A DNA stretch of 64,000 nucleotides from Rebecca billardiae RCC1528 (lineage: Eukaryota > Protista > Haptophyta), in contig OZ251249.1 in assembly GCA_965240325.2 (NCBI GenBank), positions 186,001 through 250,000 of the forward strand, given 5' to 3'. The position numbers and the translations under genes were made by a program. Below, piece by piece: positions 1-64,000 of the stretch (within the stretch, counting starts at the first letter, position 1; the number at the start of each line of letters is the position of its first letter). Under the pieces are notes generated by a model. That model was not told the origin of the DNA and ran no database searches. It was given only the letters and a program-made list of their open reading frames with translations.

Positions 1-774
1 TCGGACTCGGCGGAGGCGAGCATGCACGAGCACGAGCCGTACACCTTGAGCGTCGAGCCCGGCCACAGCGAGCGCACCGCCGCCGTCAGCCGCCGCACGA
101 CCGCGTTGCGCTGCGGCAGCTGCCGGCGGAAGCGCGCATGCACCTGAGAAGAGCAGAGCGGCGGGGAAAAAAGGGGAAAAGGAAAACGACACAAGAAAAG
201 AAAAGAAAAAACTCAAGACTCTGAGCGGCTCGCCCTGGCGCGCGCGAAGCGCGGCGCGGGCACGCGCGCGGGCGGGCGGCGCGGCGCGGGCGCGCGCACC
301 TGGTCGGCATAGGCGCAGAGGCCGGCGTGCAGCGCGTCGTGGATCGAGGCGGTGTAGAACGGGCCGACGCCGCCGCCCACCGCCACGGCCGACGGCGGCG
401 GCGCGCAGTCGCACGCGGCGCCGCAGCCGCCGCAGCATGCCGCGTGAACGGACGCGTGCGGCGGCGCGGCCGACGCGGCGGCGGCGCTGTCGGCGGCGGC
501 GGCGGCGGCGGAAGCGAGCGCGTGGCGGCACGGCGGCACCGGCAGCTGCGCCGTCACGCTCGCCGCCGCCGCCGCCGCCGCCTCGTCGTCGGCGACGTCC
601 GCAGCCGCTGCGCCGGCGCGCGCGAGCGCGCCCGCGGCGTCGGACGCCGGCGGCGCGCGCGGGCGGTCAGCGTCGTCGGCGCCCGTCGACGTGGGCACGC
701 GCGCGGGCGAGAGCCCGGCCTCCGGCATGGCGACACCGCCCGCCGCGCCCGCGCTGCCCGCTCCTGCCTCGTGC

Positions 775-807
<33 letters not shown>

Positions 808-1100
808 AAGACGGGGGCGTACCAGGAGGTGCCGTCGACGCACCACTGCGCGTCGTCGTCGTCGTCGGGCGGGGGCACGGCGTTCGCCCACGGGATCGCG
901 GCGCCGCCCTCCGCGCCCGCGCGGCGCGGCGCGTCGGCGGCGCCGCCGGCGCCGCCGCCGCGCGCCGCGTCGGCGCGCGCGGGCGTCGAGGGCGGCGGGC
1001 GCAGCGCGAGGAGCTGCTCGCGCGTGTACTGGTACACGGGCCCCATCGGGCCCAGCCCGCCCGCGTGCGCGGGCATGCGCTCCGCCACGCCTGATGCCAT
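1..1100 (-). CDS. Non-canonical poly(A) polymerase / terminal nucleotidyltransferase (Trf4/PAPD5/Cid1-like), 5' part; runs off the left edge
   Basis: Exon 1100-300, intron 299-144 (GTGCGC...TCTCAG), exon 143-1. The spliced frame reads ...LHAGLCAYADQ|VHARFRRQLPQRNAVVRRLTAAVRSLWPGSTLKVYGSCSCMLASAESD, which is the Pol-beta-family hGS-x(8)-SD(xD) signature with the preceding helices typical of Trf4. The start could be ATG 1100, 1076 or 1046. Confidence 0.75.
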
Positions 1101-1561
1101 CCGAGCGCGGTGCGCGGTGCCGTGCGGCGCGGCAGCGCGGGCTCGGTCGCCTGATTCAATGCGGGCGGCGGCGCGTGCCTGGGCGGCCGAGCGGAATGAT
1201 GATGACTGCGCCGGCGAACGACTGCCCACTTTCTGAAGGCGAATTAAAATCCGCCTGACGAACGCTCATGAACAGCGCTATCTATCCTGGTCGGAACGAA
1301 CCGATCCACGTGGATCTTGGGATGATCGCTCAGATTTGTAATTGTTCCATCAAATTGGATGCTCGATGACGCGACCGGATTGGGTCGTCAAAAACCCGGC
1401 TCGGAATCATATGCTCGACACGATGGCGGCGGCGCCGCCGGCGCGCGCCCTGTCTGAGGCTCGAGCCGTCGCGCCCGGTCAAGGCCGCCGCCCCCACCCG
1501 ACCTCCCCCCCACCACCGCCCATCCCCACCGTCTTGCCACATCGCACGGCTCGGCGCGCGC

Positions 1562-4500
1562 TCAGGCCCGCGCGCCCGCCGGGCGCGCGCGCCCCGCGAC
1601 CGGCGTGCCGCTCTCGCTCTCGGCCGCGCCGCCCTCCTCCGCCACGGCCGCGAGCTCGAGCTCGACGGCGGCCTGGTCGCGCTTGCGCTGGGCGCGGCCG
1701 ACGCGGCAGGCGTGCCACGCGCACAGCCCGAACGCCACCACGATGGCGCCCAGGATCGCGAGCAGCAGCCAGTTGGCCGCGAGCCACGCGCCGAGCGTCG
1801 GCGCGGACGGCGGCGGCGTCCCCGAGATTCCGGGCACGCGGCCGCCATCGTTGGCGCCCCCGGACTCGTCGTCGCCCCCCGCGGCGGCGGCGCCGTCCTG
1901 CTCGGGCGCCGCGCCGCCGCCGCCGCCCGGCGCGCCGCCGCCCGACGCCGCGAGCGCGTCCGCGCGCGCCTTGCGCGCCTCCATGCGCTCGCCCACGCCC
2001 ACCGCCGGGTCCCACAGGATGTAGCTCGAGCCACTCTCGAACACGGCCCTGTGCGCGCAGCGCCGTGCGCGCAGCGCCGTGCGCGCAGCGCCGTGCGCGC
2101 AGCGCCGTGCGCGCAGCGCCGCGTGGGGCGCGGAGTGGGTGTGACGCGGTGTGTGGGTCAGAGGCGGAGGCGGGCGCGGGTGTGTGTGCGCGCGCGCGAG
2201 GGAGCGCGGCCGGCGGCCAGGGCGCGCGCAGGGCGGGCGGCGCGCGCGCGCACACACGCAGACACAGACACTGTGGGCGCGCGCAGGGCGCGCGGCGCGC
2301 GCAGCACAGCGGGCCACCAGCGGGCACGTCCGCGGCGCCGCGGCCGCCCTCGCGCCGCCCCGCCGGCCCCGCCGCGCGCACCACTGCATCGAGGCGGAGG
2401 CGTTGGCGGTGGCGAGCATGTGCGCGCTCACGCCCGCCACCCAGCCGAGCCGCGCGGACGCGGCGCCGAGTGCGGACGCGTAGACCGCGCTGGTCTCAGA
2501 GGCGTTGGCCTCGCTCTGTGCGCGGCGCGGGGCGGCGCGTGGCGGCGGGGCAGTGGGCGCGAGGGCGCGCGGCGGCGGGGGCGCGCGGCGGTGCGCGGGT
2601 CGGCGGCGGAGGCGGCGGGGCAGTGGCCGCGCGGGGGGCCCGCGCCAACGCCGCGCGCTGCGCGCTGCCAGCGGCCGCCGCCCGCCCGCCCCGCGCGCGC
2701 TGCGGCGGCTGCGGCTGCGGCTGCTGCGGCGCGCACGATGAAGGCCGTCTCCTGCCACGTCGAGTAAGCAGAGAGCGCAAAGGCGCCCTCCGGCGGCGCG
2801 GGCAGCCCGCCCTCGCCGCCCGCGGCGAGCAGCGCCGCGACGAGGTCGCCGCCGAAGAGCGACTTGGCGCGCTCGACGAGCTCAGGGTTGCCGGCCGCCG
2901 CCTCGAGCGCCGCGGCCGCCCATGTGGCGGAGGCGGCGGCGGCGCCGAGCGACGGGCGCGTCTCGATGACGTTGGAGCCGACCATCGCGAGGCGCTGCGT
3001 CTGCGCGCGGGTGTGTGCGCGCACGGGCGGTCAGCCGGCGCGCCGTGATGCCACCGGGCTGCCGCCTCAGCCCAGACTGGCAGCCATCAGAGTGCCGCAG
3101 TGGGCGCGCGCGGCGCCGCGTTGCTCCTGGCCCGGGCCGCCACCGGCAGCGAGCGCGCGCGCGCAGGCAAGGCGCACCTGCACGACCGCATCGTCGTCGT
3201 CGTCGTCGCCGCCGCCGAAGCCGAAGCCAAAGTCCGGCACGTCGGGCAGGTCCGGCAGGTCCGGCAGGTCGATGTCCGGCAGGTCGACGGGCAGGCCGCC
3301 ATACTCAGGCAGGCCCGGCACCTGCAAGCGCGAGGAGGGAGCCCACCAATCAAAAAGCACCAAGCACCCGGCAACGATGGCGGATCCGCACGATGGCGGA
3401 CGGCCGTGGGAGGGGGTGAGGTGCAAGCACGTGCGCTCGCTCGCATGCACGCGCGCGGCGCGGCGCGCACGTTGCCGATCGCGTCGAGCACGTCGCCCGG
3501 CGACGGCAGGCCGTCCGGTAGCTCCCAGTCCGGGAGCGTCGGCCCGTCCAGCGCCGCGCCCATCTCGACGACCGCGCCGGTGCCGGCGTGCGCGACGCGC
3601 AGCGCGAGCTTGCGCGACGGCGAGGGCGGCAGCGTGTGCGGGAACGAGCGGATCTCGACGTTGACCTGCGCGCGACGCGCCGCGCCGCGCGCGTGCGCGC
3701 GAGCGCGGCGGGGCGCGCGGCTCAGCGAGCAGGCGGGCCGCCCGCGGGCGCCGGCTGCGCGCGCCGCCAGCCACTGGCGGTGCGGCGGGGCGGCGCGGAG
3801 CCCGCCGCCGACGGGCCCGCGCGCGCGCGCGCGTGGCGCACCTTGGCGCGGTTGGGCCCAACCATGGCGCCGCTGCTCTCGTCCTGCAGCGGCGTCGTCG
3901 CCGTGACGAAGCTGAGCGACAGCCGAAAGTCCGGGAAGTCCGGGAGCGCCGAGGTCCCGGACTCGACCGCAATCATCACCGGCCGCTCCACATCCATCGG
4001 GCAGCCCACCGGATTTTGCTGCGGCGGGCGGGCGGGCGCAGGCGGGCGGGGCGCGGGCGCGGCACGCGGTGAGTGCTGGTCGGGAGCGGCCGCACACTCG
4101 CGTGCAGCGCAGCGCGCAACGGGGCGGCCCGGCCGTGCCAGAGGACAGGACAGTGCCAGCCTGGGTTAGACCGTCAGTCTGTCTGACTCGGGTGAGTCTG
4201 AAAGACCTGCGCCAGGCAGCGGGCGCCGCAGACGGCGGGCGGGGGCCGGCGCCGCACCTCGAGGTAGGCGATGAGCTCCTCGCGCGTGGTCGACGGCCCG
4301 GTGCAGAGCGGCAGCTCGCGCGCCAGGCACAGCGCCACGAGCTGCGCCGTCTCGAGCGCCTCGAGGTCCGTCTCCGTCAGGCACGAGCCGTCGGACGTCG
4401 CCTGGAGGCAGGCAGCATGCGCATTCCGTTCGAGCCGGATTTATCGGGTGGAGGGCGGAAAAGAAAAAACGGGGGGCGGGCAGGCGTGAGCGGAAAAACA

Positions 4501-7082
4501 GCGCAGGATGGCGGCGGCGGCGCGCGCATGCCGCCGCCTTGCCCTCCCGCGCGGGTGGCGCCGCGCCCTGCGCGCACGTGCGTGATCGGGTCCCACGCCA
4601 TCTCGCCCAGCGCGAACGCTCGGCCGACCGTGTCGTTGCCCCCCGCCGTGTACACGCCGTCGCCATCGCCGTCTTCAAACTCGAGCAGCGTGTGGTAGGC
4701 CGTCACAATGCCCGCCGCCTCGTCCTTGAGCGCGAGCTGCGCGCCGAGGGCGGGACGGGCGGGGGGCGGGGCGGGGCGGTGGGGGCTGCGTGTGAGCCGG
4801 TTGGCGCGGGGCACTCGGACGGGCAGGCGCGGCGGCGTGGCCCCGCGCCACTCGCCCCTCCTGTCCCTCGTGCCGCCGCCGCGCGACCGGCCGCGAGTCG
4901 ACGCGCGCGCACGCCTCACGCGCGCACCGAAAGGAGAGGCGTGCCCGGGCCGAGCCCGCCGGGGGACATGGCGACCTGCGGCAGGCTGAAGCTCAGCTCG
5001 AAGCCGCCGTCGTGCGAGAAGCGCGCCACCGCCACGGAGGGCAGCACGGGCAGCTTCGCAGTCCGGGAGAGGAAGCTGGTACCGCAGTGGGCGGACAGCC
5101 ACAGTACCGCAGTGGGCGGCGGGCAGTTGGGCGCATGGGCGCGGTGGGCAGTCAGCCGCACGGGCGCCGTGTCCATCGCAGGAGCGGCACGCGCACAGGC
5201 GCGGCGTGGCCCGGCCGCGGGCAGGCGCACGGCCGCGGCGTGTGGCAGCGTGGGTGGTTGTGTGCTGAGGGCCCGGCCCGTTGGTCGGCCGCCGGTCGGG
5301 CGCAGCCGTTGGGGGCCCCTATGCGCCGCCGTCGCCGCCAGGTGCGCCACCGCCCGCGCCCGCGCCGCCCCGCCTCGGCGCGTGCGCGCACACGCGCGTG
5401 GCCACCGCAGCGCCGCGCGGCGCGCGTGCACCGGTTGATCATCGCGCTCTCGCCCGGCACCACGTGCAGTAGCGCGACAATGTCGAACTCTGAGTCCGCG
5501 GGCGCGCTGCCGCCACCGCCGTCGAGCACCGCCGCCGCGCCGCTGAGCACGTCCGCCGTGTCGAACGCGGCGCGGAGCTGGAAGGTCTGGACGAGGGAGA
5601 AGGAGGGGACGAGGTAGAGGATCAGCTTGGAGAAGAACGCCGACGCGAGCGAGAAGAACGAGCCCAGCAGCCCGCCCGCGCCAGCGATCAGCTCAAGCTG
5701 CCACGAGGCGCACGCGCCAACCCCTCCGCAGATCACGGCCTGCAGCGCGTCGGTTGCGAGGCCAGCCGGGTCGCCCACGGCGGGGATGACGGAGGACTCG
5801 ACCCACGCCTTGACCATCGCCCTGCGCGCGGTGGGTGGCGGAGGGGCGCGGCGGGCGGGCGCGGGCGGCGGCACGAGGGCCGCACGGCGGGGCAGGGGGC
5901 GCACGGCTCAGCACGGGCGGGGGGGGGGCAGGGCTCAGCACAGGCGGGGCAGGGGGGGCAGGGCTCAGCACGGGCGGGGCGCGGCCGGGCGCCGACGGCG
6001 GCGGCCGCTGGCGCGCTCGGCGGCAAAGGCGGCGGGTGCCTCTGCCCGCGGGAGAGCGGGAGCCGCCCGCCCGGGAGGGCAGCATGGACGAGTTTGCGGG
6101 TGCCCCGTGGCATGGCGGGCGTCAGCGCGGACCGCCCCGCCCCGACCCCCTCCCCCTGGCCGCCCCCACCGCCGCCACCGCCGCCCCCGCCCCAGCCAGC
6201 CCCCAACCCAGCTGCAGCGTGGGCCCGCCGGTCCCACGCGCGCGCGCCCGTCACACACCCCGCCGCCGCGCCGCCCCCGCCCTGGCCGCGCTCGCGGCCG
6301 CGGGGCCACCCGGGCACACCCGGGTGCACGCGCGCCGCCCGCGGGTGCACGTGAGTAAAAGTGGGTAAAAGTGGGTAGTGTACGCACCTGAGCTGGTTGG
6401 AGTTGAAGAGTGTCATCTGGCGCACCGCGTAGAGCCCGTCGCCCTGCAGCGAGGCGATGGAGGACCAGAGGCCGGGGACGACGGTGGCGCCGGGCACGTC
6501 GTCGCCGTTCTCGTTCGGCGGGGCGTCCACCGTCCCCTCGCCGCCCTCCGCCGCCTCTGCCGCCGCGGCCGCCGCCCCGAGCGAGCGGCGGGCGCCCGCG
6601 CCGCCCAGGTTGAGACGGCCGCCGCGGCCGACGGCCGCGCGCGCGGGCTTGGGCGTGAGCGGGAGCGTGGCCCCGGCGGCATGGGCGTGCGCGGCGTCGG
6701 TGTCGTCGTCCTCGCCGCACATGCACGTGCTGCCGCAGCGCACCCACGCCGCCTGCGCGAACTCGGCGGCGTCGAGGCCGAGCGGCGTGGAAGAGTCCAG
6801 AGACTCGTGATGCGCCCGGACTTCGTAACGGAACTGGGGGAAGGGCGCAAGGGACGGGAGGCCGAGGACGGTGCGCGCGACGTACGCCTCCGCCTCGCTC
6901 TTCGACACCAGCCCGTCGCCGTCCGAGTCCCACTGCGCGAACTGCTGCGCCGCGTGCTGCGACGCGTTGCACGGCGTCCGCGCCGCGCGGGCGCCGCCGG
7001 CGAGCGCGAGCGAGAGCGCGGCGAGCGCGCCGCCGCGCAGGGCGACGGCGGCCCGACGGCGAGGCGTGGGCGTGCGCGGCAT
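1562..7082 (-). CDS. Multi-exon type I membrane protein with signal peptide, EF-hand, GLMP/NCU-G1-like lumenal motifs and a C-terminal TM helix
   Basis: ATG 7082; hydrophobic signal ALAALSLALAGGARA; EF loop DSDGDGLVSKSE (6929-6894); about 11 exons separated by GT..AG introns (e.g. intron 4577-4402, exon 4401-4258); last exon has TM WLLLAILGAIVVAFGLCAW and a stop at 1562. Not every junction was checked. Confidence 0.65.
2051..2120. repeat. Intronic minisatellite (GTGCGCGCAGCGCC)x5
   Basis: Five exact 14-bp units adjacent to the acceptor of the last intron. Confidence 0.95.
5905..5980. repeat. Intronic 27-30 bp tandem repeat x3 (GGCTCAGCAC..G-rich)
   Basis: Units start at 5905, 5932 and 5962. 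Confidence 0.85.
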
Positions 7083-7605
7083 CGTTGCGCGGGGGTGCGC
7101 CTCCGGCGGATTCGGCCGTGCGCGCGCGCGTCGGCGCGGGGAGCGCGGCGGCACGGGGGTTGGCGCACGCGGACGCGTGCGGGCCGGGCGGGTGCGGCGG
7201 TGGATGGCCGCGCTGCTCTGCTTTCGCGTTCGCGCCTTTTTTCGCACGGCTGACTGCGGCGGCGGCCCGTGGAGGCTGATGCTCAAAAGTCGTCGCGATT
7301 CGCTCCAGAAAAATGATGCGGCAGCTTTTCGAGCGCGGCATCAGCGGATTTTCGCATTTTGCGGCGGCTTGATTTTCTTGGCGGCGCGGACAAGTCGCCG
7401 GCGTCCGCCTCTGAAGTTCTCTCACGCACTCTTAGACTTTATTTGGGCTTTGGCGGGTTCATTGATTCCTTGATTCAGCTAGTCCGCCTTTCACTTTCGG
7501 TTCACATCACGATCAGCATGGCCGCCGGCCAGCTCGGTGACGCGCGCTCGACCAGTCTAAGAGGTGCGCTGCCGGGCTCTCAGCGCACGGCGGCGCGCGG
7601 CGCGC

Positions 7606-10600
7606 CTACCCCAGGATGGAGTTGGGGTCGTCGATGAAGTCCTCCATCGCCAGCTCCGCCCCGCCGAACGCGTCGCCCACCGCCTCGCCCAGCGCGCCGT
7701 CCGCCGGCGTCGTCCCGGCCGAGGCCACGAAGAGCGGGCCGAGGACGAGGATCACGGTGGAGAGCAGCTTGATCACCACGTGCAGGGAGGGCCCCGCGGT
7801 GTCCTGCGCGCGGCGCGGCCGGGAGCGCGCGCGGCCGCACTCGGCTCGTCAGTGGCGGCGGCGCGCGCGCGCGCGCCCGCGGCGCCGCCTTCCGCCCCGC
7901 GGCGCCGCGCACGCACGGCGCTGGCCGCGCCGCCTGCCGCAGTCCGCACTTTGAACGGGTCGCCGACGGTGTCTCCGGTGACGGCTGCCTTGTGCGCGTC
8001 GGAGCCCTTGCCGCCGTGCGCGCCCGACTCGATCAGCTTCTTCGCGTTGTCCCACGCGCCTGCGGAGGCGCAGGGCGGCGGCGGCGCGCGCCGTCGGCAG
8101 CCGCGCGCGGCGGCGCGGCGCGTCCGCCGCGCGCCGCGCGCCGCGCGCACGCGCCCGCACGCCGCCGCGCGCGCGCGCACCGCCCGCGTTGTCCAGAAAG
8201 AGGGCGAGCAGCAGCCCCGTCAGCGTCGCGAGCATCAGGAAGCTGCCCAGCACCTCCGCCGCGAGCAGCGGCCGGCCGGTGGCGCTGCCAAGCGCTTTGA
8301 AGCCGAGCCCGATGCACAGCGGCGCGGCGACCACCAGGAAGGCCGGCCTGCGCGCGCGCGCCGCAGAGTCCGGACATTTTTGATGGGGAGTCCGGGGCGG
8401 GTGTGAGTCCGGGGCGGGGCGTGCGCGCGGGGAAGGGGCGGGCGTGGGGGCGGCAGGGCGCTGGCACGGGGCGACGACGATGCGCCGCGCCCGCGGCTCG
8501 GCGCGCGCACCGGCGGCGGCGCGCGACGGTCGTGGGCGCGGCGCGCGGTGTCGCAGTGGGCGCGCGGTGTCGCAGTGGGCGCGCGGTGTCGCAGTGGGCG
8601 CGCGCGCACTTGGCCATCTCGCCGAGCGCGGCGCGCGTGACGATGGCGACGCACGCGCCATAGTCGGGCGGCGTGTGGAACTCGAGGATGCCCGGGATCT
8701 CCGCGAACTGCCGCCGCACCTCCGCCACCACCGCCTGCGCAGCGGCGCCGAGTCCGGGAGTCCGGGAGTTGGCGCATGGCGCCAACGCCGCAACCCGCCC
8801 TGAAGTGGCTGGGGGGGGCGCGGGCGGCGCGCCGCGCTGCCGCGCGCGCACCTGCGCCGTGCGCGAGACCGCGGCCATCGCCCACGCGGCGAAGACGAAG
8901 ATGAGCGCGACGCCGAGCAGCCCGCCGACCAGCACCTCCGGCTGCGTCAGGTTGACCGTTTCGAACGGCACGCCCGCGTAGAGCGAGAACTCGTCGACGA
9001 AGGCGCTGGTGGTGACGAATCCCGGTGGGGTGGGCAAGAATGTCCGGGCGTGGATCGTTGGCCGAGAGCGAACCCGTCCACGATGGCGGCCCGCCGCGCG
9101 GGGGCGGCGTGGTGGGGGCACGCAAGGGTCGGCGAGGCGCGCGGGCGGGGCGGAGGAGCGTGCACCGCACGCCACGCACGCATCGCCCACGCTCCCAACG
9201 CCGCCTCGCCCACGCACGCGCACGCCGCGCCCGTGCGCCGTGGCAGGCGCGCGGCGGCGCGCGGCGCGCCCGCGCCCGCGCGGCGCGGCGGCGCGGCGGC
9301 GCGGCGGCGCGGCGGCGCGCACGAGAAGAGGAGAAAGGAGGCGAGCGCGGCGGTGCCGATGGAGTAGCCCTTCGTCGCCGCCTTCGTCACGTTCCCCACC
9401 GCGTCGAGCTGGTCCGTGATCTCCCGGACCGCCGACGGCTGCCCGGACATCTCCACAATCCCGCCCGCGTTGTCTGCGATCGGACCGAAGTTGTTCATCT
9501 GACCAAGCGCGCGCGCGCGCGCGAGATTGGGGCGGAGATCGGGGCGCGCGCGCGGGCGGCGAGGGCGCGCGCGGGGCGGCGTGGGCCACGCGCGCAGGGC
9601 GCGCGACCCGCCCACCCGCACTGCCGGCCGCGCGCCGCACGCCGCGCCCCGCGCCCCGGCGCCGCGCGCGGCCCCAGCCGCGGCCGCGCCGCCGGCCGCG
9701 GCCGCGCGCACGCCCCCCCGGCCGCGGCGCGCGCGCGCGCGCGCACCGCCAGCACGTAGACGGCGGTGCAGAGCATGCCCATCGTCGCGACGGCGGTGCC
9801 GAACAGCCCGGCGTTGCGCGCGGGCAGCCCGCACGACGCCCCGAGCGAGTAGCTGCCGAGCAGCGACGCCGCGATGATCAGCGCAGGCACACCCGTCGAT
9901 TCCAGCCCCACAGCCACGCCCTGCGCCGCGCGGTGGGGAGGTGTGTGTGTGTGTGTGGTGGGGGGGGGGAGGCGTTCGGGGGCGGACAGGGCGGCGCCAG
10001 CGGGAGAGCCGGGGGGCGCGCAGGTGCGGAGGGGCGAGGACGCGCCCAGAGTCGAGCGAGGGGCGGGGTAGGGGTAGGGGTAGGGGTAGGGGTAGGGGTA
10101 GGGGTTAGGGGCACGCACACAGCGACACACGCGCGCGCTGAGCGCAGCGCCCGCGCAGAGGGGGCGGGCGCGGTGCGCACGCGTCGCCTCGCTCCCGCGC
10201 AGCCCTGCCTGGGGCCCTCCGGCGCGTGTGTGCGCGTGTGTGCGGCCCTCCCGCCGTGTGCGCCCTCGCCCTCCCGCCGCGCCCCCCGCACACCTGCGTC
10301 CCTACCCCTACCCCTACCCCGTACTCACCCCTACCCCTACCCCTACCCCTACCCCTACCCCCGCACCTGGATCACGTTGGTCCCGTGCCCGGTCTCAGAC
10401 GCCTTGGCGATCGAGCGCACAGGCGGGTAGTTGTAGTCTGTGTAGTAGCGCGTCACGAGCATGTAGCACAGGGCTGTGACGATGCCGATGAGCCCGCAGC
10501 CGAAGTAGTGGAGCCAGACGCCAGGGAGGCCCTCCACGTCGAGCAGCAGCCGCGTGGCGCAGAGCATCACCAGCGTCGCCAGCGCCATGCACCCGCCATA

Positions 10601-13571
10601 GCTCCGCAGCATGCCTGCACGCGCGCACGGCGCGCGCGCGCCACCGCGCGCGCGCGGGGGGCGGCGCACGTGGGGCGCGTGAGTGAGCGACACACACACG
10701 CACACGCGCGCGCGCGCAGAGAGAGAGAGAGAGACGAGCGCGCGCACACACAGCGAGAGAGGGGCTGCCGCGACCGGGGCCGCAACGCGGCCGGGCGGGT
10801 GCGCGCGCGGGTGGCCGAGGGTGCCGCCCCCCCCACGCGCGCGCGCCCTCCCCGCCCCGCCCCGGCGCGCGCTCCGCCGCGCGCGCGCCGCGCGCACAGT
10901 CGAGAGGGTCGTCGCCGGGCGAGCGCGCGCGCGCGGCGAGCACGCCGCAGGTGGAGATGACCACGTCGGCGGTGTGCATGATCAGCGGGAAGAAGATGAA
11001 CGACGCGCCGCCGTTCTTCAGCCCCGCCTCCTTTGCCAGCGTGCCGCCGAGGATCATCGCGCCGATCACCTCGGCGGCGATCGACTCGAAGACGTCGGCC
11101 ATGCTGCCCGCGCAGTCGCCCACGTTGTCGCCCACCTGGGGGGTAGGGTAGGGTTGGGGTGAGGGTTAGGGGTAGGGTGGTTGGGGTGGGGTGGGTGCGG
11201 GCGGGCGGGCGGGCAACGGTGGTGTCGCGGTGGGCGCTCACAGCGGCGGCGGGGGCGTGCGCGCGCCGCGCGGGTGCTGCGGCGGGCGCGCCGCAGCGGC
11301 AGCATGCGCGCGGTGGGCGGCAGGGCGCGGGCAGCGCATGCCCACCGCCCAGCCCCCACCACACACACACGCACGCACGCCCTGTGCGCACGCCCGCCCC
11401 GCACCAGGTCGGCGATCACCGCCGGGTTGCGAGGGTCGTCCTCAGGGATGCCCGCGTCGATCTTGCCGACCATGTCCGCGCCCACGTCCGCCGCCTTTGT
11501 GTAGATACCGCCGCCCAGCTGCATGAAGAGCGCCACCAGCGACGCGCCGAAGCCTGCGCCGGGGCGGGCGGGGCGGGGAGGGGCGGGCGGGCGGCGTGGT
11601 GGCGGGGTGCGGTGGTGGGCGGGCGCGGCGCAGGTGGCACCACGGCCCAGCGCCTGGGCGCTGCGCTCAGCGGCGGCGGCAGCCAGCGCCACATCCGCAG
11701 CAGCAGCGGCCACACCGCGAGCGGTGGCAGCAGCAGCGATGGCGGCAGCAGTAGCAGCAGTAAGCAGCAGCGGCAGCCATCGCCATCACCGCCACCAGCG
11801 GCAGCGGCAGCAGCAGCGGCAGCCATCGCTATCACCGCCACCAGTGGCAGCGGCAGCGGCAGCGGCAGCCGCCGCAGCAGGTGTGCAGCGCACCGTAGCC
11901 CACAAACAGGAAGGGCACGTCCCCCGGCTGCAGCGAGGAGCCAGGCACCACCAGCGCGTCCGCCAGCACGAAGAGCGTCACGATGCCTGGGCGCAGCGGC
12001 GGCGGGGGGGGCGGCGACGAGGGCGCGCGGTCGAGGGCGGTCAGCGGCGCACACGCCCCCGGGGGGGACGGCGCGTACGCGGCGCGGCCGAAGCGGGCGG
12101 CCGAGCGGCGCCGAGCGCGCGCGCCGCAGCCGTCCCCGGGGGGGGGGGGCGGCTGCGGCTGCGTGCGGCCTCGCACCGAGGATGCAGCCTGCCGCCGAGA
12201 GCACGGCCGAGATCGCGCCGCCCCGGAAGCAGATCTGGGGCGCGCGCCGCACCCGGCGCCGCGCGCCGGTGGGCCGTGAGCGCGCTCGCGCGCGGCGCCA
12301 CCGCTCGCGGCGCGCGCGCGTGCATGCGGCCACAAGCGCGCGCAGCCGCGGCCGCCGCAGCGCGCTCCCGCGGCCGCGCGCGCGCGCGCGCACAGCGCAC
12401 GGCCGCTCGGCGCGCGCGCACCTGCAGCGCCAGCGGCCCGTCCCCCGCGGCGGCGGCCGCCGCGACCCTTCCGTTCACCCGCACACTTACCCACATACCC
12501 ACATAGCCCGCGCCTGCCGAGCACACGGCTCCGATCAGGAAGCTGCCGGCGGTGACGCCGGCGAGCACGGTCCGTGGCAGCTGCAGCGGGCCGGGGTCGC
12601 GGTACGTGTAGAAGACGAACAGGGCGGCGGCCACCACCAGCGCCACCTGCGCATACGCGCACGCACACGCACACGCGCACGCACACACGTACACACACAC
12701 ACGCACGCGCGCGCACACACACACACACACGCGCCACGCACACACACGCACACGCGCCACGCACACAAGCACAAACACACGCACGCGCACACACACACGC
12801 ACACACGCACGCGCGCACACACACACGCACACGCACACGCGCCGCACGCGGCACATGAGGGCGACAGGGAGGGCGCCCGCACCGACGGGCGCCCGTGCCG
12901 GCGGGGGCGCGTGAGCGCACGCCCGTCGCCCCGCGGAAGACCCCCGCCCAAAGCACGCCGCCTTTGCTTTGCGTTGAAATCCGTTTCCCGCCTCGCCCCC
13001 CTCTCCTCCCCCATGGCTCATGGCTGCTGCGCGCGCGTGACGGAAGGAGGCGGCGGCTCGAGCGCGGCGCGCGGATCGGCGCGCGGGCCGGCGCGGCGCG
13101 CACCTGCGCGATGCGCGTGTACTGCACGCGCATGAAGGCGTGCGCGCCCGTGCGGATGGACGCGGCCACGGCCTGCATGTCCGCCGAGCCGCAATCTCGA
13201 GATAGAATCTCGGCGGCGAGATGGTGCGAGTACGCCACCGCGCCAAAGCAGACGACGCCGATGCCGACGACGTAGCCGCCGAGTCCGGAGGCGGAGTACG
13301 CGGAGAGCACGGCGAGGGTGAGCAGGTGGAGCACGCCCAGCGCGCCCCACATCGCGCCGGGCAGCTCGGACCGGCCGCCGCGCCCGCCCGCGCCCTTCTT
13401 GCCGTCGTCCGGCGACGGCAGGCCGCCGTTGCCGCCGCCGCCGCCGAGGCCGCCGCCCTCGGCGGCCTCGAGCGCCTGGCGGCCGGCCGGGTAGCCCGCC
13501 GCGCGGCGCGTCATCCCGTCCGCGCGGTTCATCGCGCTCGCGCTGCTGCTGCCGTACGCCGCGGACGCCAT
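7606..13571 (-). CDS. Membrane-bound H+-translocating pyrophosphatase, K+-independent (AVP2/VHP2 type), multi-exon
   Basis: Exons encode [74 protein letters not shown] (Lys of the K+-independent signature, 9396-9367), [25 protein letters not shown] and [16 protein letters not shown] 13571, TAG 7608-7606. Confidence 0.96.
8541..8597. repeat. Intronic 19-bp tandem repeat x3 (GCGCGCGGTGTCGCAGTGG)
   Basis: Exact units at 8541, 8560 and 8579. Confidence 0.9.
10065..10110. repeat. Telomere-like (GGGGTA)n tract ending in GGGTTAGGG, intronic
   Basis: Read directly; lies in PPase intron 9921-10366. Confidence 0.95.
10300..10360. repeat. Telomere-like (CCCCTA)n tract, inverted relative to 10065-10110, same intron
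   Basis: Read directly; immediately after the donor at 10366. Confidence 0.95.
11139..11195. repeat. Degenerate telomere-like tract (GGGTA/GGGTT/TGAGGG/TTAGGG) next to a splice acceptor
   Basis: The sense (minus) strand reads CCCCTAACCCTCACCCCAACCCTACCCTACCCCCCAG|GTGGGCGACAAC. Confidence 0.85.
12652..12840. repeat. Compound (CA)n/(CG)n microsatellite in the first PPase intron
   Basis: About 190 bp of alternating purine-pyrimidine sequence. Confidence 0.95.
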
Positions 13572-13871
13572 CGTCAGCGCCGCTCACTCTCGCGCGCGGC
13601 GGCCAGCACAAGCGAGACCGATCCGCTCGGCGTCGCGGGCGATGGCGGCGCAGTCCGGTGGCCGCTCGGAAGGGCAGCTCACCGCGAGCGCAGCGGCTCG
13701 CGTTTGCTCGCGCGTCCTACTCGCGGTGAGCGGAGCGCGGCTGGCGGCAGCCCGCGCCGGCGCGCGTGGGCCCTGGCGCGGCGCGGCGCGGTCTCACGCC
13801 CCGCCGCGCGCCCCGCCCGCCCTCCCGTGCGCGGCGCAGCCCCCGAACCTCCGGACCCGCGCCCGCCCACC
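13572..13871. promoter_or_regulatory. Probable bidirectional promoter/5' UTR region between H+-PPase and TMEM43
   Basis: Divergent ATGs only 300 bp apart. Inferred from position alone. Confidence 0.5.
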
Positions 13872-15389
13872 ATGTCTGAGGACGGCGGCGGCGGCGGCGG
13901 CGACTTTGAAGGCGGCGACTTTAGCGAGGTGACGACGGAGAACTTCATGGGGCGGATGGGCAACTCGTGCTGCGGCGTGGGGGTCGGGATCATCCTCTTC
14001 CTCCTCGCCGGCCCGCTCATCTGGTGGAACGAGGGCCGCGCCGTCTTCACGCGCGACGCGATCAACGCCGGCATGGCCAACGTGGTCGAGGCCGACTGCG
14101 CGCGGCTCGACCCGGCGAACGAGGGGAAGCTGATCCACTTCGCGTGCGAGCTCGAGGGCCTCTCCTCCTTCTCCGCCCTCGGCGGCGTCGTCTCCGTCAA
14201 CGAGTCCATCTTCCTCGCCACCGAAGTCTCCATGTACCAGTGGACGGAAACTTCCCGGAAACAGACGAGCAACACGGCCGCGGGCGGCAAGAAGACGAGT
14301 GCGCGCGGCGCGCGCGGGCGCGGGCGGGCGGGCGGGCGGGCGGGCGTGGCGGGCGCGGCGCACTCGCGCGAGGAGCGCGCCATCGCGTGCGCGCCCGCGC
14401 TCACGCGCGCCCTCCACGCGCGCGCCCTCTCCTGCGGCGCTAACCCTAACCCTAACCCCCTAACCCTCACCCTCACCTCGCCGCGCCTCGCCGCGCGCGC
14501 GCCGCGCGCCGCAGCGACGACGTACTCGTACTCGCGCGCGTGGACGGGCTCGCCGATCAACTCGAACGCGTTCAAGCGGCCCACGTCCAACCGCACCAAC
14601 CCGCCCGACTCCGCCTGGCCGCTGCACACCAACACCCAGTGGGCGGCCGAGCTGCGCGCGGGTGTGTACTCACTTCCTACTGACAAGGTGAAGAGCGCGC
14701 TCAGCTCGTCCGAGCCGCTGGAACTCTCCGGAAGTTTCGCGCGCGGCGGGAACGTGAGCTTCTCGGCGGTGCAGCCGCCGGCGGCGATCACGCCGGCCAC
14801 CGTCGCGCTCTTCGACTCGCACACGCTCTCCACCGCCGACCCAGCCAAGCCGACGCCAGTCGGCGCCATGCACATTTCGTTCGAGCGCTCGACGGCCACG
14901 GCCGCGTCGGCGCTCGCCGCGCAGCAGGGCGACGGCATCGCGGAGTGGGGCAGCGGCACGAAGAAGGTGAAGGACGGGTACGAGCTCTTCCGGCTGGTCG
15001 AGGGCGAGCAGTCCGCGCAGGACATGTTCGAGGAGATGCACGCGTCGAACAACGCCATGACGTGGGTGCTGCGACTCGTGTGCCTGCTGTGCGCGTGGGG
15101 AGGGCTCTATCTTGTCGTGGCGCCGCTCGCGACGATGCCGGACTTCATCCCGTTCTGCGGCGAGTTCATCGGGGACATGATCGGGATGGTCCTGGGCTGC
15201 GCGATGGGCTGCATCGCCCTCGTGTACTGCTGCACCATCGGCGCCATCGCGTGGATCCGCTTCAGGCCGCTGCTCGGCGTCGGGCTGCTGCTCGTCGCGG
15301 CCGCGGCCGGCGGCGCGTACTGGTACGCGCGTCAGTACGCGAGCAAGAAGAAGAAGGAGGAGAGCGGCGGCGGCGAGTTGCTCTCGTGA
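13872..15389 (+). CDS. TMEM43: Transmembrane protein 43 (LUMA/DUF1625 family)
   Basis: GIILF..LIWWNEGRAV, NEGKLIH, VSMYQWTE, YSYSRAW..INSNAF, SAQDMFEEMHASNNAMTWVLR, IAWIRFRP. Intron 14299-14514. Confidence 0.93.
   Translation: MSEDGGGGGGDFEGGDFSEVTTENFMGRMGNSCCGVGVGIILFLLAGPLIWWNEGRAVFTRDAINAGMANVVEADCARLDPANEGKLIHFACELEGLSSFSALGGVVSVNESIFLATEVSMYQWTETSRKQTSNTAAGGKKTSARGARGRGRAGGRAGVAGAAHSREERAIACAPALTRALHARALSCGANPNPNPLTLTLTSPRLAARAPRAAATTYSYSRAWTGSPINSNAFKRPTSNRTNPPDSAWPLHTNTQWAAELRAGVYSLPTDKVKSALSSSEPLELSGSFARGGNVSFSAVQPPAAITPATVALFDSHTLSTADPAKPTPVGAMHISFERSTATAASALAAQQGDGIAEWGSGTKKVKDGYELFRLVEGEQSAQDMFEEMHASNNAMTWVLRLVCLLCAWGGLYLVVAPLATMPDFIPFCGEFIGDMIGMVLGCAMGCIALVYCCTIGAIAWIRFRPLLGVGLLLVAAAAGGAYWYARQYASKKKKEESGGGELLS
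14440..14478 (+). repeat. Telomeric (CCCTAA)n/(CCCTCA)n tract near the 3' end of the TMEM43 intron
   Basis: CTAACCCTAACCCTAACCCCCTAACCCTCACCCTCACC. Confidence 0.92.
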
Positions 15390-15587
15390 GGTGCGGCTGC
15401 TCGGGCTGGCGGCGTGGGCGGCGCGGCGCGGCGCGGCGCGGGGCGGCGCGGGGCGCGGCCAGGATTCGAGGCGGGCGCGCGGGCGCGGGCCCCCGCGCAC
15501 GCCCCGGCGCCGCTGGCTGGTGCGCTGCTCGATGACTGCATGCAGCGCTTACGGCTTATAATTAGCTTCGATCTCCCGACGAAGGGC

Positions 15588-15628
15588 TTATATATATATA
15601 TATATATGTGTGTGTGTATATATATATA
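15588..15628. repeat. (TA)n(TG)n(TA)n microsatellite between convergent 3' ends
   Basis: Read directly. Confidence 0.95.
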
Positions 15629-15830
15629 GGCGGCATGCGTAGACGTCGTATATATAGTAGCGCCTTGATGGGCTGCTGGTGTAGTCTGCCGTCTGGCATG
15701 CTGAGGGTCCGTGGACGGCGGAGTCGCGGAGTGGCCGTTGGCCACTGGCACTTGGCCTGATCGGCGCGCCACGCCGCACAGTCCGGCGCGCGTCCCTGCT
15801 GGCGACGCCTGTGCGTCGCGCACTGCGCGC

Positions 15831-16808
15831 TCAGTCGTACTCGCGCCAGTTCAGCTCGAAGAGCCACGTGCAGAAGAGCGACGGCGCGAAGTACGGCACC
15901 GTGCCGAGCAGCCAGCGCGTGGGCAGGTTGGGCATCACCACCGCGGTGCGCGCGAACGTGGCGTCGAGCGCGAGCTTGGCGACGTCGGCCGCCGACTCCC
16001 ACATGGGGCGGTTGAAGGCGAGGAGCGTCTTCTTCGCCGCGGCCTGCTCGAAGAACTCGGTGCGCACCGGCCCGGGGCACAGCGCCGTCACCGACACGCC
16101 GCTCGCGCGCAGCTCGTAGTTGAGCGAGCGCGAGAGCGACAGTATGTATGCCTTGGTCGCATGGTAGACCGCCTCGCGCGGCCCCGGTACGAACGAGGAG
16201 ATCGAGGCGACGTTGAGGACGTGCCCGCGGCCCGCCCGCGCCATCTGGGGCACGAGGCCGTGCGTGAGCGCGAGCGGCGCGTGCACGTTCACCGCGTTGA
16301 TCGCCTCGAGCCGCGGCAGCGACTTTTCGAGGAAAGTTCCGTGCTCGGAGAAGCCCGCGTTGTTGACGAGCACGGCGAGCGGCAGCGGCTCGAGCTGCGA
16401 GACGAGCGCGCCGAGCTGCGCGGGCTGGGAGAGGTCGCACTGCACCGTGCGCACGTCGATCCCGCGCTTCCGCGACCCCGCGTCCGCCGCCTTGCACTTG
16501 GCCGCGAGCGACTCGAGCCGGTCGAGCCGGCGCGCGACTAGCACGAGGTCAAACCCGCGCGCGGCGAGGTCGAGGGCGAGGTACTCGCCGATGCCGGAGG
16601 AGGCGCCGGTGACGAGCGCGTACCCATCGCCCGGCTGCACCTTGGACTTCTTGAACGTCGCCGCGCGCAGCAGCGCCTCGTACGCGTACAGCGGCAGCGC
16701 GAGCGCGTGCGTGAGCACGAGCAGCAGCAGCGCGCACGGGCTCCACGCGAGGTAGACGAGGACGCCGAGCACGTCGAGCGGGGTGACGGGGAGGCCGAAG
16801 AGGCCCAT
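15831..16808 (-). CDS. Classical short-chain dehydrogenase/reductase with N-terminal membrane anchor
   Basis: Intronless ORF with TGASSGIG, LVARR, NNAG, NVASI, catalytic YHATK and LCPGPV. Confidence 0.95.
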   Translation of the reverse strand: MGLFGLPVTPLDVLGVLVYLAWSPCALLLLVLTHALALPLYAYEALLRAATFKKSKVQPGDGYALVTGASSGIGEYLALDLAARGFDLVLVARRLDRLESLAAKCKAADAGSRKRGIDVRTVQCDLSQPAQLGALVSQLEPLPLAVLVNNAGFSEHGTFLEKSLPRLEAINAVNVHAPLALTHGLVPQMARAGRGHVLNVASISSFVPGPREAVYHATKAYILSLSRSLNYELRASGVSVTALCPGPVRTEFFEQAAAKKTLLAFNRPMWESAADVAKLALDATFARTAVVMPNLPTRWLLGTVPYFAPSLFCTWLFELNWREYD

Positions 16809-17178
16809 GGGCGCCGAGGGCGGGGGCGGGGCGCGTGCGGCCGAGCGGGAGGGCGGAGAGCGCTGGTTGGCGCGTGTACGCTGTGCGCCGGCGGTCGATC
16901 GACGAGGGATCGGGCGGGCGCCGCGGTCTTGGACCGAACACGAAAAGACGACCCAAGTCGCCCAACCCCGGCCGGGGCGGTCGCTCAGATCATGATCAGC
17001 TCGCTGATTCGCCGAGCCGGCGACATTTGGGCAGTTGGCGCAAAGTGCATGGCGATTTCATCGCCATTTGCGCATTCATTGGTCAAAAGAAAGATCGTGC
17101 TAAACTTTCCAGCGCAGACGACGGAGAGTTGTGGCAAGTCCGGGCCTGCCGGAGCGGGCGCGGAAATCATCATTGATG

Positions 17179-18110
17179 CAAGGGTGGTCACCCAAGGGTG
17201 GTCGGCTTGTCCCCTACACCCCTGGCTCGGGGGACGGCTGCCGTGGCGGCGGTGGGTGCGTGCTCGCCGAGCGTCCTAGCGGTCGATTGCGGGGCGTTCC
17301 GTGGCGGCACGCTGGGCGGGGCGGGCCCCAAGACGTAGGGGAACGTCGACAAAGCAGCCCGCTGATGTCTCTCCTCGCTCGTCGCCCTTGCGGTTGGCGC
17401 GCGCAACCACTTGCGGGCTTGAGCTTGTGCCGAGCGGTCACTTCCTGCCAGCCGACTCGACATGTGGGGAGCCTGGGCGCGATGAGATGGCTCGGGGAGG
17501 TGGGGGTATGTATGCACAATGTATACGCACACGCGCGCTGGACTTCCGACCCCGCACGCCGCCTGAAAGAGGTCACGTTAGGCACGCGTCGCGCTCTCGC
17601 GTTTCAAACGGTGTGTGCCGCACGACATTACCAGAGTCACGGATCACTGATCGAGCTGCTTTTCTGGTCGCCCATAGCACAGATAAGCCTACCCGACTAG
17701 CCCCATGCGTGACGGCCGGGTCTTGAGTGCTATGGCACCACTTGTAGCAGCTTCTTGCACGCTAGGCACTGCCACAAGCGCCGCGAGCCAGCTTCGTGAG
17801 CATTTGAACGCAGACACAAGGTGCGGAGGCAGTCTTCAGGGCGTGGCAATGGCATGGGAGTCCGCGTCTGGTGTTGTACACGCAATGCGACGGCGCGCAC
17901 ACGCGCGACTACGTGCCACAAGGCCGGTGATACCCGCGAGCCGCCACGCTCACGCGCCCGTCGCTCCTCCAGCCGCCGCTTGGCGACGCCGCCCGGACTC
18001 AGCGACGACACTGGTCGGCTTGGTCGCGGCCTCCCGGACCCCCAGGGGGGGGGGGGGGGCCTGGATTTACCCGTCCAGGGGTTTCGGAGATAAGCCTTGG
18101 GTCACCCTTG
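17179..18110. mobile_element. Non-autonomous DNA transposon with CAAGG...CCTTG termini and a 7-bp TSD
   Basis: Left end CAAGGGTG(gtc)ACCCAAGG...GCTTGTCCCCTACACCCCTGG. Reverse complement of right end CAAGGGTGACCCAAGGCTTATCTCCGAAACCCCTGG. Perfect TSD ATTGATG at 17172-17178 and 18111-18117. Lower-GC interior. Confidence 0.85.
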
Positions 18111-18233
18111 ATTGATGTATGTGCCACGAGTACTGCCGGCAGTTGGGCCGGCGGATTCATTCGTCGCGACTGGCGTGTCGACGCGTCATCGCCCTGCGAT
18201 CGGTCGCGCGCCGAGTCGCGTCGTGCTGGGCCC

Positions 18234-19241
18234 ATGCTCCGCCTCGCGTCCATCGCATCGGCCGCTTCGCGCGCGGCGACGCGCGTCGCACTCCCCGCCA
18301 CGCGGCCCCTCCCCGCCTCTCCAGCCCGCACCCTCGCCACCCTCGCCACGCCCGACCCCGCGGACGTCCGCCCGGCGGCGGTGGAGCACGAGCTGGAGCA
18401 GCACGTGACGGTGGCGGGCGCGGGCGCGATGGGCGAGACGCTGGCGACGACGCGCGGCTTCGCGGCCGGCGAGCTGGTCTACGCGTTCACCTCGCGCACC
18501 GCGCACGACAAGTCCCGCTACTCCATCCAGGTCGGCCGCGCCGAGCACACGGCACACGAGGGCCTGTTTGCGCTGATGAATCACAGCTGCAAGCCGAGCT
18601 GCTACCTGTGGCCGTTGCCGCTGGCGGGCGCGGACGGCGCCGAGGGGCGCGCGTGCATGGGGGCGGAGGACGGGGAGGGCCTCGTGCGCGTCGGCGTCTT
18701 CGCCGCGCGCGACCTCGCGGCCGGCGAGGCCGTCAACTTCGACTATCGGCAGACGGAGTGCGTTGCATGCGCACGCGCCGCGCGCCCTCGCGCCGTCGGC
18801 GCGTCGGTCTCGCGCTCCCGGCGGGGTGGTGGGTGGGTGCCGCACGGAGGGAGATTGCGATCTGGCGGGCGCACGGCGACCCCGGCTCGCCTGCCTCGGC
18901 GCACGCGCCGAGTGTGCCCGCACCCTCCGCCTGACGCGTGCCGCCCCGCGCCCCCGCGCATCCGCCCCGCGCGGGGGCGCCGCGCGCCGCGCCGCCGCCG
19001 ACGCAGGTGGGAGATGGCGACGCCGTTCGAGTGCGCCTGCCCCGGCGTGGAGCAGCGCTGCGCGGTCGCGGGCGCCTCCGCCCTCCCACCGGACGCGCAG
19101 CGCGCCTTGCTCGCCGACCCGAGCGCCCGGCTCTGGCCGCACGTCTCGGAGCAAATCCGCATGCAGTCTCACCAGCGGCAGGGGCCGCCGTCCGAGCCTC
19201 CGGCGTCGGCGGGGGCGGCCGCTGCCAGCACCGCGCGGTGA
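18234..19241 (+). CDS. Small SET/post-SET domain methyltransferase with a putative mitochondrial presequence
   Basis: MNHSCKP, AARDLAAGEAVNFDY, TE|WEMATPFECAC..C. Intron 18758-19006. N-terminus is Arg/Ala/Ser/Thr-rich and lacks acidic residues. Confidence 0.88.
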   Translation: MLRLASIASAASRAATRVALPATRPLPASPARTLATLATPDPADVRPAAVEHELEQHVTVAGAGAMGETLATTRGFAAGELVYAFTSRTAHDKSRYSIQVGRAEHTAHEGLFALMNHSCKPSCYLWPLPLAGADGAEGRACMGAEDGEGLVRVGVFAARDLAAGEAVNFDYRQTECVACARAARPRAVGASVSRSRRGGGWVPHGGRLRSGGRTATPARLPRRTRRVCPHPPPDACRPAPPRIRPARGRRAPRRRRRRWEMATPFECACPGVEQRCAVAGASALPPDAQRALLADPSARLWPHVSEQIRMQSHQRQGPPSEPPASAGAAAASTAR

Positions 19242-19740
19242 CTGCATGAAGGATGACCCGAGGATACCGCCGTCCCCGCGCCGCCCGCTCGTCACGCCGC
19301 GTAGTGCGCGGCCCGGAGTCCGGGACTCGGCGCCGTCGGCGCGATGACGATTGATGTGATGTGATAGCCTACGACTACTGAACATTACAGCGCCCGTCGC
19401 GTCATCATAAGCGCGGAGCTGAGCCGGCCCTGCTGCCGCCGTAGTCATCCGATGATCATCAGCAGCGCAGTATAGTAACTGCCTATACGCCTGCCCGAGA
19501 GACGGCTGGAGTTGGGACGCGTCACTCGCGTGCCGCGGCCGGCGCAGCGGGACCGGCCACCAACGCGGCCGCGGGGCGGCAGCCCGGCGCGCGCGCGAGC
19601 CGCGGCGCTGCGCGTGGCGGCCCGCCTTCGCACTCGCAGCCGCCACCCGGCGGCTGCGGCTTGCAACGGCCTGCTCGTCACGCCGCGAGCCGTGTGAACA
19701 CACGTGTGTCCGTGTGCCCGAGGAAGCGTGGGTCAGTCAG

Positions 19741-20966
19741 TCAGTTCACCGGCGGGAGCGTCGAGGCCTGGCGCAGCGATGGGCGCAACTGCTTTGCAGC
19801 GACCAGCGTCGGCCAGCGGATCGCCGAGTGCTCCTGGGTCGGCGGCGCCGCCGGCACCTGCGTCGGTGCCGGGGGGCGGCGGGGGCGCGGGGGGCGGCGG
19901 CGGGTGGGTGGGTCAGTGGCCGGGCCGCCTCGCGCGCTCACCGCCCCCCCCCCTCTCAGCCGCCCGCCCAGCCGGGCGCACAGGACACAGCGCAGCGCTG
20001 GCGGGCACTCCACTCGCCCGCGCGGCAGGCTCGGCACGCCACCCACTGCGAAAAAGCCCGCAGCATCGCCGCCCGCCCGCCCGCCCGCACGCCCGCCCGC
20101 GCGCGCGGACGCACCGGGCGGATAAGCGACTGCGCGTCCCGCTGCGCGCGCGCCCAGTCCACGTCCATCGGCAGCAGCCCGGCCACGACGAGCGGCGTGA
20201 GCGAAAGGCGCGGGCCGGCGCCGAGCACGGGCGGCAGTTGCGGCTCGACGGCGCGCAGCTCGAGCCTGCGCCGACCGCCGCGCGCGCGGGGGGCGGGGGC
20301 GGCGCACGCTCGGTGCCGGTGAGCTGGCGGGGGCATGGGCGCGCGCGGCCGCGGCCGAGCGCTCGCGACGCCTGCCGGCCGGCGCCGCGCGGCGCTGCCT
20401 GGCTGCTGCGCGCCCGCAGCGGCGGGGACGCGAGTGCGCGCGTGCGCTCGCACCGCGAGGCGGTGGACATGCGCGAGGTGGCGCGCGACGCGCGGCTCTG
20501 CGTCGACGCCAGCCGCGGCAGCTCGCCCGTCGAGCCGCGCCCGTGGCGCGTGCTCGGCGGCGAGCGCTCGTCGGCCGAGAAGTAGCTCGGCTGCGCCGAG
20601 CGCTCGGCGGCGCCGTCGGCGCTGCCGGCGCGGTGCGAGCGCGCCGTGCTGCTGCGGCGCCGGCCATGGCGCCCGGCGCCGCCCCACGTCGCGCGGCGCG
20701 CGGCCGCCGCGCCGCCCCCAGCCGGCTGCTTGCCGCCCGCGGGGCCGCCGCCCACGACGGACGAGCCGCCGAGCAGGTCCGTGCGCGCGGTGGACGCCAG
20801 CATGGAGGGTGGCGGGCGCGGCGGCGCGGGCGGCTGCGCGAGCACTCGCGAGACGAGGGACGGGTCGTTGTCCGAGACGAGCGAGCGGCGGCGGCGGTCG
20901 GCCTTTGCGCAGAAGGCGGTGCACGCCTCGCACAGCGGCAGCCGCTGCCTGCGCGCAGCAGCGATT

Positions 20967-21029
<63 letters not shown>

Positions 21030-21030
21030 C

Positions 21031-21065
<35 letters not shown>

Positions 21066-21490
21066 CGCAGCGAGGAGTCAAGCCACCGGCGGTGCCGCAG
21101 CGGCGAGGGCGGCGCGGGCCGCGGTGAGTGAGCGATGGCGCGCGCGAGCACGCCCAGCGCGCGCCCCCAGGCCCCCGGCGCCACCCGCTCCCCGCGCCCC
21201 CGGCGCGCGCGGCGCGCCCGGCGCGCGGGGTGTGCCCGGCGGCGCCCCCGCCGCGTGCGGCACCCGCGGGCGCGCGCGGCGCGCGGCGCGCTGCCCCGAC
21301 CTGTAGGTGCGAGGCGGCAGCCTCGCGCTCAGCGCCTGCGCCCACGTGTCTGCGTCGTCGGTTGTGTCGTCCACGATGGCGCCCAGCACCGCCTCGAGCC
21401 GCGCTGTGGCGGCGACGGCGCACGCGCCGGCCAAGCGATTCGCATGAGCGCAGGGGCGTGCCACACGGCGCACAGCGCACGGCACGGCAC

Positions 21491-21552
<62 letters not shown>

Positions 21553-23184
21553 TCGAGCGTGCCTCGCGCGCGCACCGAGCAGGACGGCCTTGAGCGGCAC
21601 GCGCCAGCCGGGCTGTCGCCACTCCTCGCCGGTCTCGGCGTGCACGACGAGCACCTGCATGCTCGGCGGCGGCACCGTCACCAGCTCCTCCGCATCCTCC
21701 GCCTCCGCCTCCGCCTCCGCCGCCGCCTCGTCGGCCGCAGCGCCGGCGGCGGCGCCGTCGCCGCCGACGGCGGAGGCGGAGGCGGCGGTGGATGGCGTGC
21801 CGGCGGCCGCGCCGGCGGCGGTGGAGGCGGTGGCGGAGGTGGCGGTGGTGAGCGCGGAGGCCTCGGCGTCCGCGCCGGGCGCGCCCGTCGCCCCGCCCTC
21901 CTCCGCCGGCACCACACCGCCCTCCGCCGCGGCCGCGGGCGCGCCCGCGCCGTCGGCGCCGCCGCCCGCCGCCGCCGGCTCCGGCGCGTTCGAAGCTTCG
22001 GGCTCCGAAACTGCATGCAGCACCTCGACGGGCTGGCTGAGCGTGGCCGTGCCGGGGCGGCTCGCCGACGTGGTGGTGGGGCGCGTCGAGCCCGGCCGCG
22101 AGCGCGCGCCGCCGCCGCCGTCCGCGCCGACCGCGGCCGCGCCGCCGGCGGCGCGCGGCGGCGGCGGCGCCGCGCCTCGCTTGCGCCGCGGCAGCGTGAG
22201 ACCGCAGCCGCACCAGTCGCCGGAGCACCAGGGCATGGAGTCCGGGGTGACGCGGCGGCGGACGAGGCGGTGGAGCAGCGCGTCCACGCGCGCGCTCAGC
22301 GCCACGCGCGCGCCCACCAGGTCCCGCGTCGCGAGCGCCGCCGCCGATCGCAGCGGCACGTCTCGAGTGCGCACAAACGCCGTCGGCGCGTTTAGAAACC
22401 AGAGCTTCCCGGAGGAGTCGACGCAGAAGTCGGCGAGAAGGCCGACGAGCTGCACGTGCGCGACGGCCTCGAGGTGGCGCACCACGCGCGCGGCGGCGTC
22501 GGCGGCGGAGCCCTGCAGCGTGCGCGAGCCGATCGCCGACGCCACCGCCGACGACGCAGGGATCTCCGCCGAGTCTGAAATCGCGATCGACCGGCTCGCG
22601 GCCGGCGGCGAGACGCCCGGCGGGTAGGAGAGGGCGAAGGCGGCGGCGCGCGTGTTGCCGTCCTGCCCGACCTCGAGCTGCACGCGCACGCGGTGGCCCG
22701 GCCCCGCGCGCGGCTGGATGTACGACTGCATCTGGAAGAACGACGCCAGCCCCACGCCGGTCGCCATCATCTCAGAATAATCCGTCGGGCTGAGCAAAAA
22801 GCCTTTCACGTCGCCGCCCTTGACGGTGCGGCGCACGCACGCCGCGTACGGCGGCGGCGGGGGCGGCTCGGGCTGCGCGCCGGCGCCGGCGCCGCCGAGC
22901 AGCGCGCCGGCGCCGGAGGGCGAGCCGCCCAGCCCGGGCGGCGCGCCGCGCGGCCTTGCGCCGCCGCCCTCCGCGCCCGCGGCGCGCATCGAGCGCTGCG
23001 CGGCGTCCAGCACGCCCTGGCGCACGCCGAGCACGGTGCACTGCGCGCGCGGCCGCTTGGCCACGTAGCCGCGCCGGTCAGAGCAGAGCCACGCGCGCGG
23101 CTCGCCGTCGCCGAAGAGGATGGTCTCGGGGATGCGCAGCTTGCACGCCTCACCCGTGTCAGGCGCGGGCTGCGCGGAGCGCGG

Positions 23185-23217
<33 letters not shown>

Positions 23218-23497
23218 GGGCGGCGGCGGAGGGGCGAGGCGGGCGGGTGGGCTCGCGGTGAGCACGTGCGCCCCGCCGGCACTCGCGAGGCGCACGCACC
23301 GCGGGGCGGCGCAGCCGCGCGCGCAGATCGCGCGCGGCGTGTCCGCCGGCCGCTCCGACCGGCCGCGGTCCGCCGGCGCGCGCGCGGCGCACCTCGTGCA
23401 GGTGGTTCCAGACCCAGCGGCAGTCGCGCGCCTCGACGGGCACGTCGTCCAGCCCGCGCGGGCCGTCGGCCGGCGCGCGGCGTCGCGTGCCACTCAT
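19741..23497 (-). CDS. Hypothetical protein, multi-exon, with a possible ATP-grasp-like N-domain and split Cys motifs
   Basis: ATG 23497 (MSGTRRR..WNHLHE). Globular blocks LRIPETILF, QMQSYIQP, LLADFCVDSSGKLWFL, WCSGDWC and YR|QRLPLCEAC (intron 21300-20949). Last exon ends at stop 19741. Internal junctions only partly checked. Confidence 0.6.
20967..21064. repeat. (CAG)n/(CTG)n trinucleotide tract of about 30 units, intronic
   Basis: Two pure runs separated by a GGC interruption, within intron 20949-21300. Confidence 0.95.
21492..21552. repeat. (GCGCGG)n hexamer repeat, intronic
   Basis: About 10 units. Confidence 0.92.
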
Positions 23498-23720
23498 CGC
23501 GCCTCGGGTGCGCGGCCGCTCGTTTCCCTGCGCGGGGTGCGCCCCTGGCGAGCCAACAAGCAGCCGGGGCTTGACGCTTCGATAACGATGGCGCTCGTAA
23601 CAGACTTTTGCTACTGATTTTGATTCCGCCACGACTCGGAATTCTCTGCGCGCCAAAACGGCGCGCGGCCGAAAAACCGCACGCGGTTTTTCGCGCTGCT
23701 CACGGTCGTCATCACGGCCG

Positions 23721-25387
23721 TCACGACGTGCCGACCGCGGCGAGGAAGTGGTCGACGTGGCGCTCGGCCATCCCCTGCGCGAGCATCGACGCACGCACCA
23801 CCGCCTTCGCCTCCGCCAGCGCCGCGGCGCGCGCGCCCTTTGCCATCGCCGCGCGCGCGCGCGCCGTCCGCTCCGCCACCGCCGCCTCCTCGGCCGCGCT
23901 CACCGCGTTGAGCTGCGCGAGGGCGAGCCCGGCGCCGCGCGTGGTCTCGTCGAGCGCGGCGCGCTGCGCGACCGCGTCCGCGCGCAGCGCGCCGAGCGAG
24001 CGGCGCAGCAGCCCCAGCCGGCCCATCGCGAGCGCGAGCGAGCCGGCAAGCACTTTCGTCCGGGAGTTTGCCTGCATGGCCTCGGCGCGCGCCGCGCGCA
24101 GCTGGCCGGACAGGCGCTCGATCTCGGCGGGCTGCGCGGCGCCCGCGGGCTCGGCCGGCGGCGCGGGCGGTGGCGCCGCCGCCGCTGGGCGCGGCGGCTC
24201 CTCGCCCGCCTCGCCCGCCCGCCCGGAGCCGGACTGTCCGGCCCCGGACTGCAGCAGCCTCCGGACTTTCGCCTGCGCCTCGTGAAGCCGCCCCGTGAGT
24301 AATTCCACCTTGGCCTCGTGCGAGATCTTGGCGGCGCTCAGCTCGCGCCGCGCGGCGTCGGCCGCGGCGTGCGCGTTCTTGGACAGCGCCGAGAGCTGCG
24401 CCTGCTCCGAGCGCGCAAGCGCGAGCAGCTCCGCCTCGCGCCGCGCCTGCGAGTGCGCGCACGCGCGGTGGGTGGGGGCAAGTCGGCACCGCGCGCGCGC
24501 GCGCGCGCGCAGCGCCCGAGGCGGAGGGGGCGGTGGCACACAGGCCGAGGGAGCCGCCGGTCAGCCAGCCAGGGCGGAGAGGCGCACCATGCACGGCAGC
24601 ACACACACGCACACGCACGCACACACCGCGGCAGGGCGCGCGTGCACGCACGTGCTGCGCGTGCGCCTCCTGCAGCTGCTGCTGGTGCGACAGCTGCATG
24701 GCAGAGAGGCGCACCATGCACGGCAGCACACACACGCACACGCACGCACACACCGCGGCAGGGCGCGCGTGCACGCACGTGCTGCGCGTGCGCCTCCTGC
24801 AGCTGCTGCTGGTGCGACAGCTGCATGGCAGAGAGGCGCACCATGCACGACTCCTGCAGCTGCGCGAGCTGCTGCTGGTGCGCGAGGCCCTTCGCCGCGA
24901 GCCGCTGCTCCGCGCGCCGGATCTCCGCCTCCGCCGCAGCCTCGAGGTGCTCGCGCTCGTCCCGCCGGCCGCCGCCGCCGCCGCCGCCGCCGTCCTCCGG
25001 CGCAGCGCCGCCGATCGCGGCGCGCTCGAGCGCGAGCCGCGCGCGCTCGGCCTCGGCGCGCGCGCGCTCGGTCTCCTCGCGCGCGAGCGTGAGCTCGGCG
25101 CCCAGCTGCGCCAGCCGGTGCGCGTGGTGCTCGCGCAGCTGCGCCGCCTCGTCCTCCTTGCGCGAGAGCGCGGTCCGCTTTTCAAACGCGTGCCGCTCCG
25201 CGTCCGCGAGCGCGCGCGCGCGCTGGCGCTCGAGCTCGGCGTGCGCCTCGACGAGCTGCGCGCGGAGGGAGCCGATGTCCGTGTCCGGCGCGTACACGCC
25301 GCCCGTGCTCGCGCGCCGCGGGATCGCGCCGTCCGCGCCCGCCTTGACCGCGGGCCGGGTCGGCGCCATCGCGCCCAGGTGCAGCAT
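23721..25387 (-). CDS. Coiled-coil protein, two exons
   Basis: E/A/R/Q/L-rich heptads (LRAQLVEAHAELERQRARAL..). Donor 24778, acceptor 24447, stop 23721. Start ATG uncertain (25387 or 25369). Confidence 0.7.
24577..24849. repeat. 127-bp tandem duplication spanning an exon end and 5' splice site
   Basis: Unit starts GAGAGGCGCACCATGCACG at 24577, 24704 and 24831. Confidence 0.95.
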
Positions 25388-25654
25388 GCCCTCGCGTCTA
25401 ACCGCCGCCCGGCGGCCCGACGAAAACGCCGCACAGCATGCGATTTCGACGTCCAGAAGACGGGATGAAAAATCAAAACCCCGGCCGCGCATGTTTTGCG
25501 AGTTGCGACGAATCAAACAATGACGATGGCCAGGCTGAGGCCCGGGCCGTGACGAGGAGTGGGCGCTCGCGGCGGCTCGCCTAGCTCGCCGTGTGCGCGC
25601 GACCCTCCGTGCGCGCCACGGCGTGTGCCGTGACGCCCGTGCACGCTCGGCGCG

Positions 25655-28600
25655 CTACAGCACGTCCGACGCCCGCGATGTTCGGACGCCGACGCTCGCG
25701 CGGCGGCCGCCGCCGCCGCCCAGCGCCGGCGGCTGCGCCGGCGACTGCGCGGCGGCGGCGGCCGGCGCTGGCGGCGCGGTCGCCGGCGTCGCCTTCTTGT
25801 CCACGCTCAACACCGCGACCGCCCCCGCCGCGCGCCACGTGCGCCGCCCCGCCGCGGGCGAGCTCGCGAGCACGTTGGCCAGCCGCTCGCGCCGGCGCAT
25901 CGCCATCGTCTCGCGTCTCTCGTGCATCTCAATCTGCATACGGCGCATGTCGGAGCGCAGCTTGAGCTCGGCCTGCTGCTTGGACTTGAGCGCGTTGGTC
26001 ACCTGCTGCGTCTTCTGCGCCATCGCGAATCGCTCGCCGATCCCCGGCAGCAGCGCGTAGAGAGAATCGAAATGGAAGGGCGGCAGGTCGAGAAACCTGC
26101 GGGCGGCGGCAGCCGTTCGCAGCGGCGGCGGCAGCAGCAGCGGGCAGCGGGCAGCAGGAGCGCGGCGCGCGCGCGGGGCGGGGCACGGGGCACATGCAGG
26201 CAGGCAGGCAGGAGGGGGCGGCGGCGGCGGCGGGCGGGGCACGGTGCGCGCAGCGGTCAGACGCCGCGCGACGCCCACGGCTCGAGCCGCGCGCGCCCAG
26301 CCCTGCCCGCCCAGCAGCCGCCGCCGCCAGGCCCGTCGCCATGCTCCCCTCCGCAAACGCCGCCGCGCTGTCCGCGCGCCGAGCGCCGCGCGCGCACCAG
26401 CTCGGCTCGGCGCTGACGATGTGCGCCTTGCGCGGGTCGAACTTGAGGCTGCCGTTGCGCAGCCATGAGAGCAGCCCGCCCTCGCCAAAGTGCTTGTACG
26501 GCGAGTGCGTCTGCATCCCGCCGACCACGAGCCGCGTCGGCTTGGGCGGCGGCTCGGTGAGCGTCGCGCCACCGTCGGACATGCGCCGCACCGACTTGCG
26601 GATGCTGCGCCGCTGGCTGCTGCGCCGGCCCATCCGCCCCGCATCGGGCGGCGGCATGATCTCCACCACCGCCTCGACCGAGCCGCACGCCAGCGTGTAC
26701 AGGTTGCCGTCCGTGTTGCCCTGCCGCACGATCGTCACGTTTGCGGGGACGGCGACGAAGCGGAAGAGGCTGGCGATCGCGCGGAGCTTGGCGTCCGGCA
26801 GGTCGCGGAAGACGGAGAGCGAGTTCGGCACGTCGGGGTCGAGCAGCCGCACGTTCGCCGTGATCCGCGCCGCCTCGCGCACCGAGTGCGGCAGCTGCTC
26901 GCTCGGCACGCAGATCACGACGAGCGGCTCGAGGCACGAGGCCGTCTCGGCGCGGCGCCTGTCGGACACCTGCGCGTCCGACGCGGCGCCCTCGACGCCG
27001 ACGTACGCGCGCGAGCGGCCGGGCAGGAGGCCCAGGCCGCGCGGCGCGTGCACGTGCCGCACGGTGTCGTCGTAGCCGACCAGCCGCACCGTGCCCTCGA
27101 CGACGAGGTAGAGCGGCGAGCCGTGCGCGCTCGTGCCCTGGCGGTACAGCGTCGTGTACCGGTCGGCCACCTTGGCGCGCGCGAACGCGCAGATCGAGTC
27201 GAGCTCGTCCTCGGTGCAGCTCTCGAAGAGCGCGCACGCGTGCACGTAGCGCTGCACGTCGACGGCCTCGGCGGCGAGCGCGTGCACCAGCGCGCGGCGC
27301 AGCCGCTTCGAGTGGAACAGCGCGCGCAGCCGGCGCCAGCCCCGCGACAGCTCGTGCGCGCGGTGCGAGGCGCGCTCCGCCGACGAGTGCGAGGAGGAGC
27401 CCGCGGGCGTCTCCCCCTCGTGCTCGCCGAGCGCGCCGAGGGCGGGTTCCGCCCCGCGCAGGGAGGCGAGCCGGGCGCGCGGCGTCTCGCCCCAGCCCTC
27501 TGGCAGCGCGGGCTGCTGCCGCGGCATAATCGCCACTGCGGCGCGGACGTCAGACACGCTGAAACGCGACTCGCGCCCGCGGCTCCTGCCGCGCTGCTGC
27601 CGGCGGGTTGGCGACGGCGAGCCGGCCGGCGTCGCTCCGCCCGCGCCCTCGGCGATGCCGACGACCGAGAGGCGCCCCGGGGGCGAGGGCGAGCGCGAAG
27701 CGCGCACGCTGCGCCGGCGGCTCACTGGCGTCGCCGCGTCTGACGCGCGGTAATCAGAGTCCTCGGCAGCGAGTTGCTCGTCGAGGGTCACCGTCGGGGC
27801 GCCCTCCGGTACGCTCATGCCGGCAAAGAAGGGCCCCGCCGAGCTCGCCGCGGACGCCCTTGACGACGGCGGCAGCGTAGTGCCCAAGCCGCTGGCCCGC
27901 GTCGATGACGCCGCCAGCATCCCGCCCGCGGACGATGCGCGCGCCTGGCCGCAGGCATGCTCCATGCTTGGCGGTTGCTGCACGACCTGCACGGACGGCA
28001 CCTGCATGCCGGCTGATGGCCGCCCGTGGGCGGGCATCGGTGCGAGTGGCATCGCGCCCAACGCCGGTGCGCTGTGCGGCCGGGACACCGCCATCATCAC
28101 CGGCGCCGTGTTGGCCCGCCCCAGGTGGGCGGCGCCCTGCTGCTCGCGCGTACGGTCCACGAGCTCAAATGCGTACGGCACGGTCGACTTGAGCCCTTGG
28201 CGCAGCCCGGCGCGGGTGCTGCCGGGTGCGCCCCACGGCAGGTGAGAGGAAGCCGTCGGGCCGTAGCGCGCGTCCGCGCGCGAGTCCGTCAGGCGGAGGA
28301 TGGGCTCGTGCCGCTCGTGCCGCGCGTGCCGCTGCGCGCCGCGCGCGCTGCCGCTCGGCTGACCGGCCGACAGGCTCTTTGCGGCGGAGGCGTTGGGGAT
28401 GGCGCCCGGGCGAGACGGCTCGCCAAAGGCTTCACGCCCGCGCTTTTCAAAGACCAGCGGCGGCACCGTGATCTGCGCCTGCCCGAGCTGGGTGTCCGTC
28501 GACGTCAGCGGCGGCGCGCCTGCCGTGCTCGGCCGGCCGTCGTGTGCGCGGCTCGTCGTCAGCGCATGCTGCGCGGCTGGCCGGGTCGTGCTGGGCAGGC

Positions 28601-28745
28601 GGGCATCGGGCGAGTCGTAGTTGCGGCGCCGGTCGGCTCGGCGCGCGCCCGCCGTGTACGGCCGCAGCTCTGAGCGCGCCTCGCTCACCGCCGAGCTCAG
28701 CGGTGTCGACGGCGACGCGGCGATCGCTGACAACGTCAACGCCAT
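25655..28745 (-). CDS. Protein with two cyclic-nucleotide-binding (cNMP)-like domains and a long disordered N-terminus
   Basis: LFESCTEDEL..LYRQG..LYLVVEGTV..RRAETASC and VFRDLPDAKL..IVRQGNTDGNLYTLACGSV..FGEGGLL..RKAHIVS. Intron 26397-26097; stop 25655. First ATG is 28745 but the frame is open to 28943. Confidence 0.82.
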
Positions 28746-29902
28746 CGCTTGGCCCACAGCGGCGTGATGATGCACGCCTCCGCTGGCTGCGCTCCTACAG
28801 AAAGCCAAAAGGCTGTCCTGCAGAATCTTCAATCTGCGACGGTCGTACTCATCGTCCAGGCGTCGTGAAGAGTCGTAACAGCTGATTGCCGGTCCGGGCG
28901 CCGGCGCGGGGGCGCTCGCCAGGACACTCCTGACTCCACCCAAAGACTACAGGCAATCGCGGCGGGCAATAAGAAGTCAGAGATCTCACGGTTAGTCTCA
29001 GTTTCTTAGCCGTTCGGTAGCCCGAGCGCCTACGGAGTCTGAGTTCCTTAGCTAGGTCCGCCCGCCGCGCAGGCGCGGGGGGCGCGGCCAGGGGGGCTGA
29101 GGCCGACGAATTTTTTTGGGCCATTTTGGAGCAATAAATCTGCTGGCATGATGTAGTCATGGATGCTGCGGTGCACTGGCCAGGAGTCAGTCATCAGGAG
29201 AAGTCGGGACTTGGCAGCCTGTACTCGTACAGTAGAGTCGGGCCGCGCGCCGCGTGAGCGTCCCACTGGCACTGCGCCTCGGCGGACCACTCGTCAGCCG
29301 CGACGACGTAGTCCCTGTAACTTCTTAGTGTGACTATGCGTATAGCGAACCAGCCAATCGCTAGTCTCAGTGTCTAGGCTAGATCCGCAGATAGGAAGCC
29401 CCAGTGTGTTAACGTGACAGCTCCCTGTTGCCCGCGATTGCAGCCTGTAGTTAGCTCCTGAGGCCCCGGTCCTCCCGCGGCCCAGCGCCCCGGCGAGCGG
29501 GCGCAAGTGGTCAGGCCCGTGCTGCCGACTGCAGGTCATAATGACGATGAGCTCTCTGACTATATATCAGATCGAACACTGATGATGTCATCATTGATGA
29601 TGTCGTCGGCATTGGCCGTTTGCGCATGCTGACGCCTGGCCGGCGCGACAACGGCCGGGCACCGATGTCATCGACACAGCTGTCAGCTGACTGAAGATTA
29701 AGCAGCAGATGACAGCAGTGCCATAACTCATAAGATGCTGAGCGGGCGCCGGCGCGGGTGCCATGCAGGTGCCACACGGGCACAGCGCCTCCGAGTCCGT
29801 CTTGAGTGATCTTGGACTTGGAGTCGTCCCAGATTGGCATGCATCAGCTGTCCGTAAAGTCTGGCATGCCCGTGACGCCCGTGGCTGGTGCCTGTTCATC
29901 AT

Positions 29903-30740
29903 TCAGTGCGGCAATGCTGGCTGCTGGCGGCGGTGGCTAAGATTGAGAACAGTAGTGCCAGCACTCGCCAATGAAAGCAGTGCCGCTCCGACAGCAAGCC
30001 CTGCCAGCACAACGACGGCATCATCGACTGCTCGCGTAGGCACGCCAACAGCAGGCAGCCAGTCGGCAGCAACGTCGCTCATGAATGCGTCTGCTGCATC
30101 ATCGTAGCCAGCAAGCGCGCGGGTCCCGTGCAGGCTGTCTGTAGTAGTAGTCTTGGTCGTCACAGCGCCGTCGCCATGGCAGATGCCGAGCAGTCGACAC
30201 GGTAGCTTCGTCACGCTCAGCCGCAGCAGCGACCCCATGGCCTGCGCATCAAGCGCAAGGCGGCGTATTGCATGCGCCGCGCAAGGATGGTCAGCGAATT
30301 AGAATCACTTCGGAGGCGTGCGCGCGTGAGTGTGTAGATGATCAGGCGCGGCATGCTCGTGTGAGGCGCGCGCAGTCGTTCGCACGCTGGCAGCGCTGCC
30401 GTGGGCGGTAGGCTTTTTGTTCGTTCGCGCGCACCGTATACCGGCAGATTGTTCCGCACTTAGGCGGCGGCGGAGGAGGAGCAGGCGGTGGGCTTGGGGG
30501 CGGCGACGGCGGCGGCGGCGGCGGCGGCGGCGGCGACGGCGGAGGTGGGCTTGGGGGCGGCGACGGCGGCGGCGGCGGCGGCGGTGGCGGCGACGGTGGA
30601 GGCGGGCTTGGGGGCGGCGGCGACGGCGGAGGTGGGCTTGGGGGCGGCGACGGCGGCGGCGGCGGCGGGGGCGCGGGATTGACAGGACCAGACAATGCGA
30701 ACGGTGGCGCACATCCGACGAGAAGCAGGGCGATTGCCAT
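29903..30740 (-). CDS. Small Ser-Pro-rich secreted/type I membrane protein, two exons
   Basis: ATG 30740 MAIALLLVGCAPPFALSG, then an SPPP repeat and ..CGTICRYT|AMGSLL.. joined in phase by intron 30434-30242 (GTGCGCGCG..GCGCAG). Hydrophobic segment AVVVLAGLAVGAALLSLA. Stop 29903. Confidence 0.6.
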
Positions 30741-31251
30741 GGGGCGGCTCGCGCCGCAGGCGGGGCTGTGACACTGCATGCCGAGTGGGCGAGGAGTTCC
30801 TGCGCCGGCTGCGCTGCACGCGCACTTCGCCGTCGCCTTCCAAGGCCGCACTCTGAACTCTGCGGCGGTCCTTGCGGCGCTGGGCCTGGCAGTACCCAGG
30901 GCCTATCAAGCGGGCGGGTTGAGAACCCCCTTGATGAGATCGAAGGCGACGAGAAGATTTTTACGACTGATAATGATGATATGATGGTCGTCGTTATCAT
31001 CATAATCATGATGAATTCATGGTTGCTAACTATAAGTACTGCTGGGCGATGAATCGATGCTTGCGAAGGCACCCGCAGGCCGCAGTTTGGTACCCGGGTC
31101 CCGGCGCCCGGCGGGTGTACTGTACATCTGCAGGGCAGGGTACTTTAGTAGTGATGAGTGCGCGCTGATTAATAGCGCGCTCACTCGTCGCGATTGGCGG
31201 GCCGTAAGCGGTAAGAGCGCGCGGGTCTCCCGATGCGTACTGACGCACAGC

Positions 31252-31984
31252 CAAGGGCGCACAACAGTCAACACTGATTATTCGTCTATGATTTAACGAC
31301 AGCACAGCTAGGACGACGCAGGTCTCCGCCTGATTCGTCGGCGGCAGTGCCCGATCGTCAACACGAAAGCGGCGTTGGTGGCAGAGCATAGCCGTCCGGT
31401 TCAACGCGCGCGCGCGCCTCGGTAGGCGGCGCAGCAGCTGCACTTCCTGCCGACCGCCGTGTACGAGGTGCTCGGCGCAACCTTCCCCGACGGGCGCGCG
31501 TGGATCCTCGCCGAGGCGGAGCTCGAGGGCGCCTTCACCAAGTGGAACAACAAGTGAGTTTCAACAACGCGGGCGCGGTGCGCGAGACAGGGCCGGCAGG
31601 CCTCGGCGCAATCGGCGAGGACGAGGAGGGCGAGGAGGGCGAGGCTAACCGCGGCGCAGGCGCGAGCGGCACGGAGCACGTGCCACAGTGCTTCAGCCAC
31701 TTCCGCTGGTCGGTGTCGGACGGCGACGTGCTTGTGTGCAACCTGCAGGGGCGCAGGGCGTGTGGAACGACGAGGACGACGGCTACTTGCTCACCGACCC
31801 GGCGATGCACCGCGCCCCCCGCGGAGGGCGGCGACAGCGCGGCGCGACCGACAAGGGCGCCGAGGGCATCGCCAACTTCTTCCGCACGCACCGCTGCAGC
31901 GAGCTTTGCGCTGAGCTCGGCCTCGAGCCGTACGCGCCGCGCAGTGCCAGTGGCGCGCAGGAATGAGCACGCGCCGCGACCTTG
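31252..31984. mobile_element. Putative Pack-type non-autonomous element (CAAGG termini, 7-bp TSD) carrying an alpha-kinase fragment
   Basis: Left CAAGGGCGC versus reverse-complemented right CAAGGTCGC (8/9). Flanks GCACAGC (31245-31251) and GCAGAGC (31985-31991), 6/7 match. Confidence 0.5.
31381..31966 (+). pseudogene. Alpha-kinase (eEF2K/MHCK family) C-terminal fragment, frameshifted
   Basis: RFN..QLHF..WILAEAELEGAFTKWNN / NAG..PQCFSHF.W..LVCNLQG / VWN..YLLTDPAMH..TDKGAEGIANFFRTHRCSELC..LGL*. Frameshifts at about 31552-31565 and 31745-31752; no N-terminal part. Confidence 0.9.
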
Positions 31985-32887
31985 GCAGAGCAGCAGCGAC
32001 GACCGCCGTCACTCGCCGTGGCGGCCCGCCGATATGTGATGATGACGATCGTCGCGAATGGCGGGCCGTTGGTCCGCCCCTTGTAGTGCCCGGGGAAAAG
32101 GTAAGAAAAAGAAATGGAAAAATAAAATCGCCTGGCAAAGAAAAGAAAATCGCTTCGCTCACCACCGGGCGCCCTCGCAGCTCCCACTGGGGACGCTCGG
32201 CCGAAAAAGAGTTGCGTCATGGCGCGGAGCGCGTGGGCGGCGCGCGCCAAATCCAACGTCGGCGCGGACATCGCGCGATGATTCCCGAGACGTGTTTTCG
32301 CCCGATTCGCGATTGCTGCCCTCGTCGTCTCGCGTGCAGGTCGAATGGGGGCCAAAGTCGCCCGCGTTTGGAGGTACGCTCGGCGCGTCGACACGATCGT
32401 GCGACCTGGGGCGGTCGTCGCCCGACTTGCACGTCGAGCGCTCGCACGGGCTATAGCATCAAGCGCTGCGCACGACAACCACCTCGCGCGATCCACCGCC
32501 GCGCGTCGAGCTCGGTGCGGAAAGGCCCTCATCACGAGGTGTCTCGCGGGCGGGAAGCGCCATCGCACGCGACGCAAGATTGGCGCGCCTTCTTGAACTC
32601 GATCGCCGGAATCCGCGCGCCGGACTGTCGCTCGCGGAGTCGCGGTCCCTCAGCCGAAGCCCACGTCCGGCGTGCACGGTGGCGTCGACGGTGACCAATG
32701 CGACGGAAGCGCAGCGCCAACGGCGTACGACGCGCAGCGGGCGCACCTCCCGGGTCTGTCGCCGTGGCAGCAACCGCGTCTTCGCGTGTTGGCGACCCTC
32801 GCCGCAGCGCGACACAGACAAGCCCGTGATGCCATCCGCAGAGAGATGAATCGTCGAGCATGCAACATCGACGCGCCATCCTCGTCC

Positions 32888-33420
32888 ATGGCGCAGGCGC
32901 TGCGGGACGAGGCGGACGTCGTCACGCCGATGACGGATGCGCTGCGATTCGTGTGCCTGCGTGAGCAGCTCGTGCCCACTCTCAATCGCGAGGCGCACAC
33001 GCTGTCGCTGTACGCGCGCGCGCGCACAACCAACAGCTCCTCGTGCCGCCAAACACGCGGGCGCCAGACCTGTCGAAGACGCGAAGAGCGACGACCGCGT
33101 GAACGTCAACGCGCTCGTGCTCAGCCTGGCGGCCGTGTACGATGTCAACGCGACCTTCGCCGAGCCCATCAAGCCCGGAGCGGACATCGGCAAGCGTCCT
33201 CGCGACGACCGCTCTCGGCTGGCGGCAGGAGGACATGCACACGATCTACTCTGACGGCTTCGTCGGCGGCGAGGCGCTCGATTACGCCATCGCGGTCGAG
33301 ATGCGGCGCATACAGCGCGTACCCGCGCTCGCGCGGAGCAACGGGCTACCCGCCCCGCCCCGCGTGCTGCACATTCCCTCGTGGGTGTGGGCCTCGCTGA
33401 TCGGCGCACGTAAACGTACC
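32888..33420 (+). pseudogene. Degenerate coding remnant, ending in a possible Ulp1/C48 peptidase N-terminal motif
   Basis: Host-like codon usage that hops frames; EDMHTIYSDGFVGGEALDYAI..RVLHIPSWVWASL. Confidence 0.35.
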
Positions 33421-34862
33421 GCTGACCGCACCGCTGACCGCACCGGGAGAACTTCACAGGTGTCACTGGTCCGACTGTCCGTCACCCACGGCCACGAGCG
33501 AATGCTGTGGAAAGACGCGAACCCGCAGAGGAAACACTGCGACGAAAGCACTGGCACGGCCCGCCGACCCCCCCGCCCGCCGCCAGGGCGCAGCACATGC
33601 AGCGCAGTCGTTATTATCTCTTTGGTACCCATGGTGAAGCCCCGGTCCCGGGGCTTCGTGCATGGCGGCACTTCGAGCCTCCGCCGCGAGGCATAGAAGC
33701 TGGTGCGTCGGTGGGGATCTTGCTGGGCATGTTGCGCATGATGTCTTGTACCCTCACCGTGGCCGTCGTCTCGTTGTCCACCGTGTTACGGCCTGCACAA
33801 TGCACGCGATCGTGCGCGGTGCCGGGCAGACGTCTGTGTGAGCCGCGCAGCATCCGCGTGCCGCTTCCATCGGCTCTGCTGAGGTACGTTGTGGGTGCGT
33901 TGTGTGAGGGAGGCTGTGAGACGTGTCGCTGATCCCCTCAGGATAGCTGCTAAGGTGCGTCTCGACCAATATGCAGGCGTGGATGCTAGCTGCGTTGCGT
34001 AGTGTATGGCCCCGCCGGCTGACGCCAATCGCGGCCAATCCGTTATCCGACTGCTCCGCCGCCGCGGGCGGTCGTGCCGTGCTCTCACACGGGTAGTCCG
34101 TGGCGGCTGCACGGCACCAAGTGCGCTGCTACAGTCAGGCGTGCCGGGGCAGCTTATTGTAGCCTGCTCATGTAGTTCAGTCACCCCAGTCCACATCTGA
34201 GTCGCCCCATGCCGCATAATCCGTCAGCTACGGCCTCTGAGTGCGGATGTGACGTGACTGACGTGATATGTCGTACGACTGGTCACTCGTCGCGGTCGGC
34301 GGGCGGTCGCGGTCGCATTCGGCGACACCGTTGTCAGCACGGCTGCCCCGCGCCGTAATCATGTGGCGGCGCGTCAGCCCGAGCACATCGCCCATCGGCT
34401 GAGTGGACGAACTACATAGGCAGAGAAGGGGTTCGCCGCCGCCGCATTGGTGAATGGGGCACCCTGACCGAGGCCACGCTGGGGCAATTGACATCGAGTC
34501 ACGACAGCACGCGCAATGGCTATAGCAGTAGCGCTCGTTTGCGGTGATGTACTAGTAGTAGTATACTACTATAAGTGTCATCGTCAATAAATAAAGTGAT
34601 GACGAAGCCCCCGCGCGGACTCGACAGATGCGCATGGCACGGCACTCAGTACATCATCAGGCTGGCAGCCGGTCAAGCGGCGGTAACTCGATGGCTGACG
34701 CCGACGATATCACGACATCCGCATCGATCGTCGGTATAGCTAGGCATCTGCCCATCATCACTGCTACACTGAATCCGCGCCGCCTGACAACATCATCTGT
34801 CGCGTCCGCGTCGTCGATCCCGCCGTACGTCGCGGTACGACCCGGCGCGTACGTCAGCCAGC

Positions 34863-37800
34863 TCAGATGCTGAAGACGGGGTAGAAGTTGGGCCCGGCGG
34901 CGGCGGCGCTGCGCGCGGCCTGCCTGCGCTCCTCCTCCTCCGCCTCCTCGGCGAGCCGGCGGCGCTCGGCGGCGGCCTCGGCGACGAGGCGGCGGTGCCG
35001 CCTGCGCAGGTAGAAGAAGGCGACGGCGGAGAAGATGGCAACTACGACCACCGCGAGCGTGAGCATCGCCGCCGCGAGCGCGGCCGCGCGCTGCGGGTCG
35101 GAGAGCTCGGCGTTCGCGTCGTCGTCGTCGTCGTCGCCACCGCCGCCGCCGCTCGCCGCGTCGGCGTTGGCCGCCTTGATGCGCACGCGCATCGGCTCGG
35201 CGTTCTGGTCGATGACGGCGCCGGCGCGCGTGCGCGTGGAGAGCGTGAACGAGCCCGAGAACGTCTCCTCCAGCGGGTTCTGCAGGTGCTGCACGTGGAT
35301 CCTGTGCCGCTCGCCCGGAGCCGTGTCCTCCGCCTCGTCGCCGAATCGCGTCGCCGTGATGATGCTGTCGTCCGCGACCGTCGTGCCGTTGCCGCCCGAC
35401 GACTCGACGTCGAACTCGCCCTCGATGCGCTCGATGCCGCGCGCGGACTGCGAGACGACGCCGACCGAGCCCGCAAAGGTGAAGCCGCCGAGCGCCGGGC
35501 TGAGCAGCCTGAAGCCGCGCGGCAGCTGCAGCACGAGCTGACCGTCTGCCGGGATCGCGTTCGTTGTGCTGAACGTGACGCGCGCGCCGGTGATGGCGCC
35601 CGCCGAGTCGTCGTCCAGCTCGAGCGTCACGTCCAGAAGCTCGTGCGGCCGAATCGAGAGCACGGGCGCGCTCGTGCCCGCCGACGAGTCGACCAGCCGC
35701 CCCTCGGCGTCGTACAGCTCGGCGCCCTCGCGCGCGTACTCGCCCGCCGAGCGCGGGTTGATCAGCCCGGCGATCCGCAGCGCGAACACGACACCTGCGC
35801 GCAGCACGCCGCCGTCCGCGCGCGCGGCGGCGCCGGCCGGGTCGGCGTGCTTGAGCGTGTACCGCGTGCGGTTGGCAAGCCCGAGGCCCGCCGCCACCGA
35901 CCTGCCGCCGCTCGCCGCGCTCCGCGCCAGCGAGAGGTCCACGTCGACGAGCGGCGAGAGCGGCGGACACGCCCACGCCGCGCCGCCGCCGCCGCCGGGC
36001 TCCGCGACCGCCGCCCCCTCGAGCGCGGAGCACGCCCGGTCGTACGCGAACGCGCCGTGTGTCTCCGCGCCGAGCACGCTCGACTCGACCGAGAAGTCGG
36101 CGGGCAAGTAGAGCGCGAGCGACGCGCCTGGCTCGAACGGGTTGGAGAGCACCATGAACGCGACGAGCGACGAGCGCGCGCCTGCGGTGCGCGGCGGTGC
36201 GCGTGCGTGCGCGCGTGGGTGGGTGCGTGCGTGCGGCGGCGGTGAGCGCAGACGGCTGGGCGCGCGTCCACCGCGCGCCCACCGCGCGTGGCGCGGGCGC
36301 GCACGCACGCGCGCACCGACTCGGCTCTCGTCGAGCTCCATCGCCACCAAGAGCCTATTTGGAAGGACCGCAGGCGCGAGCGCCGAGCCCTGCACCTCGT
36401 CCACCGCGGCGCCGAGCGCGCTGCCTGCGGGGCGCGGGGGTCGCGGGGGCGGCGGGCGGCGGCAAGAGGGCGAGGCGGGTGAGGGTGAAAGTGAGGGTGA
36501 GAGTTAGGGTGAGGGTGAGGGTGAGGGTTAGGGTTTGGAGAGTGCTGGCGGCGCGACAGCGGGGAGGGCCGCGGCGCGGCGGCGGCGCGCGCACCCTCGG
36601 CGCCAAAGCGCGTCTCGACCCACAGCCCGGGCAGCGCGCCAATCTCGAACCGAGGCAGCGTGATCCCAGACGCGATCTCGAGATCGATCGTGGTGTTGGC
36701 GCTCACGTTGCCCGCGCCGAGCCCGAGCCCGGCCACCAGGTCGAGCTCCAGCACGGTGGCGTTGGCGGTGCCGTTGTAGTCCGCGTCGCGCACGGCGCCG
36801 GGCTCGGCCCACGCGCGCACGGGCACGGGCGCGAGCGGCGGCAGCGGCTCGCCCGCCGAGCCCACCGCCGCGCGGATCAGCGCGCCGTCGGGCTCAAACC
36901 GCATGAGCGCGCCCAGCGTGAGGAGCACCACGCCGCCCTCGGGCAGCGGGTTGGACGTGCGCACGCGCAGCGCCAGGCCCGTGGACGCGCCCGCGCGCGG
37001 CTCGGTGAAGGCGGCGCGGTCGATGGCGAGCACGCCTGCGCCGCGCGGCGGTGGCGGGGCGGCGGCGCGGCGGCCGCGGTGGTGGGGCGACGGGCGGTGG
37101 GCGCCTCAGCGCGCGCGTGCACGCGCGCGCGCGCTTGCGCGCTGTGCGCGCCGCCGCCCGCCCGCCAGGCAGCGGCGCGGCGCACGCCGGCGCGGCGCGG
37201 GGGGCCAGGCGCGGGGACGCGGGGGCGCAGGCGCGGCGGCGGCAGCGGCGCACCGGGCTCGATCTCGACGGGGTCGAAGGGCGGCGCCTCGTCAATCACC
37301 GCGCCCGCGCCCGTGAGCGTCGACAGCTCGAAGCAGCACGAGGCGTGCGACCATGGCGGCAGCCGCACGCTCCTCAGCTCGAGCAGATGGTACAGCCCGC
37401 CCGCGCGGAGCGTCGCGAAGCCGGCGCGGCGCACGCGGACGAGCGTGCCGCCGCCCGCGCCGACCGCGCCGAGCGAGCCGCCCTGCAGCGCGGCGCGCGC
37501 GGCCGCGGGCAGCTCCGCGTCGCTGAGCGCGTCCGCGCCCGCAGCGATCCCCGCGAGCTCGAGCGTGCCTGTCAGCTGCGCGTACAGCGCCAGCGCGCTC
37601 GGGCCGAGCGGCACGAGCGGCTGCGAGCCGGCGGCCGCGAGCGAGAGCGGCGAGGGCGAGACGAACGAGGCGGTCTCGGCCGTGACCTCGTACCCGTTGG
37701 GCAGCCGGACGGCGAGCTCGGCGTCGGCGGGGAGCGGGTTGAACGTTTGGAAGAGCAGCTGCAGTCGTACCACCGAGCCGGCGCGCACGTCTGACGTGCC

Positions 37801-40800
37801 CGACGCCGACTCGCGCAGCACGTTGGGCACGACGACGACGGTGCCGTTGGACGCGCCGACGGTCGAGTCGATCGCCGAGGCGGCCGAGGCGGCGGTGACG
37901 ACGTGCGCGCCGGCGGGCGTGGCCGAGGCGGGCGGCGCGCGGATGCCGCTGAGCGTGAGCGCGTGCGCGTCGCGCGGCAGCATCGGCGTCGCCTCCGCGT
38001 CTTCAGAAGAGCCGCGCGCAAGAAGCAGCACCAGCCGACACTCGCCGATCGCGCTGGGCGAAGCCGCGGCGGCGAGCGCGGTCGAGCGCGCGCTCGCGCA
38101 CGCGGCCGCGCTGGCGTGGCCGGCCTGGCCGGCGCTGAAGCCGTCGGCGAGCTCCGTGCCGAACGAGTAGCGTCCGCTGAGCGCGCTGAAAGTTCCGTCC
38201 AGCGGCTGGAGGGACGGCTGCGTCGCGCCGACGTCCTCCGCCTCCGCCTCGCCGCCGCCCTGCAGCAGCAGCGCGCGCAGCGCGCGCCACGCGCGCGCGG
38301 CGCGCGCGCGCGACGAGCCGTCCCCATACAGCGCGCCGTCGGCAGCGCCGCCGTCGTCGGCGCCGAGCGCGTCCGTGACGCGCACCGCGCCGAGCGCGCT
38401 CGCGAGCGCAAAGCCAGGCGGCAGCGCCAGCCAGACGAGGCTGTTCGCCTCGAGGCGCGACGCGTGCGCGAACGCGTACGAGATTGCAATCTCGGCGCCC
38501 GCGCGGCGCGGCGCCGCGGTCGCGGCGAGCGCGTACGCCGGGCTCGGCGCCATCGGCGCGAGGAGGGCGACGGCGTCGCGCGGCGCGCCGGGCGGCGTCG
38601 CGGCGAACGAAGAGTTGGCCGACGCCTGCCCGCGCGTGTACGCGTGCACGGTGAGCGTCGTCAGCGCCGCCGGCAGCGCGAGGGGCCCCAGCGAGAAGCG
38701 CACGCGCGCGCCCGCCGGCAGCGGCGCGGGCGCGCCCGCGCCGCCGGCCGCCGCGCCGCCGTCGAGCCGGCGCGCGACGGAGAGCGACGTGGTGCCGGCG
38801 GCCGAGCCCTCGAAGCGCGCGCGCACGTCCCACGCGGCCTCCGGGCCCGTCGCGTTGCCAGCGAGCGGCGTCGCTTCCGCCCAGCCCGCCTCCACCACGC
38901 CCACCGCCGCCGCCGCCGCCGCCGACCACGGCGCGAGCGCCGCGGGCAGCTCGACGACGACGTCGCCGCCCGCCGGGAGCGGGTTGGCGAGGACGAGGTC
39001 GAGGGTGAGGGACGTGGCGGCCGCGCCCGCGCGCGCGTCGGCAAAGGTAGCGCCCGTGCCGCCGCCGCCCACGCCGAGCACGCCCGCGCTCACGCCCAGT
39101 CGCAGCCCGCCACCCGCCGAGTGCAGGAGTGTCTCGGACGTGTCCGAGCGCAGCAGCGCGAGCGCCGCGCCGCCCGACACGCCCGCGCGCAGCGGCAGCC
39201 GGACTCCGAGGATCCGGACTTGCACCTCGATCTGTGCAGACAGCAGCGCGGCGGTGGCGTTCAGCAGGACCGTGCGATTCGACAGACCGACCGCGTCGCG
39301 CACGCCGTCGCCGTCCACGTCCGCGCCGTCGTCGGCGGCGGCGAGCAGCGGGTCTGGGCAGTCGAGCCGCGCGGCCATGGCCGCGAGCGCGCCGCCGGCG
39401 CCGAGCGCCGCGTCGGCGTGCGCGCCGCCGAGCACGGCGCTCCCGACTAGCTGCGCGTCCGCAAGTAGCGACACGCTCGCGCCCTCGCCGCCGCGCGCGA
39501 TCTCAAAGCCGCACGGCAGCACCGCCGCGAGCACAAGGTCGGCGCCGCCCGCGCCGCCGGCCGCGGCGAGCGCGGCCGCGCTCGGCGGCGTGAACGCGAG
39601 GCGCAGCTCCGAGGTGGCGCCCGCGCGCGGAACGGCGGCGAAGGTGACGCGAGCGTCCGAGAGTCCGGTGGGCGTCAAGCTGAACGGCGAGCTCGACGAC
39701 GACGACGCCGACGCCGCGAGCAGCTCGCCGCCCGCCGTGCGCGCGAGCAGCGTCGCGCGCACCGCCGCGCCGGCGTACGACGGCGCGCGAATGCCCTCCA
39801 CCTGCAGCGTGAAGGCCGCATCGGCGCTCGAGCCGTCCAGCTCGGCGCCGCCGTCGGGGCGGGCGAGCGTAAGCAACAGGCCGTCGAGCGCAAAGCTGTT
39901 CACGTCAATGGGCCGCACCGTGGACGGTGCGGTGAGGCACGCCGTCAGCGCGGCGCACGAGCCCAGCGCCGCCGTCGGCGCCGCGACGACCGTCAGCGCC
40001 TCGACCACGCCGCCCGCGCCGCCGCCGCCCGCGAGCAGCAGCCGCGCGCCGGGCGGCGGGCCGGTCCGGTTCGCGAGCGCGTACGTGGCGGGCAGCGCGA
40101 GCTGGAGCTGCGCGCCGACGGGCAGTGGGTGCGGCAGCGTGAAGTTGAGCTCGAGCGTCTCCGCGTCGAGCGGCGGCGCGCGCGTGCCGCCCGCCGCGGG
40201 CGCGGCGGGCGCGAGCGCGAGGGGCGTGAGCACGGCTGCGCTGAACGTGGGCAGCGCCACTGCGAGCGCCGCCTCGACGGTGGCGGACGCGCCGGCGGCG
40301 GCGGCGGCGGGCGCGTCGCCCGCGACGAGCGCCGCGCCCCCCGCCGCGCTCGTGTTGAGCACGCCCACCGCCACCGTCGGCAGCGCCCCGGACGGGTCCG
40401 GCACGGCGGCGGGCGCCGTGACAAAGTCGAGCGAGACGACGAGCGTGCCGCCGGCGCCGAGCGCGCACGCGCCGCCGTCGTCCGCGCACGCCAGCAGCAA
40501 GAGCGTGGCGCCGTCGGGCGCATCCGCCTCCGCCTCGCCGCCGAGCAGCAGCGCGGGCGGCGAGGTGGACACGTTCGCCGCGCTCACCACGAGCGCCGCG
40601 CCGAGCGCCGTCGCGCCCGCCGCCGCCTCGAGCCCGAGCGCCGCGCCGGCGGCCGCCGCGTCGGCCGACGCGTCGGCGGAGATGGTCGCGGCGTCCGCGC
40701 CGAGCGCGGCCGGCAGGCGAACGACTGCGAACGGAGCGAGTGGCGGCGGGGAGAGGGCGGTGCCCGGGCCGAGCGTGATGCTCAGGTACGCCGTCGCCTC

Positions 40801-43800
40801 CGCGCGCACCACCGCGCTGCTCAGCACGAGCTGCGCGCCGCCCAGCCCGAGGATCCCCACCTGCAGCGCCGCGCCGCCGTCTCGGCCCAGGATGAAACCG
40901 CCGTTGTAACCGCCAGTGGAGGCGGCGGCGTCGGCGGCGTCGGCGGCGCGGTCGGTTCGGTGGAGCCGCAAGCCAAAGGGCTGGCTGGTCTGCGCGGCGG
41001 CGGGGGCGCGCAGCACGCCGCCCGCGCCCGAGCCGTCGCTCAGCACGAGCGCGTGCACCGCGCCGCCGCCGCCGCCGCCGAGCAGCGCGGCCGCCGCCTT
41101 GGGGAGCTGCACCGCCAGCGCGCCCGCCACCGCGCCCGCGGCGGCGGCGGCCGAGGCAAAGCCCGCGGCGCCGAGCGCGGCCGCGTCCGCGTACGCGGTG
41201 ACGTTGAGGGCGGCGGCGAGCTCGGTGCTGCCCGCCGCGCTCGCGTCGTCGAAGCCGAAGCCCTCCTCGCCCCCGCTCGCCAGCCGGAGCAGCCGCGCGC
41301 TCGGCGCCTCGCCGAGCAACGCCAGCGGCGTCGGGACGGCGACGACGACGACGACGACGGACGCCGCCGAGCCGGCGGCGGCGTCGGCGGCGTCGGCGGC
41401 GTCGCTCACGTCGGCGGCGGCGGTGGCGTCGAGCGCGAAGCGCAGCGCGAGGTCGGCGCGCGCGCCCACCCGCGCGTCCGAGAGCGCCACCGCGCCGCGC
41501 CCGAGCGCGCGCAGCGGCAGCCCCAGCCCCACCGTCTGCCCGTCCCGCTGCCGGCCGCCAAAGCTGACGTGCCGCACGTGCGCCGAAACGTTGTCGGCGG
41601 CGGCGGCGTCGCCGGCCGGGATGACACCGGAGATGGCGAGGGCGTAGGTGGCGTTGGCGGGCGCGGTGGTGCCGCCCGAGCGCATCACGAGCACGTCCAC
41701 GCCGCCCTCGATCGTCGCGCGCGCGCCCGCGGACACGCTCAGCGCGCCGTCCAGCGGCGCGGAGACGTTTCCGAGAAGCGTCGCGGCCGCGGCCGCAACG
41801 TCTAGCGAAAATCCGGGCGGCAGGCTGAGCCGGACTCCGTCCCACCGGCCGAGGGGCTGCGGCGGCGTGAGCGTGAGCGTGAGCGTGGTGGGCGGCGCGG
41901 AGGCGCGCGCGTCCGCCAGCTCGACGCGCACGTCGCGCAGCCCGTCCAGCTCCAGCGCGAGCGAGTCGCCCGAGAAGACGTCGATGAGCGCCGAACCTTC
42001 CGCGGAACCTTCCGGCGCCGTGCGCGTCACCAGCGCGATCGGCTCGAGCGTCCGCCGCGATCCGGGCGTCCAGAGTCCGGCGATGCGCACGCCGACGGGC
42101 GTGCCCGCCGGCACGGCGCTCGCGCCGCTCCCGGAGCGCGCCACCTGCACCACCAGCCGCCCCTCCGCCGTCGGCGCGAGCAGCGACGCCGCGAGCGCGC
42201 CGTCGAGCGTCGCGCCGACGGGCGCGCGCGTGCCGTTGCCGTTGTCGCGCGCGCCCACCGCGGCGGCAGAGAGGGGCGCGCCGGCGTAGGCGGAGGCGAG
42301 GGCAAAGTCGGGGGGCAGCACGAGCTCGAGCGCGCCGCCCGGCGGCCACAGCGCCGACGGCGAGATCACGATCTCGAGGCTCGCCTCCGCGTCGGCGCGC
42401 GCGGGCGAGAGCGCCGCAGCCACAGACAGAGGCGCGCCGGGCTCGACCGCGAGGCCCGCCGCATCGGCGTCGGCGGTGGCGACGAGGGCGAGCGCGCGCG
42501 CGGGCTCGCCGGAGACGCACGCGCCCGCGTCGGCCACGCCGTCCGCGTCCACGTCCGCCGTCACGTTCGACGCGTTCCCGCCGCCGCACCCGCCGTACTC
42601 GAGCGCTACCCACGACGAAACTGAAACGGCCGAGGCCGGCTTGGCGTGCGGCGGCGCGCGCAGCCCGTGGACCTCCAGCTCGATCAGGGTCTCGTTGTAT
42701 GTGAGGCTGACGAAGCCGGGCGCGCCGGGCTCGCCGTCGAGCAGCGCCGCGAGCAGCGCCGCGCCGTCCGCCGGCGCGGCCGGCGTCGCCGCCGCCACCT
42801 CCAGCCGCAGCGTGAGGCTCGCGCCCTGCGCGGCCGACGCGGCCGCGCACGCGCGCCGCGCCGCCGCCGTCACCGCCAGAGTGAGAGTGTCGCCGCCGAA
42901 GGGATGGGTGGCGGAGGCGTTGGCGGGCACCGCGCCGCCCGGCCCGCCGAGCGCGCGGCGCGCGCGCGCGCCGCTCGCGTACGCCTCGAGCGCCCAACCC
43001 CCCGCGGCCGTTTCGCCCGCCGTTACGCACGTGTAACCGCCGCCGAGCGTGAGCTCGAGCCCGCCGACGGTGCCGTTGCCGCCCGGCAGCCCCAGGGGCA
43101 GGCGCAGGCGGAGGCGCAGCGCGGTGGGCGCGCCGACGGTGGGGTCGGAGAGCGACGCGCCCAGCACCGACGCCTCCGCGGGCAAGATGCCGACCTCCAG
43201 CCCCGCCAGCGCGCGCTCGAGCTCGGCGGCGCCGCCGCTTGCCAGCGTCGCCAGAGCCGCGCTCCCAAAGGTCAGCAGCGCCGCCGCCGCGGCGCTGGCG
43301 GGCGGCTCGCTGGGAAGGTAAGCGCTCGAGCGCGCGGGCGCGCGGATCGCGGGGAGGCGCAGCTGCAGGCTCGCCCCCGCCGGCGCGCGCAGCGCCGCGG
43401 ACGCGCCCCCGGACCCGTCGAACACGAGCTGCACCGCCGGACCGCGCGCCGCGGCCGCGAGCGCCGCCGAGATCGAATCTGGCGCCGCCGAGATTGTATC
43501 TCGAGAGGCCGCGGCCACGCGCGCGCTGTAGCTGCCGTTGAGCGCGCCGCCGGACGCGGCGTCGTACACGAGCACGCTCGCGAGCTCGCCGAGCGCCAGC
43601 CCCGCCTCGAACGCCGCGGGCAGCACCACGCGCACCGCCGCCGCGCTCGGCGCCGCCGCGGCCGCCGCCGCCTCGGCCGCGGCCGCGCCGACGGGCGCGG
43701 CGCTCGGCAGGGCTGACTCGAGCGTGCAGTTGAGGCTGAGAACACTCAGAGCGCGCGGGCGCGGCTCGGCGAGCGTGACGGACGCGTCGCGCAGGCCGGA

Positions 43801-44706
43801 GACGCGGAGCAGCGCCGGCGGCGCGCCCAGCTCCTCCGCCGGCGCCACGTTGAGAACCGCGCCCGCGCCGTCGGCGGTGAGCGCGCGGCTGAGCGCGCGG
43901 AAGGGCGCGGCCGGCGGCGCGCGCGGCAGTGCGAGCGGACCGAGCGAGATTGCAATCTCGCCGGAGGGGAGGTCGGCGGCGGCGAAGGTGAGCGTGAGGT
44001 TGAGCGCGGCGTCCTCCGCGCCCGCGTTGTCCAGCGCCGCGCCGAGCACCACGCCGCCCACGCTCGAGCTCAGCAGCGCGAGCCCGGCCAGCGCCGCGCC
44101 GCTGTTGGCCCCAGCCGAGCCGCCTGAGCCGTCGGCCGCGGCCGAGCCGTCCGCGCGCAGCTCGGGCGCGAGCGAGAGGAGGAGGGCGCCGCCCTGCGGC
44201 ACGCCGTCCGCGAGGAAGAGCGAGAGGTGGAGCTGCGCGCCCATCGCGCCCGCGCGCGCGTCCGACAGCGTCGCCGAGATCGCGCTGAGGATCGGCTCGG
44301 GCGGCGGCGGGCTCGGCGGCGGCGAGGGCGGCGGGCTCGGCGGCGGCGACGGCGGCGGCGACGGCGGCGGGCGCGGCGGCGGGCTGGGCGGCGGCGGCGA
44401 GGGCGGCGGGCTGGGCGGCGGGCTGGGCGGCGGCGGGCTGGGCGGCGGAGACGGCGGCGGGCTCGGCGGCGGGAGCGGCGGCGGCGGGCTCGGCGGCGGG
44501 AGCGGCGGCGGTGAGGGCGGCGGGCTCGGCGGCGGGCTCGGCGGCGGCTTGGGCGGGCTCGGCGGCGCGCTCGGCGGCGGCGGGCTCGGCGGCGGGCTGG
44601 GCGGCGGGCGCGGCGGTGGGCTGGGCGGCGGGCTGGGCGGTGGGCTCGGCGGGCCGGGCGGCGGGCTCGGCGGCGGCGGGCTCGGTGGCGGGCTCGGCGG
44701 CGGGCT

Positions 44707-44737
<31 letters not shown>

Positions 44738-44896
44738 GGCGGGCTCGGCGGCGGCGGGCGTGGCGGCGAGCCCGGCGGCGGGCTCGGGGGCGGGCGCGGC
44801 GGCGCGCTCGGCGGCGGCGGGCGCGGCGGCGAGCTCGGCGGCGGGCTCGGCGGCGGGCGCGGCGGCGCGCTCGGCGGCGCGCTCGGCGGCGGGCTC

Positions 44897-44936
<40 letters not shown>

Positions 44937-45111
44937 TCGGCGGCGGGCTCGGCGGCGGGCTCGGCGGCGCGAGCGGCGGCGGGCTGGGCGGCGGGCGGGG
45001 CGGCGGACTGGGCGCCTGCCCGGCGACGCCGCATGCCGCCGCGAGCACGAGCGTCAGCAGCGCGCGGGAGCCCGCGCCGCCGCGCCGGCGTTGCGCGCGC
45101 GCCGCCCTCAT
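34863..45111 (-). CDS. Giant (~3,240 aa) type I surface protein: signal peptide, SPPP stalk, about 14 beta-sandwich-like repeats, TM helix and short tail
   Basis: Exons 45111-37254, 37035-36595, 36424-36317 and 36181-34863 join in frame (9,726 nt). Recurrent motif LsDaRaGA..l.l.f...npLp.gg.l.l.LP.gf. TM LAAAMLTLAVVVVAIFSAVAFFYL followed by RRRHRR. Confidence 0.85.
36476..36538. repeat. Telomere-like (TGAGGG/TTAGGG)n tract in intron 36425-36594
   Basis: The sense (minus) strand is C-rich: AAACCCTAACCCTCACCCTCACCCTCACCCTAAC... Confidence 0.9.
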
Positions 45112-45551
45112 CCTGCGCCAGTGGGCGGTGAGTGGGCACCGGCGCGGGCGGTAGGCGGCCCAGTGGCAGTGCTGCTTTGTGTGAAAGCATATCAGGAATA
45201 GCAGCCAATAGCTGCGCCGTTTGGACGATCATAGGGCAGGCGTTCTGGTGCCTTTAAGTTCGACGTTTACCCGCATATCGCTTCGGGGCTTGGTGGGCAA
45301 GTTTGGCTTGGGCGCGCCCGGCACAAGCCCGGACGCACGCGTGCACGACCCAGTCCGGATGCAGAACGCCACCGCGCGGCCCCGGTTTCAAAGTGAGCCA
45401 TAGGCGGGTACTCAGCGCTGACTACTGGCACCGAAATACCCGCCTATCACCGGGCGGGTATCGACTGCGTACACGCACATTGCAGCAGGCGCTCCCAAAA
45501 TCTTGCGTCCCGCGTGGCGGATCCCCGGCGTGTGTACAACTTAGCGGCGGC

Positions 45552-47084
45552 ATGGCCAGGCGTGGCGCCGCGGCGGCGGTGGCATGCGTGCTCCTCGCGA
45601 GCGCGCGCTCGGCGAACGTGTGCTACGACGACCGCCCGCGCGACGCCGGCCGGTACGACGGCGAGATGTGGCTCGGCGGCCTCAAGCGCTCCTACGTCCT
45701 CTACGTGCCGCCAGAGTACGACGGCCACCACCCGATGCCGCTCGTCATCAACAGGTGCGCGCACCCGGAGCGCCGGGCCTCCGCGCGCGCGCTGCGCGCG
45801 CGCGACGCGCGAGCCATTGGCCCAGCTCGACGCGCGCGCCGCCGCCGCGCGCGCTGCGCGCGCGCGCGGCCGCGCATCCCGCGCGCGCGCCGTGCGGCTC
45901 ACGCGTCGCCGCCGCGGCCCGCCGCGCGCGCGCGCGCGTCGCGCAGCCCGAACACGGGCGCGACGGCGATGCAGGAGCTGCGGCAGAGCGGGCTGCTCGA
46001 CGCCGCGAAGCGGTACGGCTTCATCATCGTCACGCTCAACGGCGTCGACCTCGCCTTCAACGTCGGGCAGGACGCGCGCGCGTCAGGCACCGGCGTCGAT
46101 GACATCGAGTTTGTTGAGCAGGTCTCGCGCTACCTGCTGAGCAAGCTGTGCATCGACGGCGACCAGATCTTCGCGACGGGGATCTCGCGCGGCGGGCGCT
46201 TCACCTCGCGCCTCGCCTCCGAGATGTCCTCCGAGATCACCGCGATCGGCGTCGTCTCCGGCCTGCGCTTCCCGCGGCCGATCAACGCGACTCGGCCAAT
46301 TCCGGTGATCACGTTTCACGGCACGGACGACCCGATCAACCCGTGGGGCGCGGGCGGGCCGGAGTACTGGCAGACCGGCGTGGAGGACGCGGCGCGCGCG
46401 TGGGCCGAGTTCAACAAGTGCAAGAAGCAGGCGTCGCACCGCATCGCCAAGTCGATCGTCAAGATCATCTACTTCCACTGCCAGGATAACGCGGACGTGG
46501 TGCTTTACAAAATCGAGGGCGGCGGGCACACGTGGCCTGGCTCCGAGTTCTATTACCAGAACCAGGACAGGCTGCACCTCGGGCACACGACGCTCGAGAT
46601 CTCGGCCAACGACATGATGTGGGAGTTCTGGACGCGCCACGTCGAGATGCGCAAGGACAAGAACTACTGGAAGCACCGCGGCGTCTCCAAGGACGGCGAG
46701 ATTGTGATCTCGGCGCTCAGGGGCGAGGACGCGGCGCGCGGCGCGGCGCCGCGCGCGCCGAGCGGCGGCGGCGGCGGCGGCGGCGGGGCTAGCGGCGGCG
46801 GCGGCGGCGGCGGTGGCGGCGGCGGTGTGGTGGCGCGCGCGCCCGGTGGCGGGCCGCGCGCGGGCGAGACGGCCGCAGAGCTCGAGCGCCGGTGGGAGCG
46901 CATGCGTGCCACGCTCGTCTGGCGCGGCGACTTTGACCTCCCGGCCGCGCCCGCGCCCGCGCGCTCGTCGCGCGCCGTGGCCGCGGCCATCGCCAGCGGC
47001 GCGCTCTGCCTGGGCGCGCTCGTCGCTGCGGCCGTGCGCAGACGCGGCCGCCGGCGCTCGGAGCCCGCGCTGGCCATCCTCTGA
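45552..47084 (+). CDS. Secreted/membrane-anchored alpha/beta-hydrolase, PHB depolymerase/LpqC-like esterase family
   Basis: Signal peptide; RSYVLYVPPEYDG..PLVI; DDIEFV; GISRGG nucleophile elbow; FHGTDD; GGGHTWPG; C-terminal hydrophobic segment. Intron 45755-45946. Confidence 0.88.
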   Translation: MARRGAAAAVACVLLASARSANVCYDDRPRDAGRYDGEMWLGGLKRSYVLYVPPEYDGHHPMPLVINRCAHPERRASARALRARDARAIGPARRARRRRARCARARPRIPRARRAAHASPPRPAARARASRSPNTGATAMQELRQSGLLDAAKRYGFIIVTLNGVDLAFNVGQDARASGTGVDDIEFVEQVSRYLLSKLCIDGDQIFATGISRGGRFTSRLASEMSSEITAIGVVSGLRFPRPINATRPIPVITFHGTDDPINPWGAGGPEYWQTGVEDAARAWAEFNKCKKQASHRIAKSIVKIIYFHCQDNADVVLYKIEGGGHTWPGSEFYYQNQDRLHLGHTTLEISANDMMWEFWTRHVEMRKDKNYWKHRGVSKDGEIVISALRGEDAARGAAPRAPSGGGGGGGGASGGGGGGGGGGGVVARAPGGGPRAGETAAELERRWERMRATLVWRGDFDLPAAPAPARSSRAVAAAIASGALCLGALVAAAVRRRGRRRSEPALAIL

Positions 47085-47523
47085 GCCCCGCGCCCGTGCC
47101 ACCATTCGCGCGCGGCCCGGTCGACGACAGTTGGTGCGGCGGCGGCGGATGGACGTGTGCGGAGTTGAGCGCGTGCGCGCAGCCGCCGTGTGCAGCGGGT
47201 AGCAGGCACCGCGGGCGTGCCGCAGCCTGCGGCACTGCGTGCTGGCTGCGAGCGCGTCATCCTCAGCGCGACCGACGCCGGTGCCGCCACGTGCGCACGT
47301 GGAAAATCGGCGCAGCGGCAGCAGATGCGATGAATGGATGATCGATGCGCATGCATGCAGCATGTGCGGAGAGTATATGTCAGATTCGATCGACGACGAC
47401 GATGGATCAGGCTTCATGGCCGGTCGTGCGCGCGCATTGTCCGCGCGCGCCCCGCTGATGCGGACGATCGATCGCTCGAGCGATCTATATGATGGTGATG
47501 TGCTCGAAAATAGGCGACGAGTC

Positions 47524-47977
47524 CAGGGCTCAAAGACGGTACACCGGACACCGGTAAATACCGTACCGGTGCGTACCGGTGCGTACCGGTATGCACCGCC
47601 ACAAACTGCCGCGCACCGGTGAGAGTCCGGGAGGGGTCGAGTGTGCGCCCGGACCACAGCACCCGCGAGTACGGAGCAGTACGCGGAGCTGTCCGACTTG
47701 ACTCACTTGTCTGAGTGTCCGAGGTCGCGGCCAGTCACTGCTGGCACTCTGGCAGGGGAGGCGAATTACGCCGCCGACTATTTCGTCCAATTATAATTGG
47801 GCTGTTTCTATCAGTAAATAGGCCCACAAATTTTCTTCGCCTCGGGCCGGCGGGGCCCCGGGGGGGACACCCCCCCGGACACCCCCGCGGTGCGCGCACC
47901 GGTGTACCGGTACACCGGCGCCTGCGGCGCCGGTGCACCGGTACGCTTACCGAGCACCAGCGGATCTTTGAGCCCTG
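47524..47977. mobile_element. hAT-like MITE with 13-bp TIR CAGGGCTCAAAGA and ACCGGT subterminal repeats
   Basis: TIRs at 47524-47536 and 47965-47977. Flanks GCGACGA(gt)C and GCGACGAC. Clusters of ACCGG(T) at 47538-47620 and 47897-47952. Confidence 0.82.
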
Positions 47978-48210
47978 GCGACGACGGAGATGTGCTGGTC
48001 GGGGGTATTGCGGCGTCTCGACGCAGACGCGACTTCAAAGGACAGGCGCGACTATGGTCACGCTTGCGTGCGCTCACGATCGTCGAATAATAATCGTCAG
48101 CGCAGGGATGAAATCCAAAATCCTCGGCGCCCCGAAAACCCAGCCGGCCAACCGTCGTCCGCCAAGCGAGCGGAGCAAAGCGCGCGAGGGCGGCTGTGCG
48201 GGCTCGCACG

Positions 48211-49158
48211 ATGGTGCAAGCGGTCGACCGCGCCGCCGCCTCGCTGGCGGGCTCGCAGCCGCAGGACGTGGCCGTGCTGCTCCGGTGCAAGACGGATCAC
48301 ACGCGGCTGATCACAAAGATGCTCGGCGCGGTCTGCCTCAAGGAGCACAAGTCCGCCGCGTCGGTGCTCAACGGGCCGATCGCGTGGTGCCAGGTCTCGC
48401 CCTCCGGCCTCCGTTTCACGACCGAGGAGTCGCACGACGTGCAGGCGCGCGTGTACCTGCAGAAGGACCTGTTCCGTGAGTACGAGTACGCAGAGACCGA
48501 CGCGTACTCCTTCGCCCTCAACCTCGGCGCGACGATGGAGTGCCTGCGCATCCTGGACGGGCGCGGCGCGGCGCTCGCCCAGCCGCCGTCGCTGCACGTG
48601 CGCTTCAGCGACGAGACGGGCGCGCTCTCGCTGACGCTGATCGAGGGCCTTGCGGTGACGGAGTGCGAGATCGCGACGATGGACCACGGCGAGCCCTCCG
48701 AGCGCGGCGGCGCCGCCGTCGCCCAGGCGTGCCGCATCGTCCTGCGCGCCGACGTGCTGCGCGAGGCACTGGCGGAGCTCGAGTGGGGCGACGCGAACCA
48801 CCGCGACAAGGCGGTCGCGCTCGCGGTGAGCGGCGCGCAGCGCGAGCTCTGCCTGACGGTGCGCAACACGGACAGCGGGTGCGAGGTGCGCCTGCCCGCC
48901 GAGTCGCTCTCCAAGGTCGAGATCCCGCCCGACCAGGCCGTGGCGGAGACGTACAAGTACTCACACCTGCAGGCGATCGCGCGCGCGCTCGGCTCGGCGG
49001 AGGAGGCGTGCCTGCGCGTCCTCGACGGCGGGGAGCTCAACGTGATGATGCGGCTCGCCGAGGGGGGCAAGACGGGCTACGTCGAGTACTACATCACACC
49101 GCTCGCCACCGACGGCGCCGATGACGACGACTACGACGCCGGGCGCGGTTTCGGCTGA
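48211..49158 (+). CDS. RAD1: 9-1-1 checkpoint clamp subunit Rad1 (Rad1/Rec1/Rad17 family)
   Basis: Intronless; SGLRFTTEESHDVQARVYLQKDLFREY, FALNL..LRI, VTECEIAT, LREALAELEW, YKYSHLQ..AL..LRV..G.L, YVEYYITP. Confidence 0.92.
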   Translation: MVQAVDRAAASLAGSQPQDVAVLLRCKTDHTRLITKMLGAVCLKEHKSAASVLNGPIAWCQVSPSGLRFTTEESHDVQARVYLQKDLFREYEYAETDAYSFALNLGATMECLRILDGRGAALAQPPSLHVRFSDETGALSLTLIEGLAVTECEIATMDHGEPSERGGAAVAQACRIVLRADVLREALAELEWGDANHRDKAVALAVSGAQRELCLTVRNTDSGCEVRLPAESLSKVEIPPDQAVAETYKYSHLQAIARALGSAEEACLRVLDGGELNVMMRLAEGGKTGYVEYYITPLATDGADDDDYDAGRGFG

Positions 49159-50880
49159 TTACGCGCGTGGCCGGCTGATCCGGATCGGCGCCGCCCGGCG
49201 GAGCACGCCGCCTGCCAGCATCTCGAGATATGAGTGTGCATGTGTCTGCGCGCTGCACTCTGAGCCTGACGCTTGCCCGTTTACAGCATACCACGTCCGG
49301 TCTATAACTGATCAGTTGCACGCATGAGCGCCGAAAAAACTACGCGACACTTTGGCAGTATGTTAGTCACAGTCATCGCCCCGGCGGGCGTGCCGCTGCC
49401 GCCCGCGGCGGCGGCAGCGAGAGCGTGGCAGCGCATCTACCATCTTCCACGTTACACGCTGCGCCGCGCTCGCCAGGTGGCAGGTGCCCCCGGTCCGCCG
49501 CGCGGAAGGCAGCGCGGTCGGCGAGCGCAGAGGTGCCAGAAGCCCCCTCGCCGCCCTGCGCAGCCGTGCCCGGAAAGGCGCGCGTCACTGGCGGAACCCG
49601 GTACTCGAGTAACTCCGAACTTCAGTGCGGACGGCACCGTTGCTGCTGCGCTATTCTGCCGCCAGAGTGCGTGCCAGCTTTCGTTTCTCAGCGCTCCATG
49701 GCTCCAACCGCGCTTACTGCCGCGCCCGTGGTCCGCCCGCTTCTCGGACTTTAGTCGGCAGGCCCGGGACCCGCGGCTCTGAGGCCACCGGGGGCCGCAG
49801 GGCCCACTACTATCTGCATAGACAGCATGCTACCTCGCGCGCCCCTGCCTTGAACCAGGCGTTACGGGGCATCACATATTCACGCCTTCAGCTCCTTGCC
49901 ACCTATGGGCTCCGCGAGGGTGGTACCGCAGTCCCGCGCGGTGCGGCCGTGGTCCAGTGGCGGCGTCTCGCGCGCGTGGGGGGCAAATGCACACGAATGC
50001 GCTCGAATCACAGGGCAGCTATCGCTATCACGCCGAGCCCTCGCACGCCGCTCGGCGGCGCCGTGGTCATTTCGGCCAACCCGCTGCTCTGCAACCCCCG
50101 CGCACGCCGTTCTCGTCGAAACAGAGGACGTGAACACTGCGCCGCATGACTTGCGCTCGGCGTTTTCCTCGCGCCGCAGCGGACGTAATAATGGCGGCTT
50201 GACGAGAGTTGAGAAGCTCAGAAACTTCTGAGGTGTGAGGAACGTGGCGCGGACGAGGGAATCTATCATGACCTGAAGTACTGAAGTGGTGTAAATGCAC
50301 CGATTCAGCGCGAGATCAGACATGAATGACTGTATAATATTGAGAATTGGGCATTCCTCTCTTGCCCCAAGCAATAGTGATTAATGGACCCAAAAGACTG
50401 GTAAATCTTTTCATCAAGGGGCCCTTCGGCGGTCCTTTGGTGCCAGACCGCTTGTCCACACAAGCCTCGCCCGATGGGCCGATGGCTAAAGAGCGCCCTT
50501 CTCATGATATCGGTCGAGAGAGCGGAATCCGCCCTCAATCTGGAGTCGAGCTGTGCTTTTCGTCAATATTATCATGGTCCGCAAGGCATGGCTAAGAATA
50601 ACCTGATCGCGATCACAGCTGCGCACGTACGCGGGCTTCGTCCTATGTCGGCCATCACGATTTGGGGCCATGCTTCCTCTCAAACTACTGACACATACGG
50701 GGGTTGGGGTGGTACCGGCAAGGCCACGGAGATATTATATTGCCCGCCGAGCGGCCGAGCGGGCCTGAGAACCATCTCATTGCGAAGCTCGTCGACGCGA
50801 ACGCGGCGAGAAGGCTGTGAGCGCCAACGCCTAGCCCGCTCCCGCGTGCACTCGCGCTGCCCGCGTGCGCGCCTGCCGCC

Positions 50881-53463
50881 ATGTCGTCGCGCACCAGCCT
50901 CAGCCTCGAAGAGGCCGACCTCTCGGACCGGTCCGGCCTCACCAGCGTGCACAGCTCCACGAGCGCGCTCGACCGCTCGCTGCACCTGCTCGAGGATGAG
51001 ATGGTCAACCCGCTCGTGCGCGCGGCGTCGATCATCGACGACCTGCTCGCCGCCGTGCCGAAAGGGTCGGAGGGATCGGAGATCCTCGGCGCGCTCGGCC
51101 TGGCGTCGCGCGAGATCCGCGGCGCCATGGGCGCTCTCACCGGCACGATTGCGCGCCGCGCGCTCGTGAGCGGCGAGTACGAGCCGTCGCTCGCCTCGTT
51201 GCAGCTGTGCGACCTGATTGACGACGCGACGCTCGCGTCGGGGGTGCAGTTCGCGCCCGGCATCGACACCTCGAGCCTCGTCGAGGTCGACCCGGCGCCC
51301 ATCCGCACGGCCGTCTCGACCGCCGCGCGCGCGCTCGCCGCCCTCGGCATTGCGACGCCGATGCGCATCGGCATCGGGCTCGAGCACTCGACGCTCGCGA
51401 TCGACTTTGCGCTCGAGCCGGCGGGCCCGTGCGAGAGCGACGCTGTGCAAGAGACCTTCATCCTCGAGCGCTTCGCCGAGCCGAGCATGTGCGCGCGCGC
51501 GGGCACTGCGCCGCGCGCGCGCACACGCGCATGCGCGCGCGCGGCCGTGCGCGCGCGGGCCCGGCGGCTGACGCGCTGCATCCCCCGCGCGCCGCGATCC
51601 GCCGCGCCATGCCGCAGGGCGCTGATCGACCAGTGCGCCTCCGCGCTCGGCGGCAGCGCCATGTGGGCCGCCGAGTGCGAGGCCTCGGGCGACACGTGGC
51701 TGCGGCTGTGCGCGCCCGTGCGCATGCGCAGCGGCGCCGAGCTCGCGGCTCTCGAGAAGTTCCGCATCCCGGCGCACGCGACGGTGGTCGTGGTGGACGA
51801 CTCGCGGCTGACGCGCACGATCGTGTGCTCGCGCGTCGCCGCCTCGCTCTGCGCGCGCGGCGTCAAGCCGATCACCATCCCGCCGCTCGACGCCGAGCCG
51901 GCGGCCGAGGCGAGGACGGCCGACGCGACGGCGGCAAGCGAGCGCGAGCACCTGCTGCAGTACGAGGCGACTTTGACGAAACTGGTCCGGACCGGTCCGG
52001 TGGTGCTCTTCTCGGACCAGGAGCTGGGCGCGGGCGTGCCGCGCGGCACGGACGTGATCTCGCGCGTCCGCGCCGCCGTGCCCGAGGCCGAGTCCAACCT
52101 CGTCGCCTTTGTCGTCTCCTCGAACGGATCGAGCTCCGACCGCCGCCTCTACGCCGCGGCGGGCGTCGACGGCTACGTGTCGAAGGAGCGCGACGGGCTG
52201 ACGCGCGCGCGCGCGGGGATCGCGCGCGCGTGCGCCGCGCGGCTGCCGCGCGCGGCGCCGCCGGGCCCCGCGCCGCCGCCGCCGCGCGACGAGCGCCAGC
52301 TGCGCTCCGCGCGGCTGCAGCAGCGCCTGTTTGCCCGGCCCGCGCGCGCCGCGCGCCGCGGCGCCGAGCTGGCGAGCGCGACTTCGCTGCTGGGCTCGTC
52401 GCCCGACCTGCCCGCGCTCGGGCGGCAGGGTGGCGGCAGCGCGGCGCACGCTGGCGGCGGCGGCGGCGCGGCCCCGTTCGTGCACAGCCTGAGCGCGCCG
52501 CGTCCGGACGATGACCCCGCCGCCGCGTCCCGCGGACCCCACGCCGCCGCCGCCGCCGGCCCGGACTTTGCCGGCCCGGACTCGTGGCTTTTCGCCGAGC
52601 CTCCGGTGTCGCGCGCTTTCTCCACCGCCACCGTCGTCTCGGACGCGCCGCTGGAGGTCCCGCCGCTGGCGCTCGTGCACGCGTGGCGCCGGCCGCGGGC
52701 GCGGCGGCTCTCTGCGCCGCACGGCGCGGCGGGCGCGCTTGACTCGCTCCACGCCCTCCAGGCGAGCCTGCCGCCGCCGCCGCCCTCGCCGGCGGCTCCG
52801 ACCCCGCGCTACGCCGCCGACGCCGACGCCGACGATTCCGAGCTCGAGCGCACGCCGTCGCCGCCGCCGCCGTTCCTGCCGCTGGCGCCGCAGCAGCACG
52901 CGAGCCGCATGCCCTCCGCCCTCGGCGGCGCGGTCGGCTCGGGGAAGCCGAGCGGCGGCGCCGGCGCGGCGGCGCGCGAACAGCCTGGGGCACGGCTCCG
53001 GCTGAGCGCGTTCAGCTTTGCGCGCGCGCGCGCGCCGGGCAGCGGCGGCGACAGGGCGGCAGAGGGGTCGCTCGGCCTGTGGGCGGCCGACCCGGTGGCG
53101 CGCGCGGGCGCGGCTGCGGAGCCGAAGCCGGCGGGCGAGAGCGCTGCGCCGGCGGCCGAGGGCGCCTTCGGTGGCGGGAAGCACGACCTGGCGAGCTCAG
53201 CCGCGCTCATGTCGCGGCTGATGAAGCAGCAGCGCACGCGCGCGCGCTCGCCGCTCGCCACCTCCGCGACGACGGCCGACGTGCGACGGCAGCAGGCCTC
53301 GTGCTCGCACGGCGCCGCGCCCATCGGCGGCGGCCAGTGCCGCGCGTGCGAGCTCGCGCGCGTGTACCACCCGGACAGCAGCGGGCTCGGCGTCGAGAGC
53401 CGCAGCCTGCCGTGCGCCAATGCAGGCGGCCTCGCCATGGGCATCAACTGCTCCGCCGGCTGA
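50881..53463 (+). CDS. Degenerate hybrid histidine kinase-like protein with a response-regulator receiver domain
   Basis: H-box-like LEDEMVNPL, N-box-like DPAPIRTAVSTAARA and ..SALGG. Receiver VVVVDDS..VLFSDQEL..GTDVI..VVSSN..AAGVDGYVSK. Intron 51489-51617. Confidence 0.75.
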   Translation: MSSRTSLSLEEADLSDRSGLTSVHSSTSALDRSLHLLEDEMVNPLVRAASIIDDLLAAVPKGSEGSEILGALGLASREIRGAMGALTGTIARRALVSGEYEPSLASLQLCDLIDDATLASGVQFAPGIDTSSLVEVDPAPIRTAVSTAARALAALGIATPMRIGIGLEHSTLAIDFALEPAGPCESDAVQETFILERFAEPSMCARAGTAPRARTRACARAAVRARARRLTRCIPRAPRSAAPCRRALIDQCASALGGSAMWAAECEASGDTWLRLCAPVRMRSGAELAALEKFRIPAHATVVVVDDSRLTRTIVCSRVAASLCARGVKPITIPPLDAEPAAEARTADATAASEREHLLQYEATLTKLVRTGPVVLFSDQELGAGVPRGTDVISRVRAAVPEAESNLVAFVVSSNGSSSDRRLYAAAGVDGYVSKERDGLTRARAGIARACAARLPRAAPPGPAPPPPRDERQLRSARLQQRLFARPARAARRGAELASATSLLGSSPDLPALGRQGGGSAAHAGGGGGAAPFVHSLSAPRPDDDPAAASRGPHAAAAAGPDFAGPDSWLFAEPPVSRAFSTATVVSDAPLEVPPLALVHAWRRPRARRLSAPHGAAGALDSLHALQASLPPPPPSPAAPTPRYAADADADDSELERTPSPPPPFLPLAPQQHASRMPSALGGAVGSGKPSGGAGAAAREQPGARLRLSAFSFARARAPGSGGDRAAEGSLGLWAADPVARAGAAAEPKPAGESAAPAAEGAFGGGKHDLASSAALMSRLMKQQRTRARSPLATSATTADVRRQQASCSHGAAPIGGGQCRACELARVYHPDSSGLGVESRSLPCANAGGLAMGINCSAG

Positions 53464-53913
53464 GCCACGGGCCGGGGGCCCAATTCGCACTACGCCAGTA
53501 GCGGGCCGATGTACATAAGTCACGCGCGTACTACCTAGCCGCTGCACTCATCAATCACTCATCACAGCGGCAGTCGTTCTGCTAACAGTCAGTCACTCAG
53601 TCACGGTCACGGAGTCGGACACGGACACGGTGCCGCGCCACGCCCCACAGGCCACAGCCGCCGGGCTGACGATGGGCCCCGGCGGGCGCGGCCGGGCCGG
53701 CGCGCTGCTCTGTGCTCAGTCGGCAGCTGTCCCTTTCGTCACTTTGTCGATCAGCTTTGACGACAATGGGCGATCGCCGATAATGACAGGGTGTGGGTCT
53801 CTCTTCGGAGAGCGTGCGATGAAGGATGGCGCGGCAACCTGCCACCGTGAGCCTTACGCACGTTTTAAAAAACAAATAAACTGTAGTGTGGCAATCCGCA
53901 ATATGTTTCCTCA

Positions 53914-54915
53914 GGCTTGCGAACCAAGCCCCCCAAAGGCCTGGCTCAACGGTGACGCCAAGGGGGTTCAATCAAGGGGGGAGAAAGCACAGCGGGACCA
54001 TCAGGTGCGCCGTCCCGCTCTCTCGGGAATTGAGAGTCCGGTGTTTGCCCATAGAAAGCGAACACGTTTTGCTCGTTTTGAAATGTTTTGCTCCCGGGCC
54101 GATGGATTCACATGGGAAAACACCGGACTCTCAATTTCCCAGAGGGCGGGACGGCGCACCTGATGGTCCCGGATCCCCCGCTGTGCTTTCTCCCCCCTTG
54201 ATTGAACCCCCTTGGTGACACAGGGGGTATACCCCCCTGTGTCATCCGGGAGCTTTTTGAATACGTCTGCGCGTGCGCGGGCACTCCCGGACAGCCGCCG
54301 CCAAGAAGGCCAGCCTGCGCGCGCCCTCCGCTCGTCCGCCGCGGCGCGTGCGCGTCGAGGCGCATGACGGGCTTTGCCATGCACGTCGTGCCCGTGCTCG
54401 CGGCTCATGCACGCCTCACGACCGAGATGCATGTCTTGCGCGCCCTCCATTGGCTCGCACTGCGGTCTCCTCGCCGACAGCCTTGTGATCACAGTCATCA
54501 CACGCGCCGCCATTTCAACCGGTTGCTGGCCTGCCAGCTGTCGAGCGTGCGTGTGCGGTCTGATCGATGTCGGCATGGCTGCCGGCGAAGCAGTGATGTT
54601 GAGTACATCCATACCCATCTCGCAGAAGCGAAAACGCTGACCTTTGAATGCCCCAGGGGCGCACGCGTGCCCATCACGCTCGTCGGACAGGCCTTCTCCA
54701 GAACTGCGCTTGCCATCCGGCAGGTCTCTGCGCGCGGAGAGGGCGGCGAGGGCGTCGACGAGGCGGCACGATTGCTGCCTACAGGTCTTCTGGCCCCCAC
54801 AAAGTGCCCGCGCACGGCTGTCACGCCCGCATGCGGCCTTGGGAGCGCTGCGCAGGCGGGCCCTCGCGTCGCCCAGTGCTCGCCATCCCGTTTTGGGGGG
54901 CTTGGTTTGCAAGCC
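53914..54915. mobile_element. PIF/Harbinger-like non-autonomous element
   Basis: 24-bp TIR GGCTTGC(G/A)AACCAAGCCCCCCAAA with one mismatch; 3-bp TSD TCA at 53911-53913 and 54916-54918. Confidence 0.85.
53959..54214. mobile_element. 256-bp MITE with ~95-bp TIRs, CAAGG termini and a 7-bp TSD, nested in the Harbinger-like element
   Basis: CAAGGGGGTTCAATCAAGGGGGGAGAAAGCACAGCGG...CCCAT (53959-54052) is inverted at about 54112-54214. TSD GTGACGC / GTGACAC. Confidence 0.92.
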
Positions 54916-55077
54916 TCAGGTGGCAAATCTGGGGGCGCGAGATCGCTGGTTTCCAAGCACGAGTGACGAGAGTCCCGCAGAGGTGGAGGCGGTCGCTCGG
55001 GAGCCGAACCGCCGCCGCTCTCTCCGGGCTGAAAAGCCCAGCGCGCGCGCCCGCGGCGGCATCGTTGGTCTTCGGAC

Positions 55078-55202
55078 ATGAGAGCGATGCCGGCGCGTCG
55101 GGTGCAACCGCCGTTGCTCGTGGCGCTGCTGTACGCCGGCGCGGCGGGTGCACCGCCTCGGCCGCCGCCCTCGCCACCGCCCTCCCCGCCGCCAGCGCCG
55201 CC

Positions 55203-55233
<31 letters not shown>

Positions 55234-57372
55234 CCGCTGTCGCCACCGCCGCCGTCGCGGCCGCCGCCGCCGCCGTGGCCGCCCGCTTTGCCGCCGCGGC
55301 CGCCCGCGTCGCCACCGGCGCCCCCTCCGCCGCCGTCCTCCCCGCCGCTCGCGCCGCCGCCACCACCGCCACCCCCGCCGCCACCGCTGCTCCCGCTCGC
55401 CGACCTGTTCGCGCTGTGCGCCGAGCTGCTGACGATCCCGGGCGCGCCGCCCGCCGAGTGCGTGCACGTCGCGCGCACCGGGCCGGCGGCGGTGGGCAGC
55501 CTGCCGACCTCGGTGGGCGCGGTGACGACGCTGCAGTCGCTCGTGCTCAGCGACAGCCCGTCCATGACGGGCACGCTGCCCACCGAGCTCGGCCGCCTCA
55601 CCGCCCTCCGCCAGCTCGCGATCGCGCGCAGCTCTCTGACCGGCTCGCTGCCGACCGAGCTGGGCGATCTCGGCCTGATCTCGCTCGGCAGATTGGATCT
55701 CGCGGGGAACGGGCTGGAGGGGCCGGTGCCCCCCGAGCTCTTCCGCGCGACGGCGCTCCGCGAGCTCACGCTCGCGGACAACATGCTGGCCGGCGGCGGC
55801 GTGCTTGCCAACCTGAGCGCGGGCGCGCACTGGGAGCGCCTCGACTTGGGCGGAAACAAACTGCATGGCGCGCTGCCGACGGCGCTGGGCCCGCTGGCGG
55901 GCGTGCGGCTGCTCGACCTGACGGCGAACGAGCTCACCGGCCGCGTGCCCACCGAGCTCGGGCTGCTGCTCAGCCTGCGCCACCTCAGCCTCGCCGCCAA
56001 CCGCCTGAGCGGCGCGCTCCCGACAGAGCTGGGCGCGCTGCCGCTAGCGCAGTGTTACCTCAGCGCGCATCCGCCGCCGTCGCCGCCGCCGCCGTGGGTG
56101 GAGGGCGGCGAGGGGGGCGAGTGGGGCGAGTGGGGCGAGGGCGAGGGCCTCGGCGAGGGCGGCGAGCCGCTCGTCACCATCGGCGGCGGCGGCGAGGCGC
56201 GCCGCCGCCTCGCCGCCACCACCAGCTGCCCCGTAGAGGCCAGCCTCTCGTGCGAGCAGCGGAGCGCCGCGGGCTCGACGCTCGGGGCGCCGAGTTCGCA
56301 CGGGAACCCGTCGGGCGAGCGCTTCTTCGAGCTGCAGCCGGACCCGTCCGGGAGCTCGATCCGGCTGGACACGTGCGGCTCCGCGTTCGCCACGCAGCTC
56401 CGCGTGTACACCGGCTGCCCGGGCGAGGGCGGCACGCTGCTCGCCGACGGCTCGGACGAGTTCGACGGCGAGTGCGGACCGTTCACGTCGTTCGCGCAGG
56501 TGGCGGCGAGCGGCCCGCTGCTGCTGATGGTCGAGGGGGAGGGCGGCGAGGACGAGGGCGCGTTCTCGCTCTTCCTCGCGTGCTCGGCGCTGCCGCCCTC
56601 GCCGCCGCCGCCGCTCCCGCCCGCGCCGCCCTCGCCGCCCGTCGCCGATCTGCTGCAATCTCGGCCGGAGCTCGTCCAATCAAATCGCTTCGCTGAGCCG
56701 GTACCGCCGGAGGTGGCGGCGGTGTGCTCGGTGGCGATCCTGCCCTCGCCGCCGCCGCCGAGCCCGCCCAGCCCGCCGCCGGGCCAGTGCGTGCGCGGCA
56801 CCCTCTCCTGCTCCGAGCGCACCGCCCGCGGCACCACGCGCGGCGCGCCCAGCGGCGGCGGCGGCCCGTCAGGTGAACACATCTACGCGCTCGACGTGGC
56901 GGGCTTCGCGGCCGTGGTGGTCGACACGTGCGGCAGCGGGTACGACACGTACCTGCGCGTGTACGACGGCTGCCCGAGCCTCGGCGGCGCGCAGCTCGCC
57001 GCGAACGACGACGGCGCCGCGTGCGGCGGCCTGCTCTCGCGCCTCAGCCTGAACACGCTGGAGCTCGACCCGGGGGCGCCGCCGCTGCTGCTGCTTGTGG
57101 AGGGCTATGATGAGGAGGAGGGTGAGTATGTTGTGAATGTGGACTGCGGGCTGCCTGAGCCGCCGCCGAGCCCGCCGCCGCCCGCCCCGCCGCCGCCGAG
57201 CCCGCCGCCGCCCAGCCCGCCGCCGCCGAGCCCGCCGCCGCCCAGCCCGCCGCCGCCCAGCCCGCCGCCGCCCAGCCCGCCGCCGCCGCCGCCGCCCGCG
57301 CCGCCGCCGGCCATGCCGCCGCCGTTGCCGCCGCCGCCCAGCCCGCCGCCGCCCAGCCCGCCGCCACCCAGC

Positions 57373-57406
<34 letters not shown>

Positions 57407-57736
57407 CGCCCAGCCCGCCGCCCACGACGCCACCGGCGCCGCCGCCGCGCCCGCCGCCATCACCGCCGCCCACGCCGCCGCCGAGCCCGCCGCCGCCACC
57501 GCCGCCCACGCCGCCGCCGAGCCCGCCACCGCCGCCGCCGCCCACACCGCCGCCCTCGCCGCCGCCGCGCCCGCCGCCGCCGCCGCCGCCCACGCCACCG
57601 CCGAGCCCACCGCCCTCGCCGCCGCCCACGCCGCCGCCGGGCCCGCCGCCGGCGCCGCCGCCGTCGCCGCCACCGCCGCCGCCGCCGAATCCGCCGCCGA
57701 GCCCGCCGCCGTCGCCACCACCGCGGCCGCCGCCAG

Positions 57737-57767
<31 letters not shown>

Positions 57768-59691
57768 ACCGCCACGCCCGCCACCGAGCCCGCCGCCGTC
57801 GCCGCCGCCCACGCCACCGCCCAGCCCGCCGCCGAGGCCGCCGCCCACGCTGCCGCCCACGCCACCGCCGAGCCCGCCGCCGCGACCGCCGCCACCGCCG
57901 CCGCCCACGCCACCGCCGAGCCCGCCGCCCGCGCCGCCGCCCGCGCCGCCGCCCACGCCACCGCCATCACCGCCACCGACGCCGAGGCCAAGCCCACCAC
58001 CGCCACCACCGCCCACGCCTGCGCCGAGGCCCCCGCCACCGCCCATGCCCACGCCGCCGCCGAGCGCGCCGCCGAGCGCGCCGCCCACGCCTCCGCCGAG
58101 CCCACCGCCACCACCGCCGCCCGCGCCTCCGCCGAGCCCGCCGCCGCCGCCGCCGCCCACGCCGCCGCCGAGCCCGCCGCCCTCGCCGCCGCCCACGCCG
58201 CCACCGCGCCCGCCGCCCTCACCGCCGCCCTCGCCGCCACCGCGCCCGCCACCGCCACCGCCGCCCACACCGCCGCCGAGCCCGCCGCCGCCGCCGCCCC
58301 CAACGCCGCCGCCGAGCCCGCCGCCGAGCCCGCCGCCGAGCCCGCCGCCCTCACCGCCGCCCACGCCGCCGCCCTCGCCGCCACCGCGCCCGCCACCGCC
58401 ACCGCCGCCCTCGCCGCCGCCGAGCCCGCCACCGCCGCCGCCCCCAACGCCGCCGCCGAGCCCGCCGCCCTCACCGCCGCCCACGCCGCCACCGCGCCCG
58501 CCGCCCTCACCGCCGCCCTCGCCGCCACCGCGCCCGCCACCGCCACCGCCGCCCACACCGCCGCCGAGCCCGCCGCCGCCGCCGCCCCCAACGCCGCCAC
58601 CGAGCCCGCCGCCCTCACCGCCGCCCTCGCCGCCGCCCAGCCCGCCGCCACCGCCGCCGCCCGCGCCGCCGCCCGCGCCGCCGCCAGTCATGCCGCCGCC
58701 GTTGCCACCGCCGCCCAGCCCGCCGCCGCCCAGCCCGCTGCCGCCCGGCTCGCCGCCGCCGCCGCCGCCACCGCCGCGCACGCCGCCACCGAGCCCGCCG
58801 CCCACGCCGCCACCGCCGCCGCCGCCGCGCCCGCCGCCATCACCGCCGCCCATGCCGCCGCCGAGCCCGCCGCCCACGCTGCCGCCCAGGCCGCCTCCGA
58901 GCCCTCCGCCGTCGCCGCCGCCATCACCGCCGCCCACGCCGCCGCCGAGCCCGCCGCCGCCGACTCCGCCCCCGGCGCCCCCGCCCTTGCCGCCGCCCGG
59001 CCGCCCGCCGCCGGGCTTGCCCCCGCCGGCTCCGCCGCGCCCGCCGCCGCGCCCGCCGCCGCTCTTGCCGCCCGCGGCGCCGCCGAGGCCGCCGCCCGTC
59101 CCGCCGCCGCCGTCGGCGCCGCCGCCGCCGCCCCACTCGCCGCCGCCGCCGTCGGCGCCCACGCCGCCGCCGCCGCCGCGCACGGAGCCGCTCCCGCCGC
59201 CCTCGCCGCCCTCGCCGCCGCCCTCGCCGCCGCCGCCCGCGCCGCCCTCCGCGCCGCCGCCCCCTCCGGGCGGCACCAAGTACGTTTCGCTCACGCTGGG
59301 CGCTGACGCAGAGTCGCTCGACGCGGCGGCGCGGCTGCAGCTGCGCGCGCGCTTCGCCGAATGGGCGGGCGTCCCGCTCTCGCGCGTGCGCATCGTGCGC
59401 GTGCGCGCCGCGTCCGTCGAGGTTGTGCTCGCGCTCTTCCAGCCAACCACGGCGCAGCCGCCGCCCGAGCGCGAGCTGAGCGCCCTCCTCGCGAACGCGA
59501 CGGCCGTTGCCGAGCTTGGCGCGGCGCTCGGGTTTGAGCTGCTCGCCGCGCCGGCGGAGCTGAGCGCCGGCTGCACCGACTCCGCCTCGCCCAGCTTCGA
59601 CGCGAGCGCGACCGTGGACGACGGCGGATGCGCGCCCGCGCTGCCGGCGCCCGCACCGCCGAGCCCGCCGCCGCCGAGCCCGCCGCCGCCG

Positions 59692-59722
<31 letters not shown>

Positions 59723-59784
59723 GTGCGCCCCCGCTGCCGCCGCGCCCACCGCCGCGCGCGCCGCCGCAGAGCCCGCCGCCGCCG

Positions 59785-59815
<31 letters not shown>

Positions 59816-62800
59816 GTGCGCCCCCGCTGCCGCCGCGCCCACCGCCGCGCGCGCCGCCGCCGAGCCCGCCGCCGCCGAGCCCGCTGCCGCCGCTCGACGT
59901 GCGCGCGATCAGCGGGTACACAGGACCGCAGCAGGCGGTGGTCGGCCTGCGGCGCACACTCGAGTTTGAGGGCGTCGGCGTCGGCGCGGGCGACCGGGCC
60001 TTCTGGCTGCCGCCGCCGCCGCCCGACGCGGGTGGCGGCGGCGCGCAGGCGTGCGCGGACGCGAGCACGGGCGCGCCGCTCGCGCAGCGCCGGTTCGGCG
60101 GGGTCGCGAGCGTGGGCGCGGGCGGCGAGGCCTCGTTCGACTTTGGGCGCGGCGCGGACGGCCTGCAGCTGTGCTATGCGTTTGCCGGCGGCGTCGGTTA
60201 CTCGCTGCTGCCGGCCGTTACGCTGCGTGCGCTCGAGGTGCAGTCGCCGCGCACGACGATCGTGGCGGCGGGTGCGCCCGCGCGCGTCGCGTTTGGCGGC
60301 GTCGGCGTGGGCGCGGGCGACGGCGCGTTCTGGGCGGCCCCGGAGCAGCCGTGCGACCCGGCGCGCGCGCTCGGCGGCGTGGGCGCGCTCGACGCGGACG
60401 GCGCCGCCACGTTCGCCTTCGACGCGGCCGCGGCCGGCCTCCGCCTGTGCTACCAGTTCAGAGCGGCGCTCGGCGGCGCGCCGGGCGACGAGCGCGCGTA
60501 CACGCTCGGATGGGCGTCGTTCCCAGCGCTCACGCTCTCCGCGGCGCGGCCGGCGAGCGTGTTCGAGTCAGCCGTCGTCTCGCGGCTCACGCCGAGCGGC
60601 GCGCCTGTGGGGCTGCGGACTGAGCTGGTTGTGGAGGGCTCGGGCTTTGGCGCGCTCGCGGCGGCGGCGGCGGCGGCGGCTGGCGCGGTGTGGTGCGAGC
60701 TGCTGCTGCTCGGCGGCGGCGCGGGCGCGGGCGCGGGCGGCGCGGGCTCGGCGCTGAACTCGACGGTGGTGCGCACCGTCCGCCTGGCCAACCTGCACGT
60801 GAGCGAAAGCGTCGTGCGCTGCGAGCTCCCGGCGGACGCGGCGGACGCGCCCGCGCGCGCGCGGCTGCGCCTCGCGGCCAACGCGAGCGTCGCGGCCAAC
60901 GCGGCACCCGGCTCGGAGGAGGCGGTCGTGTGCGTGACGAACCACTTCGCTCTGTACGACCTGAGCGCGGTGCGGCTGGACGCGGCGCACCCGCCGGGCG
61001 GCGGGCAGGGCTCGGCCGCGCCCGCGAGCGTGCGCCTCAGCGGCTCCGAGCTGGCCGATTACGGCGGCCTGACGGTGCGCTTCGGCGCGCGGCGGGGCGC
61101 GGTGCCGGCGAGCGCGCCGGACAGCGGCGGCGACGCGCTGGTGTGCGCGCCGCCACTCGCCTCGCCGCTGGAGCCGGCGGAGACGGTGGCGCTCGAAGTG
61201 TCACTCGACGGGCAGCATTTTGCGCCGCTGCCGGCGCCACTGCCCGCGCCCGCCAGCGCAGCCACCGCCGCCGCGTCCGGCGGCGCGAGCGGCGGCGCGA
61301 GCGCGGCCGCCGTGTCCGCGGCCGACGCGGCGCCCGGCGGCGCGTCGTACTCCTTCTACACCGCGCAGGTCGACTCTGTCAGCCCGCGCGGCGCGCCCGC
61401 CGGCTCCGCGCTGCGGCTTACCGTGCGTGGCACAGGCTTGGTCGAGCTGGGCGGCGCCGGGTTAGGGTTAGGGGTAGGGTTGGGGATGGCGGTGTGCCGC
61501 TTCGCGCCCGACGGCGCGGCTGCGGGCTCGGCGGCGGTGGCGCCGGCGCTCACGCCGGCGACGGTGCTGAGCGCGCGCCGCGCGACGTGCGCGCCGCCGA
61601 GCGCCGCCGCCGCTCCGGCGGGCGCGTACATTCTCTCGCTGTCGCTTAACGGCGGCGCGAGCTTTGAGCCGTCGCGCTTTGGCGAGCCGCTGCGGATCGA
61701 GCTGTACGACGCGGCAGCGAGCCTGGCCGTGCTCTCGGCCGCGCCGCTCGGCGGGCCGGCGCGCGGCGGCACGCGCGTCACCGTGCGAGGCCGCGGCTTC
61801 AGGGCGCTCGGCAGCGGACAGCTGTGCTGCGTGCTCGGCGACGCGGCCGCGCCGGCCGGCGGCGCGTGCGCCGCGCGCGCGACGCTCCTCGCAGCCGACG
61901 CGACCGGCGCGAGCCGCGCCGTGTGCACCATGCCGCCCGCCGCCGCGCCGCTCGGCACGGGGATCGCGCTCTCGCAGATCGCCATCTCGCTCAACGCCGG
62001 CGCGCCGGGCTCAACGAGTGCGACCGCCGCCGCGTGGGCGTACTACGCGCCGCCTGCACTCGCGTCCATCTCGCCCGCGCGCGGCGACGCGCGCGGCGGC
62101 GTGCGCACCACGCTGCTCGGCTCGGGGTTCGGCGCGCTCGGCGCGCTGAGCGGCGGGCTCGGGCTGCTGCGCGTGCGCTTCGGCGCGTCCGTGCCCGCCG
62201 CGCCGCCGAGTCTGATCGCCGACGACCGGCTCGAGCAGCTCTCCCCATTTGGTTCGGAGGGCGCGGCGCTCGTCGGCGTCGCGCTCAACGGCCAGCAGTT
62301 CGACGCGGTCGGCGCGGGCGGCGAGCCCGCCGGCGTGGCGTTTGGGTTCGTGGGGCTGCACGCGCCGCGGCTGCTGGGCGCGCGCTTCAACGCGGAGGCG
62401 ACCGCGCTGCTGCTCCGCTTCGACGAGCAGCCCACCGACCGCGCGGGGCTGGCTGGCCTGCAGCCGTGCGCGCGCGTGCTCGACGACGACACCGTGCGCC
62501 TCGTGCGCGGCGGCTTTGGCGAAGCGCCGCTCTGCTACTGGGCGGACGACTCGACGCTCGTCGCCGAGCTGAACCTGCTGACCGCCGTCGCGCCGGGCGC
62601 GTCGGTGGGCGTGCGCGCGGGCGTGCTCGGCCCCGCCTTCCACGGCCGGCCGTGCCCGCACGAGCTGTGCGCGACCAACAGCACCGCGACAATCGACGCA
62701 GACGCGCCGTGCGAGCGGTCCTGCCCGACGCCCCTCGCCGCCATCCGCGGCCCCTCGCGCGTGTCCGCGTGCGCGGGCGAGGTGCTGGCGCTGGACGGCT

Positions 62801-63965
62801 CGAGCTCGACCGGCGGCGGGATCGCGCCGCTCCGCTTCGAGTGGCGCGTCGACGCGAGCCGCACGGACGGCGACGCCGCGGCGCTGAACGCTCGGCTGCG
62901 CGCGCTTGACGGCCCCGCCGCCGCGCGGCTGGAGCTTGGGAGCCTCGGCGGGTTCTCACGGGGGGTCTTTTTGCTGCGCGTGACGAACTTCCTCGGCGCC
63001 GCGTCGGCCATCGCCGAGTGGGCCGTCGAGCGCGGCGGCGGCCTCGCGCCCGCGCTCGTCATCGACGGCCCGCCGCTGCGGCCGGTGCGGCCGGCGGCGG
63101 AGCTCAACCTGCTGGGTGCGGCGACGCTCGCTAGCTGCTGGCCGCCTGCCCAGGACTCACAGGTCGACTTCGAGTGGTCGGTCTCGCGGGTCCTGCTCGG
63201 CACGCCGCCGTCGCTCGACGGGCCGGCGGCCGACGACGCCGGCGCCGACGCCGAGGCCGACGGCGACGGCGACGCGGCCTTCTTCGCGTCCGCGCCCGAG
63301 GCTGCGGACGCGCCGCGCCTCGCGCTTACGGGTGTCGACAGGATCAATCTCAGACTATCTCCCTTCTCGCTGCGCGCGGGGCGCACCTACGAGCTGGTGC
63401 TGCGCGGGGCGATGCGCGCCGCGCCCGGCGCGGCGGCGGCGAGCGCGCTCGTCCGCCTCGCGGTGCGCGCGCAGCCGCTCCAGCCCGTGATCGCCGGCGG
63501 CGACCGGCGCGTCTCCGCCGCCGCGTCGATCGCCGTCGACGCGCGAGCGTCTTACGACCCCAACGTGCCCGGCGGCGCGGGAGATCGCAATCTCACGTTC
63601 GCGTGGGCGCTCTACCACGCCGCGGCCAACGGCACGGCGCCGGGCGGCGCGGGCGCGGCGGAGCTGCTCGCAGGGCTGCCCGGCGTGGACGCCACGGCGG
63701 CCATGCTCCAGCTGCCCCCGAACTCGCTGGTGGCGGGCGCATACACTCTAGTGCTCACGCTGAGCGTGGCGGCGGCGGCGGCCGAGCCGGCGGCCGCCGC
63801 CGCCGCGACGCCGCCGCCCGCGCAGCGCGCCCTCGCCCTCGAGGTCGTGCCCGCGGCGGTGCCCACCATCGCCTTTGCGCCGCTCGCCGCGCCCAAGTAC
63901 AACCCGAGCTGGCCGACGCCCAGTCAGCGCCTCACGCTCCAGACGAGCTTGGCCGACAGCGCCGG

Positions 63966-64000
<35 letters not shown>
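55078..64000 (+). CDS. Giant polycystin-1/REJ-like surface protein (signal, LRRs, 2 PPC-like domains, SPPP stalks, SEA-like, IPT/TIG, REJ); runs off the right edge
   Basis: Frame from ATG 55078/55087 was open at every line sampled up to 64000; it is absent from the ORF track, consistent with having no stop. Motifs GTLPTELGRLTALRQL, DTCGS.(F/Y).T.LRVY.GCP x2, GCTDSASPSFDASATVDDGGC, GPARGGTRVTVRGRGF, LALDGSSSTGGG..FEW, VIAGG..DARASYDPN. Confidence 0.85.
57157..59268 (+). repeat. Coding low-complexity (S/T/R)PPP stalk of about 700 aa
   Basis: CCG-rich tract with internal block duplications. Confidence 0.95.
61459..61485 (+). repeat. Telomere-like tract in frame within coding sequence
   Basis: GGG TTA GGG TTA GGG GTA GGG TTG GGG encodes GLGLGVGLG. 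Confidence 0.85.

Follow-up and report, generated by a model that had tools for sequence, protein, structure and literature searches.

A predicted TENT-type gene with a candidate eIF4E/4EHP-binding motif at its N-terminus in the haptophyte Rebecca billardiae

The choice of mRNA substrates by tailing enzymes is an open problem, and the recruitment routes known until now run through adaptors: URT1 is brought in via DCP5 and EXA1, TUT3 via 4EIP, and GLD-2 via RNA-binding partners. Arabidopsis URT1 carries an N-terminal disordered region with the motifs M1, M2 and PPGF, and co-purifies with the GIGYF-like EXA1 and the 4EHP orthologue nCBP (PMC7910438). The enzyme is tied functionally to translational repressors, to decapping activators and to nCBP, the last of which it reaches indirectly, its PPGF motif being proposed to bind the GYF-domain protein EXA1. 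In Trypanosoma brucei, the cytosolic terminal uridylyltransferase TUT3 joins the EIF4E1-4EIP complex, a repressive cap-binding complex, and in two-hybrid assays it binds the adaptor 4EIP, not EIF4E1 (PMC8608314); no 4E-binding motif has been reported in TUT3. Direct contact with the cap-binding protein has been described for vertebrate Angel1, a homologue of the CCR4-family deadenylases, which binds eIF4E through a YX4L-phi motif of its own in a Tyr-dependent manner (PMC3763552) and acquired this motif in one lineage. The consensus YXYX4L-phi for 4EHP binding was defined for GIGYF1/2, in which it is N-terminal and forms a helix, and the canonical motif alone was found to be required in vivo yet not to suffice (PMC5538437). 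GIGYF adds to it a non-canonical motif located 12 residues downstream and auxiliary motifs, with nanomolar affinity and 4EHP selectivity.

Herein, the 5' part of a gene from the haptophyte Rebecca billardiae RCC1528 is compared with these systems; it lies at one end of the window, that is, the whole stretch of 64,000 nucleotides that was analysed. The gene is encoded on the minus strand, begins with an ATG at 1100-1098 and is truncated by the window edge at position 1. Its exon 1 (300-1100) encodes 267 amino acids and is followed by a predicted phase 0 GT-AG intron of 156 nt (144-299) and by a partial exon 2 (1-143; 47 codons plus 2 nt), which continues past the window. The interval between the ATG and the stop of an upstream same-strand gene at about 1562 (1101-1561, minus strand) was assigned to intergenic, promoter and 5' UTR sequence, its GC content falling to 0.52-0.66, and no relevant domains were found in the neighbouring open reading frames. 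Since all six frames are open in this genome of 75% GC, open reading frames alone mean little. The GC content at the third position of the codons (GC3) amounts to 0.95 over 1100-300, each 90-nt block lying at 0.90-1.00 (0.93 in the block holding most of the N-terminal motif discussed below, and 1.00 in the next, which holds the last three residues of the motif), and to 0.98 over 143-3, versus 0.67 in 299-144 and 0.72 in 1229-1101; within the intron, the GC content by codon position is 0.63, 0.69 and 0.67, without coding periodicity. This pattern implies that coding begins near 1100, is interrupted at 299-144 and is back at 143.

The unspliced frame from the ATG at 1100 meets its first stop inside the intron, as a TGA at 215-213. 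The intron signals comprise the donor CAG/GTGCGC, a pyrimidine tract of about 60 nt and the acceptor TTCTCAG/G. When all stop-free GT..AG combinations were enumerated, every pair reaching the G-S (nucleotidyltransferase) frame was found to retain the N-terminal motif, two further pairs took an acceptor at 211 and led into a different frame, and 299-144 was the sole pair to combine a CAG/GT donor with an acceptor immediately after the pyrimidine tract. The three possible start codons, M1, M9 and M19, are all located upstream of the motif. The splice at 299-144 and the continuous frame from the ATG into the nucleotidyltransferase exon, both of which had been proposed in a preliminary description of this DNA, are supported by GC3 periodicity, canonical splice sites and frame logic.

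The 47 residues of exon 2 served as the domain query. They matched the Pfam profile PF22600 (MTPAP-like_central) over its positions 18-57 with E=0.0024 and 18.4 bits, a score under the 27-bit cut-off because just 40 of the 139 profile positions fall in the window, and they matched PF19088 (TUTase) with E=0.037; the ESM Atlas features pointed to PF22600/NTP_transf_2 (PF01909) clusters at 0.95. The best solved-structure match was yeast Trf4/Pap2, the TRAMP poly(A) polymerase (3nyb_A, E=0.065), whose alignment of ..LWPgstLkVYGS.. to ..LWPdadLhVFGS.. reveals a shared LWPxxxLxV[FY]GS and, extending over 36 residues, cannot separate Trf4-like from Cid1/URT1-like enzymes. The Gly-Ser of the hG[GS] signature (33-38, minus strand) is aligned to the VFGS of Trf4. 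The complete signature sought was hG[GS]-x9-13-D-h-[DE]-h, and the start of the palm reads ..LWPGSTLKVYGSCSCMLASAES[D/E]: V-Y-G-S (G36-S37) is succeeded by ten residues and then by the incomplete codon GA (Asp or Glu, window positions 2-1), which corresponds to the first carboxylate, the second lying beyond the window edge. The PAP-associated domain (PF03828) and the nucleotide-selectivity residues would fall to the left of window position 1. After splicing, the nucleotidyltransferase signature noted earlier reads G-S-x10-[D/E] as far as the window edge, and three weak, concordant matches support, as far as 47 residues allow, the assignment of exon 2 to the beginning of the palm of a Trf4/Cid1/URT1-type terminal nucleotidyltransferase (TENT) of the Pol-beta superfamily, while orthology to URT1 is beyond the reach of so short a catalytic segment. 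Extending the query across the splice by the last 24 residues of exon 1 raised neither the Pfam nor the PDB scores, so that homology does not confirm the junction of the two exons. Trf4 is a nuclear enzyme that works with Air2 and Mtr4, and its disordered N-terminus serves partner binding; if the present protein were a TRAMP-type nuclear polymerase, a tether to a cap factor would be less natural.

Exon 1 is laid out as a motif island, a linker of about 240 residues rich in Ala, Gly, Pro and Asp, and the initial helix before the catalytic domain (GPFYTASIHDALHAGLCAYADQ). The island, YQYTREQLLALR (residues 23-34; 999-1034, minus strand), contains YTREQLL at 1028-1008 and is followed by PPP. It accommodates the canonical YX4L-phi motif as Y25-TREQ-L30-L31 and, in addition, the extended GIGYF-type 4EHP motif YXYX4L-phi as Y23-Q-Y25-TREQ-L30-L31, for which it is the single occurrence in the six frames of the 64 kb window. 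The position of YTREQLL within the translated N-terminus agrees with the preliminary description, and the match to the eIF4E-binding YxxxxL-phi consensus, at the consensus level, is stronger than was claimed there. YQYTREQLLAL is locally similar to YRYGREEMLAL of GIGYF2. The Arg at +2 is also present in YDRKFLM of 4E-BP1 and YDREFLL of eIF4G1 (PMC12102759).

In the AlphaFold model of exon 1, a single-sequence prediction and hence weak evidence, 210 of the 267 residues have a pLDDT below 50, whereas residues 21-30 and 31-40 reach 73 and 62, respectively, with a helix at 27-31. No other part of exon 1 has a pLDDT near 70, the motif island being the sole confident segment of an otherwise disordered linker; a local helix in such surroundings would be typical of a motif that folds on binding. 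Both the composition of the linker and this model agree with the long disordered stretch that had been noted after the motif. No hydrophobic non-canonical motif was found 12-30 residues past the helix, residues 43-61 consisting solely of Ala, Gly, Arg, Asp and Pro, and the first hydrophobic cluster beyond the motif is I69-P70-W71, 38 residues after L31. This cluster opens a second island free of low complexity, the Trp/aromatic-rich IPWANAVPPPDDDDDAQWCVDGTSWYAPVF (residues 69-98; 809-896, minus strand), with a pLDDT below 50, which may represent a further short motif or, at 38 residues beyond the canonical helix, a remote contact for the lateral surface. A mitochondrial or plastid targeting peptide was rejected on the sequence alone, in which a hydrophobic signal is missing and acidic residues are present.

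Taken together, the gene may encode a non-canonical TENT (a Trf4/Cid1/URT1-type poly(A)/poly(U) polymerase) whose N-terminal island docks directly on eIF4E/4EHP, to which we assign a probability of roughly 0.37. The further proposal that one polypeptide couples cap recognition to 3' tailing via a 4EHP-like eIF4E paralogue, with no GIGYF/EXA1 or 4EIP adaptor, is put forward a shade more tentatively. In such a mechanism, the island would pack as a short helix against the dorsal surface of a member of the eIF4E family, the likeliest partner being, to judge from the YxY form, a class-II/4EHP-like paralogue. The flexible arm of about 240 residues would then give the catalytic domain access to the 3' end of the very mRNA bound by its cap, which would probably be repressed or deadenylated and to which the enzyme would add A or U, whereby cap status would be coupled to tail remodelling and decay. 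Direct docking is favoured by analogy with URT1, in which the partner motif is likewise placed ahead of a long disordered region, and it is disfavoured by the island standing without a non-canonical partner motif at the usual distance.

The comparison with the known systems brings out both likenesses and differences. As in URT1, a domain of the Cid1/TENT type, here a predicted one, follows a long, highly variable disordered arm, and a helical motif resides in the first 40 or so residues, that of URT1 binding a partner and that of the present protein being predicted. The N-terminal YXYX4L-phi motif recalls GIGYF1/2, its helix here being taken from the AlphaFold model; GIGYF, which contains a GYF domain, serves as a scaffold and is no enzyme, whereas the present protein is a predicted TENT in which neither the non-canonical nor the auxiliary motifs of GIGYF are recognisable. 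A cap link comparable to that of TUT3 is proposed for the R. billardiae protein, and like Angel1 it would belong to a family that processes RNA ends and carry a candidate eIF4E motif of the direct type. The literature search found no published TENT with a 4E-binding motif of its own, which is in keeping with the earlier statement that such an architecture is not known from Trf4/Cid1 enzymes; this statement needs qualification in that indirect links between TUTases and the cap have been published (URT1-EXA1-nCBP and TUT3-4EIP-EIF4E1), as has a direct motif in Angel1. What was originally observed at this locus is real, and its interpretation is partly supported, namely for the enzyme, as far as 47 residues allow, and for the placement of the motif.

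The strongest alternative, which we consider somewhat unlikely, is that the gene encodes a standard TENT whose N-terminal arm is of low complexity and evolves fast, and in which YQYTREQLL is coincidental and without binding function. The canonical motif is too degenerate for prediction, and eIF4E binding was obtained for six of the 14 refined and conserved candidate motifs (PMC3763552). From per-residue rates multiplied by an assumed proteome size, several chance occurrences of YXYX4L-phi and of the order of a thousand of YX4L-phi are expected per proteome, and because the locus was picked for its motif in the first place, a look-elsewhere effect applies. Within the arm itself, the expectation is far smaller: at about 1-3e-4 per residue, the canonical motif would occur by chance about 0.03-0.07 times in the 240-residue linker, and at about 1e-6 per residue, the extended motif just about 2e-4 times, in a genome poor in Tyr (0.9%). 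The fit moreover exceeds the minimal consensus, comprising YxY, Arg at +2, LAL and prolines after the helix, and it falls in the sole confidently modelled helical island of the 240-residue disordered arm, in the first 35 residues of an enzyme of RNA metabolism, much as the partner motif of URT1 does. The missing non-canonical motif at the usual distance speaks again for coincidence.

Relatives that could show constraint on the motif, the lack of which also favours a chance match, did not emerge from any of the searches. A word search with exon 1 gave no match, its results being swamped by low-complexity words, and one with the N-terminal 47 residues gave 40 candidates, none of them at E<=10; since a match of 12 residues cannot reach E<=10, the latter search does not exclude conservation of the motif alone. 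A phmmer comparison of exon 1, run exhaustively over 1.84e9 representatives, returned no matches, neither exon 1 nor exon 2 extended by intron read-through had a relative in the metagenome scans, exact look-up of six open reading frame products from 1-1100 (three true-frame starts and three from other frames) found none on record, and the motif peptide of 32 residues matched nothing in the PDB at E<=10. The nearest relatives of a control gene were 24-26% identical, and the absence of relatives of exon 1 therefore says little.

Less probable, and in our view unlikely, is a functional helical leucine-rich motif directed at another partner, most likely the LSm domain of a decapping activator of the LSM14/DCP5/Scd6 or Edc3 type (or Pat1); in that case the enzyme would be brought, with the same low likelihood, to decapping and repressor complexes instead of the cap-binding protein. 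The URT1-like overall architecture and the predicted helix at 27-31 are compatible with this proposal, as is the palm YGSC, which we take to recall the sequence of URT1. The M1 motif of URT1, within residues 1-40, resembles such leucine-rich motifs and binds the LSm domain of DCP5 directly (PMC7910438), and EQLLAL resembles the LLx-phi-L core (PMC8984151). The core is nevertheless incomplete, L30-L31-A32-L33-R34 having Arg in the place of the final Leu, and the two leucines mutated in URT1 are spaced i and i+4 (PMC7910438). Furthermore, a leucine-rich motif leaves the tyrosines at -5 and -7 unexplained in so Tyr-poor a genome, and neither PPGF nor PPG[F/hydrophobic] occurs anywhere in the 267 residues of exon 1. 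In contrast with URT1, which binds DCP5 via its LLx-phi-L-like M1, the island thus presents a full YXYX4L-phi with neither a PPGF motif nor a complete LLx-phi-L core.

The gene model could also be an artefact, in that exon 1 and the nucleotidyltransferase exon belong to separate genes or are spliced in another way, or in that the 47-residue match is no real TENT domain. Such a reading draws on domain matches that are all under curated thresholds, on the lack of any Pfam or PDB gain from the last 24 residues of exon 1 and on the six open frames of a GC-rich genome, and is very improbable in the face of GC3 periodicity that marks the exact frame before and after the intron and vanishes within it, a phase 0 intron with canonical splice sites at either end and a pyrimidine tract, an interval of 156 nt with neither a stop nor a start signal for a separate gene, and three independent methods that agree on the family at the expected profile positions.

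If the YXYX4L-phi island proves to be coincidental, the locus would represent a non-canonical poly(A)/poly(U) polymerase gene of the ordinary kind, its arm being of low complexity. If direct docking on eIF4E/4EHP is true, the URT1-EXA1-nCBP and TUT3-4EIP-EIF4E1 networks would be condensed here into a single polypeptide, and, as in Angel1, a short motif would have rewired an RNA enzyme in a single lineage. Equipped with an eIF4E/4EHP-binding peptide of its own, a TENT would then constitute a minimal device for coupling cap to tail, and would offer a direct route to testing whether mRNAs are marked for uridylation or adenylation by repressive cap-binding complexes.

The gene lies on the minus strand, in a frame which opens at ATG 1100-1098 and reaches a TGA at 215-213. 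Since all six frames are open at the 75% G+C of the window, ORF length is a poor guide, and the coding extent was judged by the GC content of each codon position in the frame of ATG 1100, also in 90-nt blocks. Third-position GC (GC3) was 0.95 over 1100-300 (0.90-1.00 among the blocks) and 0.98 over 143-3; the codon positions of 299-144 (0.63/0.69/0.67) and the upstream stretch 1229-1101 (GC3 0.72) were without periodicity. This profile indicated that translation starts at or just after 1100 and that an intron lies at about 299-144. The same intron had been predicted in the preliminary description, and it is backed here by the GC3 gap, the splice consensus and the enumeration of all GT..AG pairs with a stop-free product. 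The predicted intron is 156 nt long and of phase 0, with the donor CAG/GTGCGC, the acceptor TTCTCAG/G and a pyrimidine tract of ~60 nt. Two other stop-free pairs use an acceptor at 211 in a different frame, and 299/144 is the sole enumerated pair whose donor fits the consensus and whose acceptor comes right after the pyrimidine tract. This one intron examined displays a G+C dip and a pyrimidine-rich tract. Across the window, genes have GC3 of ~0.95-1.0, stop codons are rare and the six frames hold 47 ORFs of 350 aa or more; it is codon-position GC, not ORF length, that tells genes from noise.

Exon 2 comprises only 47 codons within the window, about a third of a palm domain, and was searched alone. 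Pfam PF22600, the MTPAP-like central palm whose profile covers Trf4/Cid1/TUTase palms, matched at E=0.0024 (profile positions 18-57), and the TUTase profile PF19088 at E=0.037. The best single solved structure was that of yeast Trf4/Pap2 (3nyb_A, E=0.065), with ..AVRSLWPGSTLKVYGS.. of exon 2 placed on ..AVKQLWPDADLHVFGS.., while ESM Atlas assigned exon 2 to clusters with PF22600/PF01909 (feature score 0.95). All these matches fall short of curated thresholds, as can be expected when a third of a domain is searched; the three methods are independent, and they are concordant in family and position. At the window edge, ten further residues separate G36-S37 from a truncated codon, GA, for Asp or Glu, and this G-S-x10-[D/E] end appears compatible with the signature hG[GS]-x9-13-D. 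The second carboxylate, the remainder of the palm, the PAP-associated domain and the residues that select ATP or UTP would all lie beyond the window edge. The nucleotidyltransferase proposed earlier is thus upheld as far as the G-S pair, the cut codon and three sub-threshold matches carry it, and the gene very probably encodes a terminal nucleotidyltransferase (TENT), which may be either Trf4-like (nuclear) or Cid1/URT1-like (cytoplasmic). Scores were no higher when the query also took in the final 24 residues of exon 1 across the splice, so homology alone gives no confirmation of the junction.

Residues 23-34 of exon 1, YQYTREQLLALR (window 1034-999), satisfy both the YX4L-phi consensus and the longer YXYX4L-phi, the canonical 4EHP-binding motif of GIGYF1/2 (PMC5538437). 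YTREQLL was found at 1028-1008, where it had been placed before. The candidate start codons M1, M9 and M19 all precede the motif, which is therefore translated from any of them, and the possibility that it falls outside the translated region was discounted for all three. All stop-free GT..AG pairs leading into the G-S frame of exon 2 retain the motif, and GC3 is 0.93 in the first 90-nt block, which holds most of it, and 1.00 in the next, with its last three residues. Arg at +2 is shared with 4E-BP1 (YDRKFLM) and eIF4G1 (YDREFLL; sequences per PMC12102759), and three prolines follow directly. Single-sequence AlphaFold modelling of exon 1 gave pLDDT below 50 in 210 of 267 residues, in agreement with the long disordered linker previously described; residues 21-40 alone stand out, their two blocks averaging 73 and 62 and including a helix at 27-31. 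Such a lone ordered island in an arm predicted to be disordered is typical of a short linear motif that folds on binding, whichever the partner. Just before the catalytic domain, the otherwise Ala/Gly-rich linker contains a Cys-rich patch, HAACCGGCGAACDC (minus strand 380-440, exon 1 residues ~221-240), apparent from the sequence, which is possibly a small element for metal binding or redox chemistry, or else a mere composition effect.

Direct docking of the TENT on eIF4E or 4EHP through this motif ranks as the single most likely reading, with a probability of roughly 0.37, and is far from established. Against it, the interval 12-30 residues behind the helix lacks a hydrophobic non-canonical motif: residues 43-61 are made up of A, G, R, D and P only, and the first hydrophobic cluster, IPW, is 38 residues off in a Trp-rich island (residues 69-98). 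The base rate is also modest, since in the screen around Angel1, a CCR4-family homologue that belongs to an RNA-end enzyme family and carries an eIF4E motif itself, eIF4E was bound by 6 of 14 candidate motifs, all refined and conserved (PMC3763552). A coincidental match is rated only a little lower. Tyr makes up 0.9% of residues in the GC3-rich frames of the window, YX4L-phi occurs at ~1-3e-4 per residue and YXYX4L-phi is expected at ~1e-6; the latter was encountered once in six frames of 64 kb, at residues 23-34. In the 240-residue arm, ~0.03-0.07 canonical and ~2e-4 extended chance matches are expected, whereas at the same rates a whole proteome of assumed size would hold of the order of a thousand canonical and several extended ones, and the look-elsewhere effect is real because the locus was selected for its motif. 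Less probable still is a helical leucine-rich motif that engages a different partner. The plant TUTase URT1 shares the general design, its TENT catalytic domain being preceded by a long disordered arm that bears partner motifs. Within its first 40 residues URT1 keeps the motif M1, a direct ligand of the DCP5/LSM14 LSm domain (PMC7910438), and EQLLAL resembles the class of M1; however, the core LLx-phi-L (PMC8984151) differs from the LLALR present here, and two rare tyrosines are left without explanation. An artefactual gene model is very improbable, since GC3 periodicity, splice signals and three domain matches agree in one model.

Relatives were sought by several routes. The exon 1 word search was overwhelmed by low-complexity words and retrieved none; that with the N-terminal 47 residues gave 40 candidates, none at E<=10, a score which a 12-residue match cannot attain. 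Exhaustive phmmer of exon 1 against 1.84e9 representatives gave 0 hits, two metagenome scans found no relative, and none of six ORF products from 1-1100 was on record as an exact match. As a control, the domain-bearing TMEM43-family gene at 13221-15389 on the plus strand (PF07787, E=4e-38) matched itself at 100% identity in a 2634-nt Logan contig of run ERR14847148. That contig is 99.96% identical to window 12813-15446, and the organism is therefore present in at least one public run. Among the candidates scored by the word search, its next-best matches were 24-26% identical, which suggests that the nearest sampled relatives are very distant and the lineage poorly sampled. Over such distance a disordered arm would be undetectable, and the missing relatives are therefore uninformative about the motif.

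Elsewhere on the minus strand, the upstream neighbour (1562-2758) ends about 460 nt ahead of the TENT start codon and had no Pfam match; a single hydrophobic helix (LGAWLAANWLLLAILGAIVVAFGLCAW) in its C-terminal part precedes a basic/acidic tail. An H+-translocating pyrophosphatase segment is clear in the ORF at 8036-9640 (PF03030, E=4e-21, best stretch at profile positions 497-545), which is probably a single exon of an H+-PPase gene that has several, and a 1004-aa ORF at 25932-28943 has a sub-threshold cyclic-nucleotide-binding match (PF00027, E=9e-5).

If docking on eIF4E or 4EHP holds, the N-terminal helix would dock on the dorsal surface of a protein of the eIF4E family, and the YxY form of the motif would favour a 4EHP-like paralogue. 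The 240-residue flexible arm would bring the 3' end of the same mRNP within range of the catalytic domain for the addition of A or U, and cap-bound repression would thereby be linked to tail remodelling or decay. Links of TUTases to repressive cap-binding complexes are already known, through adaptors: URT1 co-purifies with nCBP, the 4EHP orthologue, and with EXA1, a GIGYF-like protein, its PPGF probably binding the GYF domain (PMC7910438), and the partner of T. brucei TUT3 is 4EIP, not EIF4E1 (PMC8608314). The architecture had been called unfamiliar, which applies to the motif, a limited literature search having found no report of a TENT with its own 4E-binding motif, but not to the arm, known in its general design from URT1. 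Should the motif work, the adaptor step would be collapsed into the enzyme itself.
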